This document shows, one piece after another, positions 1 through 64,000 of a stretch of 64,000 bases of DNA (within the stretch, counting starts at the first letter, position 1; every line of letters begins with the position of its first letter). The DNA lies in the IMG/VR virus record IMGVR_UViG_3300034072_002211, positions 1 through 64,000 of that record; one strand, given 5' to 3'. The notes under the pieces are model-generated. The model was given only the letters and a program-made list of their open reading frames with translations. It ran no database searches and was not told the DNA's origin. Position numbers and translations under genes: made by a program.

Positions 1-2475
1 AGGTCGGATGGTAACGGCAACAGCTCGCCCAACACTGGCTTCTTCCTCTACTTCAAGCAGGGCACACTACAGAAGACCGACTATGCGATCTCTGAGCCAC
101 AGGAAAACCGCACCATCTATCTGGATACCCAGAACGTCAACGAAACTGACGTGTGGGTTCAGACGGTTGATGACTTTGGTTCGCTTCTGCCAAACGGTGA
201 TTGGACTCGTGTGGGTCACGTCCCCAGCGACGATCTCGTCAAGGTTCTGCTGACTACTGAGAACATCACCTACAACTCCATTGATCCAGAGGTTCAGACG
301 ATCTACCAGGTCGTTACTCAAGAACAGGACCGCGTTGCTCTGAGGTTTGGTGACGGTCGCTTCGGCAAGTCTCCAGTTGGCAACCTGCGCGTTTGGTATC
401 GTGTTTCTGCGAATCAGAACCTCAACATTCGTCCTGAAGACATGCAGGGCATTAGCATCCAGGTTCCTTTCTACGCACGCAACAATACCCAGAAGCGCGT
501 GACTTTCACCTTTGCGCTTCAGGAAGCTGTCAACAACAGCGTGGCAAGCGAGACCAACGCTGATATCCGTCGTCGCGCTGCTCGTGCGTATGGCACCCAG
601 GGTCGAATGGTGTCTGGCTCGGACTACAATGAGCTGCCAGTCCAGACCAATCTGGCCGTCAAGCTCAAGGCCGTGAACCGCGTTTATTCTGGCCAGAGCC
701 GTTTCATCGATCTCAACGACCCAACTGGTAACTATCAGAACACTCAGGTCTTTGCTGACGATGGTGCGTTCTACCTGCTGGAGAAGAACGATTCCGTGGA
801 AGTTGCCCACACTGTGGCTTCCGTGGAAGAGATGATGACCAACTATATCGCGACTGTGGCATCTAGTGTTCCTCTGCGCGACTTCTACAGCAACTGGCTC
901 TACAGAAATCTACCAGCAGACCAAATCTACTTGCCAACCTATAATCACTTCTCCAACGACTATACGGCGCGTTCCGATACCCGCCGCGAAGTTCGTGAGA
1001 ACCTAGAACTCAACCGCACCTTTGCTCTGGGCTTCAACAACGACCCAGCTGAAGGTTGGTATGTGCTGAGCTCTAGCGAGATCAACCCTGATCTCACCGC
1101 TGGTTATGAGTTTGGAACTACGGCAAACCCTGGTCCGAACAGCTGGCTCATCCATGTGGAATACACCAGTGGCTTCTGGCGTATTACCAACCGCGGCCTC
1201 AACTATGTCTTTGAGTCGGAGCAGGACTGCAAGTTCTTCTTTGTTAGCGACTACAAGAGCATTGACCCCAACACGGGTAAGGCCGGTTCGGACACCATCA
1301 CGTTGCTCAGGGCACCTAACAACTTCAACGGTGTTGTGCTCAAGCGTCCTGATCCCAACAACTCGGCGGTACTCCAGGATGTCAGGCTCTTTGAGGATCT
1401 GGTCCTCAAGCTTGAGGCACCATTTGTCTACGATGACGGCTTCCATGAGCCTTCGCGTGTCAAGGTGCGCTTCAACGATCGTCTGAGCGATGGTATTCCA
1501 GACTTTCCATACACCTACAAGGCACTCAAGAACCTCGATCCCAGCAAGAATGCGATTGTTCACTTGAACACCTATGATACTGACGGCTATCCAGTGCAGA
1601 AGCTAGTCAAGCGTCTGAGCACGGGTGAGAACGGTGTGATCACTGGTCAGCTGATGCCAGGTGTGTTTGGCTTTGTGGAGCGCGTTGAAGGTGGAAATCG
1701 TCTGGTGAGCATCTACAAGGGTAATCCCGCCTACTTGACGCCAAAGGCCGCTGATATGGTTCTTTTCCCTGGTAGTGATTCGCTTCCTGTCACTGACCGT
1801 GCCGCTGATTTCGTTTCGGTTTCGGGTGACAAGTTCACGGTTCAGGAAGGTATCAACGGTCTGATCTACAAGTGGCAGCATTTTGCTCCATCGAACCATC
1901 GCATCGACCCAGCAATCTCGAACATCATCGATATCTTTGTTCTCACTCGTGAGTATAATGATTCGATGATCAGCTGGCGCAACGCTGGTGCTGTCTTGGC
2001 TGATATGCCCAAGGCCCCCAGCGAACTCAACCTGAGGACCACGTTCAATCCTCTCGAGGAGTTCAAGATGTTCAGCGATGAAATCATCTGGCGTCCGGTG
2101 AAGTTCAAGCTGCTCTTTGGACAGAGTGCTGCTCCTCAGTATCAGAGCAAGTTCAAGATTGTTAAGCTGGCGGGCACCGCAATGTCCGATGGTGAAATCA
2201 AGAGCCAGGTCATCGAAGCCATCCGAGATTTCTTCGATGTAAATAACTGGGAATTTGGTGAGACGTTCTTCTTCTCTGAGTTGGGTGCCTACATTCACAG
2301 GCGCCTCAGCACTTCGATTTCGAGCGTTGAAATTGTTCCAGTTCTCAATGATAGTTACTTTGGTAACTTGCGTGAAATTAGGTGCGCTCCCGACGAGCTG
2401 TTCTTCGCAACGGCACAGGTCAGTGACATTGACATCATCAGCGCAAACACGCCAACGAACCTCAGGATTAGGTAA
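1..2475 (+). CDS. Baseplate wedge subunit (T4 gp6-like), 5'-truncated by window edge
   Basis: Frame is open from base 1 (RSDGNGNSSPNTGFFLYFKQG...), upstream of the tracked GTG at 151; contains LRFGDGRFGKSP and AYGTQGRMVSGSDY, typical of myophage gp6-like wedge proteins; TAATG overlap with next gene. Confidence 0.7.
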   Translation, partial: RSDGNGNSSPNTGFFLYFKQGTLQKTDYAISEPQENRTIYLDTQNVNETDVWVQTVDDFGSLLPNGDWTRVGHVPSDDLVKVLLTTENITYNSIDPEVQTIYQVVTQEQDRVALRFGDGRFGKSPVGNLRVWYRVSANQNLNIRPEDMQGISIQVPFYARNNTQKRVTFTFALQEAVNNSVASETNADIRRRAARAYGTQGRMVSGSDYNELPVQTNLAVKLKAVNRVYSGQSRFIDLNDPTGNYQNTQVFADDGAFYLLEKNDSVEVAHTVASVEEMMTNYIATVASSVPLRDFYSNWLYRNLPADQIYLPTYNHFSNDYTARSDTRREVRENLELNRTFALGFNNDPAEGWYVLSSSEINPDLTAGYEFGTTANPGPNSWLIHVEYTSGFWRITNRGLNYVFESEQDCKFFFVSDYKSIDPNTGKAGSDTITLLRAPNNFNGVVLKRPDPNNSAVLQDVRLFEDLVLKLEAPFVYDDGFHEPSRVKVRFNDRLSDGIPDFPYTYKALKNLDPSKNAIVHLNTYDTDGYPVQKLVKRLSTGENGVITGQLMPGVFGFVERVEGGNRLVSIYKGNPAYLTPKAADMVLFPGSDSLPVTDRAADFVSVSGDKFTVQEGINGLIYKWQHFAPSNHRIDPAISNIIDIFVLTREYNDSMISWRNAGAVLADMPKAPSELNLRTTFNPLEEFKMFSDEIIWRPVKFKLLFGQSAAPQYQSKFKIVKLAGTAMSDGEIKSQVIEAIRDFFDVNNWEFGETFFFSELGAYIHRRLSTSISSVEIVPVLNDSYFGNLREIRCAPDELFFATAQVSDIDIISANTPTNLRIR

Positions 2476-5400
2476 TGGCCAAGAAGACTAATCGTAACCC
2501 ATTCGCGTTCACTCCGATTGTCCTGGATCAGGACAACCATGAGAAGCGCCGCGTCATCAAGCAGCTTCCTGCTGTCCATCAGACTGAAACGCTTCAGAAG
2601 TTCTTTGGCGCTTCCTTGGATCATCTCTTTGATCCAGGTAAGGGTAAGCCAATCAATGGTTACGTGGGTCAGAAGCCTCTTTGGTATGATCCTGATCAGG
2701 ACTATTACCTCGAAGAGGGAACGGACGACCGCACCTTCTACCAGCTGGAAGCCAGCATGGTCAGCAAGAACGTCGAGGGTCAGCTCACTGACCTTCTGCC
2801 TTATCCTGATCTGGTTAACCAGCTGCGCTTCCAGGGCGCTCTGACGAACAACCACAACAGGTTGTTCTCGCAGGATTTCTACACCTGGTGCCCACCCATC
2901 GATCTGGACAAGATTGTCAACTTCCGCCAGTATGTCTGGCTTCCAATTGACGACGTCGCACCAACGAGCACCTTTGAAGACGGTCAGACCGACGGTTGGA
3001 TCCTAGCCGATGGTACCCCAGCCCCTGTGAGTGGTCCATACTCAGGAATCAACAAGTTCGTTGGTCGATTCGCTGGCACTCCAGCTGGCGATCAGGTTGT
3101 CAGCAAGACCTTCACGCTGAATAGCGCAATCACGACTGCTAATGCTCAGTTCGACTTCCTTAAGTTGGACTCGTGGGACTACGCTGGCGGCTCTGCTGGT
3201 GTTCGTGAGCGTTTGGTCGTTTACATCAACGATCAGGTTGCTTTTGAATTCACCCCAGTTGGTATCTCAGGTGAAGGCGGTCTAAGCCTCGGTAGTGGCA
3301 CGATTTCGCTCGGCGATATTACCGGCACCTACAACGTGACCTCACCAGGTGTTGACACTCACCTGGGCGCTTCGGCGACTTGGACTGATCGCGTTTATCG
3401 TGTTACGGTCAATCTCACTGGCACTGGTAAGACCTTCAAGCTTGGCTTTGGTTCCACTACCAACCAGGCCATCGATGACGAATCGCTTGGTATCGACAAC
3501 GTTCGCGTTTGGCAGTCCAGCAAGACTGGTATTGAACTCAACGGTCCGACTCACAAGAGCATCAGTCCTGGAACCACCAAGGACTACTTCCTGCCAGGAT
3601 ATGGTCCAACCGGCGATCCTGAGCTTAAGAAGTTCTACGATCTCAGCATCCTGACTGACAAGCTGATCCATGCTGAAGTCGATGGCGTCTCGAGGTCGTT
3701 CACTTACGTTCCGGGTCAGGACAAGATCACCTTTGACCAGCGCCCAGCTGCTGACGCGGAAGTCTCGATCTCTGTTTATAGCGATCTTGAGAATAACGCC
3801 ATTGGCCTGCCAAACGCACGTCCCGAAGCTTTCGGTGGTGTTCAGCTGAGCTCTGGTATGAGGGTGATCATTACCCTCGATCGCAACTCGGATTTCAAGA
3901 AGAGCAACGTCTATATTGTTGAAGGCGTTGGTAGCAGCATCTTCCTCATCAAGGAAGAAGATTGGGGCGCGGGCGCAGCACCTGACTATATGGTCATGGC
4001 CCGTGGCGCAGCAAACCGAAATGAGTGGTCCACCCGTAACCGTTGGTTCCATGTCAGCACTCTGCCTGACAACATGGATCCAGACTATGTGTTGAAGCAG
4101 AGGGCAACTCGTCCAATCATTGAGTTCAACAGGGATCTGGAACTCTACAACTATGGTCTGCGTCGTCGACTCGACGTTGATCTGGTCGTGGAGAACATTG
4201 AAGACCTCAATGGTTACATGAACCAGTTTCCACAGGATGTGACGCTCGGTGGTGTTCGCATCACCACTCGCGGAACCACTCTGATCAATGTTGCGGCAGT
4301 TAACCCACGCACTGGCACCACCTACGGTGACGTGTCGAGCATCCGCGTGATGGTCCGCAACACCGTGAACCCACTGCTGAACAACAATGTCCTGGTTCTG
4401 GTAAACCAGGGTGGTGCTCTCAAGTTGATCCTTGAAACTGATGGTGAGAATCCATCGGGTGAGCCAGTTTACGGTGAAGTGTTCAACGTTCTGCTGGGCA
4501 GCTACTCGGGCAAGAACCTACACTGGGATGGTACCAACTGGGTTGAAAGCCAGCACAAGGTTAAGGCTAATCAGGCTCCTCTGTTTGAGCTCTATGATCT
4601 CAACGGCAACAGCCTGCGCGATGAGGGTCTCTATCCCAACAGCACTTTCAAGGGTTCGCGACTGTTTGGCTACAGGATTGACACTACTGGTTCGCGCATT
4701 GCGGATCAGGCACTTGGCTTGCCACTGATTCACGACAACAAGGGTCAGATCCAGTTTGAGAACTATCTCTCGACTGAGACCTACCAGTATGTGGTGGGCG
4801 GCAAGTTCCTCGATATCGTGGGCTTCTACTTCCACAAGGTCGGCAATATCGACGCTGAGCTAGAGACTCTGAGTAACGACTGGTATAAGGCTCCAACTCA
4901 GACTCGCCAGTTCATGGTTGACCGTTATGTGAGCGATGGCCGCACCAAGCTCTTCAACATCAGCCAGAACGCACAGGACATCACAGTGACCCGAGGTCGC
5001 GTGAATGAGAGCAAGTCCTTCGAGCGCACCACGCTGGTTGAAGACAAGGACTTTATCCGCGTTGGTCGTCAGATCATGATCATCAACATCCAGCTGGGTG
5101 ATGTGATTGAGATCCGCACCTACAGCTCTGAGAATCCACCGGCTGATGCCAAGGGTCACTATGAGGTTCCTCTGAACCTGCAGGCTAACCCAGACAACGC
5201 TGAGGTCGATTTCATGACCAAGGGCGACTTCTACGATCACTTCAGTGAGATCATGAAGAAGCAGGCTGGTTTCAAGGGTGCTGAATACAGCGACAACAAT
5301 TTCCGTGACACCCCCAAGGCGCCAAACCTCGGCACGCATATCATTCAGCACTCTGCTGGTCTGCTGAAGACCATGTTGCTGGCTGGTAACTCGCAGCTGG

Positions 5401-8400
5401 ATATTACCGCAGCTATCCGTTATGCTGATGCTGAGTATGCTCGCTTCAAGGACAAGTTCCAGAAGAAGATCCTCAGCTACACCTTCACTGGTCGTCTCGC
5501 AAATGCCGAGAACTATGACGTGTGGATCAACACGGCACTGGATGAGCTGAACAAGGGCAAGACCAAGCACTTTGCGTTCTACCTTTCGGGTATGGCGCAG
5601 AACGAGTCCAACCGTCTGCCAACGTTCATCCCACCAACTCCAAGTTTCCTCGGCGTCTACCCTCTGTATGCCCCTGAGCTGATCTCTCAGGAGGTCGAGG
5701 GCGCGGACGATGTCTGGTTCGTTCGAGGCCATGATGGTTCTCTGACCCTGGGTGAGAACGAAACTTGCGCCCGTGTGCTCCATGCTCTCGAGCTCAGGAT
5801 CTTCGACAGCGTTACGGCAACTGTTCGCTTGCGTGACCGTCCTGCTTGTGACTTCCAGGAAGCCTATAGTGATCAGTATCGAACCAACGAGTATTCCTAT
5901 GAGGAATACCTACAGGTTCTGCGCCCATCCTTTGAGCGTTGGAGCGTTGCTTACCGTCAGGATTACAAGGTCAACGACCTATCGGATACCACTATTGAGT
6001 CCAAGATCAACCGTAAGGCGAATCCTTGGATGTGGAACTGGTCGTCGGTCCCAATGGCCAATGGTCAGAGTGTCCCAGGTCACTGGCGTGGTATCTATGA
6101 GAAGTTCTATGGCACTCAGCGTCCTGATCTGACGCCTTGGGAAAGCCTAGGCTTTGCGATCAAGCCAGAATGGTGGGATGACCGTTATGGTCCAGCGCCT
6201 TACACCAGCGAGAACCTTGTTCTCTGGGATGATTTGGAGCAGGGTTATATCCATGAGGGTGAACGTCGCGGTATCAATGCCAAGTGGGCTCGCCCAGGTC
6301 TTCAGCAGTTCATGCCTGTTGACGCAAGGGGTCGCCTGCGCCACCCTGGTCCTCGCGATTTGATTGCTTACAATAATGTGACTGCTGACACTGATCTCAG
6401 CTACATTCCAGACCCAACCTACTTCACTGAAGAAAACGGCGGTGGCTGGTTCTGGAAGGTTGAGAACGACACCTACTTGGGTGATGAAGTCCGTGGTCGC
6501 TTTGAGACCAAGGCCGAAGCACTGGCTGACTACGTTCGCTCCTGGGAAGACCGTCACGATGACGGGGTGCTGGGTTGTGGCATCTGTCCTCAGGTTCCTC
6601 TTTACAGCGATCGCGCTGCTGACTGGAACTTTGGTGATATTGGTCCAGTGGAGCAGACTTGGAGGCGTTCGAGCGCATTCGCATTCGCTGCCGCAACTGC
6701 CGGCTATCTCATGAAGCCAGCAAAGTTCGTTGAGCTGGGCTGGAACACCCAGGACATTGGTCTGTTCTTCAAGAACACTCCAAACGAGCAGTGGCTGAAT
6801 CAGGATACCAAGGGCCGCCCACAGCATCGTGAGCTGCAGGTTCATGGCGAAGTCTTGGAAGATCTCAGCCTCGTGACTAAGGTTGGTATTCAGCAGTGGG
6901 TCAGTGACCTGCTCGCCAGCAAGAACACCGCAATCAACGAGAACTTCGCAACTCGCGTGCGCGGTCTGGGTTCACAGCTCAGCTATAAGGTGGCCGGTTT
7001 CACTGATAGCCAGACTCTGGTTGCAGTTACTGACGCATTTGGCCGCGTGCCAAGTGAAGATATCACTATCTCGCTCTACAGGTCACCAAGCATTCGTGAG
7101 GAAACCTACAGTGGTGTGGCAATTGAATACACCGGTCGTGGATATGAGATCTACGGTTATGACGCACTGAATCCTTACTTCAGTGTGATGGCTCCTGCCA
7201 TCCACGCTGGTAGGATCAGTGTTGGTGACGGCGCCAAGAGCGCAGCGGTTCCAAACTGGAACCCAGGCACCTATTACAGCGTTGATATCACGGTCAAGTA
7301 TCAGGACAACTTCTATCGTTCCAACAAGACCCACACCAGCTCTAGCTTCTTTGAGCCTGAGTTCTGGACGCAGGTTGCTCGCCCTCAGTATGCTGATGGT
7401 TCCACTCTGCTTTGGTATCTCGAGGGTGAACTAGACCCTGTTGCTGAGAAGATTGCCTATGGCACCGTGCTCAAGACGCCACAGGATGTCGCTGACTTCC
7501 TCAATGGCTACCAGCGTTACCTGGAATCTCGTGGCTGGATCTTTGAAAATCTGGGCGAGGATGAACAGGAAGTTCGCGATTGGAAGCAGGCACTGAAGAG
7601 CTTCATCACTTGGAGCCGCGCAGATGTTCGTCAGCCAGGCGATTACATCACTTTGAGCCCAAGCAGCAAGCTGGTTCGTTTCGCTACGGATCAGGGCACT
7701 ATTCAGCCCATCGAGCAGATCATCAATGGTCTCTATGCGATTGTGGATCAGAATGGCCAGCCCATTGACAGCCAGGCAACTCGCGTGGTTCGCAACGATG
7801 GCAACATCACAGTGACCTGTGACGCGTCTACGAGCGGCATCTTTGGTCTGAGGCTCTACGTAAGTGAACTGGAGCATGTTCTGGTCTTCAACAACAAGAC
7901 CATCTTCGGCGATACCATTTACTCGCCGCTGCTGAACATCAAGCAGCCACGTATTCGCCTTCAGGGCTTCAAGACTGTTGGCTGGAAGGGTCGCATTGAC
8001 GCCCCTGGTTTCATCGTTACTGGTGACCGTCTGACGCCAAACTTTGAACGTGCGGCTGACGACTTCCGTCGCTTCTTCGACATTGAATCCATGGAGAACA
8101 AGAAGCTTCAGGACCGTGCGCGTGCGAACTTTGGTTATGAGGAAAAGGAATACCTCAACAACCTGCTGCTCACCCCAACGAACCAGTTTGAGTTCTATCA
8201 GGGCATGATTCAGCAGAAGGGTTCTTCGACCTCGATGCGCCGTCTCCTGCGCTCCAACTTCATCCGCCACAACAAGGGCCTGAAGCTGTTCGAGGAGTGG
8301 GCATTCCGCGTTGGTGATTACGGCGGCCAGGAGGTTACGCCGCAGCTGGATATCCAGATTCGCCAAAGCGAGTTCAAGCACAACCCACAGCTGATTCAGT

Positions 8401-11400
8401 TCAGCAATGCTGTGACGCCAAACACCTATGGTATCATCGACGTGGTGGACCTCAATGTGGGTCAGGACAACCGCGCACTTGATGATCGTTGGCACTGGCG
8501 CCCAGACATGAAGGCAATTGAATGGCCACTCCGTGACTTCGGTCAGGGCGATGCTCCTCTGCCAACTGCTGGCTATGTGAACCTCGATGAAGTCCGCTTC
8601 ACAGTTGCCACCAAGGCTGAGTTTGAGGACTTCTTCGGTCAGCAAGAAGCTACCGATGAGCCCCTGGAAGCAGGCGACCGCGTTTGGGTTTACGGCATCG
8701 GTTCTGGCAAGCCAGAGGATTCGTGGATGACCTACAAGTTCCACGACACTGGTTACAACATCCTGAACACCTTTATGCCAACCTTTGAGGGTCAGGGCAC
8801 TGTGGTTCAGTTGGACCAGAACATCAAGGGTTATCAGAACGCTGACACAAACCCATGGAACACCACGTTCTATGTGGCTCAGCCTCTGCTGGCAGGTGAA
8901 AACGACGAGAATGGTAACGCAATCTCGGGCGAAATGCTGGTTCTCAAGAACCTCCAGGATGCTGACGTTAACCCACGCACTACCTACAAGCCAAGGGTGC
9001 TGGGCAAGGCAAAGCTGGCTCTCACTGGAACCAGTGGCACCACCGGCTTTGTGATGGGCTTCACTCCTGAGGCTCAGCAGATGATCCACAGGATCAAGGT
9101 TATTGTCGATGAACCATTCGCTGAGGGTTCCACGTTTGAGCTGGGATACCAGAACGACTTGGATGCTTTCGTGGCTATCCGTGAGGAAGATCAGAGGGAC
9201 ATTTATCCAACCAACTACGACAACGAAGCGGTGTTGGTTCAGACCCCTGCGACGTCCTACATGCCACCAAACGTCTCGACTGCTGACGTTGAATTGATCC
9301 GTGTGGGTCGAGTCTCGAACTTCTGTGCTCAGACGGTGGTTGAATGGTATTGGACCCGCAGCGACGGTTCTACGGCAAATGGCTCGGTGACGTTCCTGCG
9401 TCCTAGCGACGTTGTTGGTGACACTGACACGGATGATGCCTACCTGCAGACCATCCAGCTGCCAGTTACCCCTTCTGCTATGTCGGGCACATTGAGGGTT
9501 GTGACCAACGGTGTTCAGACTGACGTTCAGGTTCTGACTTTCCTCCGCACAAACCAGGCCGGCATCAACTCGGTTGATCTGACCCGTGCTGCTACCTATG
9601 AGTTCAGCCGCGCTGTCGGTATGTCCATGTATCCATGGAACACCAACACGGCTGGTGCTGATCGCGAGATGATCGCAACTCTGAACAGCCTTGGCACGCA
9701 GGGTTCTTTGCGCGTTGAGGTCGACTACTTCTACGTCAAGGGTTTTGAGCTTACCGAAGTGCTTAACGGCGCTGTGGTTCCAGCAACTTCCAACGTTGAT
9801 GGCGGCACCGCTGATGTGTTCACTTGGATTAAGACTCGCTACCCAAGCCTGAACGGCATCTCGGGTGCCCTACAGGACGGCGATCTTATTGAGGTTGACT
9901 CGGCACATGACACCCCAGGTCGTTGGGCTGTCTACAAGAAGGTCGTCAGTGAGTGGACCATCGTGCGTCGTCAGAATCGCAAGATCAACAGCGATCTCCT
10001 GACTAGCGCAGGTATCTTCAACAGCCAGGAGAACAAGCTCAAGCTGATTCTTCAGGTCTATGATCCCTACAAGGGCTTCATCCCAGGTGTCGCTGATCGC
10101 GAACTGGAATTCAAGACCTTTAACGATCCTGCGGTTTACAATGACGGTCGTATGATCTGGGGTAAGGAACAGGTTGGTAAGCTGTGGTGGGACCTCAGCG
10201 CTGTTCGCTATCTCGATTATGAAATCTATGACTCTTGGAAGTCGAATGACCACAGTGGTGTAAACTACCGCTGGAAGAACTGGGGCCGTGTTGCTCCAAA
10301 CTCCAGCGTGGATATCTACCAGTGGGTCAGGAGTCCAGTTGCTCCAAATGGCTGGTCTGACTACGTTGAGAGCAAGGCTGATCTGAAGATTGACAACAAG
10401 CCAACTGGCACTGTCGAGGAAGACGCCAAGTATGTCACCGCCACTGAGTGGAATGATGATATCCAAGCTGACGAGACAATCTATTACTTTTGGGTTAAGA
10501 ACCCAACGGTTGTTCCAACTCTGCCTTCGCGCAAGCTGTCGGCAAAGCAGGTCAGCAACATCCTCACGGATCCAGCAGCCAACGACATTCCGTTCTTTGC
10601 GGTCATTGACACCAACAAGGTGATCGTAGGTGGTATCAAGCAGTTCCTCAACGAAACTGATACGGTGCTCAAGATCAAGTGGCTCAAGGATGCTGAGATC
10701 ACCAACAACCACCACAAGCAGTGGATGATTCTGCGTGAGGAAGACGAGCGCAACACCATCAACGACACGCTATGGAACAAGATGCGTGACTCGCTGGTTG
10801 GTTGGGACTCGACTCAGAAGTATGTGCCTGATGAGAAGCTACCAGGGGCTCAGCAGATTGGTGCTATGGTTCGTCCTCGCCAGAGCTGGTTCCCAGCTGA
10901 TGCTTCGCCAAATGGCGGGCAGCGTCCAAGTCGTAGCGCCCGCGCGGCATTCGTGGATTGTCTGAATGACATCCTGAGTGAGCAGCCGTTCATCGACCAG
11001 TGGTATAACTGGAGCGAAGTGTTTGACAAGGGTGAGAACCTGCCAGCACCAGACCGCTACATCACCACTGCGCTGGATCTTGTTGATCTTCGCAACTTGC
11101 TGCCAGCGGCACGCAATATGGTTCAGCCCGGCGAATGCGTGCTCATTCAGAACACTGCAGAAGCTGCTGGTTTCTGGACCCTGTGGAAGCTGGTTGAAAT
11201 TGCTGGCCAGCGCCAGTTTATCCTCGAGGACTTCCAGAAGTGGAGGATGCAGGAGGGCGAACTGTGGAGTCTTGCTGATTGGTATGCTGATGGTTGGTCG
11301 GCTAAGAACTTCCCCAACTATCGTTTCCCAACCACTGCGGCACGCGATGCGGCAGGTAACTTGGACGTGACTCTGCTGAAGGGCACGTTGGTTCAGATTG

Positions 11401-13574
11401 ACCACAGCGATGGCGATGGCCGTTGGACTTGGGACGTCTACACCTCAACCTCGAAGTATCAGGTTGCTAAGGCGCGTTCCACGATGAAGCTCAGCGAAGC
11501 ATTCTATGATGATTCGCGCGTGGAGTTTGGTCCTCGCCAGGTGGCAGCAATCCTAGGCGCAAGTGAAGCAACCCGTATCACACCAGAGAGGATTCAGGAA
11601 CTCGCAGACATCATCAACTATCGCGATGGTTCAAGCGAGATTGAGTTCATGCTGAACACCATGAAGACTATCCTTCTGAACACCCTTCAGAAGAACAGGC
11701 TCTTCTTTGGCATGGTCAAGAGCGCGTTTAAGCAGAGCCAGGTCGTTGACTGGGCATTCAAGACGTCGTTCCTCTACCTGGGCGGCTATTCGGAGACCCT
11801 GCGTCAGAGCCCAGTTGCCTTCAAGGATCAGATTGACAACGTCATTGCCTACTTGGAAGAGGTCAAGCCATACCACGTCAAGATTCGTGAGTATGTGCGC
11901 CGACTGAGCTATGGTCCTGACCTTGCTGATCTGGCAATCACTGACTTTGACAAGCCTGTCTATCCAGACGGTCAGCGCAATCGCGTTCTCGACGTTAAGA
12001 ACGAGAACGACCGCAACATCATGGGTATCAACCGTCCTTGGAAGGATTGGTTCGAGAACTATGAGAAGGCACCAACGCCACTGACCAAGTGGGATCTGGA
12101 GTGGAACGGCGTTCGCAAGATGAACGTGACCATGAAGTTCGACCGCATTTCTTGCGGCACGGTTCGTGGTTGGGATACGGCTCCTTGGGATCCACCACTT
12201 CTCGTCTACAGCCAGATTGGCAGCAATACGCAGAGCCTCAGTCAGCTGAATGCTCTCTACAGGAATGTGAACACCCAGGGTGAGCTCAACTACTTCCGCG
12301 ATCAGACTGTGGAAACCATTGAGGAACGCAACTTCCTGGTGCGTAAGGGCATCATTACACCAGACCGTCCAGGTTCGATTGTAACTGTCCTTCAGGAAGG
12401 CTCCCACTATATGTGGACCGGCAACGAGTGGATCAAGTTCGAGGCCATTGGCTGGGATCAGGATCCCGACATGGGCACCGCAACCCGCATCGAAGATGCT
12501 TACCGTCCTCTGCCTGGTATGACCCGTAAGGATGATCCAGGTGTGATTGCTGGTTGTGAATTTGACGGCACGGTGATGACTGACACGTTCCAATATGACG
12601 CTTGGGACATCTTCGAGTGGGATTCCACTGGCTACAGCCAGGGTATCCGTGAACGTGCTGGCTTCGATCAGGAAACTGTTGATGGCAACACTACTCCTGC
12701 TGATGAGAACGATCCTGCTTACGTGGGCATCACTGGCAATGAGTTCAGCCAGCCAGCAGTGAACGGCGCACGTCCTCATGAGCTGGTTCAGATCCGTGGC
12801 GTTGAAAGCGTTGTGATCAACGTCCGCAAGGCTTCTGGCCCTTACATGAAGAACTTCATGAACGCACAGGGCAAGTGGCAGGACACTCTGGTCAGTCAGA
12901 GCGAAATGACGTTTGTTTCCTGGGATCAGAGCGCCCACTCAGTGACCCTGACGGTGCCTAGCTGGACTGAGGATGCTCAGGGCTACACGCCGCTACATGA
13001 CCCTCAGAACCCTTCTACGGGCTTCATCAAGAATGTCATGTTGAGCAAGGGTTACAGGTCTTCAAGCAATGTGGACATGAGTGCCGCAGGAACCAAGACC
13101 TTCAAGCTTCGCGATCTCAGTGATATTGATGGTATTCCAGCTGGTCTGAGGGGCGACAATGTGAACGTTGCGGTTGTGAACACCAAGGATCCAACCAAGC
13201 GCGCAATTGGTGTTCTGTCAAACAGCAAGGGTAGCGAAAAGAACTGGGACGGTCAGGTCACTATCACGTTCTCAACGGGCTTCGTGAACCTTGGTTCGGG
13301 TAAGAGCTGGAACATCATCCCAGTTGATATGTTCAACGAACCAGGCATCGTGTGGGTAGGTGACGCACGCTTCACCTACAACAGCATGACCCGCAATGGT
13401 TCGACTGTGGTCCTCGAAAATGCCTACCTGTCAGCAAGCACCTTGGCACCACTGAACATCACTGAAGATGGTGTTTCGCTGGTCAAGACTTCGCCGGTGC
13501 TGGACGGCTCTATCCAGCGCAGGATGGCAAGCAACCATTCTGACGCAGTGCCTCACGGCCCTAACAGGCCGTGA
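2475..13574 (+). CDS. Giant virion structural protein (baseplate wedge/hub, 3699 aa)
   Basis: Uninterrupted 3699-aa ORF between gp6-like gene and fibre genes; ends with YLEEVKPYHVKIRE-type segment seen in jumbo-myophage baseplate proteins. Confidence 0.7.
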   Translation: MAKKTNRNPFAFTPIVLDQDNHEKRRVIKQLPAVHQTETLQKFFGASLDHLFDPGKGKPINGYVGQKPLWYDPDQDYYLEEGTDDRTFYQLEASMVSKNVEGQLTDLLPYPDLVNQLRFQGALTNNHNRLFSQDFYTWCPPIDLDKIVNFRQYVWLPIDDVAPTSTFEDGQTDGWILADGTPAPVSGPYSGINKFVGRFAGTPAGDQVVSKTFTLNSAITTANAQFDFLKLDSWDYAGGSAGVRERLVVYINDQVAFEFTPVGISGEGGLSLGSGTISLGDITGTYNVTSPGVDTHLGASATWTDRVYRVTVNLTGTGKTFKLGFGSTTNQAIDDESLGIDNVRVWQSSKTGIELNGPTHKSISPGTTKDYFLPGYGPTGDPELKKFYDLSILTDKLIHAEVDGVSRSFTYVPGQDKITFDQRPAADAEVSISVYSDLENNAIGLPNARPEAFGGVQLSSGMRVIITLDRNSDFKKSNVYIVEGVGSSIFLIKEEDWGAGAAPDYMVMARGAANRNEWSTRNRWFHVSTLPDNMDPDYVLKQRATRPIIEFNRDLELYNYGLRRRLDVDLVVENIEDLNGYMNQFPQDVTLGGVRITTRGTTLINVAAVNPRTGTTYGDVSSIRVMVRNTVNPLLNNNVLVLVNQGGALKLILETDGENPSGEPVYGEVFNVLLGSYSGKNLHWDGTNWVESQHKVKANQAPLFELYDLNGNSLRDEGLYPNSTFKGSRLFGYRIDTTGSRIADQALGLPLIHDNKGQIQFENYLSTETYQYVVGGKFLDIVGFYFHKVGNIDAELETLSNDWYKAPTQTRQFMVDRYVSDGRTKLFNISQNAQDITVTRGRVNESKSFERTTLVEDKDFIRVGRQIMIINIQLGDVIEIRTYSSENPPADAKGHYEVPLNLQANPDNAEVDFMTKGDFYDHFSEIMKKQAGFKGAEYSDNNFRDTPKAPNLGTHIIQHSAGLLKTMLLAGNSQLDITAAIRYADAEYARFKDKFQKKILSYTFTGRLANAENYDVWINTALDELNKGKTKHFAFYLSGMAQNESNRLPTFIPPTPSFLGVYPLYAPELISQEVEGADDVWFVRGHDGSLTLGENETCARVLHALELRIFDSVTATVRLRDRPACDFQEAYSDQYRTNEYSYEEYLQVLRPSFERWSVAYRQDYKVNDLSDTTIESKINRKANPWMWNWSSVPMANGQSVPGHWRGIYEKFYGTQRPDLTPWESLGFAIKPEWWDDRYGPAPYTSENLVLWDDLEQGYIHEGERRGINAKWARPGLQQFMPVDARGRLRHPGPRDLIAYNNVTADTDLSYIPDPTYFTEENGGGWFWKVENDTYLGDEVRGRFETKAEALADYVRSWEDRHDDGVLGCGICPQVPLYSDRAADWNFGDIGPVEQTWRRSSAFAFAAATAGYLMKPAKFVELGWNTQDIGLFFKNTPNEQWLNQDTKGRPQHRELQVHGEVLEDLSLVTKVGIQQWVSDLLASKNTAINENFATRVRGLGSQLSYKVAGFTDSQTLVAVTDAFGRVPSEDITISLYRSPSIREETYSGVAIEYTGRGYEIYGYDALNPYFSVMAPAIHAGRISVGDGAKSAAVPNWNPGTYYSVDITVKYQDNFYRSNKTHTSSSFFEPEFWTQVARPQYADGSTLLWYLEGELDPVAEKIAYGTVLKTPQDVADFLNGYQRYLESRGWIFENLGEDEQEVRDWKQALKSFITWSRADVRQPGDYITLSPSSKLVRFATDQGTIQPIEQIINGLYAIVDQNGQPIDSQATRVVRNDGNITVTCDASTSGIFGLRLYVSELEHVLVFNNKTIFGDTIYSPLLNIKQPRIRLQGFKTVGWKGRIDAPGFIVTGDRLTPNFERAADDFRRFFDIESMENKKLQDRARANFGYEEKEYLNNLLLTPTNQFEFYQGMIQQKGSSTSMRRLLRSNFIRHNKGLKLFEEWAFRVGDYGGQEVTPQLDIQIRQSEFKHNPQLIQFSNAVTPNTYGIIDVVDLNVGQDNRALDDRWHWRPDMKAIEWPLRDFGQGDAPLPTAGYVNLDEVRFTVATKAEFEDFFGQQEATDEPLEAGDRVWVYGIGSGKPEDSWMTYKFHDTGYNILNTFMPTFEGQGTVVQLDQNIKGYQNADTNPWNTTFYVAQPLLAGENDENGNAISGEMLVLKNLQDADVNPRTTYKPRVLGKAKLALTGTSGTTGFVMGFTPEAQQMIHRIKVIVDEPFAEGSTFELGYQNDLDAFVAIREEDQRDIYPTNYDNEAVLVQTPATSYMPPNVSTADVELIRVGRVSNFCAQTVVEWYWTRSDGSTANGSVTFLRPSDVVGDTDTDDAYLQTIQLPVTPSAMSGTLRVVTNGVQTDVQVLTFLRTNQAGINSVDLTRAATYEFSRAVGMSMYPWNTNTAGADREMIATLNSLGTQGSLRVEVDYFYVKGFELTEVLNGAVVPATSNVDGGTADVFTWIKTRYPSLNGISGALQDGDLIEVDSAHDTPGRWAVYKKVVSEWTIVRRQNRKINSDLLTSAGIFNSQENKLKLILQVYDPYKGFIPGVADRELEFKTFNDPAVYNDGRMIWGKEQVGKLWWDLSAVRYLDYEIYDSWKSNDHSGVNYRWKNWGRVAPNSSVDIYQWVRSPVAPNGWSDYVESKADLKIDNKPTGTVEEDAKYVTATEWNDDIQADETIYYFWVKNPTVVPTLPSRKLSAKQVSNILTDPAANDIPFFAVIDTNKVIVGGIKQFLNETDTVLKIKWLKDAEITNNHHKQWMILREEDERNTINDTLWNKMRDSLVGWDSTQKYVPDEKLPGAQQIGAMVRPRQSWFPADASPNGGQRPSRSARAAFVDCLNDILSEQPFIDQWYNWSEVFDKGENLPAPDRYITTALDLVDLRNLLPAARNMVQPGECVLIQNTAEAAGFWTLWKLVEIAGQRQFILEDFQKWRMQEGELWSLADWYADGWSAKNFPNYRFPTTAARDAAGNLDVTLLKGTLVQIDHSDGDGRWTWDVYTSTSKYQVAKARSTMKLSEAFYDDSRVEFGPRQVAAILGASEATRITPERIQELADIINYRDGSSEIEFMLNTMKTILLNTLQKNRLFFGMVKSAFKQSQVVDWAFKTSFLYLGGYSETLRQSPVAFKDQIDNVIAYLEEVKPYHVKIREYVRRLSYGPDLADLAITDFDKPVYPDGQRNRVLDVKNENDRNIMGINRPWKDWFENYEKAPTPLTKWDLEWNGVRKMNVTMKFDRISCGTVRGWDTAPWDPPLLVYSQIGSNTQSLSQLNALYRNVNTQGELNYFRDQTVETIEERNFLVRKGIITPDRPGSIVTVLQEGSHYMWTGNEWIKFEAIGWDQDPDMGTATRIEDAYRPLPGMTRKDDPGVIAGCEFDGTVMTDTFQYDAWDIFEWDSTGYSQGIRERAGFDQETVDGNTTPADENDPAYVGITGNEFSQPAVNGARPHELVQIRGVESVVINVRKASGPYMKNFMNAQGKWQDTLVSQSEMTFVSWDQSAHSVTLTVPSWTEDAQGYTPLHDPQNPSTGFIKNVMLSKGYRSSSNVDMSAAGTKTFKLRDLSDIDGIPAGLRGDNVNVAVVNTKDPTKRAIGVLSNSKGSEKNWDGQVTITFSTGFVNLGSGKSWNIIPVDMFNEPGIVWVGDARFTYNSMTRNGSTVVLENAYLSASTLAPLNITEDGVSLVKTSPVLDGSIQRRMASNHSDAVPHGPNRP

Positions 13575-13583
13575 GTAGCTGAA

Positions 13584-13589
13584 TAAATA
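13584..13589 (+). promoter_or_regulatory. TAAATA motif, candidate T4-type late promoter
   Basis: Intergenic TAAATA also at 14202 (+) and on - strand at 21575, 33444, 38316, 40520, 47260, 63688; resembles T4 gp55 TATAAATA. Confidence 0.5.
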
Positions 13590-13614
13590 CACACATAATA
13601 GGAGTGGAGAAACC

Positions 13615-14178
13615 ATGAGCGAAGATTTCAAGGACGACGTTCTTCCCAAGATTACGGGTCACGTTCTGATTCGCGACCCAGAAACTGGTCATGTCCTGCT
13701 GGACAAGAAGAACGCGGTTCACTATGAAAACATGAGCCTTGCGATTGGCTATGCCCTCGCAAACAAGGGTGAAGGTGTTATCTACGCCATGGCGTTTGGT
13801 AATGGTGGTAGTGCGGTGTCTGGCACTGGCGCAATCACCTATTTCCCAACCAACACCCAGGATCCTAAGGCTGACCTCTACGATCCCACGTATCAGAAGC
13901 TGATCAACGGCACCTCGACCAACTTTATTGAGGTCAAGCATCTGTTGGGCACGCCTTACACTGACATCGTGGTCACCTGCACGCTGGATTACAATGAGCC
14001 AAGCGGACAGGAAGCCTTCGACGACGCAACCAATGCCGACGGTATGTTCGTGTTCGACGAACTTGGACTCAAGACTAGCGAAGGCATGTTGCTCACTCAC
14101 GTGATCTTCAATCCAATTCAGAAGTCCCTGAACCGACTGATTGAGGTTGTCTACACGCTCAGGATCCAGATGTCCTAA
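13615..14178 (+). CDS. Conserved baseplate/tail structural protein
   Basis: RBS GGAG; KKNAVHYENMS...FDELGL...LLTHVIFNPIQKSLNR pattern; structural module context. Confidence 0.6.
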   Translation: MSEDFKDDVLPKITGHVLIRDPETGHVLLDKKNAVHYENMSLAIGYALANKGEGVIYAMAFGNGGSAVSGTGAITYFPTNTQDPKADLYDPTYQKLINGTSTNFIEVKHLLGTPYTDIVVTCTLDYNEPSGQEAFDDATNADGMFVFDELGLKTSEGMLLTHVIFNPIQKSLNRLIEVVYTLRIQMS

Positions 14179-14225
14179 TAAGTGCGTGGTTTATAGGACA
14201 CTAAATATCAGAAATTGGAGGGCTT

Positions 14226-15335
14226 ATGAGCTATCGACTCACAAAGGCAGACGGTAAGAGCGTCATTGTCCAGGACATGGCCAAGGAAATCGTTGGCGGT
14301 CTGACTATGCTGGGTTATGGCTTCACCAACTATGGTGATGAAGTGGCTCAGAACTTTATCAAGGATCTAGAAAACAACGCTGGTCTTGCTGAACCAGCTA
14401 ACCCAGTGCTTGGTCAGTTCTGGTTCCAGTTGCCATTGGATCAAGCCACTCAGAACAAGAATCTTCGCGTCTGCGTTTCTACTTCTGCTCCTACGCTAGA
14501 GGGACGCTGGAAGATTCTATTCGGCATTAGCCCAGCCGGACAGGTTCTGCTTGATGCTTGGACTCTGCGTGGCGCAGGCCCTGATGCTAATCCCGGTGTT
14601 CCTGGCTCTGTTGTGACCCGTGGTTCCAACGGCAAGATCCTCTCCTCCAACATTGATTTCCCAGCTCAGGCCAGTACGGTTGATGCTGCGAACCGTCTAA
14701 CCAATACTCGTATTTTTGGTTCGCGTAACGGCGGTCTTCCGTTCAACGGAACTCAAGACGTCGGTCTCACGACTGCCCATATCGCAGAAGCTGACCAGCT
14801 CTATTATAGAACTGATCGTGCCCGTCAGGCATTCTCCGGTGGTCGTTATATCACTGTTGATCAGAATACTGGTCAGATCAGTTTCAATGGTCCAGATCCA
14901 ACAAGTGGTGCAACTGGTCCACAGGGACCGGCCGGTCCAACTGGTCCACAGGGCCCACAGGGCCCTCAAGGTCCACAGGGCCCACAGGGACCCCAGGGCG
15001 CAACCGGCACCTTTGATGGGTCTGCTGGTTTTGAAGGTTCAAAGGATTTGAATGGTTGGCAGAAACTGCCAAGTGGTCTGATTATCCAGTGGGGTCAGTT
15101 CTACTGGCCTGACACTGACGGCCCAATGTATATCAGCTATCCGGTCTCTTACCCAAGTCAGGCTTTTAACGTCTGGCTATCTATTCTTGGAAACCCAAAT
15201 AGAGGTGGTGACCGAAACGAAGAAGACGACGAGCAGATCTGGGCCAACACTTATACTAATTCTCAGTTCGTTGTCCGAGACACTGGTGACGACAACGCCG
15301 GCTACAATGTGGCTTGGCTTTCGATAGGATATTAA
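14226..15335 (+). CDS. Tail fibre protein 1 with collagen-like (GPQ)n linker and C-terminal receptor-binding tip
   Basis: N-terminal baseplate-anchor motif (LGYGFTNYG...NF...GQFWF); GPTGPQGPQ repeats; C-terminal GWQKLPSGLIIQWG motif typical of tail-fibre tip domains. Confidence 0.8.
   Translation: MSYRLTKADGKSVIVQDMAKEIVGGLTMLGYGFTNYGDEVAQNFIKDLENNAGLAEPANPVLGQFWFQLPLDQATQNKNLRVCVSTSAPTLEGRWKILFGISPAGQVLLDAWTLRGAGPDANPGVPGSVVTRGSNGKILSSNIDFPAQASTVDAANRLTNTRIFGSRNGGLPFNGTQDVGLTTAHIAEADQLYYRTDRARQAFSGGRYITVDQNTGQISFNGPDPTSGATGPQGPAGPTGPQGPQGPQGPQGPQGPQGATGTFDGSAGFEGSKDLNGWQKLPSGLIIQWGQFYWPDTDGPMYISYPVSYPSQAFNVWLSILGNPNRGGDRNEEDDEQIWANTYTNSQFVVRDTGDDNAGYNVAWLSIGY
14868..14980 (+). repeat. Copy 1 of 113-bp near-identical block shared by the two fibre genes
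   Basis: Matches 16474..16586 at 111/113 nt; a further identical 35-mer at 14775..14809 = 16381..16415. Confidence 0.9.
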
Positions 15336-15336
15336 C

Positions 15337-15723
15337 ATGGCAACCCATTTCTACAGCCCCAAGACGTCAGGGTTCTATAACAAGAACATTCACACCTCGA
15401 TGCCAGAGGATGCTTTCCCTGTTTCTGACGCCAAGTATGACGAACTCATGGAAGGTCAGTCCGCTGGTAAGAAGATTGTCTACAAGGCCAGGAAGCTTCA
15501 GCTTGAAGATTATGAAGTTGCGACCGTCACTTGGGAAAAGATTCGTGATCGTCGTGACACACTCCTGACAAAATGCGACTGGACTCAGATTCCAGACGCT
15601 CCTATGGACGAGGAAACCCGCACCGACTGGCGTGAATATCGTCAGAAGCTGCGCGATATTACTGAATCGTTCCCTTCGCCAGAGCAGGTTGTTTGGCCAA
15701 TGGCTCCTGACGCTACTTCGTAA
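15337..15723 (+). CDS. Tail fibre assembly chaperone
   Basis: FYSPKTSGFY N-terminus and WEKIRDRRDTLLTKCDWTQIPDAP...WREYRQKLRDI...WP motif; lies between two fibre genes. Confidence 0.85.
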   Translation: MATHFYSPKTSGFYNKNIHTSMPEDAFPVSDAKYDELMEGQSAGKKIVYKARKLQLEDYEVATVTWEKIRDRRDTLLTKCDWTQIPDAPMDEETRTDWREYRQKLRDITESFPSPEQVVWPMAPDATS

Positions 15724-15735
15724 ACTGGAGACAAA

Positions 15736-16950
15736 ATGAGCTACACAGTCAACAATAGCAACGGCGACATTGTTTCGATCGTCAACGACTTCAGGAAGGA
15801 GATCGCTGGCGGTCTGAACCTCCTAGGTTATGGCTATGTGAACTTTGGTGAAGACATTGCTGAAAACTTTGTCAAGATTGCTGAAAACTTCACCAAGATC
15901 AGTCCACCCTACAAGTATAGGATTGGTCAGATCTGGATGGACAGCCTGATTGATCCAACGGCAGATCTCAAGGACGACAGTGGTGCGCTGATTGTTAAGA
16001 GGAACAACTATTACACCCTGAGGGTGGCAGTTGCGAACTCTACCTATGAGGCCCTGGACGAAACCACGGTCAAGCATGTCCCATATGTGGACAACCACTG
16101 GGTTCCTCTATTTGCCATCGACGGTGCCGGCAAACGTGCGGCTCTTGTCTACAATGGTGTTGCGGCTTTTCCAGATGTGAACGCAACCCCTGGCTCACTG
16201 GTCATTCGTGGTTCCGATGGTAAGATCCCATCGAGCAGCTTGCCTTCGATTGATAACGTGCCTAGTGCTGCCAACTCCAACCACTCAAACTCGTCTACAA
16301 AGCTGGACAATGTTCGTGTCTTTGGTTCGCGTAATGGTGGTATCGGTTTTGATGGTACGCAGAACGTTCCCCTAACTACAGCCCATATCGCAGAAGCTGA
16401 CCAGCTCTATTATAGCGACGGTCGAGCTCGTAACGCGATTTCAGGTGGACGCTATATCACAGTTGACCACAACACTGGTCAGATCAGTTTCAATGGTCCA
16501 GATCCAACAAGCGGTGCCACTGGTCCACAGGGACCGGCCGGTCCAACTGGTCCACAGGGCCCACAGGGCCCTCAAGGTCCACAGGGTCCACAGGGCCCTC
16601 AAGGTCCACAGGGCCCCGCAGGCTCCTCCGCAGACGTTATCGTGGCTTCTTCCTACGGCACCAACGGCTATGTAGTTTATAATGGTGGCTTCTGTATCCA
16701 GTGGGGTAGGTATCGAGGCTATATGTCAGGAGAACGTTCGCTTTTGGTAACTCTTCCAATTGCTTTCGCTAGTTCGCCGTACGTCGTAAATACGGTCGCT
16801 TACCTGAATGCATACAGAAATAAGGCGGACCTTTGGGTTCAGCGTGTAGGGGAAGGTACTAGCACTTACTTTTCAGTTGCGCTACAGAGTGATGACGGTG
16901 ATGACGCGAACGTTGATGGTTTCGACTGGGTAGCATACGGTAGGGTCTAA
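15736..16950 (+). CDS. Tail fibre protein 2 (paralog of 14226..15335)
   Basis: Same N-terminal anchor and collagen linker; different tip (YGTNGYVVYNGGFCIQWG). Confidence 0.8.
   Translation: MSYTVNNSNGDIVSIVNDFRKEIAGGLNLLGYGYVNFGEDIAENFVKIAENFTKISPPYKYRIGQIWMDSLIDPTADLKDDSGALIVKRNNYYTLRVAVANSTYEALDETTVKHVPYVDNHWVPLFAIDGAGKRAALVYNGVAAFPDVNATPGSLVIRGSDGKIPSSSLPSIDNVPSAANSNHSNSSTKLDNVRVFGSRNGGIGFDGTQNVPLTTAHIAEADQLYYSDGRARNAISGGRYITVDHNTGQISFNGPDPTSGATGPQGPAGPTGPQGPQGPQGPQGPQGPQGPQGPAGSSADVIVASSYGTNGYVVYNGGFCIQWGRYRGYMSGERSLLVTLPIAFASSPYVVNTVAYLNAYRNKADLWVQRVGEGTSTYFSVALQSDDGDDANVDGFDWVAYGRV
16474..16586 (+). repeat. Copy 2 of shared fibre block
   Basis: See 14868..14980. Confidence 0.9.
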
Positions 16951-16954
16951 GACA

Positions 16955-16985
16955 GTTGAACCCCGGACTAGGTCCGGGGTTCAAC
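16955..16985. terminator. Perfect 14-bp hairpin between convergent late and early genes (probable bidirectional terminator)
   Basis: GTTGAACCCCGGAC-tag-GTCCGGGGTTCAAC; no strong U tract. Confidence 0.7.
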
Positions 16986-17000
16986 CATGAGTAGAAGACC

Positions 17001-17939
17001 TTAGAGCTTGAAAGCAGCCTTGAACTCGTTGAGCTCACGCTTGCTCATACGGAAGTGATCCAGCATTTCGGCTTCAGTTTCGAACTGCGCCTGAATGTGG
17101 TCATAAGCTTCCGAGAAGCTGAGATCGAACTCGTTGGAACGAGTGATCAGTGCCTGAAGGAATTCCACTTCCATACCCGAGAGGGTCTTGGCGTCGCGGA
17201 TGTAGTCCTCATAGGCTTCGCAAGCTGCTGGGAACAGAGGCTGAATCAGCTTGTAGATGGCGCGTGCGAACTCCTGGATCTCCCACTGAGCGTGTGAGTC
17301 TTCGCGCAGCTTCAGCATGTGGAAGAGGTTGTGCAGGTTCTGCTTCCAGTAGAGCTCAGTGTAACCGGCGACTGGCATCACAGTGCGAGCCAACTCACGA
17401 GTCATGCCAGGGAACTCTTCGGTAAAACCAAAGTTGTCCATGGTCATCTCGCTGCCCTCGCCGAGCAGGGTCTGATAGACCTGGTGGCTATGCTTGGTTG
17501 CCTGAGCAATCAGCTTCTGAGCTGCCTCAGCATCGCGTGGGTCCATTTCACCGCCGCGGCCCTGCTTGTTCAGGGTGCTCTGTGGCTGAATGTTCTCGAG
17601 CTTGGGGATATACATCTCGTCAGTGAGAACCGAGTAGCGGGCGCTATACTCGTTGAGGCTGCTGGTGCGGTGACGGACCAGCTGGCGCATGACGAAGATG
17701 GGAAGCTTGAGGTGAAGCTTTACTTCACACATCTCAAGCGGGCTGGTGTGCTTATGGCGCACTAGGTAGCGGATGAGTCCACGGTCCTCACGAACACTCT
17801 TGGTGCCGTTACCGTAAGAAACTCGAGCCGCGCTGACGATGTCTGCGTCGCTGCCCATGTGATCAACCAGGCCAACGAAGCCATGGTCGAGAACTGGGAC
17901 ATACTTGGCATCGCCAAGAACGTCGGTCTGAAGGGTCAT
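17001..17939 (-). CDS. thyX: Flavin-dependent thymidylate synthase ThyX
   Basis: RHRTSSLNEYSARY signature; AARVSY; start reassigned to ATG 17939 with GGAG RBS. Confidence 0.95.
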   Translation of the reverse strand: MTLQTDVLGDAKYVPVLDHGFVGLVDHMGSDADIVSAARVSYGNGTKSVREDRGLIRYLVRHKHTSPLEMCEVKLHLKLPIFVMRQLVRHRTSSLNEYSARYSVLTDEMYIPKLENIQPQSTLNKQGRGGEMDPRDAEAAQKLIAQATKHSHQVYQTLLGEGSEMTMDNFGFTEEFPGMTRELARTVMPVAGYTELYWKQNLHNLFHMLKLREDSHAQWEIQEFARAIYKLIQPLFPAACEAYEDYIRDAKTLSGMEVEFLQALITRSNEFDLSFSEAYDHIQAQFETEAEMLDHFRMSKRELNEFKAAFKL

Positions 17940-17956
17940 TCTACACTCCTGGTATT

Positions 17957-17988
17957 TTCTGGTTTGAGTGTGTCTTCTCAAACCAGAA
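17957..17988. terminator. 12-bp hairpin upstream of thyX
   Basis: TTCTGGTTTGAG-N8-CTCAAACCAGAA. Confidence 0.5.
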
Positions 17989-17994
17989 TATACG

Positions 17995-18279
17995 TTAGAG
18001 CGCGATATCCTTCAATATAATTTCGGCGAAGTGGCGGATTGTGTCCTTGACTTCGGAGAGATTGAGGATGAGACCAATTTCAGCGATGCCTTGCTCTTCG
18101 AGGCTCTCGTCGTCCAACATGATCTCCTCGAGCTCTTCGCGCGAGATGATGTAGACTTCGTCATCGAGGTCTGTAACGCACGCCGCTGAGACAAACTCAG
18201 CTGGAACATGGTCAGGTTCGATTTCGCTTAGGATCTTATCGAGAAGGTCCTCAAACTCCTGTGTCGCCATTGTCGTCAC
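17995..18279 (-). CDS. Hypothetical acidic protein
   Basis: 94-aa ORF, GGAG RBS, coding-like codon usage. Confidence 0.7.
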   Translation of the reverse strand: MTTMATQEFEDLLDKILSEIEPDHVPAEFVSAACVTDLDDEVYIISREELEEIMLDDESLEEQGIAEIGLILNLSEVKDTIRHFAEIILKDIAL

Positions 18280-18826
18280 TCCTTACGAGCTTGACCGCTA
18301 CTTGGTAGCGTTCATACACTTTGCGAACCACTTCGTTCTCTCGAACAATCCGTTGTTCGCTAATGTATTTAATCAAATTCTCGCGGGAGATGCTCTCTAC
18401 GGAACCGTCTTCCATTTCGACCTCGACCTTCTTCTCACTCTTGCTCACTCGAGGTGCAGCTTTGAAGTAGGTGTCATAGTCACCATATCCATAGGAATAG
18501 GGCTTGTAGCTTGGACCCAGCAACTTCATCATGTCCTGAAGGTCCTTGATCGTCAGGGAGGAGGTTGGAATGGTGCTCTTGGTAGTCACCACGGTATTAT
18601 TGGCAGGCTTCGTGGTGATCTGAGGCGAAATGCTGGTATGTGGCAACGTGATCTCTGTGCAGGGATTACTCAGATACTTCTTGTAGAGATCGTCCATTAC
18701 CTGCTTCTGATAGTCGTAGAGGTATGGATCCTTCTTGGGTTCGATGTATTGGATCTCATCAAACGTCTTGAAGGTATCATCCTTCTTGCCCAGGTTGCCA
18801 AAGCTGTAGGTTTTCTTGTCGCTCAT
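18251..18826 (-). CDS. Hypothetical protein (C-terminal helix family, member 4)
   Basis: ATGA overlap with upstream gene; C-terminus RENEVVRKVYERYQVAVKL. Confidence 0.7.
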   Translation of the reverse strand: MSDKKTYSFGNLGKKDDTFKTFDEIQYIEPKKDPYLYDYQKQVMDDLYKKYLSNPCTEITLPHTSISPQITTKPANNTVVTTKSTIPTSSLTIKDLQDMMKLLGPSYKPYSYGYGDYDTYFKAAPRVSKSEKKVEVEMEDGSVESISRENLIKYISEQRIVRENEVVRKVYERYQVAVKLVRSDDNGDTGV

Positions 18827-19227
18827 TGTTCAATCAACTTGAAAGTCATGACCAGCTTGTCCCAGCATCCTTTGAGGACCGCGTGGTCGTTGATACCCTT
18901 GAGCATGATCTCGAAGTCACGCCCCATTTTGACTAGTCTTGCGAGCTCTTCCTGAAAGGCATCCATGTCCGCAGGCACGGACAACTTGGGTTCATTGGTG
19001 AACGAAAAGATGCCGTCATCGTTAAGGACCTTGAGATCCTGGTCGTGCGCGACTAGGTAGTGCTGCTGAACCATCTTGACCATAGTCTGCCACTCAGTGC
19101 GAAGCAATGCTACTTCTTCGGACTCTTTCTTGAGCTTTTTGATCTGCTCGTGGTAGTCCAGTTTGCCTTGCTCTAGACCCTTTTTGTAGGCCTCGGTTTT
19201 GATCCGTTCGATTTCATCGGGTTCCAT
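18823..19227 (-). CDS. Hypothetical coiled-coil protein (C-terminal helix family, member 3)
   Basis: Coupled ORF; ends NDHAVLKGCWDKLVMTFKL. Confidence 0.7.
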   Translation of the reverse strand: MEPDEIERIKTEAYKKGLEQGKLDYHEQIKKLKKESEEVALLRTEWQTMVKMVQQHYLVAHDQDLKVLNDDGIFSFTNEPKLSVPADMDAFQEELARLVKMGRDFEIMLKGINDHAVLKGCWDKLVMTFKLIEQ

Positions 19228-19489
19228 CGTAACCTGCCAATCTCAGAGCCATCATGAATTTGTCCCAAGAGGCTTTGACCAGTTCGTTATCCTTGACGGC
19301 TCCCATAAGAATGTCGAAGTGGTCTGCTTTGGCCTTTGCTTCTGCCAACTCCTTGGTTCTGACGTCTAGAGTCAGCTTGAGTTGGTGATTCTGACCTTTG
19401 AGCCAAGTGTTCTCGTTGACAGCCTTAGAGAGCTGTTCCTCGATAGGTTCTGTTGCTCGAATGTGCTTATCAGACACCTTCGCTACCAC
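19214..19489 (-). CDS. Hypothetical coiled-coil protein (C-terminal helix family, member 2)
   Basis: Ends KDNELVKASWDKFMMALRL. Confidence 0.7.
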   Translation of the reverse strand: MVAKVSDKHIRATEPIEEQLSKAVNENTWLKGQNHQLKLTLDVRTKELAEAKAKADHFDILMGAVKDNELVKASWDKFMMALRLAGYDGTR

Positions 19490-19904
19490 CCAGCTTACGC
19501 ATCAGCTGGATGTCGTTGAACATCTTTTTCAGCTGTTCATTGTCTTTCAGGTCTTCCATGAGATAGTGCCACTTGAGTGCGTTGTGGCACATCTTGCGAT
19601 AGGCGCGCTCAAACTTCTTGATCTCTCGAAGATGGCGCTCTTCCATTTCACGGACGTTCTCGAGCGGCAGTTCAGCCTGATACCAGACTTCCTCCATAGG
19701 GAGGTCTTCCTGTTCGTAATGATCAGACGATGCTTCGCAGACTTCCTCTGCGTCATCATAGTCATAGACGCCGAAGATATCACAGGCCATCTGAGGACCA
19801 AAAGGATTGGAGTCCTTGGGATACGAAGACCTAGGACTGATTCTGTTATAGACAGACTTCGACAGAATGGATGCGCCACGAAGTGGCCGAGGGTTGCGAG
19901 CCAT
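19470..19904 (-). CDS. Hypothetical protein (C-terminal helix family, member 1)
   Basis: Start reassigned to MARNP (AGGA upstream); ends KDNEQLKKMFNDIQLMRKL. Confidence 0.6.
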   Translation of the reverse strand: MARNPRPLRGASILSKSVYNRISPRSSYPKDSNPFGPQMACDIFGVYDYDDAEEVCEASSDHYEQEDLPMEEVWYQAELPLENVREMEERHLREIKKFERAYRKMCHNALKWHYLMEDLKDNEQLKKMFNDIQLMRKLGGSEGV

Positions 19905-19966
19905 AGAAAAATCCTGGGAAGTGGTTAAACTCCCCAGGATTCTACACACCAGAGTCTAGAAGCGCA

Positions 19967-20227
19967 TTATTGAAGTTCGCCGCGGCCCTTCATGACTTCA
20001 ACATTCTCTAGTGCGGCAATAATGACAGCCGCAGCCTTAACCAAGTTGTCCTCGAACTCCTCAGTTTCAGGCACAATGCCATTGCGGCGCACCTCGGCAC
20101 TCACGTAGTGGCTGATCATAGCCACCCAGTCGCCTGGGGTGTTCTTGGCATCCCATTCAGAGCCAGGGAGGTCAGCTTGACGCTGACGCTCCGCACGGAT
20201 CTTTTCAAGAAGCGAATCTAGCTTCAC
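19967..20227 (-). CDS. Small all-alpha protein, possibly MazG-like NTP pyrophosphohydrolase fold
   Basis: AERQRQ...DWVAMI...EE..DNLVKAAAVIIAALE resembles MazG-like helices. Confidence 0.45.
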   Translation of the reverse strand: MKLDSLLEKIRAERQRQADLPGSEWDAKNTPGDWVAMISHYVSAEVRRNGIVPETEEFEDNLVKAAAVIIAALENVEVMKGRGELQ

Positions 20228-21225
20228 TTCTTGGCCTTAGGCGGACGACCGCGCTTCTTAGGCGCAGGAGCAGGTTCAGCCTTGCTACCAGCAGGAGTGC
20301 CATCCTTGCGGGGGCGACCAACTGGATTCTTGGGCTGCATTGCTTCCCACTTTTCCTTGTCAGCCTTGTCTTCACGCAGCGCAGCACGATCCAGGAACTC
20401 CTGGATAGCAGCATCGCTGGTGTCAACCTGATTGCCTTCAACCTCATCAGCGTCCGCGACCTCAGTAGCCACAAAAGCTTCTGGGTTGAACTCTGCCTGA
20501 GCAGCCGCAAGAGCAGCGGCAACCTCAGGTGGGAGCGAAGGGTCAACGGCAGGAGTAATCACTTCGGGTACTAGGACTGCTTCTGACAGCTCTTCAACCT
20601 CAGTGACGCTCGCAGGGGCTTCTAGGGGTGCCTCAGGCGCAAGAGCAGGAGCCGATGCCTCGGTTACTTCTGGACTAGCCGTCACCTGTGGGCGAAGCTG
20701 CGGAACCATGCGGTATGCCTGCTCACGCTTGCGAGCAGCTTCAGCTTCGAGGTCTTCGGCCTGACGCAGGATGTTTTGCGCGATGTCGACCTGCGACTGC
20801 GCGACGTCTGCCTTCTGATTTTCAAGAACGCGGTTCTCGAGTTCAGTCTTGACCTCCACTGGAGCATCTTCGCCGTTCATGTAGTCGACGATGGTGCGGA
20901 GAGGGCAAGGCGCATTTGGCGCAGGATACATCACGATGTTGTCAATGTTCACAGGACGGAGGAAACCGTAAGTGTGGAGGGCATTCATCATGTCCAGTCC
21001 AGTGTTTGGCATGGGACGACGAGCCAGTAGGGTGTGGAGGTGTGGCACCTGCTGACCTTCGACGGAATCAATGATTTCCATCAGAGGATCATGGAAACGG
21101 TCTGGCAGCGCATCAGTGTCTACGATAAGAGCATTCTCCTCGTTGCCTGGGATCTGCATGTAAACCACGACGCAGCGGCGGTCAGTGTTCCTGATGCGAC
21201 CAACGTGCTTCTTGAAATTGCTCAT
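20224..21225 (-). CDS. Hypothetical protein with low-complexity linker and two C-terminal AT-hook-like motifs
   Basis: PVGRPRKDG and KKRGRPPKAKK at C-terminus; Ala/Pro/Glu-rich middle. Confidence 0.7.
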   Translation of the reverse strand: MSNFKKHVGRIRNTDRRCVVVYMQIPGNEENALIVDTDALPDRFHDPLMEIIDSVEGQQVPHLHTLLARRPMPNTGLDMMNALHTYGFLRPVNIDNIVMYPAPNAPCPLRTIVDYMNGEDAPVEVKTELENRVLENQKADVAQSQVDIAQNILRQAEDLEAEAARKREQAYRMVPQLRPQVTASPEVTEASAPALAPEAPLEAPASVTEVEELSEAVLVPEVITPAVDPSLPPEVAAALAAAQAEFNPEAFVATEVADADEVEGNQVDTSDAAIQEFLDRAALREDKADKEKWEAMQPKNPVGRPRKDGTPAGSKAEPAPAPKKRGRPPKAKK

Positions 21226-21276
21226 TATTGAGTCTCCTTATTGGGTGATTGCCAGTCACCAGACAGGCAGAAAGGA

Positions 21277-21486
21277 TCAGGCTTCTGCCTGATCCTCTGC
21301 TGGTTCTTCTTCCTTGGGCATGGTTGCCTCGAGGAAAGCGGCAAGCTTATCGCGAACCGAGCCAACGCTCGAGAGTTCGCCGCCCTTGAAAGCACCACGC
21401 TCGGCCGCAACATCAATGATGCGGAGCGTGTTCTGCAGATCGACCAACGTGATCTGTGGGGCTTCCGTCTGGGTCTCTTCAGCCAT
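21277..21486 (-). CDS. Small conserved phage protein
   Basis: ITLVDLQNTLRIIDVAAERGAFKGGELSSVG; GGAG RBS. Confidence 0.75.
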   Translation of the reverse strand: MAEETQTEAPQITLVDLQNTLRIIDVAAERGAFKGGELSSVGSVRDKLAAFLEATMPKEEEPAEDQAEA

Positions 21487-21604
21487 AGGTGTTCTCCTTG
21501 ATTTCGGCTTATCCGATCTCTGGAGAATACTAGAATTGGTGAGGAAAACTCAATATTCTAGCGGCACCCAACCATATTTAGTTAAGTGCCGCTAGAACTC
21601 CCTT

Positions 21605-22183
21605 TTAGAGGATGGAAGTGCGCCTGCGCCTCTTGGCCTTCACGGTGACGAGGTCCTCGTTCCAGCCAGTGAACTGCGCCCACGACTCGTGAGGCACCTC
21701 GATGGGCATCTGCTGCGCCTTGGCCACCAACTGGTAGTAGTCAGGACGCTTGGGAGTGCCGCACTTGGGCTTCATGTTCATGAAGTGCGCCTTCTCGAGG
21801 TTGCAGGGACCACAAGCGGCCACCACGTTCTCCCAGCGAGTCTTACCGCCGTGGAAGCGGGGAACAACGTGGTCGAGCGTCAGCAGCGACTTGTCGTGCT
21901 TGCAGTCCTTGCCGCAGTATTGGCACTGGTAGTCGTCGCGCAACAGAACGTTAGCCCTGCTGAACTTGACCCCGCGGTTCACCTTGACATAGTCGCGGAG
22001 CAAGAGCACCGCGGGCACCTGGATGGTGGTCGAAGGCGAATGCACGTCCCAGTCCTCATAGTGGGCGAGGACCTCGGCGTTCTCGAGGAATTGCAGCTTG
22101 ATGGCAGCTTGCCAGTTGAGGGTGCTCAGGGGCACCACGCTCAAGGGCAAACCGTCCGCGTTCAGGATCAACGTGTCAGACAT
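21605..22183 (-). CDS. HNH endonuclease (McrA-like/HNH_5 type)
   Basis: LLRDDYQCQYCG...LTLDHVVPRFHGGKTRWENVVAACGPCNLEK. Confidence 0.9.
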   Translation of the reverse strand: MSDTLILNADGLPLSVVPLSTLNWQAAIKLQFLENAEVLAHYEDWDVHSPSTTIQVPAVLLLRDYVKVNRGVKFSRANVLLRDDYQCQYCGKDCKHDKSLLTLDHVVPRFHGGKTRWENVVAACGPCNLEKAHFMNMKPKCGTPKRPDYYQLVAKAQQMPIEVPHESWAQFTGWNEDLVTVKAKRRRRTSIL

Positions 22184-22293
22184 GGGGCACCTAATCGTTC
22201 TATGCGTTTGTGTACCCCTACACTCTTTTACTTATACAGACAGATAGGATAGAATCAATCTAAAAGTGCAGGGACACCAGAAAAAACGCTAAG

Positions 22294-23565
22294 TTAATGA
22301 TACTTAAAGTTTTGAACCACGAGTTCGTCGCCTTGGAAGAACACATCTGCGGAGGTTAGGCGACCACCCTTGCCGCTTCCTGTGTCCATGAAATATGCTA
22401 CACCTCCCTGGCTACCACGGACCAAAAGCGGCTTCACAGTGCTCCTAATGTCATGGCCGACCATGACCTGCTTGCCCTGTGGAATCCTATTCACCCACTC
22501 GTAAATGCGCGTGGGATAGCCGTCTGCCCTCTGGGGAGCCGTGTTGTCGACTTCACCAAAGAGCGCCATGGTCTCGAACTTGCCGGTCAAGCGAGCACTC
22601 GTGATGTCAAACATCTCAGGCTCAGCCGCGCCATGCGTGAAGAGAGTGTTGCCAATGATCCAATGGTGCCTAGAGAACCCTAGCAGGGCCCTGTAGCGCG
22701 TTTCGAACTTACGACGGGCGTCGGATGCTAGAGCTTCAATGGCCCTTGTAGTGACCTTGTTACCGTCACTGAGACGCACTCTTACGTCGTTGTGCTTGAC
22801 TTGTTCTAGCCAACGCTCAATCTTGCGCTCATGATTGCCAATGAGGCTGATGCCACGACCGCGCGTCACAATGCTGTAGACGTGATCCACACACTCAAGT
22901 GAATTGATACCATAATCCAGAATATCGCCCAGGAACACGCAGAAAAGCTTTCTCTGAGTTGCCCACTCGGTAGCATTCTTAAGCGGTTCAATCATACCAT
23001 GGACGTCGCCGACTACCATGATTCCGCGATAGCCACGGTTCTCAATGACCTTCTTGAGATCGATGTTGGTCAGTTTGCTGACAACCTCAAAATCCTCATT
23101 ACGAAAGTCAATGACGTTCGCAATACCATCACCCCTGAGAATATCACGCTCATTGGTGCGGAAAACATGCTCGTGCTTGGAGATTGTACCAGTAGCCGAA
23201 AGCCGCCAACTACGCTTGGCATCTGAGAGCTTGGTCTCCAGATTCCTATTACATACGATATAGAAAATGGGAACGCCAGTTCTCGAGCCAATATCGGCGA
23301 GACTCATACGATCCTTTTTGCGGAGATTGGTAGCATCGACGACCACGCGCTCGCCAAGCTCTAGCTTGAGCTGGGTGCGGCGATGAATCTCCTTGAACAC
23401 CACATCATTGATATCAAGACGCTGATAGTCTCCCGAGAGCTCATAGCGGATTTCTTCGCTGCTCATGATCTCATAGGGATCGAACTTCAAGCTAGTCAGG
23501 TGGGTCTTTCCGCCGCCCGCGGGGCCAACCATGATAACCAAACTATGGAGCGGAATTCTTTTCAT
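22294..23565 (-). CDS. pnkp: Polynucleotide kinase-phosphatase (P-loop kinase + metallophosphoesterase), no ligase domain
   Basis: GPAGGGKT P-loop, VVDATN; VGDVHG, LGDILDYG, GNHE, GHD, DTG phosphoesterase motifs as in bacterial Pnkp N-terminal two domains. Confidence 0.85.
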   Translation of the reverse strand: MKRIPLHSLVIMVGPAGGGKTHLTSLKFDPYEIMSSEEIRYELSGDYQRLDINDVVFKEIHRRTQLKLELGERVVVDATNLRKKDRMSLADIGSRTGVPIFYIVCNRNLETKLSDAKRSWRLSATGTISKHEHVFRTNERDILRGDGIANVIDFRNEDFEVVSKLTNIDLKKVIENRGYRGIMVVGDVHGMIEPLKNATEWATQRKLFCVFLGDILDYGINSLECVDHVYSIVTRGRGISLIGNHERKIERWLEQVKHNDVRVRLSDGNKVTTRAIEALASDARRKFETRYRALLGFSRHHWIIGNTLFTHGAAEPEMFDITSARLTGKFETMALFGEVDNTAPQRADGYPTRIYEWVNRIPQGKQVMVGHDIRSTVKPLLVRGSQGGVAYFMDTGSGKGGRLTSADVFFQGDELVVQNFKYH

Positions 23566-23639
23566 ATCACCAGCTTACTTGCTAATTGACTTTGGTGTCA
23601 ATTTAACCTCATAATAACACATACTGGTGAGGATACCAT

Positions 23640-24092
23640 ATGCGCCGTGCTTTTCTTCTTGCCGGCATTGCTGCTGGCGCTGTTGCTCTATTTACAACTG
23701 TCTCTGTGACCGTTTCTGCTCGTCAGGCTTCGCAGATCCAGACCTTCAAGACCAAACTCGCTGATCTGACGTTCTGCCGGACTGGCTACGACATTGCGAG
23801 TTCGCGTCCCCACTACATTGCGAGGTTCACAGAGGACGCCCAAGAAAAGGCTGACCTCATTGAACTCAGTGATGTCCTTCTCGAACGCAAAGAGCAGCTG
23901 GATCAGCTGATCTCTGACCATCTCAAGGAAGCTAAGGACCTTCCCTTGGATGCCTATGAGCGTTCGTTGCTGGTCGAAAAGACCACGTGGGAGGCAGAAC
24001 TTGATGCCGTTCATACGGCAGGATGGGTCCAGGAACCCGAAGCATTCCTGGACCACCTGTTGGAGCGTTGCGAGCCCTATATCAACGAATAA
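23640..24092 (+). CDS. Hypothetical exported/membrane-anchored protein
   Basis: Signal-peptide-like N-terminus MRRAFLLAGIAAGAVALF; GAGG RBS; divergent promoter region 23572-23615. Confidence 0.65.
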   Translation: MRRAFLLAGIAAGAVALFTTVSVTVSARQASQIQTFKTKLADLTFCRTGYDIASSRPHYIARFTEDAQEKADLIELSDVLLERKEQLDQLISDHLKEAKDLPLDAYERSLLVEKTTWEAELDAVHTAGWVQEPEAFLDHLLERCEPYINE

Positions 24093-24609
24093 CCGCATTG
24101 CCCTCGGCATCAATGCTGAGGGTGCCGCGCTTGACTCGAAGTGAGCCCTTAGTGCTGGGATGCTCCGGGGTCTCACGGGTCGTGAAGCCGGCCAGACAAT
24201 CCATGTGGTTGACGTAGAAGGTCTTGCCCCGGGCCTTCACAACCCACATGGGGATGAAGTCGAACTCGATGGACTTCTTGTTGAAGTGGAAGTCGATGTT
24301 CTTGCTTTCGACCTCCAGGGGAAACTCCTTCTTCTGCTCCTCGACACCCTTTTTCATGTCCTTGATCTGCTGCCAGCGGATCTTGGCCGTTTCGAGTGCG
24401 GTCATGAGCTTGCGAGCGATTGCGCGCTTGTGACCATGCTCCTTGATCAGGGCGCCGACCGGCTGACCTGCGCGCTGTCGAGCCTTGATCTCGAACTTGC
24501 TCGCCCGGACCTCCGAAGAGGCGTGAGCATAAAGCTCACGCCAATCGGAACGCCACTCGCTGTAGCCCTGGTAGTCGGTGAACTTGGGCTGCATACCGTG
24601 AACGCTCAT
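24082..24609 (-). CDS. Hypothetical protein (N-terminal domain paralogous to 24623..24880)
   Basis: FTDYQGYSEWRSDWRELY vs FTTRDEYLAYRTDWRAKY. Confidence 0.7.
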   Translation of the reverse strand: MSVHGMQPKFTDYQGYSEWRSDWRELYAHASSEVRASKFEIKARQRAGQPVGALIKEHGHKRAIARKLMTALETAKIRWQQIKDMKKGVEEQKKEFPLEVESKNIDFHFNKKSIEFDFIPMWVVKARGKTFYVNHMDCLAGFTTRETPEHPSTKGSLRVKRGTLSIDAEGNAVIR

Positions 24610-24622
24610 CAGTCCTACTCCC

Positions 24623-24880
24623 TTACGCTGCCTGAGCGACCGAAGCCGCCAGCTGGTTGTTCTTGAACTCCGTGGCTGCCGTGCGCTCCAACATCATCTT
24701 GTTGGCGCGAACGCGCAGGTAGTGGAGTGCGGACTGCAGGTCGGCGTTGTCGCCCTTGTTGGCACGCTGAGCGGCCTTGTTGGCGCGGATCTCGAGGGTG
24801 AGAGCCTTATACTTGGCACGCCAGTCGGTGCGGTAAGCCAGGTATTCGTCGCGGGTGGTGAAAGTGAAATTGTAAGTCAT
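24623..24880 (-). CDS. Hypothetical basic protein
   Basis: 85 aa, coupled to neighbours. Confidence 0.7.
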   Translation of the reverse strand: MTYNFTFTTRDEYLAYRTDWRAKYKALTLEIRANKAAQRANKGDNADLQSALHYLRVRANKMMLERTAATEFKNNQLAASVAQAA

Positions 24881-25200
24881 TACTGTGCTCCTCCGAAAGT
24901 AAGTTTGAAAAGGACCGCCAGGTCCTGCTTCTCGAAATACCAGCGATTACCGCCGCTGGTGTGCCAGTAGCTACCGGCGCGTTCCTCGCACCACTGCTTC
25001 ATTTCGGCCATCAGGGTGCTGTTGGGCTCCCTCAGGTCGACAGTGGTCATCTCCGGCCAGGCTTCCCGAAGGTGCCGTGACCAGTGCTTGTCTCGAGTGT
25101 TTGCGCCAATGGGTGGACAGAACTTGAGGCCCTGTTCCCGCCAGACCTTAAGGTAGGCCTGGGTAGCGAGGCTTTGTGCGGTTTTGAAATCCGTCGCCAT
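24880..25200 (-). CDS. Hypothetical protein, FxxxxDAxxFKL family
   Basis: EMKQWCEE...WYFEKQDLAVLFKLTFGG. Confidence 0.7.
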   Translation of the reverse strand: MATDFKTAQSLATQAYLKVWREQGLKFCPPIGANTRDKHWSRHLREAWPEMTTVDLREPNSTLMAEMKQWCEERAGSYWHTSGGNRWYFEKQDLAVLFKLTFGGAQ

Positions 25201-25658
25201 CAGTTGATCGCCGAGAATCGCTTGGTGATCGCATGGGCCTGCTCCTTGGTGCAGGGACCAATGCCGAGGGCGGTCACGATGGGGCTACCATCGAACGCGG
25301 TTCCTGGGATCACGTGGTTCTTGTCGATAATCAGCGAGGTGATCAGACCAGCAGCCTGGGCTTCTTCGTAAGCGCGCTGGAGAGCGGCTTCGTTCTTAGC
25401 CTTGAGGATGATCTGGGTGCCGATGAAGTCGGGGCCCTGATAGACCCGGAGCAACTCGGGATCGCGACGGCTCGCGAGGAGCACACAATTCTTGGCCGCG
25501 TGACAAGCCTGGCTTGCCATCTTACCCGGAGCCATGTCCAGGTCGCCGCGAATGATGCTGTAGATGCGAAGCTTTTCCGAGGCAGCTTCGAACGCCTCAT
25601 AGTCGTTGTCGTTGTCGTAACGAGCAGCGGCTTCCTACAGGAACGAATTGGTAAGCAT
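25200..25658 (-). CDS. pth2: Peptidyl-tRNA hydrolase type 2 (Pth2) with in-frame TAG at codon 8 (25635-25637); read-through or pseudogene
   Basis: LRIYSIIRGDLDMAPGKMASQACHA, IILKA, IID...T.LGIGP = Pth2 motifs; ATG 25658 preceded by AGGAG; translation MLTNSFL*EAAARYDNDNDYEAFEAASEKLRIYS... Confidence 0.85.
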
Positions 25659-25737
25659 TAAACTTCTCCTTCTCTTTTTGTCCAACATCGGACAACGCTC
25701 AACATAGGCACTCTTTTTCCTACGTCAACCGTTTTTC

Positions 25738-26106
25738 TTACCTCCAACGCAATTTGAACATCATTGCGTCTTTGCCATTCTCGAAAACCACACCCACGCT
25801 GGACGAGCAACCGCTGCTCCAGCCGACCTTTTTGAAGTCGCCGAACTTGACGTTCTCTTCCAACCAGGGAAGCATCTCAGAGAATGTTGAAGCAATAAAG
25901 CCTGTGATACGAACCAAATACCAACCGGGGTATTTGGCATTCACAGAATCAGCAAATTCGAGGTCAGGGAACTCATCCTCCTCGAACATACTGTTGAGCT
26001 TGGCCTCACCCAAGACACCATCGGTCTCAGGCTCTGCGAGGTCGTCGAACCACTCGTCGACATGCTCGTTATTGGGATTGTAATAGTAGGGGGTAAACGT
26101 CGTCAT
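25738..26106 (-). CDS. Hypothetical protein, FxxxxDAxxFKL family
   Basis: EMLPWLEEN...VVFENGKDAMMFKLRWR. Confidence 0.75.
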   Translation of the reverse strand: MTTFTPYYYNPNNEHVDEWFDDLAEPETDGVLGEAKLNSMFEEDEFPDLEFADSVNAKYPGWYLVRITGFIASTFSEMLPWLEENVKFGDFKKVGWSSGCSSSVGVVFENGKDAMMFKLRWR

Positions 26107-26172
26107 CTCTCATCTCACTCTTAAACCAAAATCACAGGGGACCTTGGGAGTGAGTGGAGGGGCTCGAGGGGC

Positions 26173-26196
26173 CTAGACGTGGATGTTGGTCTTCAT
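26173..26196 (-). CDS. Putative leader peptide MKTNIHV ending in TAG
   Basis: ATG 7 nt downstream of a TTGACT-N17-TATAAG promoter (26204-26232); followed by C-rich non-coding tract. Confidence 0.45.
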   Translation of the reverse strand: MKTNIHV

Positions 26197-26234
26197 GCTT
26201 CTACTTATACGCAGAAAGCGTGTGGAAGTCAAAA

Positions 26235-26675
26235 TTAGATCAATCCACGCTCATGGCACTCTTCGAGCACGCCACGATAGACGCGCATGTTGGGCTGATA
26301 CGGACCCCGGCCAAAATACTTGGCATCGTCCCCGTTGAGGGCCTTGTCGAGGGCCGCGCCAATGGCTGCGCTGCGGCACCGCCCCATGAGGCAGTGGATG
26401 TAGATGACGCTCACATCCTTGCTTTTCATGTCCTCCACGAAGTCGAGGACAGCTTCAGCATGGGTGGGATTGAACAGAATGCGAGCTTCCTCTTCGGGCT
26501 CACCATTCTTGTATTCGTCAATGTCATGGAACTTGAGGTTGAGCCTTCCAGTCAGGTGCTCGTTCTCATAGACCTCCGGAAAGTCACCTTTCTCGCAGAT
26601 GCTGATGAGCGCCCAAGGCTTGTCGGGCGGAGTTGCGGTCATCATGACCGCACGGCTGTAGACTACGAACTTCAT
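26235..26675 (-). CDS. Protein-tyrosine/dual-specificity phosphatase-like protein
   Basis: IYIHCLMGRCRSAAIG = HCxxGxxRS P-loop; ISI...LNLKFHDID. Confidence 0.85.
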   Translation of the reverse strand: MKFVVYSRAVMMTATPPDKPWALISICEKGDFPEVYENEHLTGRLNLKFHDIDEYKNGEPEEEARILFNPTHAEAVLDFVEDMKSKDVSVIYIHCLMGRCRSAAIGAALDKALNGDDAKYFGRGPYQPNMRVYRGVLEECHERGLI

Positions 26676-26705
26676 GTCACCAGTCTACAGCCTAGCACCA
26701 GTTTG

Positions 26706-26981
26706 TCAACCCTCGATGCTGGAGATCTCGATCTCCAGATAATAGTCTTCAGCCATCATCTGGAGAACTCCGCCTTCGATCCATGCTTCTTGGCGAGGAT
26801 CGAACTCAGCCCAATCCAGAGAAGCCGGCGACACTGTGACGGCCTTTCCTTTGTGGTGTTGGACGAAGAGATCCATGGGAGCGAAAGCCGGTGGATTCTC
26901 GGCATCACGAGCTCGATACTTGCGGGCGCTGTAGGTCTGGCCATTGACCAGCTTGTCAGCTAGATCTGAACCCTTGCTCAT
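26706..26981 (-). CDS. Hypothetical protein
   Basis: 91 aa; ATGA overlap with upstream synthetase-like gene. Confidence 0.65.
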   Translation of the reverse strand: MSKGSDLADKLVNGQTYSARKYRARDAENPPAFAPMDLFVQHHKGKAVTVSPASLDWAEFDPRQEAWIEGGVLQMMAEDYYLEIEISSIEG

Positions 26982-27796
26982 TCACTCGGCTCCCTGTTGA
27001 TGTCGTCACGCTGGGCCTGTTGCCAGTTGTAGACGCAACGGTCGAGGCCGATGGCAATCTCGAGCACGAGCGCATCCTTTTCGACCAGACCTTTCTTGCT
27101 CTGGAAAGCCAGCTTCTGAGGGAAATCAGTCCGCTTGCTGATGCTGCAGACTTCCATCCACTTGTCGCCGTTCCAGACCTCGACGTCCATGGTGCGGAGC
27201 GAATAAGCGGGCAGACGATCACTCTCCACAAGCCGCGTCGGCAAGTGAATCTGAGAAGCGATCATCTTGCGGACCTTCTCCAGCATCTCTTCCTGATAGT
27301 CGAGAGCTGTGTCGGCGCTGTAGACGCACTGAAACTCCTGCTGGTAGAATTCCTTGAGCCGCATGTGCTTGGTTGGCTGGACGATCTCGCGCCGGAAACT
27401 CTTACCGGCCTGCCAGACGCAGAAGGGCGGGAAGATGCTCAGTTGATTGTTGAGCAGGTATTGCGCGTAGGCGTAGCTGCCGGGCGTCGTTTCGGGCCGC
27501 AGAGCCAGTTCACGGTAGCCTTGCCGCGCCTGCGTCAGAGCCTCGAACTCTTCTTCAGTTTTGGCAGGAGCATCCACGTCTTCCTGAACCCAGATATCCT
27601 GTTCGGTATAGTTGACGTTGAGGAGGTCGCGCGGAGTCAGCAGCGGTGCTTCCACGAAGAAGAACTTCCACTGTGGGTTGAGGGCAACAAGGTCCCGCTG
27701 AACTGTCTGGGCGAAGAAGTCCCGGAAGTGTTCGCGGAGCCGGATCTCTTCCTCACTCCAGAAGATCAGGCCGTTGATGTCAAAGGTATTCTGCAT
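26978..27796 (-). CDS. Minimal class II aminoacyl-tRNA synthetase, GlyRS (alpha2-type)-like catalytic core without anticodon-binding domain
   Basis: LRPETT (GlyRS LRPETAQ), motif 2 QAGKSFRRE...MRLKEFYQQE, WMEVCSISKRTDF, motif 3 VLEIAIGLDR; ends about 15 aa after motif 3 (272 aa). Confidence 0.8.
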   Translation of the reverse strand: MQNTFDINGLIFWSEEEIRLREHFRDFFAQTVQRDLVALNPQWKFFFVEAPLLTPRDLLNVNYTEQDIWVQEDVDAPAKTEEEFEALTQARQGYRELALRPETTPGSYAYAQYLLNNQLSIFPPFCVWQAGKSFRREIVQPTKHMRLKEFYQQEFQCVYSADTALDYQEEMLEKVRKMIASQIHLPTRLVESDRLPAYSLRTMDVEVWNGDKWMEVCSISKRTDFPQKLAFQSKKGLVEKDALVLEIAIGLDRCVYNWQQAQRDDINREPSE

Positions 27797-27797
27797 G

Positions 27798-28178
27798 TCA
27801 GACCAACTTCATTGGCGTGGGCAGGGCAACGTAGGCGCCTGTCTTGGGATAACGGATGTGGGTTGCGGTGGTCGTCCCGTCCTCTTGGATCTCCACGCGG
27901 AAGTAGATCTCCAGCCCCGAATAGCGGAAGTTGTCGCTACAGCTTTCCGGGAGGTTGAGCTGGATGGCGTCATGATCCCGCGAGTCCTTGGTGGACCCTA
28001 CCTGATAGTCGTCCCAGATGATGGGAAACTTGGGCTTCTTGGCCTCTTCCTCACGGCGAGCCAGCTCAGCCTGCATCCGCTGGATCTGCCCCTGTAGGTC
28101 CTCGTCGCTCTTCCCGGCGAAAGGATCGCGCTTGGGCGCGGTATCGTCAATACCACCGGGAAGAGGAGAAATGCTCAT
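27798..28178 (-). CDS. Hypothetical protein
   Basis: Start reassigned to MSISPL (ATGA overlap at 28175-28178); stop 1 nt before synthetase ATG. Confidence 0.7.
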   Translation of the reverse strand: MSISPLPGGIDDTAPKRDPFAGKSDEDLQGQIQRMQAELARREEEAKKPKFPIIWDDYQVGSTKDSRDHDAIQLNLPESCSDNFRYSGLEIYFRVEIQEDGTTTATHIRYPKTGAYVALPTPMKLV

Positions 28179-28696
28179 TTGAATGCTCCAAGGGCAACGA
28201 GAATCAGACCTAGGATCACAGCCATAGTGCCAATAATCAGCGTGGGAAAGCTGATTCCTTTCTTCACGACCTGTGGTGCAGGTGGAGTTGGCTTGACCGG
28301 CTCGGGCTTGGGAACGCGAATGCCCAACGAACCACCCCAATCGAGATTGTCCCAGGGGATGCCACCCCGATTGTTGTTGCCCATACTGTGGCCGGTGCGG
28401 ATAAACAGGTTCTCCGAAGCGGCCCAAGCATCCAACTCACGCCACACCGCATTGTAGGGGCTCTGAGGGTTGCTATGGGAGTTCTTGTAGCCAGCATCCA
28501 GAGGAGCGGCAAAGAGATGCCGGATCTCTTTGGGAGCCAGGACGGGAGCATAGTCATTCCCGCCCTTGTCGATTTGTGTTGTCAGCGCGTTGAGGAGGTC
28601 CTCTTTGACAAACTTACGGAGCATGTCCGACCTGCGCGTCACTCGTTCCTGGCGGCGCAGTTCTTCAGTTTGCTTCAGTTGTTCACCAATCGACAC
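28175..28696 (-). CDS. Hypothetical C-terminally membrane-anchored protein
   Basis: GTG 28696 with GAGG RBS just downstream of tRNA; C-terminal TM LIIGTMAVILGLILVALG. Confidence 0.65.
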   Translation of the reverse strand: MSIGEQLKQTEELRRQERVTRRSDMLRKFVKEDLLNALTTQIDKGGNDYAPVLAPKEIRHLFAAPLDAGYKNSHSNPQSPYNAVWRELDAWAASENLFIRTGHSMGNNNRGGIPWDNLDWGGSLGIRVPKPEPVKPTPPAPQVVKKGISFPTLIIGTMAVILGLILVALGAFK

Positions 28697-28716
28697 TACA
28701 CTGACCTCACAAGTTT

Positions 28717-28792
28717 TGGCGCTCCCGGTGGGGCTCGAACCCACGACCCGCAGATTTAGAGTCCGCTGCTCTGCCAGCTGAGCTACGGGAGC
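28717..28792 (-). tRNA. Amber suppressor tRNA, anticodon CUA
   Basis: 76 nt: GCTCCCG-TA-GCTC-AGCTGGCA-GAGC-A-GCGGA-CTCTAAA-TCTGC-GGGTC-GTGGG-TTCGAGC-CCCAC-CGGGAGC-G-CCA; 7-bp acceptor, D-loop GG, U33, anticodon CTA at 28757-28759, encoded CCA. Confidence 0.95.
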
Positions 28793-28803
28793 ATGTAACC
28801 TGT

Positions 28804-29262
28804 TTAGGACTTTTTCTCCAAAGCGTCAAGCCGTGCGGCAATTTCCTGGACCAGTCGCAGCGTCTCCTCAGAGTTCTGCTTGATCTGCTCCTGCTCATCA
28901 TGAGTCCAGGCGTTGCTGTCTACGATCATGTGGGCGGCCAGCTTGGCCGTGATGATCGGTGCCACGAGGAAGGAGCAGATGTGCATGAAGATTGCGCCGA
29001 AGAATCGGCTGCTCGTGTGGGTTGGCGAATAGTCGCCATAGCCGACGGTGGTCGCCGTGACGCTGGCCCACCAGTAGCCCTCTGCGAGCTTCTTGCCCTC
29101 GATGAAGCTGAACATGACCGCTGCGAGGGTCATGATCAGTAGGTATGCGATCAACAGGCTGAATAACCGGTTGAACATCTTTTGCATCAGCGTGAGCTCT
29201 TGTCCCGCATGGACTGCGGTGCTCAGGATGTCGCTACCGGCTTGTTCGATCTGTCTACGCAT
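28804..29262 (-). CDS. Two-TM potassium channel (KcsA/Ion_trans_2-like)
   Basis: YWWASVTATTVGYGDYSP selectivity filter flanked by TM helices; GGAGG RBS. Confidence 0.9.
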   Translation of the reverse strand: MRRQIEQAGSDILSTAVHAGQELTLMQKMFNRLFSLLIAYLLIMTLAAVMFSFIEGKKLAEGYWWASVTATTVGYGDYSPTHTSSRFFGAIFMHICSFLVAPIITAKLAAHMIVDSNAWTHDEQEQIKQNSEETLRLVQEIAARLDALEKKS

Positions 29263-29360
29263 TTGTGCCTCCTTTCCTGAACCGTAACACAGGAGAGCAG
29301 CCTGTCAACAGAAAAGGGCGCCAGTTTCCTGACGCCCTTATAACCGTAGTGAGCTGTCGG

Positions 29361-29951
29361 TTAATTCAGCTCGCTATACTTGCTCGCCATGCCGTCCGAC
29401 ATGCGCTGGAGCATTCCAGCCAGCGTCTTGTAGATCGTGTTGAACACACGGACCAGGAAGTCGCCGAGGAAAGTCTCGAGCAGCGAGAAAGGCCAGAACA
29501 CCATCCAGGTCGTGATACGACCCTTGTTGTGACGAACCATGCGGTTGTAGTTGACGTCCAGACGTGCCACGTCGTGCTGGTCGTTGAACTCCTTGCGGAC
29601 TGCCGGATCAGCAGGCATCTCGTCGAGACCCTTGCGCTTCAGGAAGTTGTAGCGAAGCTCTTCATACTTCTCGAACAGTGCCGGAAGGAAGAACGCGCGC
29701 CACTTGATGGTCGCCCAGAGAGCTGCCACGCCCAGATAGCCCAGGAAACCATAGAGATAGTAGATCGGCGGAATGCCAGCGAGCAGCTTGACCGTGTTGG
29801 TCAGTGCGACGACCGCCGCAACTGCGGCGAGGAGGGTAAAGGCGGCCCAGCCGACCTTCTCCTCATGAACCTGGGTCGTGATGACCAGGGCAACAATGCC
29901 GACGATGCTCCAGAACAGGAGACCGCCGAACGTAACGATATCCCAAAGCAT
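29361..29951 (-). CDS. Membrane protein
   Basis: Three or four hydrophobic segments in N-terminal half. Confidence 0.7.
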   Translation of the reverse strand: MLWDIVTFGGLLFWSIVGIVALVITTQVHEEKVGWAAFTLLAAVAAVVALTNTVKLLAGIPPIYYLYGFLGYLGVAALWATIKWRAFFLPALFEKYEELRYNFLKRKGLDEMPADPAVRKEFNDQHDVARLDVNYNRMVRHNKGRITTWMVFWPFSLLETFLGDFLVRVFNTIYKTLAGMLQRMSDGMASKYSELN

Positions 29952-31304
29952 TTAGGACTTCCTCCATTCGGTGCCGTGAACGCCATCGGCCAGCGTGATC
30001 CCCATATCAGTGAGCTGCTGACGGATCCTATCAGCCTCCCCGTAGTTTTTGGCCCTACGTGCCTCTTGACGAGCCGCAATTAGAGCCTCGACAGCCTCCT
30101 TGTCAACACCAAGTGTCCGCCATTGGTGCGGAGTATGGTTAAAGAGACCGAGAAACTGACCAGCCTTGATCAGTCGAGCCTTTGCGGGCGCCTTGTCCTT
30201 GGCATGGTCGAGGTCATCTGCGAGTCTATGGAGGACAGACAGAGCTGTGGTGGTATTGAGGTCCTGCGATAGCGCAGAGATGATCTCTGCTGGCACATCA
30301 ACGTCCTCGGCGTAGTTGAGCTCGTCGTGCCGATAGAGGACCTCATAGAGCCCGTCGAGGGCACGATGCGCCATGTCCAGCTTGTCCATAGTAAAGTCCA
30401 TGGGCGAGCGGTAATGTGACTGCATGAAGAGGTAACGAACGCTCTCCGCGGGATACTGATCGAAAAGCTCGTTCAAGAGGATCACGTTGCCGCGGCTCTT
30501 GCTCATCTTTTCGCCATTCACTGTCAGGAGACCGTTGTGTATCCAGTAGTTGGCAAGCGGAGCACCGTTGTGGTGGCACTGGCTCTGAGCGCACTCGGCT
30601 TCATGATGCGGAAAGCGCAGATCCTGACCACCACCGTGAATGTCGATTGTTGGACGTGCGAACGTGTGGTTGATCATGGCCGAGCATTCAATATGCCAAC
30701 CCGGCCGCCCCTGGCCCCAAGGCGAGAACCAGCTTGGCTCGCCCAGCTTTGCGGGTTTCCAGAGCACGAAATCTCTGGGGTCCTTTTTCTTGGGATCGAC
30801 CTCAACCCGTGAACCCGCTTCCGTGTGGGTGTGATTTGCGAGACCGGGATGGGGATTGCTGGGAACGTGGAAGAAAACCTCCCCGTCCACCGCATAGGCA
30901 TAGCCGTGATCGATCAGTGCGATGATCATGGCAATCATACCAGGAATGTGCTGGGTGGCCCTTGGTTCCACAGTGGGCGGCAAGCAAGCCAGAGCCTCGA
31001 GATCCATATGGTAGGCCGCGAGTGCCGTGTCAGTGATCTGGCTGATCGGAACACCGCGCTCGATTGATGCTGCGATGATCTTGTCATCCACGTCCGTGAT
31101 GTTGCGGACATAGCGGACTTCGCGCTCTCCGTAGACGTGGCGCAGAAGCCGGAAGACCTGGTCGAACACGATGGCTGGGCGCGCGTTACCGATATGCGCT
31201 GGCCCATAGACCGTTGGACCACAGACATACATAGCCACCTGCTGCGAAAACGCAGGCTTGAACTCTTCCACTTGGCGGCTCTGACTGTTGTAGAATGTGA
31301 TCAT
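29952..31304 (-). CDS. cysS: Cysteinyl-tRNA synthetase
   Basis: MYVCGPTVY, HIGN, NITDVDDKII, GRPGWHIECSAM, DIHGGGQDLRFPHHEAE, KMSKS, C-terminal ADRIRQQL...I.L.D. Confidence 0.97.
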   Translation of the reverse strand: MITFYNSQSRQVEEFKPAFSQQVAMYVCGPTVYGPAHIGNARPAIVFDQVFRLLRHVYGEREVRYVRNITDVDDKIIAASIERGVPISQITDTALAAYHMDLEALACLPPTVEPRATQHIPGMIAMIIALIDHGYAYAVDGEVFFHVPSNPHPGLANHTHTEAGSRVEVDPKKKDPRDFVLWKPAKLGEPSWFSPWGQGRPGWHIECSAMINHTFARPTIDIHGGGQDLRFPHHEAECAQSQCHHNGAPLANYWIHNGLLTVNGEKMSKSRGNVILLNELFDQYPAESVRYLFMQSHYRSPMDFTMDKLDMAHRALDGLYEVLYRHDELNYAEDVDVPAEIISALSQDLNTTTALSVLHRLADDLDHAKDKAPAKARLIKAGQFLGLFNHTPHQWRTLGVDKEAVEALIAARQEARRAKNYGEADRIRQQLTDMGITLADGVHGTEWRKS

Positions 31305-31342
31305 CTGTCCTATCTACGACAGATAGGCTTGATGTCAACCAA

Positions 31343-31666
31343 TCATCGACCGCCCAATGTGAGCTTACACATCAAGGCGGTATTGAGATCCGTGAAGCCA
31401 ATCTCGACCAAGGGCGCTTGGTAGTTCAAGAGACTTCTATAGCCTCCTACACCACCTGGATATTCCTTTCCATGGGCGGTATATCGCATCAGGCCCTTGC
31501 CATGTGCTTTGAACCACTTCTGGAGATCAACTCCATTGTTGCTCACAACGGTCCAGTCCTGACCCTTGATGCGAGGACAAAGCCAGGTCTTGAGTTCAGC
31601 ATCATGGAGGACCACCCGGTAGCTGTAAAGGGTTGTCCAGTGCCACCAGCGGCGCCACCGTCCCAT
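31343..31666 (-). CDS. Hypothetical protein, FxxxxDAxxFKL family (start uncertain)
   Basis: DLQKWFKAHG...IGFTDLNTALMCKLTLGG; ATG 31666 avoids overlap with upstream gene. Confidence 0.55.
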   Translation of the reverse strand: MGRWRRWWHWTTLYSYRVVLHDAELKTWLCPRIKGQDWTVVSNNGVDLQKWFKAHGKGLMRYTAHGKEYPGGVGGYRSLLNYQAPLVEIGFTDLNTALMCKLTLGGR

Positions 31667-31694
31667 GACCCTTACGAAATCACTGGATAGTGGC

Positions 31695-32534
31695 TTATTC
31701 CAGATCCAGACCGGACCACTCTCTAAGAGCCGCTCGGCTAACGCCTTCAACGACTTTTGCCAAGTCGCAAGCATAGAGTCCCGCGCAGCTGAATCCGTTG
31801 AGTTCGACAATGCGAGGTCCTTCCGCAGTTAGCGCAACGTCACAGGTATAGGCAATGTCAACTTGCCACTCATGATCAGCTACCATTTGCGCCAAGTCCC
31901 AGCATTCCTGGGGCCAATCACGCCTGATGTCAAGCTTGCCATCCCAGCGATATTCGGATGCTGCGATAACTTGCTTGTCGGCAATCACAAAACGGAATTC
32001 ACCCTGGATATCAATACCAGGATTCACAAAGCACATGGTTTCATCCATGACACCAGAGAGCTTGTCTAGCGTCTCGATATCATGGTCGATTGTGCCATAC
32101 ATCATGCGCTGACCCGCAAAGGTCTTGAACCCACTATCGGGGCGCAGAAACAGCATGTTGGTATCGTGCTGATAGAATAGATCCCGGCGACGTTGCTTGA
32201 ACATCGCCCAGGTCATGAACACGCCGTCACGGTTGAGAAACCAGTAGATCGGCAAATTGCTCATGTAGGCGGAGGCACGAGTCCGCTCGTTTACACCCAG
32301 ATGCCCTGGCTGAAATCTTCCGTCGGGATTGACGGCTTTGACGAAGCTGTGTGATCCAAAAAGAATCGTGCATTCATCAGGTCGAGGAGCCACACTGGCG
32401 TAGGACCCGTCAGCGTTGCGTTCAACTCCGACAACTTCATAGCCTGCGGCTCGAATGGTATCGGGGAGGCCTCGCCTATCATGCGTGAGCCTTTCTAGGA
32501 TCTGATTGTCAAGAATCCAGGTAATGGGTGCCAT
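31695..32534 (-). CDS. ATP-grasp domain protein (DUF4343/R2K-like)
   Basis: FLRPDSGFKTFAG, EFRFVI, YTCDVA, IVELNGFSCAGLY. Confidence 0.75.
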   Translation of the reverse strand: MAPITWILDNQILERLTHDRRGLPDTIRAAGYEVVGVERNADGSYASVAPRPDECTILFGSHSFVKAVNPDGRFQPGHLGVNERTRASAYMSNLPIYWFLNRDGVFMTWAMFKQRRRDLFYQHDTNMLFLRPDSGFKTFAGQRMMYGTIDHDIETLDKLSGVMDETMCFVNPGIDIQGEFRFVIADKQVIAASEYRWDGKLDIRRDWPQECWDLAQMVADHEWQVDIAYTCDVALTAEGPRIVELNGFSCAGLYACDLAKVVEGVSRAALREWSGLDLE

Positions 32535-32574
32535 CCAATCATATTAAGACTGGATAGCACCCAAGTCAACCTGT

Positions 32575-32976
32575 TTAGGCTGCGCGACGAACGTCCTCGT
32601 CGTAAGCCTTCTCGAACGGCAATTCTGTCGAGATCTCAACATCGTCGCCGATCGCCTCCACGCTCATATTGGCCTGAGCCATAAGCGTGATCATCATTTT
32701 GCGGATCTGCTCCGACATCTTGATGACTTTGACGTCTGCGTCCATGGCCTGATCGCGTCGGATGCGATGTAGTTCATCCTTGGCGGCCCTGCGAGCCTCA
32801 TTGATGAACATACGAGTCACGACGTCCTCAACCACGTCTGTTCCGACGGGGGTTGGACCCATGAGCATTTCCGGCGCAATCTGGGTGAGATCCAGATTGA
32901 ACGAAACCTTGAACTTAGACACTATCGATCTCCCTACTGGGACCTCCAATACGGAAAAGGGAGGTTGTTTAGGCAT
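32575..32976 (-). CDS. Hypothetical protein
   Basis: 133-aa ORF with coding-like codon usage. Confidence 0.65.
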   Translation of the reverse strand: MPKQPPFSVLEVPVGRSIVSKFKVSFNLDLTQIAPEMLMGPTPVGTDVVEDVVTRMFINEARRAAKDELHRIRRDQAMDADVKVIKMSEQIRKMMITLMAQANMSVEAIGDDVEISTELPFEKAYDEDVRRAA

Positions 32977-33094
32977 TTGGAGCGAACTCCATTAGGCCCT
33001 AGAGCCCTTTTCCGATCTGCGCCTAAGCAACGCAAATCGTTTAGCAGAATTGCGCCTACGCGCCAAGCGAAAATTGTCAAGAAATAACACACCC

Positions 33095-33439
33095 TTAAAT
33101 AAGGGCTGGACCACTTAGGGAAACGGTGTTGCTATGAAAGCACACAAAGAGTGGCATCTCGGGTTTGCTGTAGAGAGAATGTGGGCCCATTTTGAAATAC
33201 AGGGCCTCACGCACGTCTTTGAAAACAATGCGAATATAAGTGTGAACCTTGTGGTCGGCTGTTTGGGCTACCTCTTCCAACTGTGTTAGGTCCCAAGGGC
33301 TTTTACAGTTCTTGAAAAGCCATGCTTCGATGAAGCTGTAGAGGAGATCAACAGTCATTTTCTTGAGATGCGAAACCTCAAGGGTGACCGTAAACCCATC
33401 GGCCAGAGTCTTTTCGTGCGACTCTCTTAGCAAGTTCAT
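33095..33439 (-). CDS. Hypothetical protein, FxxxxDAxxFKL family
   Basis: FIEAWLFKNCKSPW...IVFKDVREALYFKM. Confidence 0.6.
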   Translation of the reverse strand: MNLLRESHEKTLADGFTVTLEVSHLKKMTVDLLYSFIEAWLFKNCKSPWDLTQLEEVAQTADHKVHTYIRIVFKDVREALYFKMGPHSLYSKPEMPLFVCFHSNTVSLSGPALI

Positions 33440-33449
33440 CCCTTATTTA

Positions 33450-33479
33450 TGAGCCGTGCTAGGGGTATAGCACGGCTCA
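33450..33479 (-). terminator. 12-bp hairpin downstream of RNA ligase
   Basis: TGAGCCGTGCTA-N6-TAGCACGGCTCA, immediately followed on - strand by TAAATA. Confidence 0.6.
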
Positions 33480-33488
33480 CAGGGTGGA

Positions 33489-34691
33489 TCACTCGCTTAG
33501 ACTGTTGTCCCGGTAATCAGACCAGCTCGCCCCTCCCCAGAGGTGCCGCATGGCATTGACCTTGCTCTGACTACCAAGCTGCGAGCCCACAAACTTGATG
33601 ATGTTGGCGTAAACGCCTTCTTCGCCCTCGTCCAAACGATCCCAGGCAGTGAACTTGAAGCCCTGGAGACCATCATTGACCTTGGTCACCTTCTCCGCGA
33701 ACTTCTTCTTGCTGCCGTTGAGGTTGTCGAACTCAGCCTGGACTTCCCAGAAGATGTCACTGGCCAGCTTCTTCAACCCGGTGAAGATGGTCTTGGCGAA
33801 GTCGTCGCTAGCCTTGACTAGATCCTCGGGCAGGAAGGGCTTTGCATCATCCAGCTTCTCGTCCACAATGAGACGGATCACATCCTTCTCATGGGTCAAG
33901 TGCTCAAGCGTCTTGTGGAGTAGCGAATACCACTCGCCCTTCAACTTGAGCATGGTGCCATCGGGCCAACGCAGAACGTCGCCTTCTTCACCCTCGATTG
34001 CTCGGATCTCTTCAATCATCTCCTCGTCCAGGCCATCCTGGAGAGAAGAGAACGAGCAGCAAGGAATGCCATAAGCGGCTGCTTCTTCCTTGAGCTCAGG
34101 TGCATCCATGTATTCACCGGTGGTGTTGTCACGGATTGCGGTGAGAACCAGCTGAGTCACAGGATAGTCGATGACGATCCGCTGAATACGAGAGCACCAC
34201 TCAAAGATTGGAGTCTTGCCTTGGCTCATCCAATACTTGCAGAACTCGTGATACTCAACACGGTCCTTGGCCCACTCGTCAACGGGCGCAGCCACGCCAG
34301 TGAGGCCCATCTTAGTGCAGAAGCGCACCTGACCCTTGATCAACAGAGGCGTGATCATAGATCCGTCTAGCTTCTTGAAGCGACGGTAGGGCTTGGACCA
34401 GTCCACATTCTCAGGAAGCGTTTCGTTGCGCTCACCGAGGTTGAAGAACTTGTGATACTTGCGAGCAAGGACCTTGCCAGTGGCCGTGTCAAACGTGATG
34501 CCGCGGCATTCACGCAGGAGCGCCGTCCGGCGATCGGTCACAGGTGGGAAGGTGTCCTCGAAGTTGACCAGATAGTTGACGACCGTGTAGCCGTGCTCTT
34601 CGTCAACCTTGACCACGAACTCTTCACGGCCCTCAATGGCCTCAAGGATTTCACTCAAGTGAGTGATCGTGGGAAACTGATAGTGAGTCAT
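33489..34691 (-). CDS. rnl1: RNA ligase 1 (T4 Rnl1-like)
   Basis: ECRGITFD...KYHKFFNLGE, motif I KLDGS, IFEWCS, EGDV, LKLKGEWY. Confidence 0.9.
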   Translation of the reverse strand: MTHYQFPTITHLSEILEAIEGREEFVVKVDEEHGYTVVNYLVNFEDTFPPVTDRRTALLRECRGITFDTATGKVLARKYHKFFNLGERNETLPENVDWSKPYRRFKKLDGSMITPLLIKGQVRFCTKMGLTGVAAPVDEWAKDRVEYHEFCKYWMSQGKTPIFEWCSRIQRIVIDYPVTQLVLTAIRDNTTGEYMDAPELKEEAAAYGIPCCSFSSLQDGLDEEMIEEIRAIEGEEGDVLRWPDGTMLKLKGEWYSLLHKTLEHLTHEKDVIRLIVDEKLDDAKPFLPEDLVKASDDFAKTIFTGLKKLASDIFWEVQAEFDNLNGSKKKFAEKVTKVNDGLQGFKFTAWDRLDEGEEGVYANIIKFVGSQLGSQSKVNAMRHLWGGASWSDYRDNSLSE

Positions 34692-34780
34692 AGGTGGCCC
34701 CTGGGCAGAAATCGATCTGCGGCAGATTAGGACTAAGCAGGGAGCGCGATGGCTCCCTGCGTCTCAGGCCACGGTTAGGA

Positions 34781-35398
34781 TTACTTGATTGTCACTCGGA
34801 AACGGCGGATGTAATCTTCCACGTTCCCAAGGGCTGTCGCATTGTTGCTCAGGACGCGGAGATAGAGATCATCCCCATCCTTCAGCAACCCACCGGGGCC
34901 GTCTATTGCGGTGCCGGGACCCACATAAGCGACAAATACCTCATCAGCCGGAATGGCATCGCCCACATAAACAGCAATGCCGCCAATAGCAACGCCTTTC
35001 TTTTCCCAGCGACCCACGGTCTCCTGAGGGACCGACTGGAAGCCATTAGAGCCGATAGCCGTATAGGCATCCTCTAGCTTTTGGTAGACATCGCGACCCA
35101 TGAGAATCACATTGCCAGAGCCACGGCGCGAGCAAGAAGCAATAGTGTTGCCGTAGCGCATTGCCTGGATCAGGATACCAGCAAAGACCTCCGGGACCTG
35201 TTTACCATCAGTATCAACCTCATGGTCGATAACAGAACCAACCGCTAGGAGAACGTCTTCGGCTTCCTCCACGCTGGCCACCAGTTGGCAGTCAGCGGGA
35301 GTTACCTTCTCCATCTTGATAGCAATCCCACTTGCGGTCGCGCTCACGCGGACCTCGTAGGAAACATTGCCATGAATGGTGGGGAACAGCGGGCTCAC
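34781..35398 (-). CDS. Small protein resembling the C-terminal part of T4 gp23/gp24 capsid proteins
   Basis: [23 protein letters not shown] and [20 protein letters not shown]...IDG echo gp23 motifs (RRGxGNFIIxS; YIDPY...VGYKG). Confidence 0.5.
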
Positions 35399-36015
35399 GG
35401 ACGGTGCTCGATGACCTTGTCGCCGAGACCCATCGCGACTGCTTCTTCAGCCGAGAGGAAAGTGTCGAACTTCATGCTCTCGAACATCTCCTCGTAGGTC
35501 TTGCCGGCGGTGTTGTGGCGCACGTAGAGCTCAGTGAGGCGCTGGTTGATGCGCTCCGACTCTTCGAACGAACGCTTGGCATCCTCGAACTGCAGGGCCT
35601 GGACGTGGACCGAACCGCTGGTGCCACGAGTGCCCGACGACACGCGATGAATCATGGTGCGCGACTCGGGAAGCAGGTAACGCTTGCCAGCAGCACCCGC
35701 CTGGGCCAGGAACGAACCCATCGAGCAAGCCTGACCCATGACCAACGTGGCCACGTCCGGCTTGATGAAGCGCATGGTGTCATAGATTGCCAGACCGGCA
35801 GTCACCGCGCCACCCGGCGAGTTGATGTAGAGCCAGATGTCCTTGGTGGGATCCTCGGACTCGAGGAACAGAAGCTGGGCGCAAACAATCTGCGCCATGT
35901 GGTCTTCAACCTCGCCATTGAGGAACACGATGCGCTCCTTGAGCAGGCGCGAGTAGATGTCGTAAGCGCGCTCGCCGCGACCCGTCGTCTCAATGACCGT
36001 TGGAACCAGTGCCAT
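35395..36015 (-). CDS. clpP: ATP-dependent Clp protease proteolytic subunit
   Basis: [37 protein letters not shown], catalytic [21 protein letters not shown]. Confidence 0.97.
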
Positions 36016-36082
36016 AAACCGAAAACTCCTTGCGTTACTTCACCGTGTTACAACCAGTAGAACACCAGCTGCAATATTCTTG

Positions 36083-36421
36083 TCACATATTTTCGTAGGC
36101 CTGATGACCGCCGCGAAGCTTGAACATCAGCGCATCATTCTTGTCCTCAAACCGCACGACCATGACGTGGTCGTTGGTCTTACCTCGGGGGCTCTGATAG
36201 TTGTAGGTAGCCCAGCGGCCGGGGCAGTTCTCGTTGAGCCACTGCTCGACCTTCCTAGGGGCATCGTATGCGTCCGGAACAACAAATTGCGTCCGAACCC
36301 AGTCGAGGTTCATTGGGCCCAAGTGCGACTTGCGGAACAATGCTTCAGTGGGGATCTCGAAATCAGTGAACTTGAGACTTGCTGGCTTTTCCATACGTCC
36401 AGCATATGGCGAGTCGCTCAC
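36083..36421 (-). CDS. Hypothetical protein, FxxxxDAxxFKL family
   Basis: VEQWLNENCPGRW...VRFEDKNDALMFKLRGG. Confidence 0.75.
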   Translation of the reverse strand: MSDSPYAGRMEKPASLKFTDFEIPTEALFRKSHLGPMNLDWVRTQFVVPDAYDAPRKVEQWLNENCPGRWATYNYQSPRGKTNDHVMVVRFEDKNDALMFKLRGGHQAYENM

Positions 36422-36440
36422 CAGAGTCTATATTGGTGAC

Positions 36441-36466
36441 AAAAAAGAGCCCCGCAGAGCGGGGCT
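36441..36466 (-). terminator. Rho-independent terminator
   Basis: AGCCCCGC-tct-GCGGGGCT followed by CTTTTTT on - strand. Confidence 0.85.
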
Positions 36467-36488
36467 AGTTGGCAGCAAACACAAGGAG

Positions 36489-36644
36489 TTAAAGCGTTAT
36501 CCCAGCCCCAGCGAGCAGCTTCTGAGGGTCAAGCGTAGGGTCCTGTTGCGCGGCTTTAGTCACAACATGCTGAACAACGTCGCCGTTCTCAGGCTTGTAA
36601 TCACGGAGGATGCGAAGAACTTTCAGGAGGGTTGGTTTATGCAT
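36489..36644 (-). CDS. Small protein (51 aa) not in ORF track
   Basis: MHKPTLLKVLRILRDYKPENGDVVQHVVTKAAQQDPTLDPQKLLAGAGITL; TAATG coupling with upstream gene; followed by terminator. Confidence 0.65.
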   Translation of the reverse strand: MHKPTLLKVLRILRDYKPENGDVVQHVVTKAAQQDPTLDPQKLLAGAGITL

Positions 36645-36925
36645 TAGAATGCCGTCAGCGTTTGCTCACAACGCTCTTCAGCAACTTCTCTCGCCAGGCG
36701 ACCTTTATTGGGGTAGGCGTGAAGCTTGGGATAAGAGCCCATTTCCTTAAAATAGGCAATTCCTCGCTCGGTACACGCCGCGACTGAATCTTCAGTTTCG
36801 TTCGGTTCTGGCTCTGCGGCTTTTGCCTGGCTCGTCACCGGAGATGTCTTTTGGCCAGCTTCGTGATTGCTGGCTACTATTGCGAGCAGAACTAGTCCGC
36901 CCACAATCCAAGCAGCTTTCTTCAT
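36644..36925 (-). CDS. Hypothetical exported protein
   Basis: Start MKKAAWIVGGLVLLAIVAS (signal peptide-like). Confidence 0.6.
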   Translation of the reverse strand: MKKAAWIVGGLVLLAIVASNHEAGQKTSPVTSQAKAAEPEPNETEDSVAACTERGIAYFKEMGSYPKLHAYPNKGRLAREVAEERCEQTLTAF

Positions 36926-36943
36926 GCTACACTTCCGATCTAT

Positions 36944-36965
36944 GGGGAGGGCCGGAGCCCTCCCC
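36944..36965 (-). terminator. GC-rich hairpin after VWA gene
   Basis: GGGGAGGGC-cgga-GCCCTCCCC. Confidence 0.55.
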
Positions 36966-36971
36966 GAAGCC

Positions 36972-38258
36972 TTACGCCGCCTGGCGCTCGTCTTCCTTGA
37001 CATAGTAGGCCGTCATGCCGAACGGCGCCACAATGCTGGTGTTGCCGTGGACGATGAAGAGGGTATCGCAATAGTCCTCTTCGCCCCACGTGCCGCACGG
37101 ATAGCCGTCCGTGAACATCACGAACTTCTTGGGCTCGATGCTGTCACCGATGCCCTCGATGTCGCCGAAGCCATAGCCGGCCGGATCGCGCATGAACTCC
37201 CAGTTGCACTCGAACATGGTGCCACCGCCGCCCTTGGGCTCGTAGTCCATGATCTCGTCGATGTTGTTGTGCGTGAACACCTTGGGGTTATAGACCTGCG
37301 TGTCGAACGTCCAGAGCGTCAGCTTGAAGTCGTCGAACGTCTCCATGATGCCCTTGGTCTCCGAGAGGAAGTCCCGCAGCATCTGGTCGGTCATGGAGCC
37401 CGAGGTGTCGATGCAGACCGCAACGTCCACCGTGTCCTTGAAGTTCTGACCGGGCAGGATGACCGAGGCACCGCCGCCCACGCCCCACGAACGCTTGCTC
37501 GGGCGGTTGAACGTGTAGTCGTCCTTGATCGAGCTCTGGATGTGCATTTCCAGCAGCGTCCGCCAGTCCATGATCGGGTTGGTGAACGCGTCGATGAGCC
37601 GCTTGACACCCGCGGGAACCTTGCCGGCGCCGACCGCCTGGGCCGCGTTGATCACAGCCGCCTTGATCTCGTTGCGGATCTTCTGCTTGTCCTCTTCGGT
37701 CAGCTGGGGAGGTCCGTCGGGGCCGCCCTGGACCGTGACCGTGATGGTCTTGCCGCCGCCCTGGCCGTCACCGTCGTCGCCGTCCGAGCCGTCCATTTCC
37801 AGGTGCTCGTCGAGCGTCATCTGGATCTTGGCCTGGTTCTGCTCCAGCAGGCGGTAGACTTCCTCGGAGGTCATCTCGTCGGTGTACTTGTCGTCGTAGA
37901 GGCCGCCCTTGGGCATGTCGCCCAGCTTCTCCTTGACGAGGGTGTAGTTGACGATGTAGTCGTTCGCCATGTTCCAGAGCTTGTGCTCGCGCGAACCCTT
38001 ACGACCGAGGTGGTCGTAGACGCAGTGCATGACTTCGTGACCGATAAGGAAGAGCAGCTCTTCCTGGGTCAGCGACTTGATGAACTCGCGATTGTAATAG
38101 AGCTTGCGGCCGTCCGTGGCAGCAGTCTTACACCACTTGGTGGCGTCGACCAGTTCCATGCGGGTCGCGAGGTTGCCGAAGAACGGCTGGTTGAAGAGAA
38201 GCCCCACTCGGGCCTGGACGATGGCCTGAACCACCGGATCCGACATATTCGCTGCCAT
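36972..38258 (-). CDS. Metallopeptidase-like + VWA domain protein (DUF2201-like)
   Basis: TAATDGRKLYYN, HEVMHCVYDH (HExxH), VCIDTSGSM (MIDAS), GGGGT, MFTDGY; tracked ATG 38288 overlaps the -10 box so start reassigned to 38258. Confidence 0.88.
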   Translation of the reverse strand: MAANMSDPVVQAIVQARVGLLFNQPFFGNLATRMELVDATKWCKTAATDGRKLYYNREFIKSLTQEELLFLIGHEVMHCVYDHLGRKGSREHKLWNMANDYIVNYTLVKEKLGDMPKGGLYDDKYTDEMTSEEVYRLLEQNQAKIQMTLDEHLEMDGSDGDDGDGQGGGKTITVTVQGGPDGPPQLTEEDKQKIRNEIKAAVINAAQAVGAGKVPAGVKRLIDAFTNPIMDWRTLLEMHIQSSIKDDYTFNRPSKRSWGVGGGASVILPGQNFKDTVDVAVCIDTSGSMTDQMLRDFLSETKGIMETFDDFKLTLWTFDTQVYNPKVFTHNNIDEIMDYEPKGGGGTMFECNWEFMRDPAGYGFGDIEGIGDSIEPKKFVMFTDGYPCGTWGEEDYCDTLFIVHGNTSIVAPFGMTAYYVKEDERQAA

Positions 38259-38286
38259 GAGATCCTTCCTTGTTGTTCTGCCCGCC

Positions 38287-38314
38287 ATTATAGCGGACTG
38301 CCCCTGCGTGTCAA
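38287..38314 (-). promoter_or_regulatory. Sigma70-type promoter
   Basis: TTGACA-N16-TATAAT. Confidence 0.8.
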
Positions 38315-38362
38315 CTATTTAGGTGACGCGGGTGGAGCGAAAACTACTCGCCGTTCGCCTGT

Positions 38363-38399
38363 AAAATGAAGGGGCGGCACGTTGCCGCACCGCCCCTTC
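38363..38399 (-). terminator. Terminator after AAA+ gene
   Basis: GAAGGGGCGG-N12-CCGCCCCTTC then ATTTT. Confidence 0.7.
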
Positions 38400-38427
38400 C
38401 CCGTTAGGCCACGGGAGCCGTAGCGCA

Positions 38428-39627
38428 TCAGGCCTGCAGGATGAGGTCCTGATACTTGTCCGAGAATTCGTCCCAGTTCTTCATGCCCGACGGGTCGAAC
38501 TGGATCCGGAAGATCGCCAGCGCCGTCCGCGAGCCCATGATGACCATTTCCGACTGGAAGTTCTTCATCATGAAGCCGAGGAAGTTGTCCACGTTGGCCG
38601 AGAACTTCTTCTTGTCCTCCGCCTTGGCGCCCTTCGCCGAGGAATTCTCGTAGCGGTCCTTCAGCTCGTAGCAGAGCGCCGTGGTCAGCGCATACATCAG
38701 GCTGATGTCCGCGCCCTTCTTCAGGTCCGTCACGCGACCCTCGAGGATGTCGCTGGCGTCCGGCAGGCTGGCCGCGTTCTTGCGATATTCCAGGAACTTG
38801 ACCGCGATGCCGTCACCGACCGAGCCGGCGATCAGGCCCATCTGGACCATTTCCGGAATGTTCGGGTCGCCGCGCAGAATGTCGGAGACCATTTCCCAGG
38901 AACGCGGGGTCGGGAAGCCGCGCGACGCGCTGGTCGCCTCGAACTGGAACAGCTCGTGCTTGAAAGCGGTCAGGTAGCCGACGACCGCCTGGTGGAAGCC
39001 GGTCTGGAGCGCGAAGGTCTGGAAGTCCTCGAAGTCCACGCGCATCTCGATGTGCGTGAAGCGATTCTGGAGCGGGGTCGGCATCTTGAAGGTCGCGCCC
39101 TTGTCCGTCTCGCGGTTACCGGCCGCCATCACGATCACGTTGTCGGGAACGTAATATTCGCCGAGCGCGCCGTCGAGAACGAGCTGGTAGGAGCCGGCCT
39201 GGACCGAAGGAGCAGCGTTGGGCAGCTCGTCCAGCAGGATGATCGCGCCGTCATATTCCTTGCCGAACTGGTCGGTCACGGTCGCGGTGCGCTTGCCTTC
39301 ATCGCGCTTCGGCAGCAGAGCCGGGATGGCCCACTCCACGAACGCCTTGCCGTCGTCCGACTTGAACGGAACCGGGATACCGCGAAGGTCGGTCGGCTCC
39401 ATCTGGGTGAGGCGAATATCGATGAGCTTGAAGTTCAGCTCGTCGGCGACCTGCTCGACGACCGACGACTTCGCAATGCCCGGCGCACCCCAGACGAAAA
39501 GACCACGGCGCTTCTTGCCGCGCTTTGCGTTCTCGAGGTTCACATTCACCATGTGCTTGATCGCGATCGCTGCTTCCGACGGCTTCAGCGTCAGCGAGTC
39601 GATACGCGAGGAACCCTTCTTGCTCAT
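38428..39627 (-). CDS. MoxR-like AAA+ ATPase
   Basis: Walker A WGAPGIAKS, Walker B ILLDELPNA, AAGNRETD, PLQNRF, FPTPRSWE; start MSKKG with AAGGAG RBS. Confidence 0.9.
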   Translation of the reverse strand: MSKKGSSRIDSLTLKPSEAAIAIKHMVNVNLENAKRGKKRRGLFVWGAPGIAKSSVVEQVADELNFKLIDIRLTQMEPTDLRGIPVPFKSDDGKAFVEWAIPALLPKRDEGKRTATVTDQFGKEYDGAIILLDELPNAAPSVQAGSYQLVLDGALGEYYVPDNVIVMAAGNRETDKGATFKMPTPLQNRFTHIEMRVDFEDFQTFALQTGFHQAVVGYLTAFKHELFQFEATSASRGFPTPRSWEMVSDILRGDPNIPEMVQMGLIAGSVGDGIAVKFLEYRKNAASLPDASDILEGRVTDLKKGADISLMYALTTALCYELKDRYENSSAKGAKAEDKKKFSANVDNFLGFMMKNFQSEMVIMGSRTALAIFRIQFDPSGMKNWDEFSDKYQDLILQA

Positions 39628-39812
39628 TTGAACTCCTTTGTTTGGCCTAACGGTCTGTAAAACCACAACCACCAATAGCACCGAGGAAAAAGGTGTCAAC
39701 CAACTTTTTCTGGGCCTTGGTGAGGAATTGCTTCCCCCGCCGCTGTCCTGTGGTTAGCGGGGGCGAATCAAACTCGCAATATAGAAAATGCACCAAAGGT
39801 AAGATTTTTGGG

Positions 39813-40208
39813 TCAGCCCTCGAAAGCTGTGAGCAGAATGTCCAAGTCACCTACTAGCTTGGCTCGCATGGCCAGGTCGGCCTCAAAGAATGTAATCTCG
39901 ATAGGGAGAAAGTTGGTCGCATACCATGGCATGGTGCATTTGCGATCCAAGTACAATATATGACGGCTAGAAAAAGTCGTCTGATCAGGGAACGTCACCA
40001 CAAACTTCTTGAAGAAGCTGCTCATGATAGCCAGACCACCCTGACTCAGCTGAAGCCCATGCTTGTGCTCGTTGCCGTTTCGGAAATTCACAAACATCAT
40101 GCGGATGACTTCTTCATCCGTCATGCCAGGGATTTCACTCGCGTGCTTTACCGGCTTGGCGTCGTTGGCCTTCCGGATTGCGGCAACAATGGGATAGTGG
40201 ATGCTCAC
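39813..40208 (-). CDS. Hypothetical protein (divergent FxxxxDAxxFKL-like C-terminus)
   Basis: ITFFEADLAMRAKLVG; ATGA coupling. Confidence 0.7.
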   Translation of the reverse strand: MSIHYPIVAAIRKANDAKPVKHASEIPGMTDEEVIRMMFVNFRNGNEHKHGLQLSQGGLAIMSSFFKKFVVTFPDQTTFSSRHILYLDRKCTMPWYATNFLPIEITFFEADLAMRAKLVGDLDILLTAFEG

Positions 40209-40492
40209 TCGGAGATAGGCTTGCCGCCTGTTAGCTCATAGACCTTGAACTTGTCGGTCTTGAAGAGCTTGTTGAGCTTTTCAGCCAGATTGAAAGCATG
40301 GCCAGGATTGCTGAAGCTGACCTTCTTATACTTGGGACCTGGATAGTTGACCAAGCTGTTGATCGATCTCAGGTTAATAGGCTTGCCCTCATAGAAGACA
40401 GCATAGATCGCCTCAGCCTCCAAGACCTGTTCAGCCTTGTAGGTCTTGGGATCTGTGTAGTCCAGGAGAATCTTAGGCTTTGGACGCGACAT
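40205..40492 (-). CDS. Conserved jumbo-phage hypothetical protein
   Basis: MSRPKPKILL...IYAVFYEGKPINLR...YPGPKYKKVSFSNPGHAFNLAEKLN. Confidence 0.75.
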   Translation of the reverse strand: MSRPKPKILLDYTDPKTYKAEQVLEAEAIYAVFYEGKPINLRSINSLVNYPGPKYKKVSFSNPGHAFNLAEKLNKLFKTDKFKVYELTGGKPISE

Positions 40493-40530
40493 TTCCAACC
40501 TCTCTATTAAGCACATGGTTATTTATCCAA

Positions 40531-40558
40531 TTGACACTTTGGAGACCAGTGCTAGATA
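40531..40558 (+). promoter_or_regulatory. Sigma70-type promoter of coaE-coaD, probably leaderless transcript
   Basis: TTGACA-N16-TAGATA-ggacag-ATG; the same TAGATAGGACAGATG 15-mer precedes cysS (31302-31316, - strand). Confidence 0.75.
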
Positions 40559-40564
40559 GGACAG

Positions 40565-41152
40565 ATGGAAGAGTTCACTCGCATCGTAGGACTGACCGGC
40601 GGCATGGGCGCAGGCAAGAGCACCCTCGTCGAAGTCATCAGGAAAGCTAGTATTCCAGTCTTTGATGTGGACGCAGAGGTCCATGCCCTCTATGAGAATC
40701 CAGAGATCGCAGACCATATTGGCTGGTTGATCGGCTTGCCAAAGCCAGTGACCCGGCAGCTGGTCAGCCAGGAGATCGTCAAGTGTCCTGATCTTTTGCC
40801 CATCGTGGAAGAAGCCATGATGCGGAATCTGGAGCAGGAACTCCGGCGGCGACTTCTCCAACCCTATGACCCATTCCTCGTCATCGACGCTCCCCTGCTC
40901 TTTGAAATGGGCTGGGACAAGCGTTGCGACATGATCATCGCCATTCAGTGCCCAAGAGAGATCCGGGAAGCACGGGTGATTCAGCGCCCCAACATGACGC
41001 AGGAGAAGATGAAGCTGCTCATGGACAAGCAGGTGGACGAAACATTCCGCCTCATGAACAGCCACTTCATCATCCACAACGACAAAAGCATCGAAGAGGC
41101 CAAGGCCAAGATGGCCGGTATCATCGAGCACCTCAAGGATTTCTACGCATGA
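40565..41152 (+). CDS. coaE: Dephospho-CoA kinase
   Basis: IVGLTGGMGAGKST, VFDVDAEVH, VIDAPLLFEMG, R..R...R, QVD...R...SHFIIHN. Confidence 0.92.
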   Translation: MEEFTRIVGLTGGMGAGKSTLVEVIRKASIPVFDVDAEVHALYENPEIADHIGWLIGLPKPVTRQLVSQEIVKCPDLLPIVEEAMMRNLEQELRRRLLQPYDPFLVIDAPLLFEMGWDKRCDMIIAIQCPREIREARVIQRPNMTQEKMKLLMDKQVDETFRLMNSHFIIHNDKSIEEAKAKMAGIIEHLKDFYA

Positions 41153-41673
41153 GCACGATCGCACTCTACGCTGGATCCTTTGATCCCCTGACCCGTGGTC
41201 ACCTGGATATTGTGAGTAAGGCGGTTCAGACTTTTGAGACCACGCATGTGGCAGTGGGTCGCAATGCCACGAAGAAGGGCTTCTTTGCGGTGGAAAAGCG
41301 ATTGGAGCTCATCAAGAGCGCGATCGAGGAATGGGAGAATCCCATCCTGGCTCAGGCTCTGGCACATGGTCGTCTTCTGATCGGAGACTATGCGGGCATT
41401 TCCATTATCAAGTATGCCCATGAGATTGGCGCTACTCACATCGTGCGCGGCTTGCGTCAGGCAGGCGACTTCAATGATGAGTTCACACTCACGGGAGCGG
41501 CGGCCCATCTGGACCACACTGTGATCTTCACGCACTTCATCGGCAAGGAGAAATACCTCCATGTTTCGAGTGGTGTTGCGCGAGAGCTCGCCAGTCTTCA
41601 AGAGGACATCAGCTGGTTGGTAACACCCAGCGTGGAAAAGGCTCTGAAGGACGAATTCGCCTCCAGAGCCTAA
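41149..41673 (+). CDS. coaD: Phosphopantetheine adenylyltransferase
   Basis: IALYAGSFDPLTRGHLDIV, VAVGRNATKKGFF, IVRGLRQAGDFNDEF, HVSSGVARELA; ATGA overlap with coaE. Confidence 0.92.
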   Translation: MSTIALYAGSFDPLTRGHLDIVSKAVQTFETTHVAVGRNATKKGFFAVEKRLELIKSAIEEWENPILAQALAHGRLLIGDYAGISIIKYAHEIGATHIVRGLRQAGDFNDEFTLTGAAAHLDHTVIFTHFIGKEKYLHVSSGVARELASLQEDISWLVTPSVEKALKDEFASRA

Positions 41674-41678
41674 ACCAA

Positions 41679-41933
41679 TCAGTAGTCATCGCGGTCGTTG
41701 AGATCTGCGCGACGTTCCTGCCAAGTCTTCTCACCAAACCACTTGCGGGGATTACCGCAACAATAGCTTGAGCAAGGATGAGGGGTGACCGCGTTCTTGC
41801 GGATTGCCACCTCTCCCTCTGGATCACTCCAGCGGGTGAATGGATCAGTAAACCAGCCGTGGGACTTCATCCAACGACGAGTGTGGGCGATTGCGCGTTC
41901 TCGTTGCGCGCGGCGCCAGGACCTATCTCGCAT
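41679..41933 (-). CDS. Small basic Cys-containing phage protein
   Basis: MRDRSWRRAQRER...TPHPCSSYCCGNPRKWFGEKT; GGAGG RBS. Confidence 0.7.
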   Translation of the reverse strand: MRDRSWRRAQRERAIAHTRRWMKSHGWFTDPFTRWSDPEGEVAIRKNAVTPHPCSSYCCGNPRKWFGEKTWQERRADLNDRDDY

Positions 41934-42020
41934 GTTAACCTCCACATGCCTAGGCCCCGGAGCCAATTCCCCGGGGTCAGGGCATGAACGGAGGATTGAA
42001 TCCCTGTGTGTTCATATCGC

Positions 42021-42896
42021 CTACTTAGTAGCAACCTCGATTTGAGTCAAGGTAAAGGGTGGATTTTCCCTCGGATAGCCCCGAGCGTTATTGGCATAAA
42101 TCACACCATCAATCTCGGTCATCTTCCGCGTGTGAGTGTGACCATAGATCCAGTAACGAATCTTGTTGTTCACATCCGCATCAAGAACTTGCGACAAGGC
42201 GGTGTTCACGTAGCTGGGAGTCAGCGCATTCCAGACCGTGTTGCCGGGCTTCCACTCCATGATGTCAGCACGTGGGCTCATATGGGTAGCAACCACAATA
42301 CTCTCAATGGCATCGTCCTCACTGGCCAGCTTTACCTGGGATGCTAAGTTGATTGCCTGCTCAGCAGCAAGGCTTTCGGGGCTCTTGAGGTCGAAGTTGG
42401 GATAGCGGGAGTCATTGGAATACTGAACCCACGCGCGCTTGGCCGTGAAGTCAGGAATACCAGCCGTCTCATAGGCCTTGAAATCATACCAGCCCACCGC
42501 TCCAAAGAATGCTACCCCATCCACGAGCAAGCCAGTGTCATGCTTGAGGTGGTAGACGTTTGGATACTTGGCGAGTAGCTGAGTGAAGAAGGCATTGCCC
42601 TGATCTACCGTCATATCATTCTGGTAGTGATCATGGTTGCCTTCCACGACGACCACATACTCATATTCTTCCGCTGCCGCAGCAACCACCTGCCAGCTGG
42701 TCATCATGGTGTTCGCAATATCACCTGCGATCACTAGAACACGGCTGTCTGGGTTCTTAAACTGGCGCCAGTCAATGTAATAGAACATGGACTTGAAAGG
42801 CTCACCGGCCCACATGCGACGCTCAGGGTCGTGAAGCTGAGTCTTGCCGAACCAAGCATCCACGTGGAGGTCAGAGCAGAAATCAATCTTCATCAT
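42021..42896 (-). CDS. Metallophosphoesterase
   Basis: SDLHVD, IAGDI, VEGNHDHY, THMSP, YGHTH. Confidence 0.9.
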   Translation of the reverse strand: MMKIDFCSDLHVDAWFGKTQLHDPERRMWAGEPFKSMFYYIDWRQFKNPDSRVLVIAGDIANTMMTSWQVVAAAAEEYEYVVVVEGNHDHYQNDMTVDQGNAFFTQLLAKYPNVYHLKHDTGLLVDGVAFFGAVGWYDFKAYETAGIPDFTAKRAWVQYSNDSRYPNFDLKSPESLAAEQAINLASQVKLASEDDAIESIVVATHMSPRADIMEWKPGNTVWNALTPSYVNTALSQVLDADVNNKIRYWIYGHTHTRKMTEIDGVIYANNARGYPRENPPFTLTQIEVATK

Positions 42897-43114
42897 GACT
42901 TGAAAGATCCTCCACCGATCACAACTTCGGTGACCTGATTGGTATTTTGTAGCTTGCTGATTTCCTGGAGGAGTTCATTCTCCCTCAGGAGCAGCAGAGC
43001 GAGTTCGTTGGCGAGGTCCTGTGCCTCATCCATTGGCATATTGAGAACTGAGGTGCGGGACCGCGCCTGCTGGCGCACTCGGTCCACAAAGCGACGAATA
43101 ACAGGGTGGTTCAC
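42893..43114 (-). CDS. Hypothetical protein
   Basis: 73 aa, coupled to neighbours. Confidence 0.65.
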   Translation of the reverse strand: MNHPVIRRFVDRVRQQARSRTSVLNMPMDEAQDLANELALLLLRENELLQEISKLQNTNQVTEVVIGGGSFKS

Positions 43115-43578
43115 TTGTCTTGTCCCACCGAGAGATTTGCCTGTGTGTTCAACATGCTAATGTGGTTACTCAGCTCAAGCTTATTGCGGAATGGACCAAC
43201 GCTTTCGTAGTCCACGGTGGTCTTCTGCTTGGGGCAGTAGGCAATGGTCCAGCCGTTGGGATACTTGAGACCCCAATAGCCGGCCGCAAAGACCTGGCGT
43301 CCACCAGTCGTGTAGAGAGGCGGCTTCTCGCTCTGAACCACAATATGCTCATGCTTGACGGGAAAGCCGGCGATGTGGCTGACTTCGTCCTCATCTTGGC
43401 GCTGTTCAAGAGACAGCTTGCCAAACTTCTTCACCACCGCATCATAATCCTCGAACTCAATGCGAGTCGTTGGGCTCATGAAGAGGTAGCCAGGATCGAC
43501 CTTGAATAGAAGGCCTGAAGTGCCTGAATTTGCGCGAATGAGCCAGCTGTTGCTGGTCAATTGGAGCATTTTGCTCAT
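43111..43578 (-). CDS. Hypothetical protein
   Basis: 155 aa, GGAG RBS. Confidence 0.7.
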   Translation of the reverse strand: MSKMLQLTSNSWLIRANSGTSGLLFKVDPGYLFMSPTTRIEFEDYDAVVKKFGKLSLEQRQDEDEVSHIAGFPVKHEHIVVQSEKPPLYTTGGRQVFAAGYWGLKYPNGWTIAYCPKQKTTVDYESVGPFRNKLELSNHISMLNTQANLSVGQDK

Positions 43579-43636
43579 AGAAATCTCCAGTTAGTAGCTC
43601 AGTTGTAACTGAACCACTAACCAGAATTCAATAAAC

Positions 43637-44197
43637 TCAGCGGTCTAGAATGGCTTTCAGATGGTCCTGAATCACAGTGGGATTGCCTGAACCATGGAGG
43701 CGTTTCATAACCTGCCCTACTAGATAAGACAACAGAGCAGGGTTGCCATTCTTATAGCCCGTAACGTGAGGAGTATTCTTGCCCAAGGTTTCAGCAATGG
43801 CTTGCCACATTTTGGCCTCAGCATCCTGCCCGGTCTGCATCATATTGTCAATGCGGCCAGCCAGCGGATGATCCAGCCCTACTTGTCGCTCAGCAGTTTC
43901 AGGGATTACCTGACCCGTCGCCGCGTAGGCTTTGTGAAAAATGGGTCGGGTGCGATCCCGCTCGGCAGAAAAGTCGAGCACACCACGGCAGCGCATCACG
44001 CCTTGAACGCAGCCAATCCAGCGGCTGATCTTGTCGATGGGCCATACAAACAGATGCTCCAAGCAGCGATTCATCATCCAGCGGAGATGAGGAAAAGAAG
44101 TGTCGTCAGTCTCTGGAAGTGTGTCCTCAGAGGGGATCATATCCAAGAGACCAACGATGGTCTCCCGGTGTGCTACCCTGAGTGGGAGGTCGCTCAC
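43637..44197 (-). CDS. Hypothetical protein with C-terminal GatB/YqeY-like domain
   Basis: C-terminus YKNGNPALLSYLVGQVMKRLHGSGNPTVIQDHL matches GatB tail (YxxGKxxxxGFLVGQVMK..KGKANP). Confidence 0.65.
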   Translation of the reverse strand: MSDLPLRVAHRETIVGLLDMIPSEDTLPETDDTSFPHLRWMMNRCLEHLFVWPIDKISRWIGCVQGVMRCRGVLDFSAERDRTRPIFHKAYAATGQVIPETAERQVGLDHPLAGRIDNMMQTGQDAEAKMWQAIAETLGKNTPHVTGYKNGNPALLSYLVGQVMKRLHGSGNPTVIQDHLKAILDR

Positions 44198-44628
44198 AGG
44201 GCCTCCGCAGGGGCTTCTGAGGGGCGATAATAGTCCTTGGAAGCCTTGCTGTCTAGGCGGTGTTCGTCATTTTTGTCGTTGGCCCAAGCCGAAACGATGA
44301 AGCCCTCGCGAGCCAGAACGTATGAATAGTCATACTGCTCGTTGAGGTTGTGAACGCGGATCAGCATTTTCTGAATCTTGTTCAGCGACACACCGAACTC
44401 GTTGATCTGCTCGTAGATCTCCACCAGCGTGTTGCTGGGGTGGAAGATTTCCTCGCGGCTCGGCAGCGGGATGATGCCCCGGCGATCCTCGATCAACTGT
44501 TCAGCGGCATGGTAGGTAATGTCAACGTCGTTGATCTGGCCAATGAATTCAGCGCACATTGCGCCAAGGTTTTCAGGAAAGTAGATCTTGTTGTGGTAAC
44601 GACGCAGATTGGGACGTGGCTTTGCCAT
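44194..44628 (-). CDS. Hypothetical protein
   Basis: 144 aa, coupled. Confidence 0.7.
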   Translation of the reverse strand: MAKPRPNLRRYHNKIYFPENLGAMCAEFIGQINDVDITYHAAEQLIEDRRGIIPLPSREEIFHPSNTLVEIYEQINEFGVSLNKIQKMLIRVHNLNEQYDYSYVLAREGFIVSAWANDKNDEHRLDSKASKDYYRPSEAPAEAL

Positions 44629-44631
44629 GAT

Positions 44632-45192
44632 TTAGGCGATCTCCTTGAGCAACTTTTCTACGAGCTTGCGCTCGCAGAGCTTGCGGTTCTTGAACCGACT
44701 ATCATCTTCTGGGACTGCATAAACGAGGTAGTCCCTGACAAGCGGATGAAGTCGATCGGGAGGTCCTGCGTCAGCGGGAACCTCAAACTCCGCCATAGCC
44801 AAGTAGATGCCTTGTTCGTCTTTGAAGAGATCAATTTCCCACACGCCTGCGGTGTTATTGCAGGGTAGCAGGTATCGGGTCTTGGAAAGTTTGTGGTCGG
44901 CCTCACTCCATGCGAGGTCAAAGTCCTCCGTGCTCATTGGCATCTCGAGTTCGAGACAACCGGGTTGCTGCGTCAGATCATATTTGTAGGTGAAGATGCG
45001 TTCAACCTTGGGCTTGTCTGCTTCAGCATGAAAAGCCCATTCGCGCTTGCGGATACGACCTCCCTTGCCCAGGTAAGCCTGAGCGATATCGGCTCGACCG
45101 ATCAGCAAACCCGAAGTGGTGATGGGCTGAAGACGCGCATACAGTTCTTCGGGTGAGCGAAGGACATACTTGAATTCACGTTCGATAGGCAT
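44632..45192 (-). CDS. CYTH/triphosphate tunnel metalloenzyme
   Basis: IEREFKY (ExExK), RIRK, ELEM, SKTRY, WEIDLF, AEFE. Confidence 0.85.
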   Translation of the reverse strand: MPIEREFKYVLRSPEELYARLQPITTSGLLIGRADIAQAYLGKGGRIRKREWAFHAEADKPKVERIFTYKYDLTQQPGCLELEMPMSTEDFDLAWSEADHKLSKTRYLLPCNNTAGVWEIDLFKDEQGIYLAMAEFEVPADAGPPDRLHPLVRDYLVYAVPEDDSRFKNRKLCERKLVEKLLKEIA

Positions 45193-45276
45193 GCAACTTT
45201 CCCCTACGCTCCAGCGTTATATGCTGCCAGTGGAAGTGCGGGTCAACACCAAACACTGGCATTGCCCGCACCGCTG

Positions 45277-46323
45277 TTAATCCTGACTGTACGCGGCCTG
45301 AAGCAGCGTCGCATAGTCGTTAGGGTTGCTGGCCAATCGGGGCAGATTCATTTCCTCGCAGAACTTGAGAAACCAAATACCCACGCCAGTCTTCTTCGGC
45401 TGCTGAACCGCTTCGAGGATCACAGAATCCATAAGAGCTTTGATCTCATCGGGTTGTGCCCGGAGGTCGATGAGCTCTTGGTTGCGCTTGTAGGCGTCCT
45501 GGACCTTGATCATGTTGCCTTCGTGATCTTCCCATTCATCCTGCATGAACAGAGTCCAGTCGTAACCGCGACCATGGCGGTCTTCGTAGGCTTCCTTGAT
45601 GCCGGGCTTCTTGGAAGAGCCGTTCTCACGGACACCAGGTTTGGCAGACATGATGTTGTCCGAGGAGTCACCGCGAATGATCTTCTTGAAGAGTTCATAC
45701 TCTGGATCAGGTGGGCTGATCTTTTCGGTGACCTTCTTCTTGACCTCGCGAATCTTGCCAGTCTTACCTTCAATCTTTTCGGTGACCGTGCGCTCCTTGG
45801 AAGCTGGCTTGCCGTTCTCATCCAGGATTTCATCCTTGGAAATTGTCCAGCCCTTGACGCCATCGTAGATCTTTACCTTGTCCGAGAGCAGCTGATAGAA
45901 ATCGCTGTCGCCGGAGAGGATCACATGGTTGTCATCGGGATGAAGGTCAATCCAGCGAGCAATGAAGTCATCTGCTTCACAGCCCACAGACTCGAGAATA
46001 GTCACGTTGGTGCGCTTCTTGAGGAACTCGATGAGATGCTTCATGGCATCAAAGTAGAGCTCATCTTCCTCACGCTCAGCCTTAGTCTTGAGAGCATCCT
46101 GAACGCGGCGGTGTGCCTTATAGTCTGGGTAGACTTCTTTACGCCAGGAACTCTTGTCTAGAGCAACCACAACGTGGCTGGCTCCAAACTTGCGCCACAT
46201 CATGCGAAGGCTGTTGAAGCAGATGTGGAGGGCCATACCGGCCTTGGTTGCTGCGTCGCCCATGGTGGCGTGCTTGCAGCGATGGAATAGGTTGCTTGCG
46301 TCTACGATCGCGTAGGTTGCCAT
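45277..46323 (-). CDS. rnh: RNase H / 5'-3' flap exonuclease (T4 rnh-like)
   Basis: IVDASN, ALDKSSWRKEVYPDYKAHR, EADDFI, ILSGDSDFYQL, IRGDSSDNI. Confidence 0.92.
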   Translation of the reverse strand: MATYAIVDASNLFHRCKHATMGDAATKAGMALHICFNSLRMMWRKFGASHVVVALDKSSWRKEVYPDYKAHRRVQDALKTKAEREEDELYFDAMKHLIEFLKKRTNVTILESVGCEADDFIARWIDLHPDDNHVILSGDSDFYQLLSDKVKIYDGVKGWTISKDEILDENGKPASKERTVTEKIEGKTGKIREVKKKVTEKISPPDPEYELFKKIIRGDSSDNIMSAKPGVRENGSSKKPGIKEAYEDRHGRGYDWTLFMQDEWEDHEGNMIKVQDAYKRNQELIDLRAQPDEIKALMDSVILEAVQQPKKTGVGIWFLKFCEEMNLPRLASNPNDYATLLQAAYSQD

Positions 46324-46328
46324 AAGGA

Positions 46329-46365
46329 AACTCCTGAGTGTCACCTAATGTAACACTCAGGAGTT
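46329..46365 (-). promoter_or_regulatory. 13-bp hairpin sequestering the rnh Shine-Dalgarno
   Basis: AACTCCTGAGTGT-N11-ACACTCAGGAGTT; 3' arm contains AGGAG, which lies 7 nt upstream of the ATG. Confidence 0.6.
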
Positions 46366-46381
46366 CAGGGAATCATTATTC

Positions 46382-47236
46382 TTAGCGGTATTCCGTCAGA
46401 CCGTCATCGCGCTTGAAACGATGGCTTCCGGCTAGTGGCATGGGATCTGCTGATCCATCATCAATGCCGCCCATCTCTTCAATGTCGAGCATCTGTCGCA
46501 TGGCTGATTCAAACCACTTGTCAACAATCTCGTCTGGGCTTCGACCTTCCCAACCTTTGCTCTCAAGGAACTGAACAAAGTATTCGTTCCAGTCTAGCTC
46601 AACTGCCATCTGAACATTTTCGCCCTGGATCCTCTGATCAGCGCCAACGACGTTGAACCAAGGCTCGCGCAGCAAGGTAGCAACTTCCTTGTCGTGCTGG
46701 TTCTCAGTGATATTGCCCCACTTGAGCTCCAACCCTAGCCTCTTGACCTGGTAATCAATGGACGTCTTGTCATCGAACTGTAGATCCAAGAGCTCGTGAT
46801 CGGCTTCCTCTTCGGTCTTCTTGCCGAACCTGACGTCTAATTTTAGTTTTTCGCGCCGATAAGCCTCAGTGTCCTTGACTTCAAAAGAGAGTTCAAAGAG
46901 CTTGTATTCCATCTCTTCGGCGGTGATTCGCCCGTAACGATTCAGATATTTGGCAATTTCACGTTCGCGTTCAGACTCGGTGAGCTTGATGTCGTTTTCC
47001 AGTAGGCCCAAACCGTAGTCGAACTCGCCAATCTTGTGGTAGCGATAGTCCAAGCGCAGCTTGTCAGTGCGATACTCCTTGGAGTCCTTGTCCTCATGGT
47101 CGATATCCAGAAGACGATAGGCAAGGTCTTCACCTTCCCAATAGTATTCGGCTTCGGCTACTGCCCTGCGGGTGCCCGTCAATCCCCAGTTGGCTGGCCA
47201 CCAGCCGAATGGAATAATGCGTTTGATCTTCGCCAT
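46382..47236 (-). CDS. Hypothetical protein with four internal ~33-aa helical repeats
   Basis: Repeats of D..Y...KL.L..+.G.I.E.E.D..L. Confidence 0.75.
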   Translation of the reverse strand: MAKIKRIIPFGWWPANWGLTGTRRAVAEAEYYWEGEDLAYRLLDIDHEDKDSKEYRTDKLRLDYRYHKIGEFDYGLGLLENDIKLTESEREREIAKYLNRYGRITAEEMEYKLFELSFEVKDTEAYRREKLKLDVRFGKKTEEEADHELLDLQFDDKTSIDYQVKRLGLELKWGNITENQHDKEVATLLREPWFNVVGADQRIQGENVQMAVELDWNEYFVQFLESKGWEGRSPDEIVDKWFESAMRQMLDIEEMGGIDDGSADPMPLAGSHRFKRDDGLTEYR

Positions 47237-47245
47237 ATTAACCTC

Positions 47246-47797
47246 TTACTTAACTGGAGTATTTACCCCAATCATGTTGAGGATCTGGGTTGTGCGATCA
47301 ACGTAAGGATCGTTGGTTACGCGGGTATATGCGACTTTGTGGCTGTCCAGCATATTCTGGATCAAGCAGTCGACCTCAACGGCTTCTTCTGCGGTCTGAT
47401 TGCGACCAGCGGCTTGATACGCAAAGTCCCGACCAATTAGGAAGTTGTGATTGTCGTAGCTGTTGAAGACTTCCATGGTGAAGTCATCGAACGTCTCAAA
47501 GTAGTCTGGGGTCTTGTAGATCAGACCAAGCAGGAGGGGAGAGTCGGTGATCACCCATTCAACCTGCCCCTTGAGGCGCTGAACCCTGCGATTCTGCTTG
47601 GCCAAAATGTAGAGCTGATCACTCAGCACATTGGTGCGCTTTTCCCACGTCATATCCTTGGCATACTCGGTGACGAGTTCTACCTCAATTTGACGCTTCT
47701 TCATTTCAAAGAAGAGACCAGCGGCAGTTGTGGACTTGCCCGCTCCTGGACCTCCGAAAACGTTCAGAACTTTTAGTTTTCCGTGTTCTTTGACCAT
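47246..47797 (-). CDS. P-loop NTPase / nucleotide kinase-like (AAA_28/NadR-type)
   Basis: GGPGAGKSTTA, VTEYAKD, ITDSPLLL, GRNQ. Confidence 0.8.
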   Translation of the reverse strand: MVKEHGKLKVLNVFGGPGAGKSTTAAGLFFEMKKRQIEVELVTEYAKDMTWEKRTNVLSDQLYILAKQNRRVQRLKGQVEWVITDSPLLLGLIYKTPDYFETFDDFTMEVFNSYDNHNFLIGRDFAYQAAGRNQTAEEAVEVDCLIQNMLDSHKVAYTRVTNDPYVDRTTQILNMIGVNTPVK

Positions 47798-48393
47798 CGT
47801 TTCCTCAATGTTTCCGAGGCTATCTCTGAACGCCTCTGTCTTTGCTGTTCATTGAGTAGTTTTCCTGGTGACCATTCCGGTCCTGGAGATTCTACCGATC
47901 TTTTGTTGATGGAACCATCATTCCAGAAGGTTCCTAGTTTAGTCCCAATCTTAGGTCCAGTGCCAGACACGTTGCGTCCTCGATACCAACCCTCTCCAGG
48001 ACAATTCGTTGACTTTGTATCCTTATCACCATTAGTCCACCATACTTTACCACGATGGGCTAGGCCCCCTTTTCTACTGTGGACTGCTTTTTCTTCTGGT
48101 GAGAAGGCATGAAAGCCTTTCTTATCCTTAAAGGCTTGCTTACCAGCTAGAGAATCCAGACGCTTCTGTTCCTCTGATGAGATCCTTATTCTTCTAGCCA
48201 CCGCGGCAGCGGCTTGGTGATCACCCTGCTTCAAATGGATTTCGAAGTGCTCACGAATGGAGACACACTTCAGATTCTCTAACCGATTATCTGAGTGGTC
48301 TCCATTGATGTGATGAATCTCGTAAGACCGTCCTTCCTCATCTTTAGGAATAGGACCATTGGCTTCTCGCCAAATCTTACGGTAACACTTCAT
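47773..48393 (-). CDS. HNH homing endonuclease with C-terminal NUMOD-like repeats
   Basis: YRKIW...YEIHHINGDHSDNRLENL...EH...H; repeats WWTNG...PGEGWYRGR / FWNDG...PGPEWSPGK; AT-richer than flanks; start reassigned to MKCY. Confidence 0.85.
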   Translation of the reverse strand: MKCYRKIWREANGPIPKDEEGRSYEIHHINGDHSDNRLENLKCVSIREHFEIHLKQGDHQAAAAVARRIRISSEEQKRLDSLAGKQAFKDKKGFHAFSPEEKAVHSRKGGLAHRGKVWWTNGDKDTKSTNCPGEGWYRGRNVSGTGPKIGTKLGTFWNDGSINKRSVESPGPEWSPGKLLNEQQRQRRSEIASETLRKRWSKNTEN

Positions 48394-48394
48394 C

Positions 48395-49270
48395 TTACTT
48401 GCCGATGACGTTCCCAAAGACCCAAGTATGAACTCGGGCACTGACGGAATAGCCACGCTCAACTGCCTGCTCCGCGATGCGAGCCTGGTGACTCTCCTGC
48501 ATTTCACGGTCAGCACCAACTGGCATGATCCAAACGTCCCAGTCGATGCCTGCTTCACGGTAAGCCTCAGTCGCGCGAGCAACTTCGTCCCAAGCACGAT
48601 CGGTGCCGTTGCTGACGAACTTCAGCTGACCAGTCGGGCTGATTGCCTTGTAGTGAGCCAACACCTCAGGCTTGATTGCGTTTGCCCACATCTCACCAGA
48701 CAAGTAGAGCTTAGGAGAAACGGACCAGAACAGTTCACCATCATGGTTGGCAAACAGGTTCTCAAAAGCCGGACGTGGCTTCTGAGTGCCGTTGGTTTCA
48801 ATGGTCACGAACTTTGGCGTGTTGCCACGCGCTGCGAAGTTCTCCATAACATCCACGATGGCAGTCTGGCTCATCATTGGCTCACCGCCAGTGAATGCCA
48901 TGTGGTGCCACTGCTTGGACTGCGGATGAAGGAACTTACCATGAGGCAGAACAGCCTCAATCTTCTCGCAAATCTCGGCAGCGGTGCTCTGATGTGCGAG
49001 GTGCGAGAACTTCTTTGCCCAGCTGTAGCTGGAGTCACAACCACGATGGAAGACCGGCAAAGCTTCCATACTCTTGTATTCCGAAGGATCAATCTTCAGA
49101 TAGTCCAGATCGTAGGTCTCGGGCTTGTCTGGCTGCTCCTGGCCGAAACCAGCGCACTCAAAGTTACAACCCCAGACGCGCAACCATGCGGTTGGCCGAC
49201 CGGTGTACTGGCCTTCACCCTGAAAGGTCTGTCCGAAGATCTCGGAATAGCGGTATTTCTTCTCTGTCAT
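48395..49270 (-). CDS. queE: 7-carboxy-7-deazaguanine synthase (radical SAM)
   Basis: YSEIFGQTFQGEG...WLRVWGCNFECAGF...CDSSYSW, FTGGEP, IETNGT, SVSPK, SARVH. Confidence 0.9.
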   Translation of the reverse strand: MTEKKYRYSEIFGQTFQGEGQYTGRPTAWLRVWGCNFECAGFGQEQPDKPETYDLDYLKIDPSEYKSMEALPVFHRGCDSSYSWAKKFSHLAHQSTAAEICEKIEAVLPHGKFLHPQSKQWHHMAFTGGEPMMSQTAIVDVMENFAARGNTPKFVTIETNGTQKPRPAFENLFANHDGELFWSVSPKLYLSGEMWANAIKPEVLAHYKAISPTGQLKFVSNGTDRAWDEVARATEAYREAGIDWDVWIMPVGADREMQESHQARIAEQAVERGYSVSARVHTWVFGNVIGK

Positions 49271-49271
49271 T

Positions 49272-49766
49272 TTACAGTCCCTCAAACAGACCAGAACTTA
49301 CAAAGCTATAAGTTTGATCTTTCTTGGTGATCCATGTAGTCGCAACTGGAGCAGGCTTAGCGGCTTCACGTATCATCACTTCAATTGCTTTGGCCGGCGT
49401 GCAGTTAAACCATTCGCCGTGTCCCGTCTGCTTAGTGGTATCATGTCGCGAAACATACCCTTCTTTTCGAAGAGCAGAATGAACCCTGGCTTCTAGCTCT
49501 AAAGCTTCACGTTTGGCCGGCGAATCAGTCTTCGGCTGATATCCTTCACCAAGATCTTTTTCAAACCTGTGCGTGTATGAAAAGTCTAGTTTGCGAATAT
49601 TGCCCTGTTGAAGAGCCCTTCTGCGCTGATGGTATGGGTCTGCGTGGCAGCTTTCTGCCATTACACCAACCTTGCACCAGTTAGTAGCAGTCGGGAATCC
49701 TTCTTCCTCTACTTCATGTGCCACGTAAACATAAGCCACTCTTGGATCAGTTTGCGACTTAGCCAT
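49272..49766 (-). CDS. GIY-YIG-like (T5orf172/MUG113) nuclease
   Basis: AYVYV, CKVGV, LQQGN, LEARVH, GEWF. Confidence 0.7.
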   Translation of the reverse strand: MAKSQTDPRVAYVYVAHEVEEEGFPTATNWCKVGVMAESCHADPYHQRRRALQQGNIRKLDFSYTHRFEKDLGEGYQPKTDSPAKREALELEARVHSALRKEGYVSRHDTTKQTGHGEWFNCTPAKAIEVMIREAAKPAPVATTWITKKDQTYSFVSSGLFEGL

Positions 49767-50269
49767 TATGCTTTCCACCACTCCTCGTAGGGAAAGATCA
49801 CCCAACGCTCGTCTTCCGCGCGGGAGATCTCTCGACCCACATAATCTGCTTCAAAAACGTCTTGGCTGATGTTGTTCCACAACACCGCAACCTTCAGACG
49901 GGCTTCCCAACCCTGGTATGGATCGTTCCAACCCTTGGGCATCTGAGAAGTAATCTCATCCACCACTTTACGCAGGGTCTCTCCAGAATCGCAAATATCA
50001 TCAACCAGAAGGATCGAATTTCCTTCCTTGATCTTGCGCGCAGCGTCACTGATCTCTGAGACATGACTGACCATGTTGTCCCGGAGGCTGTAGTTGATAG
50101 TCTGGAGTGGCTTGCCTAGGTAATGGCTCAGCATGGTCGCCGGAACCAGTCCACCGCGCGCGATGCCAACAACCACGTCGGGCTTGAAATCGTCCTTGCC
50201 CATCTGACGGATGATCTCCTGGAGATCGCCCCGCATCTGGTCGTTGGTGTAGATGATCTTCTCAGGCAT
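49766..50269 (-). CDS. Purine phosphoribosyltransferase (Gpt-like)
   Basis: VVGIARGGLVPA, PRPP motif ILLVDDICDSGETL, WVIFPYE. Confidence 0.9.
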   Translation of the reverse strand: MPEKIIYTNDQMRGDLQEIIRQMGKDDFKPDVVVGIARGGLVPATMLSHYLGKPLQTINYSLRDNMVSHVSEISDAARKIKEGNSILLVDDICDSGETLRKVVDEITSQMPKGWNDPYQGWEARLKVAVLWNNISQDVFEADYVGREISRAEDERWVIFPYEEWWKA

Positions 50270-50945
50270 TCTTGATCTCCGAGAGGGTTGGGGCAGCGAG
50301 GGTGATGTTGCTACCCAGCGGGATTACAGTGGCATTGCCAGTTGTTGCTGGACCAACAGTCACCGTGAGGCGGTCTAGCGTCTTCTGGAAAAGGTCTGCG
50401 CGGACCATTGCGTCAAAGTGCTTGGTGGACTTGTCAGCGAACATCTGACGCGAATAACCAGTCCAGTCCGACTGAAGAGCATTGTACTTGGAGTCAATGG
50501 TCCTCAGTTCCTTGACATAATCCTCCCAAAGCTTGCGAGATGCCATGACATCATCGGCGTGGAAGATCGCGGTCTGGTTATACTTCTCAGAAGTCAGGAT
50601 GTAGATGCAACCTGCCTTGGGTGGAACACCATTATACATGGGCTTGTCACCCTTGGTGCTCTTGGCCTCTAGATCCTGGTAAGTGCCATCGCTGAAACGA
50701 ACGAGAAAGTCTGGATTGCCATTGGAACCAGCAGGCTGGCACACGAAATGACCAGCTGGAAGAGCAGCACGGACATTCTTATAGCCCGTGATCATACCCT
50801 TGTTGAACTCCTTGAAACCATACTGGATCAGAAGCTTGCGGATGGATTCCTCATGCTGTGAACCAGAATAGCTTCCCTGGGAGTAGGAAAGGTTCTGGAA
50901 TGCATCAGTGAGGAAGGCAATGAAAGTAGCAACATTTGCGTTCAC
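50262..50945 (-). CDS. Putative PD-(D/E)xK restriction endonuclease
   Basis: QPAGSNGNPDFLV...DLEAKS; GTGA-coupled to upstream MTase. Confidence 0.6.
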   Translation of the reverse strand: MNANVATFIAFLTDAFQNLSYSQGSYSGSQHEESIRKLLIQYGFKEFNKGMITGYKNVRAALPAGHFVCQPAGSNGNPDFLVRFSDGTYQDLEAKSTKGDKPMYNGVPPKAGCIYILTSEKYNQTAIFHADDVMASRKLWEDYVKELRTIDSKYNALQSDWTGYSRQMFADKSTKHFDAMVRADLFQKTLDRLTVTVGPATTGNATVIPLGSNITLAAPTLSEIKNA

Positions 50946-51799
50946 TTGTTGTATTCCTGTATTACGTCGGCTTTCCCAAATCCTGGGATGCCACTGTTTT
51001 TCTTGGAGAGCTCAACAAAGTCCAACTTGTTGAGCTTCTCGAGGGCTGCTGGAGTCTTGGCTTTGAAGAAGATCCATTGCTTCTTCCGGTCACAGTCTTC
51101 CTTTTTGTAAACCTTCACCGAATAGTCGTAGAAGCCCTGACGAGGGACAGCGAAGTCCCAGTCGTAATCAAAGAACTTCTCCGCTTCCTTGGTGCGGTTG
51201 TACTGCCACATCTCAAACTCAGGGTGGCTCGTAGGTGGTGCTTTGGACAAGCGCAGATCCTTGGACTGAGGATGCTGAGTTGACCAAACCTGAAACGAGC
51301 ACCTGAGTGCGTATGGCTTTCCGTTGAAGCTGAATGCTTCTTCAGGGAGGTCCTTGTCCATGATCAGGCTTGCGCCCTTGATGATCTTGGACTGAGCAGA
51401 CCATTTGCGGAACTGAATGGGGAGCACGAAACCAACAGTGCCGCAGAGTTCTAGGCACTTGTTGATGAACTGGATTGCGAGCACGCCTTTCTTGCCGAAA
51501 GGTGGATTGCCCACAAAGACAGCATCCTCGATATCAATGTGATCGCGAATGTCGTCAGCCAGAAAGTCCAGCTGGATGATTCCGGTATCCTCGGGAAGGA
51601 TATCAAAGCCCGTGATCGTGCGACCCACGGCTTGTGCAGCGCGGATAAAGGATCCGCCGCCTGCGCTTGGCTCAATGAGCGAAGCTGTCTCGGACACCAG
51701 CGGGAGGAAGTCTCCCAGACAGGTGGAAGCGACTTCGTCCCTTGTATAGTATTTGTCTAGGTCCTTGGCGGTCTTCGCCGCCTTGGGGGACTTGGTCAT
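50942..51799 (-). CDS. N6-adenine (amino) DNA methyltransferase
   Basis: DKYYT, motif I IEPSAGGGSF, FDI, LDFL, motif IV GNPPFG, FVLP. Confidence 0.88.
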   Translation of the reverse strand: MTKSPKAAKTAKDLDKYYTRDEVASTCLGDFLPLVSETASLIEPSAGGGSFIRAAQAVGRTITGFDILPEDTGIIQLDFLADDIRDHIDIEDAVFVGNPPFGKKGVLAIQFINKCLELCGTVGFVLPIQFRKWSAQSKIIKGASLIMDKDLPEEAFSFNGKPYALRCSFQVWSTQHPQSKDLRLSKAPPTSHPEFEMWQYNRTKEAEKFFDYDWDFAVPRQGFYDYSVKVYKKEDCDRKKQWIFFKAKTPAALEKLNKLDFVELSKKNSGIPGFGKADVIQEYNK

Positions 51800-51902
51800 T
51801 TCTCACCAGTTTGTTCTTATAGGGTGAAAGAGTCCCGCAGCCTTGAGGCTGTCTTGATTTCACCCAGTTATTGGAGCGTTTGCTCAGTACCCAGTTATAA
51901 CA

Positions 51903-52220
51903 CTAGGTTCGATGCCACCTCAATTTCATTTCGACCTCTCCCTTAGGATCGGTGAAATGAATGAGAGTGTAGCTGGTGTCCTCACATACAGTCACGCTTG
52001 GTTTCCAGCTACACTCTCGAGCCCACCTTTCAGCAGGTGGGAAGTCGTATAGAATGAACCATCCCTGGCCTAAATGTCCACAAGCAGAGTTGCTGTGGTT
52101 CCATTCAGCATGTTTGTTCCGAAACTCGTGAACGGCTTCGTGAAGCCCCTCAGGAACATCGGCCTTATCCAGGCTGATGATCATCTGAACGTAGGGATAG
52201 TCCATACTATCGGCGAGCAA
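51903..52220 (-). CDS. Hypothetical protein, FxxxxDAxxFKL family (start may be 52205)
   Basis: ERWARECSWK...IHFTDPKGEVEMKLRW; ends TAG. Confidence 0.55.
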   Translation of the reverse strand: MLADSMDYPYVQMIISLDKADVPEGLHEAVHEFRNKHAEWNHSNSACGHLGQGWFILYDFPPAERWARECSWKPSVTVCEDTSYTLIHFTDPKGEVEMKLRWHRT

Positions 52221-52221
52221 C

Positions 52222-52956
52222 TTAGGAGTGGCCCTTCATGCTCAGCATGAGCTTGTAGAACTCTTCCTTGAGGTGCGGCTCATCGCGGAACTTGCCGCGC
52301 ATGATGGCCGTTGTCATGTCGGACTCATGTTCACGCACGCCACGATGGGTCATGCAGTGGTGCTCGGCCTTCAGGACAACTGCGACGTTCTCGGTCTCCG
52401 CGTAGCGGACCAGTTCGTCAGCAATCTGAGTGGTCATCTCTTCCTGAATCTGCGGACGCTCCGCAATCCAGTGGACCAGGCGGTTGAACTTCGAGAGGCC
52501 AATGACCTTGTCCTCTGGGAAGATGCCAACCCAGCAGCGACCAACGATGTTCTGGAAGTGGTGCGCGCAGGTCGAACGGATCGAGATCGGACCAGCGGTG
52601 TAAAGATCCTGGTATCCCACGTTGGGGAACGAGGTGATCTTTGGTGCGCCAACATAGCGGCCGCCGTAGGTCTCGTTTACATACATCTTGGCGACTCGAC
52701 GAGCGGTGCCATTGGTATTGTGGTCATGCTCGGTGTCAATGACTAGACTGCGGAGAACCGCTTCCATCTTCTCAGTGACTTCGTCGACTAGAGCGGCGCG
52801 CTCTTCCTCGGTGATGAACTTCGAGATGTTGTCATTGCAGTGAAACTTCTGGCCGGCTTCAATGAGGCGCGCGCGGATCTTCTCAGAAACGGGAACCTCT
52901 TGCCCATGGGCGCAATCGTTCGAACCGCAACCCGTGGTAAGTTTGGTATCGGACAT
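52222..52956 (-). CDS. folE: GTP cyclohydrolase I
   Basis: TARRVAKMY, STCAHHF, GLSKFNRLV, PQIQEEMT, AEHHCMTHRGV. Confidence 0.96.
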   Translation of the reverse strand: MSDTKLTTGCGSNDCAHGQEVPVSEKIRARLIEAGQKFHCNDNISKFITEEERAALVDEVTEKMEAVLRSLVIDTEHDHNTNGTARRVAKMYVNETYGGRYVGAPKITSFPNVGYQDLYTAGPISIRSTCAHHFQNIVGRCWVGIFPEDKVIGLSKFNRLVHWIAERPQIQEEMTTQIADELVRYAETENVAVVLKAEHHCMTHRGVREHESDMTTAIMRGKFRDEPHLKEEFYKLMLSMKGHS

Positions 52957-53028
52957 TATCTGTCTCTCCTTATTGTTGTGCTACACTCTACTTAGAACTG
53001 GTGAGAGTGTCAATTATTGGGTGTTAAT

Positions 53029-53430
53029 TCAAATCGCACTCAATTTGAACATCACCGCGTGCTCCTTGACAAAGCGCGCATAGTCGGTATGGTCTTCAAA
53101 GAAGACGGTGATCTGGCCTCGTGCCGAATCACAATCTACCCGGAAGTCGTCACGATCCTTATAGGCTCGATGACCGTCCAGGAAGAACTGCTCATGCTTC
53201 TGAAAGGCGTAAAGACCCACATTATTGCCATCTAGGTCCCGACGGATATCTTTCATGAACTTGTCGAACATGATGCCCTTTTCCATGTCTACCATCTGCC
53301 TAGGAAAGGCGACGATAGCTTCAATGGTGACACGATTCCGCATCATTTCAACAAAGAGCTCACGGCAGTTCTGAACTGAGTCCCAGGTGATTTCCTTGCT
53401 CAGACTGACTTTGGTAATCTGAAGGTCCAT
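53029..53430 (-). CDS. Hypothetical protein, tandem triplet member 3 (FKL family)
   Basis: VFFEDHTDYARFVKEHAVMFKLS. Confidence 0.7.
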   Translation of the reverse strand: MDLQITKVSLSKEITWDSVQNCRELFVEMMRNRVTIEAIVAFPRQMVDMEKGIMFDKFMKDIRRDLDGNNVGLYAFQKHEQFFLDGHRAYKDRDDFRVDCDSARGQITVFFEDHTDYARFVKEHAVMFKLSAI

Positions 53431-53825
53431 TAGTAGGTCAACCTCACAATGGTGCCATGGTCCTTAAGGAACAACTCCAGTTCGTCTTCCTTCTCGAACA
53501 TCAGATCAAGCTCAAGCGACCGTGTCATACCATCGATATTGCGATTGCTGATCTTCCAGGTCCAATGTCCGGTGAGCTTGCTATCGCAGAACTCCTTGAC
53601 TCGTTCCCTGATCTGTCGGAATTCATCCGACTTGGATTCACGAGGAATGGTGAACCTCAACTCCACGCGATTGCGGAAGAAGGCCATGCCTAGATCCTTC
53701 ATTTCCTTACGAAGGCTGATACTCCGCTCCCATTCGGGCATGTGGTCTTCGCGCTTGATGTCAAAGACGATATCGCGGTCGATGAAACGACTGCGACGAA
53801 CATGGGTACAGACTAGATCACTCAT
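53430..53825 (-). CDS. Hypothetical protein, tandem triplet member 2
   Basis: EFCDSKLTGHW...LMFEKEDELELFLKDHGTIVRLTY. Confidence 0.7.
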   Translation of the reverse strand: MSDLVCTHVRRSRFIDRDIVFDIKREDHMPEWERSISLRKEMKDLGMAFFRNRVELRFTIPRESKSDEFRQIRERVKEFCDSKLTGHWTWKISNRNIDGMTRSLELDLMFEKEDELELFLKDHGTIVRLTY

Positions 53826-54229
53826 CAGTAGCTCAACTTCATTAGAATGGCACAGTCTTTGATGAAGCGCATGAGATCCTCCTCAAGCTCAAACATCAGG
53901 TGGACCTCAATGGACACTTCAGTGGCATTCTGATCCAGGTCTTCCTCATTGTCCCTGATGGACCAGAGGCCGGAACAATTGATATCACACCATTCTTCCA
54001 TACGGTCGAACATCTTGGTGTAGTCATCTGTGATCTCGTCAACGTCTCGGCCACCACTGGTGACTTGAGCCATATCCAACGTGATCATGAACTTGTTCCG
54101 AGTGAAGGCCTGGAAGAGGGAGGACCACTGGGCCCTCACCTCTGCCTTTGGATCTCTTCCAAGGAACAAATCCTCGTAGCGGACAAACCTGCTACGGCGC
54201 ATTGTTCCAATTGAGATCTTAGCCTGCAT
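53825..54229 (-). CDS. Hypothetical protein, tandem triplet member 1
   Basis: EEWCDINCSGLW...LMFELEEDLMRFIKDCAILMKLSY; start approximate. Confidence 0.65.
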   Translation of the reverse strand: MQAKISIGTMRRSRFVRYEDLFLGRDPKAEVRAQWSSLFQAFTRNKFMITLDMAQVTSGGRDVDEITDDYTKMFDRMEEWCDINCSGLWSIRDNEEDLDQNATEVSIEVHLMFELEEDLMRFIKDCAILMKLSY

Positions 54230-55361
54230 AGCGATACTGCTCACCATGTCCCATCAGAATGTCGATGGTGCGGTCAATGCTCTTGTGCTGGTCGTCAGCC
54301 GCATAGCTGACTTCTGAGTCATCGAGCGTGGTCAGCAGGTAGTTCATCTTGTTCACTGCGTCTTCAATCGACCATGGCACAAAGAGGTGCTTGGCCGAGT
54401 TGTTGAGCGCCTGTGGGAAGCTGCGGAAAGCAGGACAAAGCGACAGCGTGCCAAGTGCCGAAGCCTCGTTCAGGGTGTTGCTCTGCCAGTCCTGGCGAGC
54501 GCAGTTGAACTGAAGCTGCGAGTCTGCGAGGATCTCATAATACTCGCTCTTCTTCAGACCAGTCTTGATGACCAGCTTGCCCTCGGCAGCGAGACGCTCA
54601 GCGCGTTCCACATACTCAGGGTGAGTCGAGCGCAGCTTCTGCGAACCAGTGAGGATCCAGAACTCGTAGCCACGTTCCACGAAGTCACTCTGCTCAATGA
54701 GATCCATGAGGAACCATGGCTGCTTCTCATAGTCAAAGCGCGAGCTGTAGATAATGCGCTTCTTGCGCGCATGAAGCGGCTTGAGAGCCTGCCAACCACC
54801 AACTCGGCTGCGGACTTCCTCACGGTCGAACGGCAAGCCAGTGACGTAGAGTGGGGCTTCCAGGCACGCAATACGCATGTGGGGACCCATCTCAGTGTTG
54901 GCCATCAGAATGCCGTCACAGGTCTTGCTGACCAGCTGCTCAAAGTCACGCATCCAGTTGCGCCATGGGAACACAAAGTCATCGGGATCGATGCTCTGTG
55001 CCAGGTTGCGCGTGAAGACCTTGGGCTTCTTTTCAGCGGGCAGCTGGTTCATGATGTAGGGCAGCGATTCATAGCCGGGCTGGAACAGATCTTCGCTGAA
55101 GATCACGTCGTTGCCACCGACTTCACCGCTTTCCATGAGGCGGACCAGCTCTGCCATCTGGGTCATCGACCAATAGCAACGACCATGGGCATCGAGGACC
55201 TGTCCGGTCTTGATGTCCTTGTCTTCGCGCAGGGTGCGACCATGAACGGTCAGGAATGGAATGCCGCGCTCCTTGAACCTGCTCTCATTCCAGTCCTTGA
55301 GCTGTAGCGTGTAACGCTCCTCATAGGGTTCCAGAGGCAGGTAGACAATACGCTTGGTCAT
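54219..55361 (-). CDS. GT-B fold glycosyltransferase
   Basis: IIYSSRFDYEKQP, YYEILADS...NTLNEASALG...PAFRSFP (family-1-like nucleotide-sugar motif). Confidence 0.75.
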   Translation of the reverse strand: MTKRIVYLPLEPYEERYTLQLKDWNESRFKERGIPFLTVHGRTLREDKDIKTGQVLDAHGRCYWSMTQMAELVRLMESGEVGGNDVIFSEDLFQPGYESLPYIMNQLPAEKKPKVFTRNLAQSIDPDDFVFPWRNWMRDFEQLVSKTCDGILMANTEMGPHMRIACLEAPLYVTGLPFDREEVRSRVGGWQALKPLHARKKRIIYSSRFDYEKQPWFLMDLIEQSDFVERGYEFWILTGSQKLRSTHPEYVERAERLAAEGKLVIKTGLKKSEYYEILADSQLQFNCARQDWQSNTLNEASALGTLSLCPAFRSFPQALNNSAKHLFVPWSIEDAVNKMNYLLTTLDDSEVSYAADDQHKSIDRTIDILMGHGEQYRYAG

Positions 55362-55373
55362 TTGGTTCTCCTT

Positions 55374-55745
55374 TTACGCCTTGACGGCGTATTCTGCGAA
55401 CGAACCATTCTCACCATCTTCGCTAACTTCGATAGTGATGTGACGCCCAGGATACTTCGCAGTAATCTGAGCGTAGAGGTCGTCGCTGATCATTTCGCAG
55501 CTCTTGTAATCAAGCTGCAGGGTACCCTCGCTGTAGAGGCCTTCGAGCCAACGCTTGAACTGGATGAACTCCAGGTCGCGGTCGTCGTGGAAGACCTCAA
55601 TCCACACCTTGAACTTGAACATATGGCGGTGCGGATAACCCAGAAACTGAACGTCCTCTAGGTTAGGATCCGTAAGGGCTGCGGGATATTTGTGGATACC
55701 TTCCTTCTGAAAGGTCACCCAGATCATCTTGAAGTTTTCGGTCAT
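55374..55745 (-). CDS. queD: QueD/6-pyruvoyl-tetrahydropterin synthase-like T-fold protein
   Basis: EGIHKYP...HRHMF (Zn ligands), DRDLEFI, SCEMI, IEVSEDGENG; clustered with folE/queE. Confidence 0.7.
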   Translation of the reverse strand: MTENFKMIWVTFQKEGIHKYPAALTDPNLEDVQFLGYPHRHMFKFKVWIEVFHDDRDLEFIQFKRWLEGLYSEGTLQLDYKSCEMISDDLYAQITAKYPGRHITIEVSEDGENGSFAEYAVKA

Positions 55746-55781
55746 ATCCTGTTGTAACAGAACTGGTGACCGCTGGTCAAT

Positions 55782-56006
55782 TTACATCCACGTCAACTTG
55801 AACAACATCGCCTTCTGAGGGTCCTGGAACCAGATGGCTTCTACCGCGGCACCATTTCCAACTAGGCTATGGCGAGCCTTATTTTGAGACAACCAGGAGA
55901 CTATCTCAGGCTTCAAGGCAATGCGCTTGTGCTTGAACTCGTAGGGATCGCCTTTAAAGGAGGCCCATTCCCAGTGGTCCTTATACCTGATAGGAACTAT
56001 GGGCAT
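55782..56006 (-). CDS. Hypothetical protein, FxxxxDAxxFKL family
   Basis: Start MPIVP with GGAGG; LKPEIVSWL...WFQDPQKAMLFKLTWM. Confidence 0.7.
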   Translation of the reverse strand: MPIVPIRYKDHWEWASFKGDPYEFKHKRIALKPEIVSWLSQNKARHSLVGNGAAVEAIWFQDPQKAMLFKLTWM

Positions 56007-56418
56007 ATGATCCCTCCGCACCAAGTCGCCTGCGAATCTCAGCATCACTGATTGCGGCAACATTCCACACTGAGGCAAAATATCGCGCATCTTTGGTGCT
56101 TGTAAAGAAGAGGATCACGTCAGTGCCTTGCTGAACACCTGGACGCTTTTTGATCCTGAGCGCGTATTTCTTATAGACCATATTGCGCTGCTTGAGCCAA
56201 CGAGTGATCTCAGGGTTAACTCGCATTGTCCAGTTGCCATTGCCTGGATATTCGGGATTGTTGGATTCCCAACGCCAATGCTCACGACGCTTTAGGACAA
56301 CACCTACATCCAGGAAAGCTTGAACAGGATTGCCTGCTTTCTGTCGTGAACGTGAAGCATAGCGTTGAGTCCGCCTGTTGGCGTTAACGTGTAGGCCACC
56401 CTGTTCAACACCAACCAC
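55981..56418 (-). CDS. Hypothetical protein, FKL family (true start uncertain, likely downstream of tracked start)
   Basis: VNPEITRWLKQ...LFFTSTKDARYF. Confidence 0.5.
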   Translation of the reverse strand: MVGVEQGGLHVNANRRTQRYASRSRQKAGNPVQAFLDVGVVLKRREHWRWESNNPEYPGNGNWTMRVNPEITRWLKQRNMVYKKYALRIKKRPGVQQGTDVILFFTSTKDARYFASVWNVAAISDAEIRRRLGAEGSYAHSSYQV

Positions 56419-56528
56419 CGAAGGACTTCCTCTTTAAGAACCAACTGGCTACGACGATATGTCACATACTCAGATTCAAGATGCCGCTTGTCTAGTGCGA
56501 ACATCTGATCCAGAGCGGTTATATCCAT
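56304..56528 (-). CDS. Hypothetical protein, FKL family
   Basis: LKEEVLRWL...VHDRKQAILFKLSWM; ends TAG. Confidence 0.7.
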   Translation of the reverse strand: MDITALDQMFALDKRHLESEYVTYRRSQLVLKEEVLRWLVLNRVAYTLTPTGGLNAMLHVHDRKQAILFKLSWM

Positions 56529-56803
56529 GTGAGCTTGAATAGAGCCGCGTGGTTGTCTTGTTCAAATATGATTTTGCTCTGCCCACCGCCCTTGAGATTG
56601 AGGCGGTAGGGAAAGCCCATAGTGTCAAGCCATTCTTGGATCTCAGGCTTGAGGCGCCGCTTGGGCATTTGCCTGGTGTTGGGCTGACGTGGTTCGTTCT
56701 CGGGGATAGTCCAGTGAACGTTGAAATAAAGCCTGAACGACCGACGCCTGCGCTCTTTGTAGATCGCAGGGTCAGTCCATTTCTCAGGCAGTCTTTCGGG
56801 CAT
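56519..56803 (-). CDS. Hypothetical protein, FKL family
   Basis: LKPEIQEWL...IFEQDNHAALFKLTWI. Confidence 0.7.
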   Translation of the reverse strand: MPERLPEKWTDPAIYKERRRRSFRLYFNVHWTIPENEPRQPNTRQMPKRRLKPEIQEWLDTMGFPYRLNLKGGGQSKIIFEQDNHAALFKLTWI

Positions 56804-57359
56804 ACTTGTTCCAGATCATCATGTCGAAGTCTGCTACAGTCATCTTGGCCTGGTCCGCAAGCTTGATGAATTGCTCCTCAAGCTTCTTGTAGGTTGGACC
56901 AGCGGGTGGAGTGCCCTTCTGCGTAGTCAGACCCAAATCGCGCATGTGACGGATCATGTGGGTGTCGAGGGCAGCAACGCGAGCGCCCTTGCGGGTGTGG
57001 AGAACATAGAAACGCGAGGTCTTGGCACCAACGCCGGGGATGGTTTCCAGCTGGTCAGTGGTGACCGTCTTCATGTCGAACTGAAGCGAGTCCTTGAACA
57101 CGCGCTCCAAGCGTGTGAACTGACCCAAGCGGCTGTCCTTGATGCGCTGAAGGAGAACATTCGTGTCCACCATCCACTGGATCTTCTCAAAGGGCGTTGC
57201 GTCCTTGAGTTCATCGGGAATGTCAGTGGTCAAGAAACGCTCAAGCGCCTTGGCCTGAACCGTAGCAGTCTTACCGGCAACCACAACGCTGAACAACCAG
57301 TATTCCTGAAGTTCAGCGAGCGAGCGGTCGTAGTTCGTCACATCACTGGGATCAATCAC
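56784..57359 (-). CDS. Helix-hairpin-helix DNA glycosylase-like protein (HhH-GPD)
   Basis: LETIPGVGAKTSRF (HhH with Lys), AALDTHMIR, YKKLE...DFDMMIW. Confidence 0.8.
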   Translation of the reverse strand: MIDPSDVTNYDRSLAELQEYWLFSVVVAGKTATVQAKALERFLTTDIPDELKDATPFEKIQWMVDTNVLLQRIKDSRLGQFTRLERVFKDSLQFDMKTVTTDQLETIPGVGAKTSRFYVLHTRKGARVAALDTHMIRHMRDLGLTTQKGTPPAGPTYKKLEEQFIKLADQAKMTVADFDMMIWNKYARKTA

Positions 57360-57361
57360 GC

Positions 57362-57841
57362 TTATTCTCCTAGTAGCTCAATCGCACGGCGCTTGAAACC
57401 ATCCCAATCAATGCCACCGATGATGGGGCGTTCGTTGGCACGAACCCATCGCTGGCACATCATGACCATTGCTTCCTCGAGGGCAGCATCTTCGTCACGG
57501 ATTGGAAGGTTGTGGGCAAGGTTCCAGAGAATGGGCGAGACATCGCCATAGAAGATTTCACCAACGAGGTGATGAAAGACTTCATGCTCCCTAGCATAGC
57601 GCCAAATGTCGTCCCCATAGCCAGTGCGATGGGAAATCACATGATAGTGATGCGTGTCATGGGCATGAGCACCATATTCAGTGCCATCCCAGAAATAGGA
57701 CATACAACCCCAGTCCACATACTCGACGCGGACATCTTCGTTGATCTGAATAGTAGTCATTCGATCTGGGGGAGGCGCCCCTCCCCGCCTTCTGCCTGCT
57801 CTCGGGACACGCGGTCCCTCGGTGCGTTGCTCCGGAATCAC
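57362..57841 (-). CDS. Hypothetical protein with HE-x-x-H-H metal-binding-like motif (start uncertain)
   Basis: REHEVFHH; N-terminal 27 aa may be non-coding (alternative start MTTIQ). Confidence 0.6.
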   Translation of the reverse strand: MIPEQRTEGPRVPRAGRRRGGAPPPDRMTTIQINEDVRVEYVDWGCMSYFWDGTEYGAHAHDTHHYHVISHRTGYGDDIWRYAREHEVFHHLVGEIFYGDVSPILWNLAHNLPIRDEDAALEEAMVMMCQRWVRANERPIIGGIDWDGFKRRAIELLGE

Positions 57842-57944
57842 CTCCTCAGGTATAATGTATGGCAGGCTCCAGCAAAGCGTTGTGCTTCCTATGATGTCCT
57901 AAGACCCCACCTTTATACAGGTAGGGCCCAGGCCAGTCATTATT

Positions 57945-59435
57945 TCACCAACGCTGACTGATCAGCATTCCAGGGAAGAATCGCCCCCAGATACTCTCCG
58001 TGATGAAGGGCATGATGGGATGGAACAGCTTGAGGAGGATTCGCAATCCGTCCATGAGCGCGGACAATGCCTCGGCATCATCAGCGTAGAGCCGTTCCTT
58101 GATGTCCTCGAGGTATGAGCCGCAGAAGTCATCGAAGAGAATCCTCCGGCACTCAATAGCTGCCTTGCTGAACTCGAGATCCTTATAGAGGGCTCGAATA
58201 TGCTCCTGTCGCTCCCTGAGATGCTCTAGCAGGGCCTCATCGCGCTCATGTGTGCTCGACATAGCCGTGATACCGATACGTCTCAGATGGTGCTCAGCGA
58301 AGCGAGCAGCATTCCACAACTTGGTCGCTGTGGCTTTACCAGCTTGGAACTTCTCGTCCCACATCTTCATGTCTTGTGCTGGCTGAGTTGCCTCCGCAAG
58401 AGCATACCGCATTGCGTCGCAACCATAGCGGTCGATAATGGTTAGCGGATCAATACCGTTGCCCAGACTTTTGCTCATCTTGCGACCCTGCTTGTCACGC
58501 ATGATCCCGTGGAGGTAGATTGTCTGGAATGGCATCTTGTCTGTGAGGAGCAGACCCATCATCAGCATACGGGCGCACCAGAAGAACAGAATGTCGTCCG
58601 CGGTTTCAATCATGTCCGCAGGATAGAACTTCCGCATGTCTGGAGTATCGTTGGGCCAGCCAAGAGTGGCAAAGGGCCACAGGGCTGAGCTGAACCAAGT
58701 GTCCAAGCATCCTTCCTCACGCTGGTAACCTTCGGGACCCTCTAGACCAATGAAGATCTTCTCGCCCTTGGTCCAGATGGGAAGTTTGTGACCCCAACGG
58801 ATCTGACGGCTGATATTCCAGGGCTCGATGTTGTCCAAGAAGTGGATCAATGTCTTGTTCTCATGCTCAGGAATGATCTTGAGCTCACCCCGTATCATAC
58901 GATTTCTCAATTCCTTTGCAGGAATACGCATGTCGATAAACCACTGATTATCAGTGGTATAAAGGAGGCCTTGTGCGTGGATGCGGGCCAAAGCTTCAAT
59001 CACAGCATCGGAATATGATTTGTCGAGAGTAAAGGTATAGCGCGACCAATCACAGGATGCGCCAGTGCGGCGGATCTGCTGGTTGATCTCACCAGACAAG
59101 TTGGCCTTGTAGGTCTCCGCGAACGCGTCGAAGGCGGGACCCTTGGGATCCAAACCTTGAGCCAACATGGCTTCGTCCAGCTTTTGCTGAGTTGCTAGAC
59201 CCGCGTGATCAGTGCCAGGAAGCCATAGAGCTGCCTTGCCCTCAAAGCGAGCGTTGCGGATAGAGATGTCTTGAAGGGTTGTGAAAAGCGCGTGCCCCAT
59301 ATGGAGTTTGCCCGTGATATTGGGCGGGGGCATCGGGATAAAGTAGGGCTCTTGGCCCTCGGGCTTGAATGCGCCGCTTGCTTCCCACTTGTGATAGATG
59401 GACGCTTCTTCAGTGTGATCGAAGCGTTTGGTCAG
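57945..59435 (-). CDS. valS: Minimal valyl-tRNA synthetase lacking the CP1 editing domain and C-terminal coiled coil; non-canonical start
   Basis: PPPNITGKLHMGH, DHAGLATQ, WNISRQIRWGH, LDTWFSSALWP, DILFFW, KMSKS; ValRS-like N-terminus (KRFDHTEEASIYHKWEASGAF) extends 34 codons above tracked ATG to CTG 59435. Confidence 0.88.
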   Translation of the reverse strand: MTKRFDHTEEASIYHKWEASGAFKPEGQEPYFIPMPPPNITGKLHMGHALFTTLQDISIRNARFEGKAALWLPGTDHAGLATQQKLDEAMLAQGLDPKGPAFDAFAETYKANLSGEINQQIRRTGASCDWSRYTFTLDKSYSDAVIEALARIHAQGLLYTTDNQWFIDMRIPAKELRNRMIRGELKIIPEHENKTLIHFLDNIEPWNISRQIRWGHKLPIWTKGEKIFIGLEGPEGYQREEGCLDTWFSSALWPFATLGWPNDTPDMRKFYPADMIETADDILFFWCARMLMMGLLLTDKMPFQTIYLHGIMRDKQGRKMSKSLGNGIDPLTIIDRYGCDAMRYALAEATQPAQDMKMWDEKFQAGKATATKLWNAARFAEHHLRRIGITAMSSTHERDEALLEHLRERQEHIRALYKDLEFSKAAIECRRILFDDFCGSYLEDIKERLYADDAEALSALMDGLRILLKLFHPIMPFITESIWGRFFPGMLISQRW

Positions 59436-59452
59436 ACTTCCAACGTGGTCAT
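59432..59452 (-). CDS. Putative leader peptide MTTLEV coupled to valS
   Basis: GGAGG-N8-ATG ACC ACG TTG GAA GTC TGA; TGA overlaps valS-frame CTG as CTGA. Confidence 0.45.
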   Translation of the reverse strand: MTTLEV

Positions 59453-59476
59453 TTCGTTATCCTCCAGATAAGAGTA

Positions 59477-59506
59477 TAGGGAGAGTGGAACAATCCACTC
59501 TCCCTA
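59477..59506 (-). terminator. 13-bp hairpin between clamp and valS
   Basis: TAGGGAGAGTGGA-acaa-TCCACTCTCCCTA. Confidence 0.65.
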
Positions 59507-59535
59507 CTTATAGCATCGCGCTGGGCGCGATCCTA

Positions 59536-60291
59536 TTACTTCTTGCGCGCTGGCAGAATGTAGCGATACTCAGCAGTTGCGCTGGTCATGGTGATCTGGA
59601 GAGCACCACGCGAGCTGAACTGAAGCTTGAGGTTCTCTTCAGCACCCAGCTTGAGGATCGAGAGAACGCTCTGGATTGGCCAGTGCAGGTCGCCGCCCAG
59701 CGTGCCTTCAACGTCGTCGTTGATGGTCAGGAACGCGCGGTGCATGGACGAACCCTCTTCACCGATGTAGAAGCGCAGCTCGTTCTTGCCTTCGTCGCTC
59801 TTCACGGTCTTGACAGTGAAGTAGCTCTCGAACTGGCTGTAGAGGGTGGCCAGTGCCTGCAGTTCCTTCAGCTTGGAAGCCGAAGGGTCAACCTCAACGT
59901 CCCACTGAGTGCCAAGGAACTTGGCCTGCTCTGGAATGAGGTCAGTTGCCATCAGGCGGTAAGAAGCCGACGACTTGGTGGTTGCGTTGTGGAAGCTGAT
60001 CTCCTCGGGGACCTGCTTGCCATTGCGCTCACGACGCTTGACGTCAACGCTGACGCCGTCGCCTTTGTAGAGAGCCGAGCCAACGAGACCCTGGATCAGG
60101 CTCAGGTTGCTCATGCCGAATTCGCCCTTGAGATTGGTCTCAGGGGTCAGAAGCTTGCCCTTGACAATGACGGTACGCTCATTGTCCATGGCCTCAACCA
60201 GGGTCTCTTCTTCGCTTCCCGTGATCTTCACGGTTTCGATGAAGCCCAGACCGCCGGTGTGCTTTACGATATCCTGGATTGTTTCACGCAT
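59536..60291 (-). CDS. Probable DNA polymerase sliding clamp (gp45-like)
   Basis: 251 aa predicted beta-rich; ends LQITMTSATAEYRYILPA as in clamps; adjacent to polymerase. Confidence 0.6.
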   Translation of the reverse strand: MRETIQDIVKHTGGLGFIETVKITGSEEETLVEAMDNERTVIVKGKLLTPETNLKGEFGMSNLSLIQGLVGSALYKGDGVSVDVKRRERNGKQVPEEISFHNATTKSSASYRLMATDLIPEQAKFLGTQWDVEVDPSASKLKELQALATLYSQFESYFTVKTVKSDEGKNELRFYIGEEGSSMHRAFLTINDDVEGTLGGDLHWPIQSVLSILKLGAEENLKLQFSSRGALQITMTSATAEYRYILPARKK

Positions 60292-60362
60292 GTGGGATTT
60301 TATCCTTCTGTGTTGCTTGCCACCAATCTACAAAGACTGGTGGCAAGAGTCAATAATTGGTG

Positions 60363-60668
60363 TTAGATGACGCGAACTTCGCACTGGCCGCCGTGGCGGG
60401 TGGTGCCGTTTGCGTAAACAGCGACTTCATAGCCGTCCGCTTCAACGGTCTTAGCGAAGGTGTGGAACGCGGCCACATCATCTTCGTCAATGATCCAGTT
60501 GGCAGACTTGCGGTTGAAGCCTTCTGCGATGATGTAACCGGCCCAGCGGAGGTTAGGGAATTGGGCGAACAGGAGTTCTCCCGTCCGACGCTCGCTGGTG
60601 ACCAGCTCTTCACGGCTTGGGGCCTTGGTCTTGTTGATCAGGATTACTCTGTTCATTTCATTCCTCAA
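60363..60668 (-). CDS. Hypothetical protein
   Basis: 101 aa, ATGA-coupled to polymerase. Confidence 0.65.
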   Translation of the reverse strand: MRNEMNRVILINKTKAPSREELVTSERRTGELLFAQFPNLRWAGYIIAEGFNRKSANWIIDEDDVAAFHTFAKTVEADGYEVAVYANGTTRHGGQCEVRVI

Positions 60669-63655
60669 AAGCTAAACAGGTCGTTGAAGGTAGTGTCCTC
60701 ACGGGTTGCCGAGAGATCCCACTTCAGAACACCAATGAGGTTATTGACCTTTTTGTCAATAATTGTGTCCTCCATGGTCTCATGGTCGAAAGGCAATTCC
60801 TTATACCAATTCGGCAAATGGGGCTCGTCAAACGGGTATGCGACACTGTCCATCTTCAGTGGGTTAGGCTTCAGCTTACAGACGATGACCTTCTGACCGT
60901 CGGTGATCTCCATGGAGTAGTGATCACCATACATCTGGCGCAAGGTATTCCAGTTCATTGCCGCGCGAACGTGACCAGGAACCATGACCTTCTCCTTGGG
61001 GCCAGCCTTCAGAACGTCCTTGGCATTGTTGCCAGCATTCAGTCGGTCATTGTAACCGGTGATACCGTTGACCTTCTTGGGAGTGCCCTTGAGCCAACCA
61101 TCAAGGTTGCGGAAGTCGGTGCGGAAGTCCTTGATCATCTTGATGATGTCATCCTTCTCGCCGCCGTCCAGCAGCTTGGTGATGATCTGCTCCAAGAACT
61201 CCTGCATCATCTTGGGTGTGTCAGCGCGCTTGAGGTCCAGACCGACAGCCTTGACCTTACCTGGCTTGCCGTTCACATCCAAGCGCACGTTGTCCTTGTC
61301 ATACATCAGAAGCGCATAACGCTTCTTGGTGATGAACAGACCACGGCTGGCAATCAGTTCTCGACCTGCCTTGATGATCGCACCACGTTCCAGACCAGTA
61401 TTGAACGCCATGTCCATGAATGGTGGGAAGCTATCATTGACCGCCTCGCCGATGCCATTGTAGAGCTCGACCATTGCGTCCCTGTCGTCTAGCATCGACT
61501 TCATCTCCGGATCAGCTTCCAGCATGTTGACTGCCGTGAAGTAAACCGAGTCAGTGTCATTGTAGAGGATCGCGTCACCACGCACGTCGTAGACGCCAGT
61601 GATGATCTCGTTGGTCTTGCTGCTCATGTGCTTGGTGATCGAACGACCCGAGAGGGTAACCGACTGACCAATACGCGCGTCGTAGAACCTGCAGCCCTCG
61701 TTCAGCAAAGCGCCGTAGAGCGAGTTTAGAAGGATCTTACGTGCCTGCTGACGCTGGTTCCAGAACACCATGTGGCTCTTGGCTTCCTTCAAACGAGGTT
61801 CCTCGATGAAGACCTTGTTGTCAGCAATCCTGATATCACCGTTCTGGCAAAGGAACCTTAGCTTGGCAGCATCCTTGGACTTGATGTAATCTGGCAGATC
61901 AGCAAATAAAGCTTCCTCGGCAACCGTGCGGTCAGCAAAGACCTCCAATGCCAAGTCTTCCTTGATTTCAAAGCCCTTACCAGAAGCCATGGCCTCACTG
62001 AACACAGTCTCCTTGAACTGCATTGCCTTACGCTGCGAATACCACTTGCTCAGCAGACCAGGGATAACAGCTTCCACATCAGTGCGGAAGATGGTTCCAT
62101 TTGCTGTGATGCAATAGGGATTGCCCTGGAGGAAGATGTATTCGTAGAGCTGCTCGCCCGTGACTTCGATGGAAGAACCTTCCTCAAAATCAACGATCAT
62201 CTTCTCCTGCGACTTGGTGATCACCAAGTCATATTCGAGAGTTGCGAAGAGACCTTCCCAACATTCTGGACCAGGAATGCCCTGCGCCAAGCGGCTGTCG
62301 ATGAGCGCATTTGTGCGGTCAAGACGGATCTGACCAATGAGCGTCTCAGGACCCATGTTGAGGGCGCGCAGAGCCGACGGATACAGGGAGTTAATGTCGC
62401 AGCACGCGATTTCCCTGTGGATACCAATCTTTGGCTTCGCAACGTAAGCACCAACAACCGGTCGCTTTCCGTCCGACTTGAATGGACGTGGGCCGTCATC
62501 TTCTTCGTTCCAATCGTCATCTTCGTCCATGTCGACTTCCCAGTCTGGACGCTTGCGATTTGGAACGCACATTCCGCGCGAGTGCGCTTCGTTGATGATC
62601 GACTGCTCAATCAGTGCCACCGAGCCCATGGTCGTTGGCAGCAACACGGTATTCGTGTGAGCAATCTGGTTGGCCAGTTCGATGAAACGCTTCTTCTGGT
62701 CAATCTTGTAGAGCAGCGCGGTGTCCTGGCGGTTGTATTCCAGGAACAGCTTGAAGTCCCTCTTGTAGAGGTTGTCCAGAGTGCCACTATAGGCGACCTT
62801 GTTCTCACCAACTTCAATCTCACCAACATAGTCAAGTCGGTAGCTGTGAAGTTCCTGAGGGTTATGCTTCCTGTAGAGCTCTAGGTAGTCCAAGTGGATA
62901 CGACCAACTAGCTCGTAAGTTTCCTGTTCTTTCTTGAACTGGACAAACTTCTTCTTCTTGGGACGCTGGTTCCAGAGGCACATCCTCTTGGTGTAGTCCT
63001 TACCCATGATCCGCTCGATGCGGTTCACGATGTAGGGAATATCGAAGCCCTTTGAGTTCCAGCCCGAGAGAACGTCACAGTCCTCAATCAAGTCCAGGAA
63101 CATGGTGAGCAGCTGAGTCTCATCATTACACAGGAAGGTGTTGGGCAGCTCGTTACAGATCTTGTCTGCCATTTCCCACGTGAGATGGTCCTTGTCGACC
63201 ACTGGCAAGTTGGGCTTGAGGCAGAGGGTGATCAGTTCATTGTCGTGGCTGCGGTGAACAGAGACCGCCGTGATCGCGCTGAAGGGATCATCGGGTCGCG
63301 CAAAGCCGCGCTGAGGGTCAAAGTCCACCTCAATGTCGAAGAAGCCAATATTCAGAACTGGCGACTCAACATCTTTGTAATTCTCTTCGAGACAGCGGAA
63401 GATCGGATTCACATCCGATTCAAAAATCCTGCGCCCGCTCTGAAGCTTGAGCTCCTGCTGGAACTTCTTCTTGGACGTAAAGGTGCTCTTGGACACGGGG
63501 CGACCCCACATATCCTTGTAGCGACCACCGCGAGGATCATCATAGTAGAAGGAATAGGTAGCAGGGATCGTGTTGTAGACCCTCTGCCCATTGATGCGTT
63601 CTACGATGAGAATCTCGTCCGTCTCCTGGTTGTGCATGGCATCAACGTAGGACAT
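60665..63655 (-). CDS. polB: Family B DNA polymerase (T4 gp43-like) with 3'-5' exonuclease
   Basis: FFDIEVD, GWNSKGFDIPY, YNRQD, DINSLYPS, KILLNSLYG, YNDTDS, KKRYA. Confidence 0.97.
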   Translation of the reverse strand: MSYVDAMHNQETDEILIVERINGQRVYNTIPATYSFYYDDPRGGRYKDMWGRPVSKSTFTSKKKFQQELKLQSGRRIFESDVNPIFRCLEENYKDVESPVLNIGFFDIEVDFDPQRGFARPDDPFSAITAVSVHRSHDNELITLCLKPNLPVVDKDHLTWEMADKICNELPNTFLCNDETQLLTMFLDLIEDCDVLSGWNSKGFDIPYIVNRIERIMGKDYTKRMCLWNQRPKKKKFVQFKKEQETYELVGRIHLDYLELYRKHNPQELHSYRLDYVGEIEVGENKVAYSGTLDNLYKRDFKLFLEYNRQDTALLYKIDQKKRFIELANQIAHTNTVLLPTTMGSVALIEQSIINEAHSRGMCVPNRKRPDWEVDMDEDDDWNEEDDGPRPFKSDGKRPVVGAYVAKPKIGIHREIACCDINSLYPSALRALNMGPETLIGQIRLDRTNALIDSRLAQGIPGPECWEGLFATLEYDLVITKSQEKMIVDFEEGSSIEVTGEQLYEYIFLQGNPYCITANGTIFRTDVEAVIPGLLSKWYSQRKAMQFKETVFSEAMASGKGFEIKEDLALEVFADRTVAEEALFADLPDYIKSKDAAKLRFLCQNGDIRIADNKVFIEEPRLKEAKSHMVFWNQRQQARKILLNSLYGALLNEGCRFYDARIGQSVTLSGRSITKHMSSKTNEIITGVYDVRGDAILYNDTDSVYFTAVNMLEADPEMKSMLDDRDAMVELYNGIGEAVNDSFPPFMDMAFNTGLERGAIIKAGRELIASRGLFITKKRYALLMYDKDNVRLDVNGKPGKVKAVGLDLKRADTPKMMQEFLEQIITKLLDGGEKDDIIKMIKDFRTDFRNLDGWLKGTPKKVNGITGYNDRLNAGNNAKDVLKAGPKEKVMVPGHVRAAMNWNTLRQMYGDHYSMEITDGQKVIVCKLKPNPLKMDSVAYPFDEPHLPNWYKELPFDHETMEDTIIDKKVNNLIGVLKWDLSATREDTTFNDLFSF

Positions 63656-63690
63656 CAGATTCTCCTTATCTTATGTTCTTGGGTGCGTAT

Positions 63691-63978
63691 TTACCTTAGC
63701 ACCAGGACGGTTAACCCTACAATATTCAGGATGGTATTGAAGCCCATAAGGACAAACATCCAGGATGCTTTCCTCATATAGGCACCAATCATGATCATCG
63801 CTGATCCAACGAGCCAGATGGAGTAGCAGAGAATCATGGGCGGCACGTTGGCCCAGATGCTCAAGATGGTCGTTGAAGTCACACTCAGAAGGGTGCCTAG
63901 GAATTCAAACCAGAACATTGTCCGGTTGTTCTCCCAGTCGTGCTTCCAGTGATTCCAAACGTCACGTAGAATATTCAT
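63691..63978 (-). CDS. Small membrane protein
   Basis: Three hydrophobic segments. Confidence 0.65.
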   Translation of the reverse strand: MNILRDVWNHWKHDWENNRTMFWFEFLGTLLSVTSTTILSIWANVPPMILCYSIWLVGSAMIMIGAYMRKASWMFVLMGFNTILNIVGLTVLVLR

Positions 63979-64000
63979 GAAGCACTCACAGGTATGGGGA

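Follow-up and report, generated by a model that had tools for sequence, protein, structure and literature searches.

A conserved family of huge-phage valyl-tRNA synthetases without the CP1 proofreading domain, mostly lacking a normal start codon and located behind a small valine-codon-containing leader reading frame

Can a phage valyl-tRNA synthetase (ValRS) dispense with its proofreading domain, and is such a gene an isolated oddity or a member of a conserved family? The question arises from a minus-strand reading frame in a window of 64,000 nucleotides (positions 1 to 64,000 of the 277-kb IMG/VR record IMGVR_UViG_3300034072_002211). A sequence-only reading described this frame as an editing-deficient mini-ValRS, in which the CP1 region and the C-terminal coiled coil are missing while HIGH, KMSKS and the anticodon helix bundle are intact. 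That observation is confirmed by our analysis. The frame (57945..59444, minus strand) encodes a ValRS core of about 496–499 aa and ends at TGA 57947-57945. In an alignment to Thermus thermophilus ValRS (PDB 1GAX, 862 aa), query residues 15-161 match residues 18-169 and query residues 157-483 match residues 351-691; about 180 residues, comprising CP1 plus its linkers, are therefore missing, as is everything after about residue 700, i.e., the last ~160 residues with the anticodon-stem-binding and coiled-coil domains. A MAFFT alignment with CP1-bearing 700-aa relatives shows GLLYT joined directly to TDNQWF (junction at 58941..58970, minus strand), where those relatives have about 190 residues including the CPRC...CYRC Zn knuckle. 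The HIGH motif (HMGH, 59292..59303), KMSKS (58467..58481) and the anticodon-binding helix bundle (Pfam Anticodon_1, PF08264; 57978..58358), all on the minus strand, are present, and the protein ends 10 residues after the bundle at ..LISQRW.

The assignment to ValRS is supported by both sequence and predicted structure. PRK05729 gives 531.7 bits against 230 for ileS, and 1GAX is matched with E = 2e-107 against 4e-35 for IleRS; ValRS also exceeds LeuRS and MetRS. The scores fall below the curated whole-protein cut-offs of the NCBIfam equivalogs (531.7 against 704 for NF004349, and 469.4 against 612.1 for TIGR00422), because two domains are missing. AF2 modeling yielded a confident model (pLDDT 95.2, pTM 0.92) with no disordered gap, and a Foldseek search placed 1gax_A first with a query TM of 0.94. 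Residues P36, P37, N39, D76, W247, I282 and W286, which map through the 1GAX alignment to the valine-pocket residues P41, P42, N44, D81, W456, I491 and W495, are invariant across 80 family members, as are HIGH and KMSKS, including K319 and K322. The valine pocket is thus unchanged from canonical ValRS, and there is no sign of a stricter first sieve.

The sequence-only reading treated the gene as one odd enzyme; it belongs instead to a deep family of at least 100 protein clusters of 430–520 aa at 32–86% identity. dN/dS is 0.08–0.10 against relatives of 80–87% identity, with dS of 1 or more, and is about 0.1 over the whole length, including the anticodon bundle. The contigs reach 200–580 kb, the IMG/VR records include genomes with direct terminal repeats, and wherever the contig could be classified (IMG/VR records, cultured phage RAS14) the family lies on huge phages. 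It also occurs in the cultured Stenotrophomonas jumbo phages RAS14 and CM1. For a 581-kb contig of Sphingomonas sp. 3-13AW, the window-type DNA polymerase was not found in that genome, and no host inference was drawn from it. Megablast of the locus against GenBank phages returned no match. Viral scans with three other family members returned the same nine IMG/VR contigs for two of them and nothing for the third. A metagenome scan with the family alignment selected motifs shared with canonical ValRS, and 79 of the 80 loci returned were full-length bacterial ValRS, which served only as the outgroup for the tree. In that tree, all mini-ValRS sequences lie on one side of a 99% branch from all CP1-bearing ValRS.

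Two outcomes that would have overturned the editing-deficient interpretation, retention of CP1 or an editing domain encoded in trans, were examined, and neither was found. CP1 is absent from the protein, and no CP1 profile hit (E > 2), no YbaK-family hit and no second ValRS were found in the record, which is about 60% complete. The same held in five relatives, four of them complete (436–578 kb) and a fifth at 72%. The record carries 25 tRNAs plus a CysRS but no tRNA-Val, whereas a syntenic, complete 436-kb relative carries 59 tRNAs, including three tRNA-Val genes with A35, C36, A73 and an encoded CCA, in the tRNA array that the window's record truncates. C-terminal extension by stop-codon recoding was rejected, since the stop is TGA, the two suppressor-like tRNAs read TAG, and the downstream frame has further stops and no ValRS similarity; a crude ORF-coverage test also gave no sign of TAG or TGA recoding.

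Considering these data together, we are fairly confident that the gene encodes a functional, minimal ValRS, with a Rossmann catalytic core, an SC-fold and an anticodon helix bundle, that belongs to a huge phage's own translation module. The analysis itself establishes the domain architecture, the (modeled) fold, the conservation of catalytic and pocket residues, purifying selection, the distribution of the family on large phage or phage-like contigs, and the absence of a phage-encoded CP1 within the genomes searched; catalytic activity, tRNA specificity and the lack of editing are inferred, with no biochemical evidence for any member. In this view, the enzyme most likely activates valine and charges tRNA-Val, its substrates being the phage's own tRNA-Val, seen in the complete relative, and probably host tRNA-Val too, with recognition through A35/C36 in the retained helix bundle. 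In ValRS, post-transfer editing in CP1 is heavily favoured (PMC7373986); the phage enzyme would therefore be unable to hydrolyse Thr-tRNA-Val, while the unchanged pocket should misactivate threonine at the canonical rate. The phage would either tolerate Val-to-Thr errors during its short infection or leave their clearance to host trans-editing factors. Loss of the C-terminal domains could weaken tRNA binding, and for IleRS and ValRS, unlike LeuRS, a CP1-less enzyme is not known to have been shown to aminoacylate. The interpretation offered by the sequence-only reading is accordingly supported in part: its structural claims all hold, service of a dedicated tRNA gains indirect support from the complete relative, and tolerance of mistranslation is a reasonable inference, but there is no evidence for or against exploitation of mistranslation or evasion of a host system targeting ValRS.

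The sequence-only reading placed the start at 59435, which is a CTG (giving a 496-aa protein) and not the conserved start position, and it missed that the gene lacks a canonical start and lies behind a conserved upstream ORF (uORF). The frame contains no ATG, GTG or TTG between the in-frame TAA (59459-59457) and an internal ATG (59331..59333, MPPPN), and the homologous first codon in relatives corresponds to GTT 59444-59442. Automated ORF detection starts at the internal ATG, and the collection's gene call for this very sequence (451 aa) starts later still, at MGHA; the internal ATG is not the biological N-terminus, since the 27 codons upstream are under purifying selection (dN/dS about 0.15). 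Current annotations thus truncate the protein, 88 of 109 cluster representatives (81%) being called from internal ATGs. A pseudogene or sequencing error was rejected as the cause of the missing start, because the same arrangement occurs in 22 independent assemblies and the N-terminal codons are under selection.

In 22 of 22 loci, a strong SD-ATG opens a 6–10-codon uORF of the pattern M(xx)[L/W/C][D/E/N/Q]V..stop in the +1 frame relative to ValRS, and the ValRS frame begins with GTT (14 loci, with no canonical start anywhere in the frame) or GTG (8 loci). In the window, the uORF (59432..59452, minus strand) reads ATG ACC ACG TTG GAA GTC TGA (MTTLEV), and its TGA overlaps the CTG-ACC (Leu-Thr) codons of the ValRS frame. 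The Shine-Dalgarno GGAGG (59461..59465, minus strand) lies 8 nt from the uORF ATG and 16 nt from the GTT; across the 22 loci, these distances are 5–9 nt to the uORF ATG and 10–16 nt to the ValRS-frame GUK. A 14-bp terminator-like hairpin (59476..59507, minus strand) is located directly upstream of the leader. The geometry persists down to 32% protein identity (RAS14). The leader is unique to this gene in the genome, no similar leader being found upstream of the phage CysRS or elsewhere. RNAalifold detected no consensus structure and single-sequence z-scores were unremarkable; the only Rfam match was far below threshold and on the other strand. No expression data bear on the leader, since the only sequencing run found to hold the sequence is the probable source DNA metagenome, a subsurface sample.

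Ribosomes recruited to the uORF would have to enter the ValRS frame, and two tentative mechanisms can be weighed. The somewhat better placed, though still less than likely, is termination-reinitiation: ribosomes that have just translated the uORF would initiate at the weak GUG or GUU, or at the CUG/UUG/AUG overlapping the uORF stop, so that the uORF delivers ribosomes and throttles expression to a low level. The first base G and second base U of the ValRS-frame codon are invariant even though the uORF codon supplying the G encodes seven different residues, and the uORF stop is always placed at the first position the ValRS sequence allows, 9–24 nt from GUK. The stop overlap is a classical ATGA in RAS14, TTGA in one further locus (L003) and CTGA in the window, but CTAA, CTAG, TTAA or ATAA in 17 of 22 loci, with CUA or UUA at the overlap position in most; a GUG lies 9–24 nt upstream in only eight loci. 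GUU differs from AUG at two positions and is not an established bacterial start codon, and reinitiation does not explain the invariant Val codon, the D/E/N/Q codon or the match between the base before the P-site codon and that codon's first base. Alternatively, we hypothesize, as a possible but unlikely route, a programmed -1 frameshift at the conserved X XAN GUN heptamer (G GAA GTC, 59435..59441, minus strand). With Val-tRNA-Val scarce, the ribosome would wait with GUN in the A site while the P-site tRNA (on GAA, GAC, AAC or CAA) slips back one base onto GGA, AAA or CCA, and the enzyme would be made in proportion to the shortage of its own product. The Val codon (GTA, GTC or GTT) is invariant, and the base before the P-site codon equals that codon's first base in 22 of 22 loci across three base identities (G-GA, A-AA, C-CA), although synonymous alternatives exist. 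ValRS-frame residues at these codons are not conserved (Gly/Lys/Pro; Arg/Ser), whereas uORF residues are (D/E/N/Q; V); the uORF residues [L/W/C][D/E/N/Q]V are conserved up to GUN, with conservation switching to the ValRS frame after it. However, the site is not a canonical X XXY YYZ heptamer, with only two of three pairs kept on slippage, there is no conserved downstream structure, and the invariant G of GUK is unexplained and points instead to a start-like codon; eight loci do have GTG, and RAS14 has an ATG overlapping the uORF stop. If true, this reading would represent a valine-charging sensor, the first natural case of hungry-codon frameshifting with a useful product (none is known; PMC5009743) and a new way of autoregulating an aminoacyl-tRNA synthetase (aaRS).

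Two further readings concern the enzyme itself. It is unlikely, although not excluded, that editing is supplied in trans and the system is not error-prone: free-standing factors that deacylate Ser- or Thr-mischarged tRNAs, including ValRS products, exist in bacteria (PMC7373986), so that a host deacylase such as ProXp-ST or a phage protein in the unsequenced ~40% of the genome could clear Thr-tRNA-Val, but the searches of the record and the five relatives gave no phage-encoded candidate. A decaying remnant or a non-translational aaRS-like enzyme, making for example aminoacyl-adenylate or Ap4A or feeding another pathway, is very doubtful. The sub-threshold family score, the missing C-terminal tRNA-binding domains and the absent canonical start would fit this reading, whereas purifying selection, family-wide conservation of KMSKS and anticodon-domain residues, and co-occurrence with large tRNA arrays that include tRNA-Val argue against it; moreover, the 700-aa CP1-bearing relatives end at the same ..LIxxxW(P) point.

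ValRS is the textbook double-sieve enzyme, and a large, conserved natural family that has discarded the second sieve would show that valine-codon fidelity is dispensable for a whole group of replicators. The family offers a ready-made minimal ValRS of about 500 aa for studying what CP1 and the C-terminal domains contribute to charging, allows Val-to-Thr mistranslation to be measured in infected cells, and may be useful for engineering; the cultured phages RAS14 and CM1 make these ideas testable. Huge phages carry up to 15 aaRS and many tRNAs, the enzymes being proposed to charge the phage tRNAs (Al-Shayeb et al. 2020, PMC7162821), and the present gene fits that module, although that paper does not describe loss of editing domains, the leader ORF or the missing start codon; the literature searched contained no description of a CP1-less ValRS or of this leader. 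The leader points to an undescribed translational control, possibly a sensor of valine charging. In this hypothetical form it resembles the prfB (RF2) autoregulatory frameshift and the infC AUU start, where expression of a translation factor is tied to a recoding or weak-start signal reporting on the factor's own activity. As in prfB, a slow A-site codon cognate to the gene product would lie next to a slippery P-site codon close to an SD; prfB, however, shifts +1 at a stop codon, whereas a -1 shift at a sense (Val) codon would be needed here. For the enzyme, the second-best structural match is the naturally CP1-less LeuRS of Mycoplasma mobile (PDB 3ZIU), which shows the same kind of domain loss, CP1 being replaced by a short linker with the catalytic core intact, in a class Ia enzyme of a genome-dependent replicator, albeit with a different amino-acid specificity and in a cellular parasite. 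A CP1-less LeuRS also occurs in a related huge phage, so loss of editing may be a general feature of phage translation modules.

The IMG/VR virus record whose first 64 kb form the window is 277,444 bp long, has a CheckV completeness estimate of 60% and comes from a subsurface metagenome. On the minus strand, one frame is open from the in-frame TAA at 59459-59457 to the TGA at 57947-57945, and translation from position 59435, the start proposed in the sequence-only reading, gives a protein of 496 aa (P0001). ValRS is the best match by a wide margin: NCBIfam PRK05729 scores 531.7 bits and TIGR00422 scores 469.4, against 230 for ileS, while PDB 1GAX, the T. thermophilus ValRS, matches at E = 2e-107, with the next hit being an IleRS at 4e-35. 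Both matches come in two pieces, with query residues 15-161 aligning to 1GAX 18-169 and query 157-483 aligning to 1GAX 351-691. So about 180 residues, comprising the CP1 editing insertion and its two linker strands, are missing, and the protein stops near 1GAX residue 700 of 862. An alignment with related 700-aa ValRS that still carry CP1 shows the junction exactly: GLLYT is followed at once by TDNQWF, where the others have about 190 residues including the CPRC...CYRC zinc knuckle. A second Zn knuckle present in 1GAX (CEDC...CEAC) is also absent. HMGH, KMSKS and the Anticodon_1 helix bundle are present, and the sequence-only reading, which had described a shortened ValRS without CP1 and the C-terminal coiled coil but with intact catalytic motifs and anticodon bundle, is therefore correct in its account of the protein.

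An AlphaFold2 model built on an 80-sequence family alignment has a mean pLDDT of 95.2 and a pTM of 0.92, with no low-confidence segment across the junction. Foldseek places the model on 1gax_A with a query TM of 0.94 and an rmsd of 2.8 Å; the next hit is Mycoplasma mobile LeuRS (3ziu), the known natural class Ia synthetase without CP1. A word-index protein search returned about 110 cluster representatives of 411-549 aa with the same architecture, at 44-86% identity, and the contigs carrying them often reach 200-580 kb. IMG/VR holds nine such contigs besides this record, including genomes of 416-578 kb, three of them with direct terminal repeats and four rated 100% complete. The cultured Stenotrophomonas jumbo phages RAS14 and CM1 carry a 32%-identical version annotated as ‘valyl-tRNA synthetase’, which makes both the enzymology and the leader mechanism discussed below directly testable. 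Among 185,579 species-representative bacterial and archaeal genomes, only one contig carries the family, namely that of the cultured isolate Sphingomonas sp. 3-13AW (L165; 581,572 bp). The family also occurs on metagenome contigs of 1.0-1.86 Mb (L040, L137, L142); these and the Sphingomonas contig may be very large phages, plasmids, prophages or misassemblies, and the window-type DNA polymerase was not found in the Sphingomonas genome.

Against relatives 80-87% identical, dN/dS is 0.08-0.10 with dS of 1 or more, and we conclude that the protein is real, folded according to the model, and under selection. A maximum-likelihood tree was built from 79 sequences over 442 shared columns; all mini-ValRS, including RAS14 and a member on a 1.86-Mb contig, lie on one side of a 99% SH-aLRT branch, and all CP1-bearing ValRS lie on the other, which is compatible with a single old loss of CP1. 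The tree was obtained with a quick method, and the long branches for RAS14 and for L029, an IMG/VR contig of 507,910 bp from a separate phage, are uncertain. L029 encodes, at 1452-3000, a separately derived short ValRS of about 510 aa with a CP1 remnant of ~45 residues and a normal ATG start; in the tree it nests among full-length ValRS, so CP1 reduction happened more than once in huge phages.

Retention of CP1, or its provision in trans, had been named in advance as the finding that would overturn the sequence-only reading, and neither holds for the record or for the five relatives searched. A profile of CP1 segments, searched at maximum sensitivity against all six-frame ORFs of the 277-kb record, gave nothing better than E = 2.6. 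The valS model at E ≤ 10 found in the record only the two halves of the mini-ValRS and a cross-hit on a CysRS gene, and the YbaK/ProX model found nothing. In the genomes of five relatives, four of them complete, no ValRS reaches the family cut-off and no isolated match to model positions ~190-350 exists. The amino-acid pocket is unchanged, as the residues aligned to 1GAX P41, P42, N44, D81, W456, I491 and W495, which reportedly line the valine pocket in that structure, are invariant in the family, and there is thus no sign of a stricter first sieve. In ValRS, transfer to tRNA is about 200 times faster than adenylate hydrolysis, so that post-transfer editing in CP1 is the main correction route (PMC7373986). 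An enzyme of this architecture should therefore release Thr-tRNA-Val, although host free-standing deacylases such as ProXp-ST (PMC7373986) cannot be excluded.

The record carries 25 tRNA genes, none for valine, and its main array (record 253145..277317, outside the window) runs off the 3' end of the record directly after tRNA-His. The complete 435,856-bp relative G001, with 76% ValRS identity, aligns to about 45% of the record at 72% nucleotide identity and has the same array in the same order (G001 292007..326031), continuing to 59 tRNAs. These include three tRNA-Val, two UAC and one GAC, with A35, C36, discriminator A73 and an encoded CCA, and the window's phage very probably has them too, in its missing part. 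Two tRNA genes with anticodon CUA, of amber-suppressor type and labeled ‘Pyl’ by ARAGORN, lie at 28717..28792 on the minus strand of the window and at 253634..253712 on the minus strand of the record. Both are conserved in G001, but an ORF-coverage test, albeit a crude one, gave no sign of TAG recoding.

The window also encodes a full-length CysRS of 450 aa at 29952..31304 on the minus strand (TIGR00435 455.8 bits against a cut-off of 340), with a normal ATG start and no leader ORF like that of the ValRS gene. Relatives show further trimmed synthetases. A related 415-kb phage encodes a 645-aa LeuRS lacking CP1 (L174:300-2237, corresponding to G005:C1 ~300199-302136), which matches TIGR00396 at 756 bits in two pieces with model positions ~230-410 missing. 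Two other trimmed genes sit next to the mini-ValRS in relatives, namely a 317-aa LysRS catalytic core without the anticodon-binding domain, which also resembles EpmA/GenX (locus L140:3461-4414), and a 264-aa AlaRS-like N-terminal piece (locus L139:3174-3968). In contrast, IleRS-like genes in the same phage group (G002, G004, L142) keep CP1, at 815-961 aa.

Huge phages are known to carry up to 15 synthetases and many tRNAs, proposed to charge phage tRNAs (PMC7162821); loss of editing domains is not described there, and we found no paper describing a CP1-less ValRS. The best-supported reading is a minimal, editing-free ValRS that keeps valine charging going for the phage's own tRNA set during infection, where the architecture and its conservation rest on the sequences, whereas activity, tRNA preference and error rate are inferred. 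By sequence and predicted fold the protein is a ValRS, but it falls below the curated score cut-off of the family and lacks both CP1 and the C-terminal domain, and it would work like the CP1-less LeuRS of Mycoplasma mobile. What is new relative to known ValRS is a family-wide, phage-borne enzyme, inferred to be editing-free, together with an undescribed, conserved arrangement of a leader ORF and no start codon. The structural observation of the sequence-only reading is thus confirmed. Its interpretation is only partly supported: tolerance of errors and service to phage tRNAs are plausible, while the proposed exploitation of errors or evasion of a host system remains conjectural.

The start of the gene yielded a second, unexpected finding. 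The proposed start at 59435 is a CTG, and between the in-frame TAA and the internal ATG at 59333 the ValRS frame has no ATG, GTG or TTG. Yet the 27 codons before that ATG are under purifying selection in this frame (dN 0.08, dS 0.52-0.60 between close pairs) and also align to the canonical ValRS N-terminus, so they are translated. Directly upstream lies GGAGG, then 8 nt, then ATG ACC ACG TTG GAA GTC TGA, a 6-codon ORF in the +1 frame whose TGA overlaps the Leu-Thr codons of the ValRS frame. A 42-nt stretch including this leader is identical or differs at one base in relatives whose coding sequence has dS of 1.0-1.7. The leader occurs nowhere else in the genome and matches no Rfam family, and a terminator-like hairpin at 59507-59476 precedes it.

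To assess the conservation of this arrangement, 22 loci spanning the family down to 32% identity were collected. In all 22, an SD lies 5-9 nt from an ATG that opens a 6-10-codon upstream ORF (uORF) reading M-(0 or 2 residues)-[L/W/C]-[D/E/N/Q]-V-(0-4 residues)-stop; the ValRS frame is always the -1 frame of this ORF, and the uORF stop always overlaps the first hydrophobic codon of the ValRS frame. The ValRS-frame codon at the position where gene callers place the start is GTG in 8 loci and GTT in 14, and this GTK codon is 10-16 nt from the SD, so the SD serves the ATG, not the GTK. Of 109 family cluster representatives, 88 were called from internal ATGs (MPPPN, MGHA or inside the N-terminal helix) and 14 at the V position, and NCBI's annotation of the Sphingomonas copy also starts internally; the lack of a canonical start is therefore the family's normal state, not an error. 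Across the overlapped nine bases G-U-K-X-X-A-M-G-U, the amino acids of the ValRS frame are not conserved (Gly/Lys/Pro, then Arg/Ser), whereas those of the uORF are conserved, with an acid or amide followed by Val encoded by GTA, GTC or GTT. The base preceding the D/E/N/Q codon equals that codon's first base in 22 of 22 loci, across three base identities.

These features are what a P-site -1 slip (XAN to XXA) with a slow Val codon in the A site would require, and under this hypothesis ValRS synthesis would respond to shortage of Val-tRNA-Val, resembling RF2 autoregulation but differing in direction and trigger. A 2016 review states that no natural useful hungry-codon frameshift is known (PMC5009743). 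Several points count against such a mechanism: the site is only partly slippery, no conserved downstream structure exists, the invariant G of GUK is better explained by a start-like codon used after termination-reinitiation, and RAS14 has a classical ATGA overlap. We consider reinitiation or weak initiation possible, although short of an even chance, and the Val-sensing frameshift somewhat less likely still and tentative, leaving room for other mechanisms.

A small hairpin, CUUCG...CGAAG, recurs at ~59395..59425 on the minus strand and at the homologous place in most relatives, formed by the Phe-Asp and Glu-Glu codons of the N-terminal FDH..EE motif; its distance from the leader varies and RNAalifold does not support it, and it is probably a by-product of codon choice. 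Elsewhere in the window, three small tandem ORFs of 74-102 aa on the minus strand (55782..56090, 56304..56528 and 56519..56803), without a PHROG match, all end in ..LFKL(T/S)W(M/I) and apparently form a local paralogous family.
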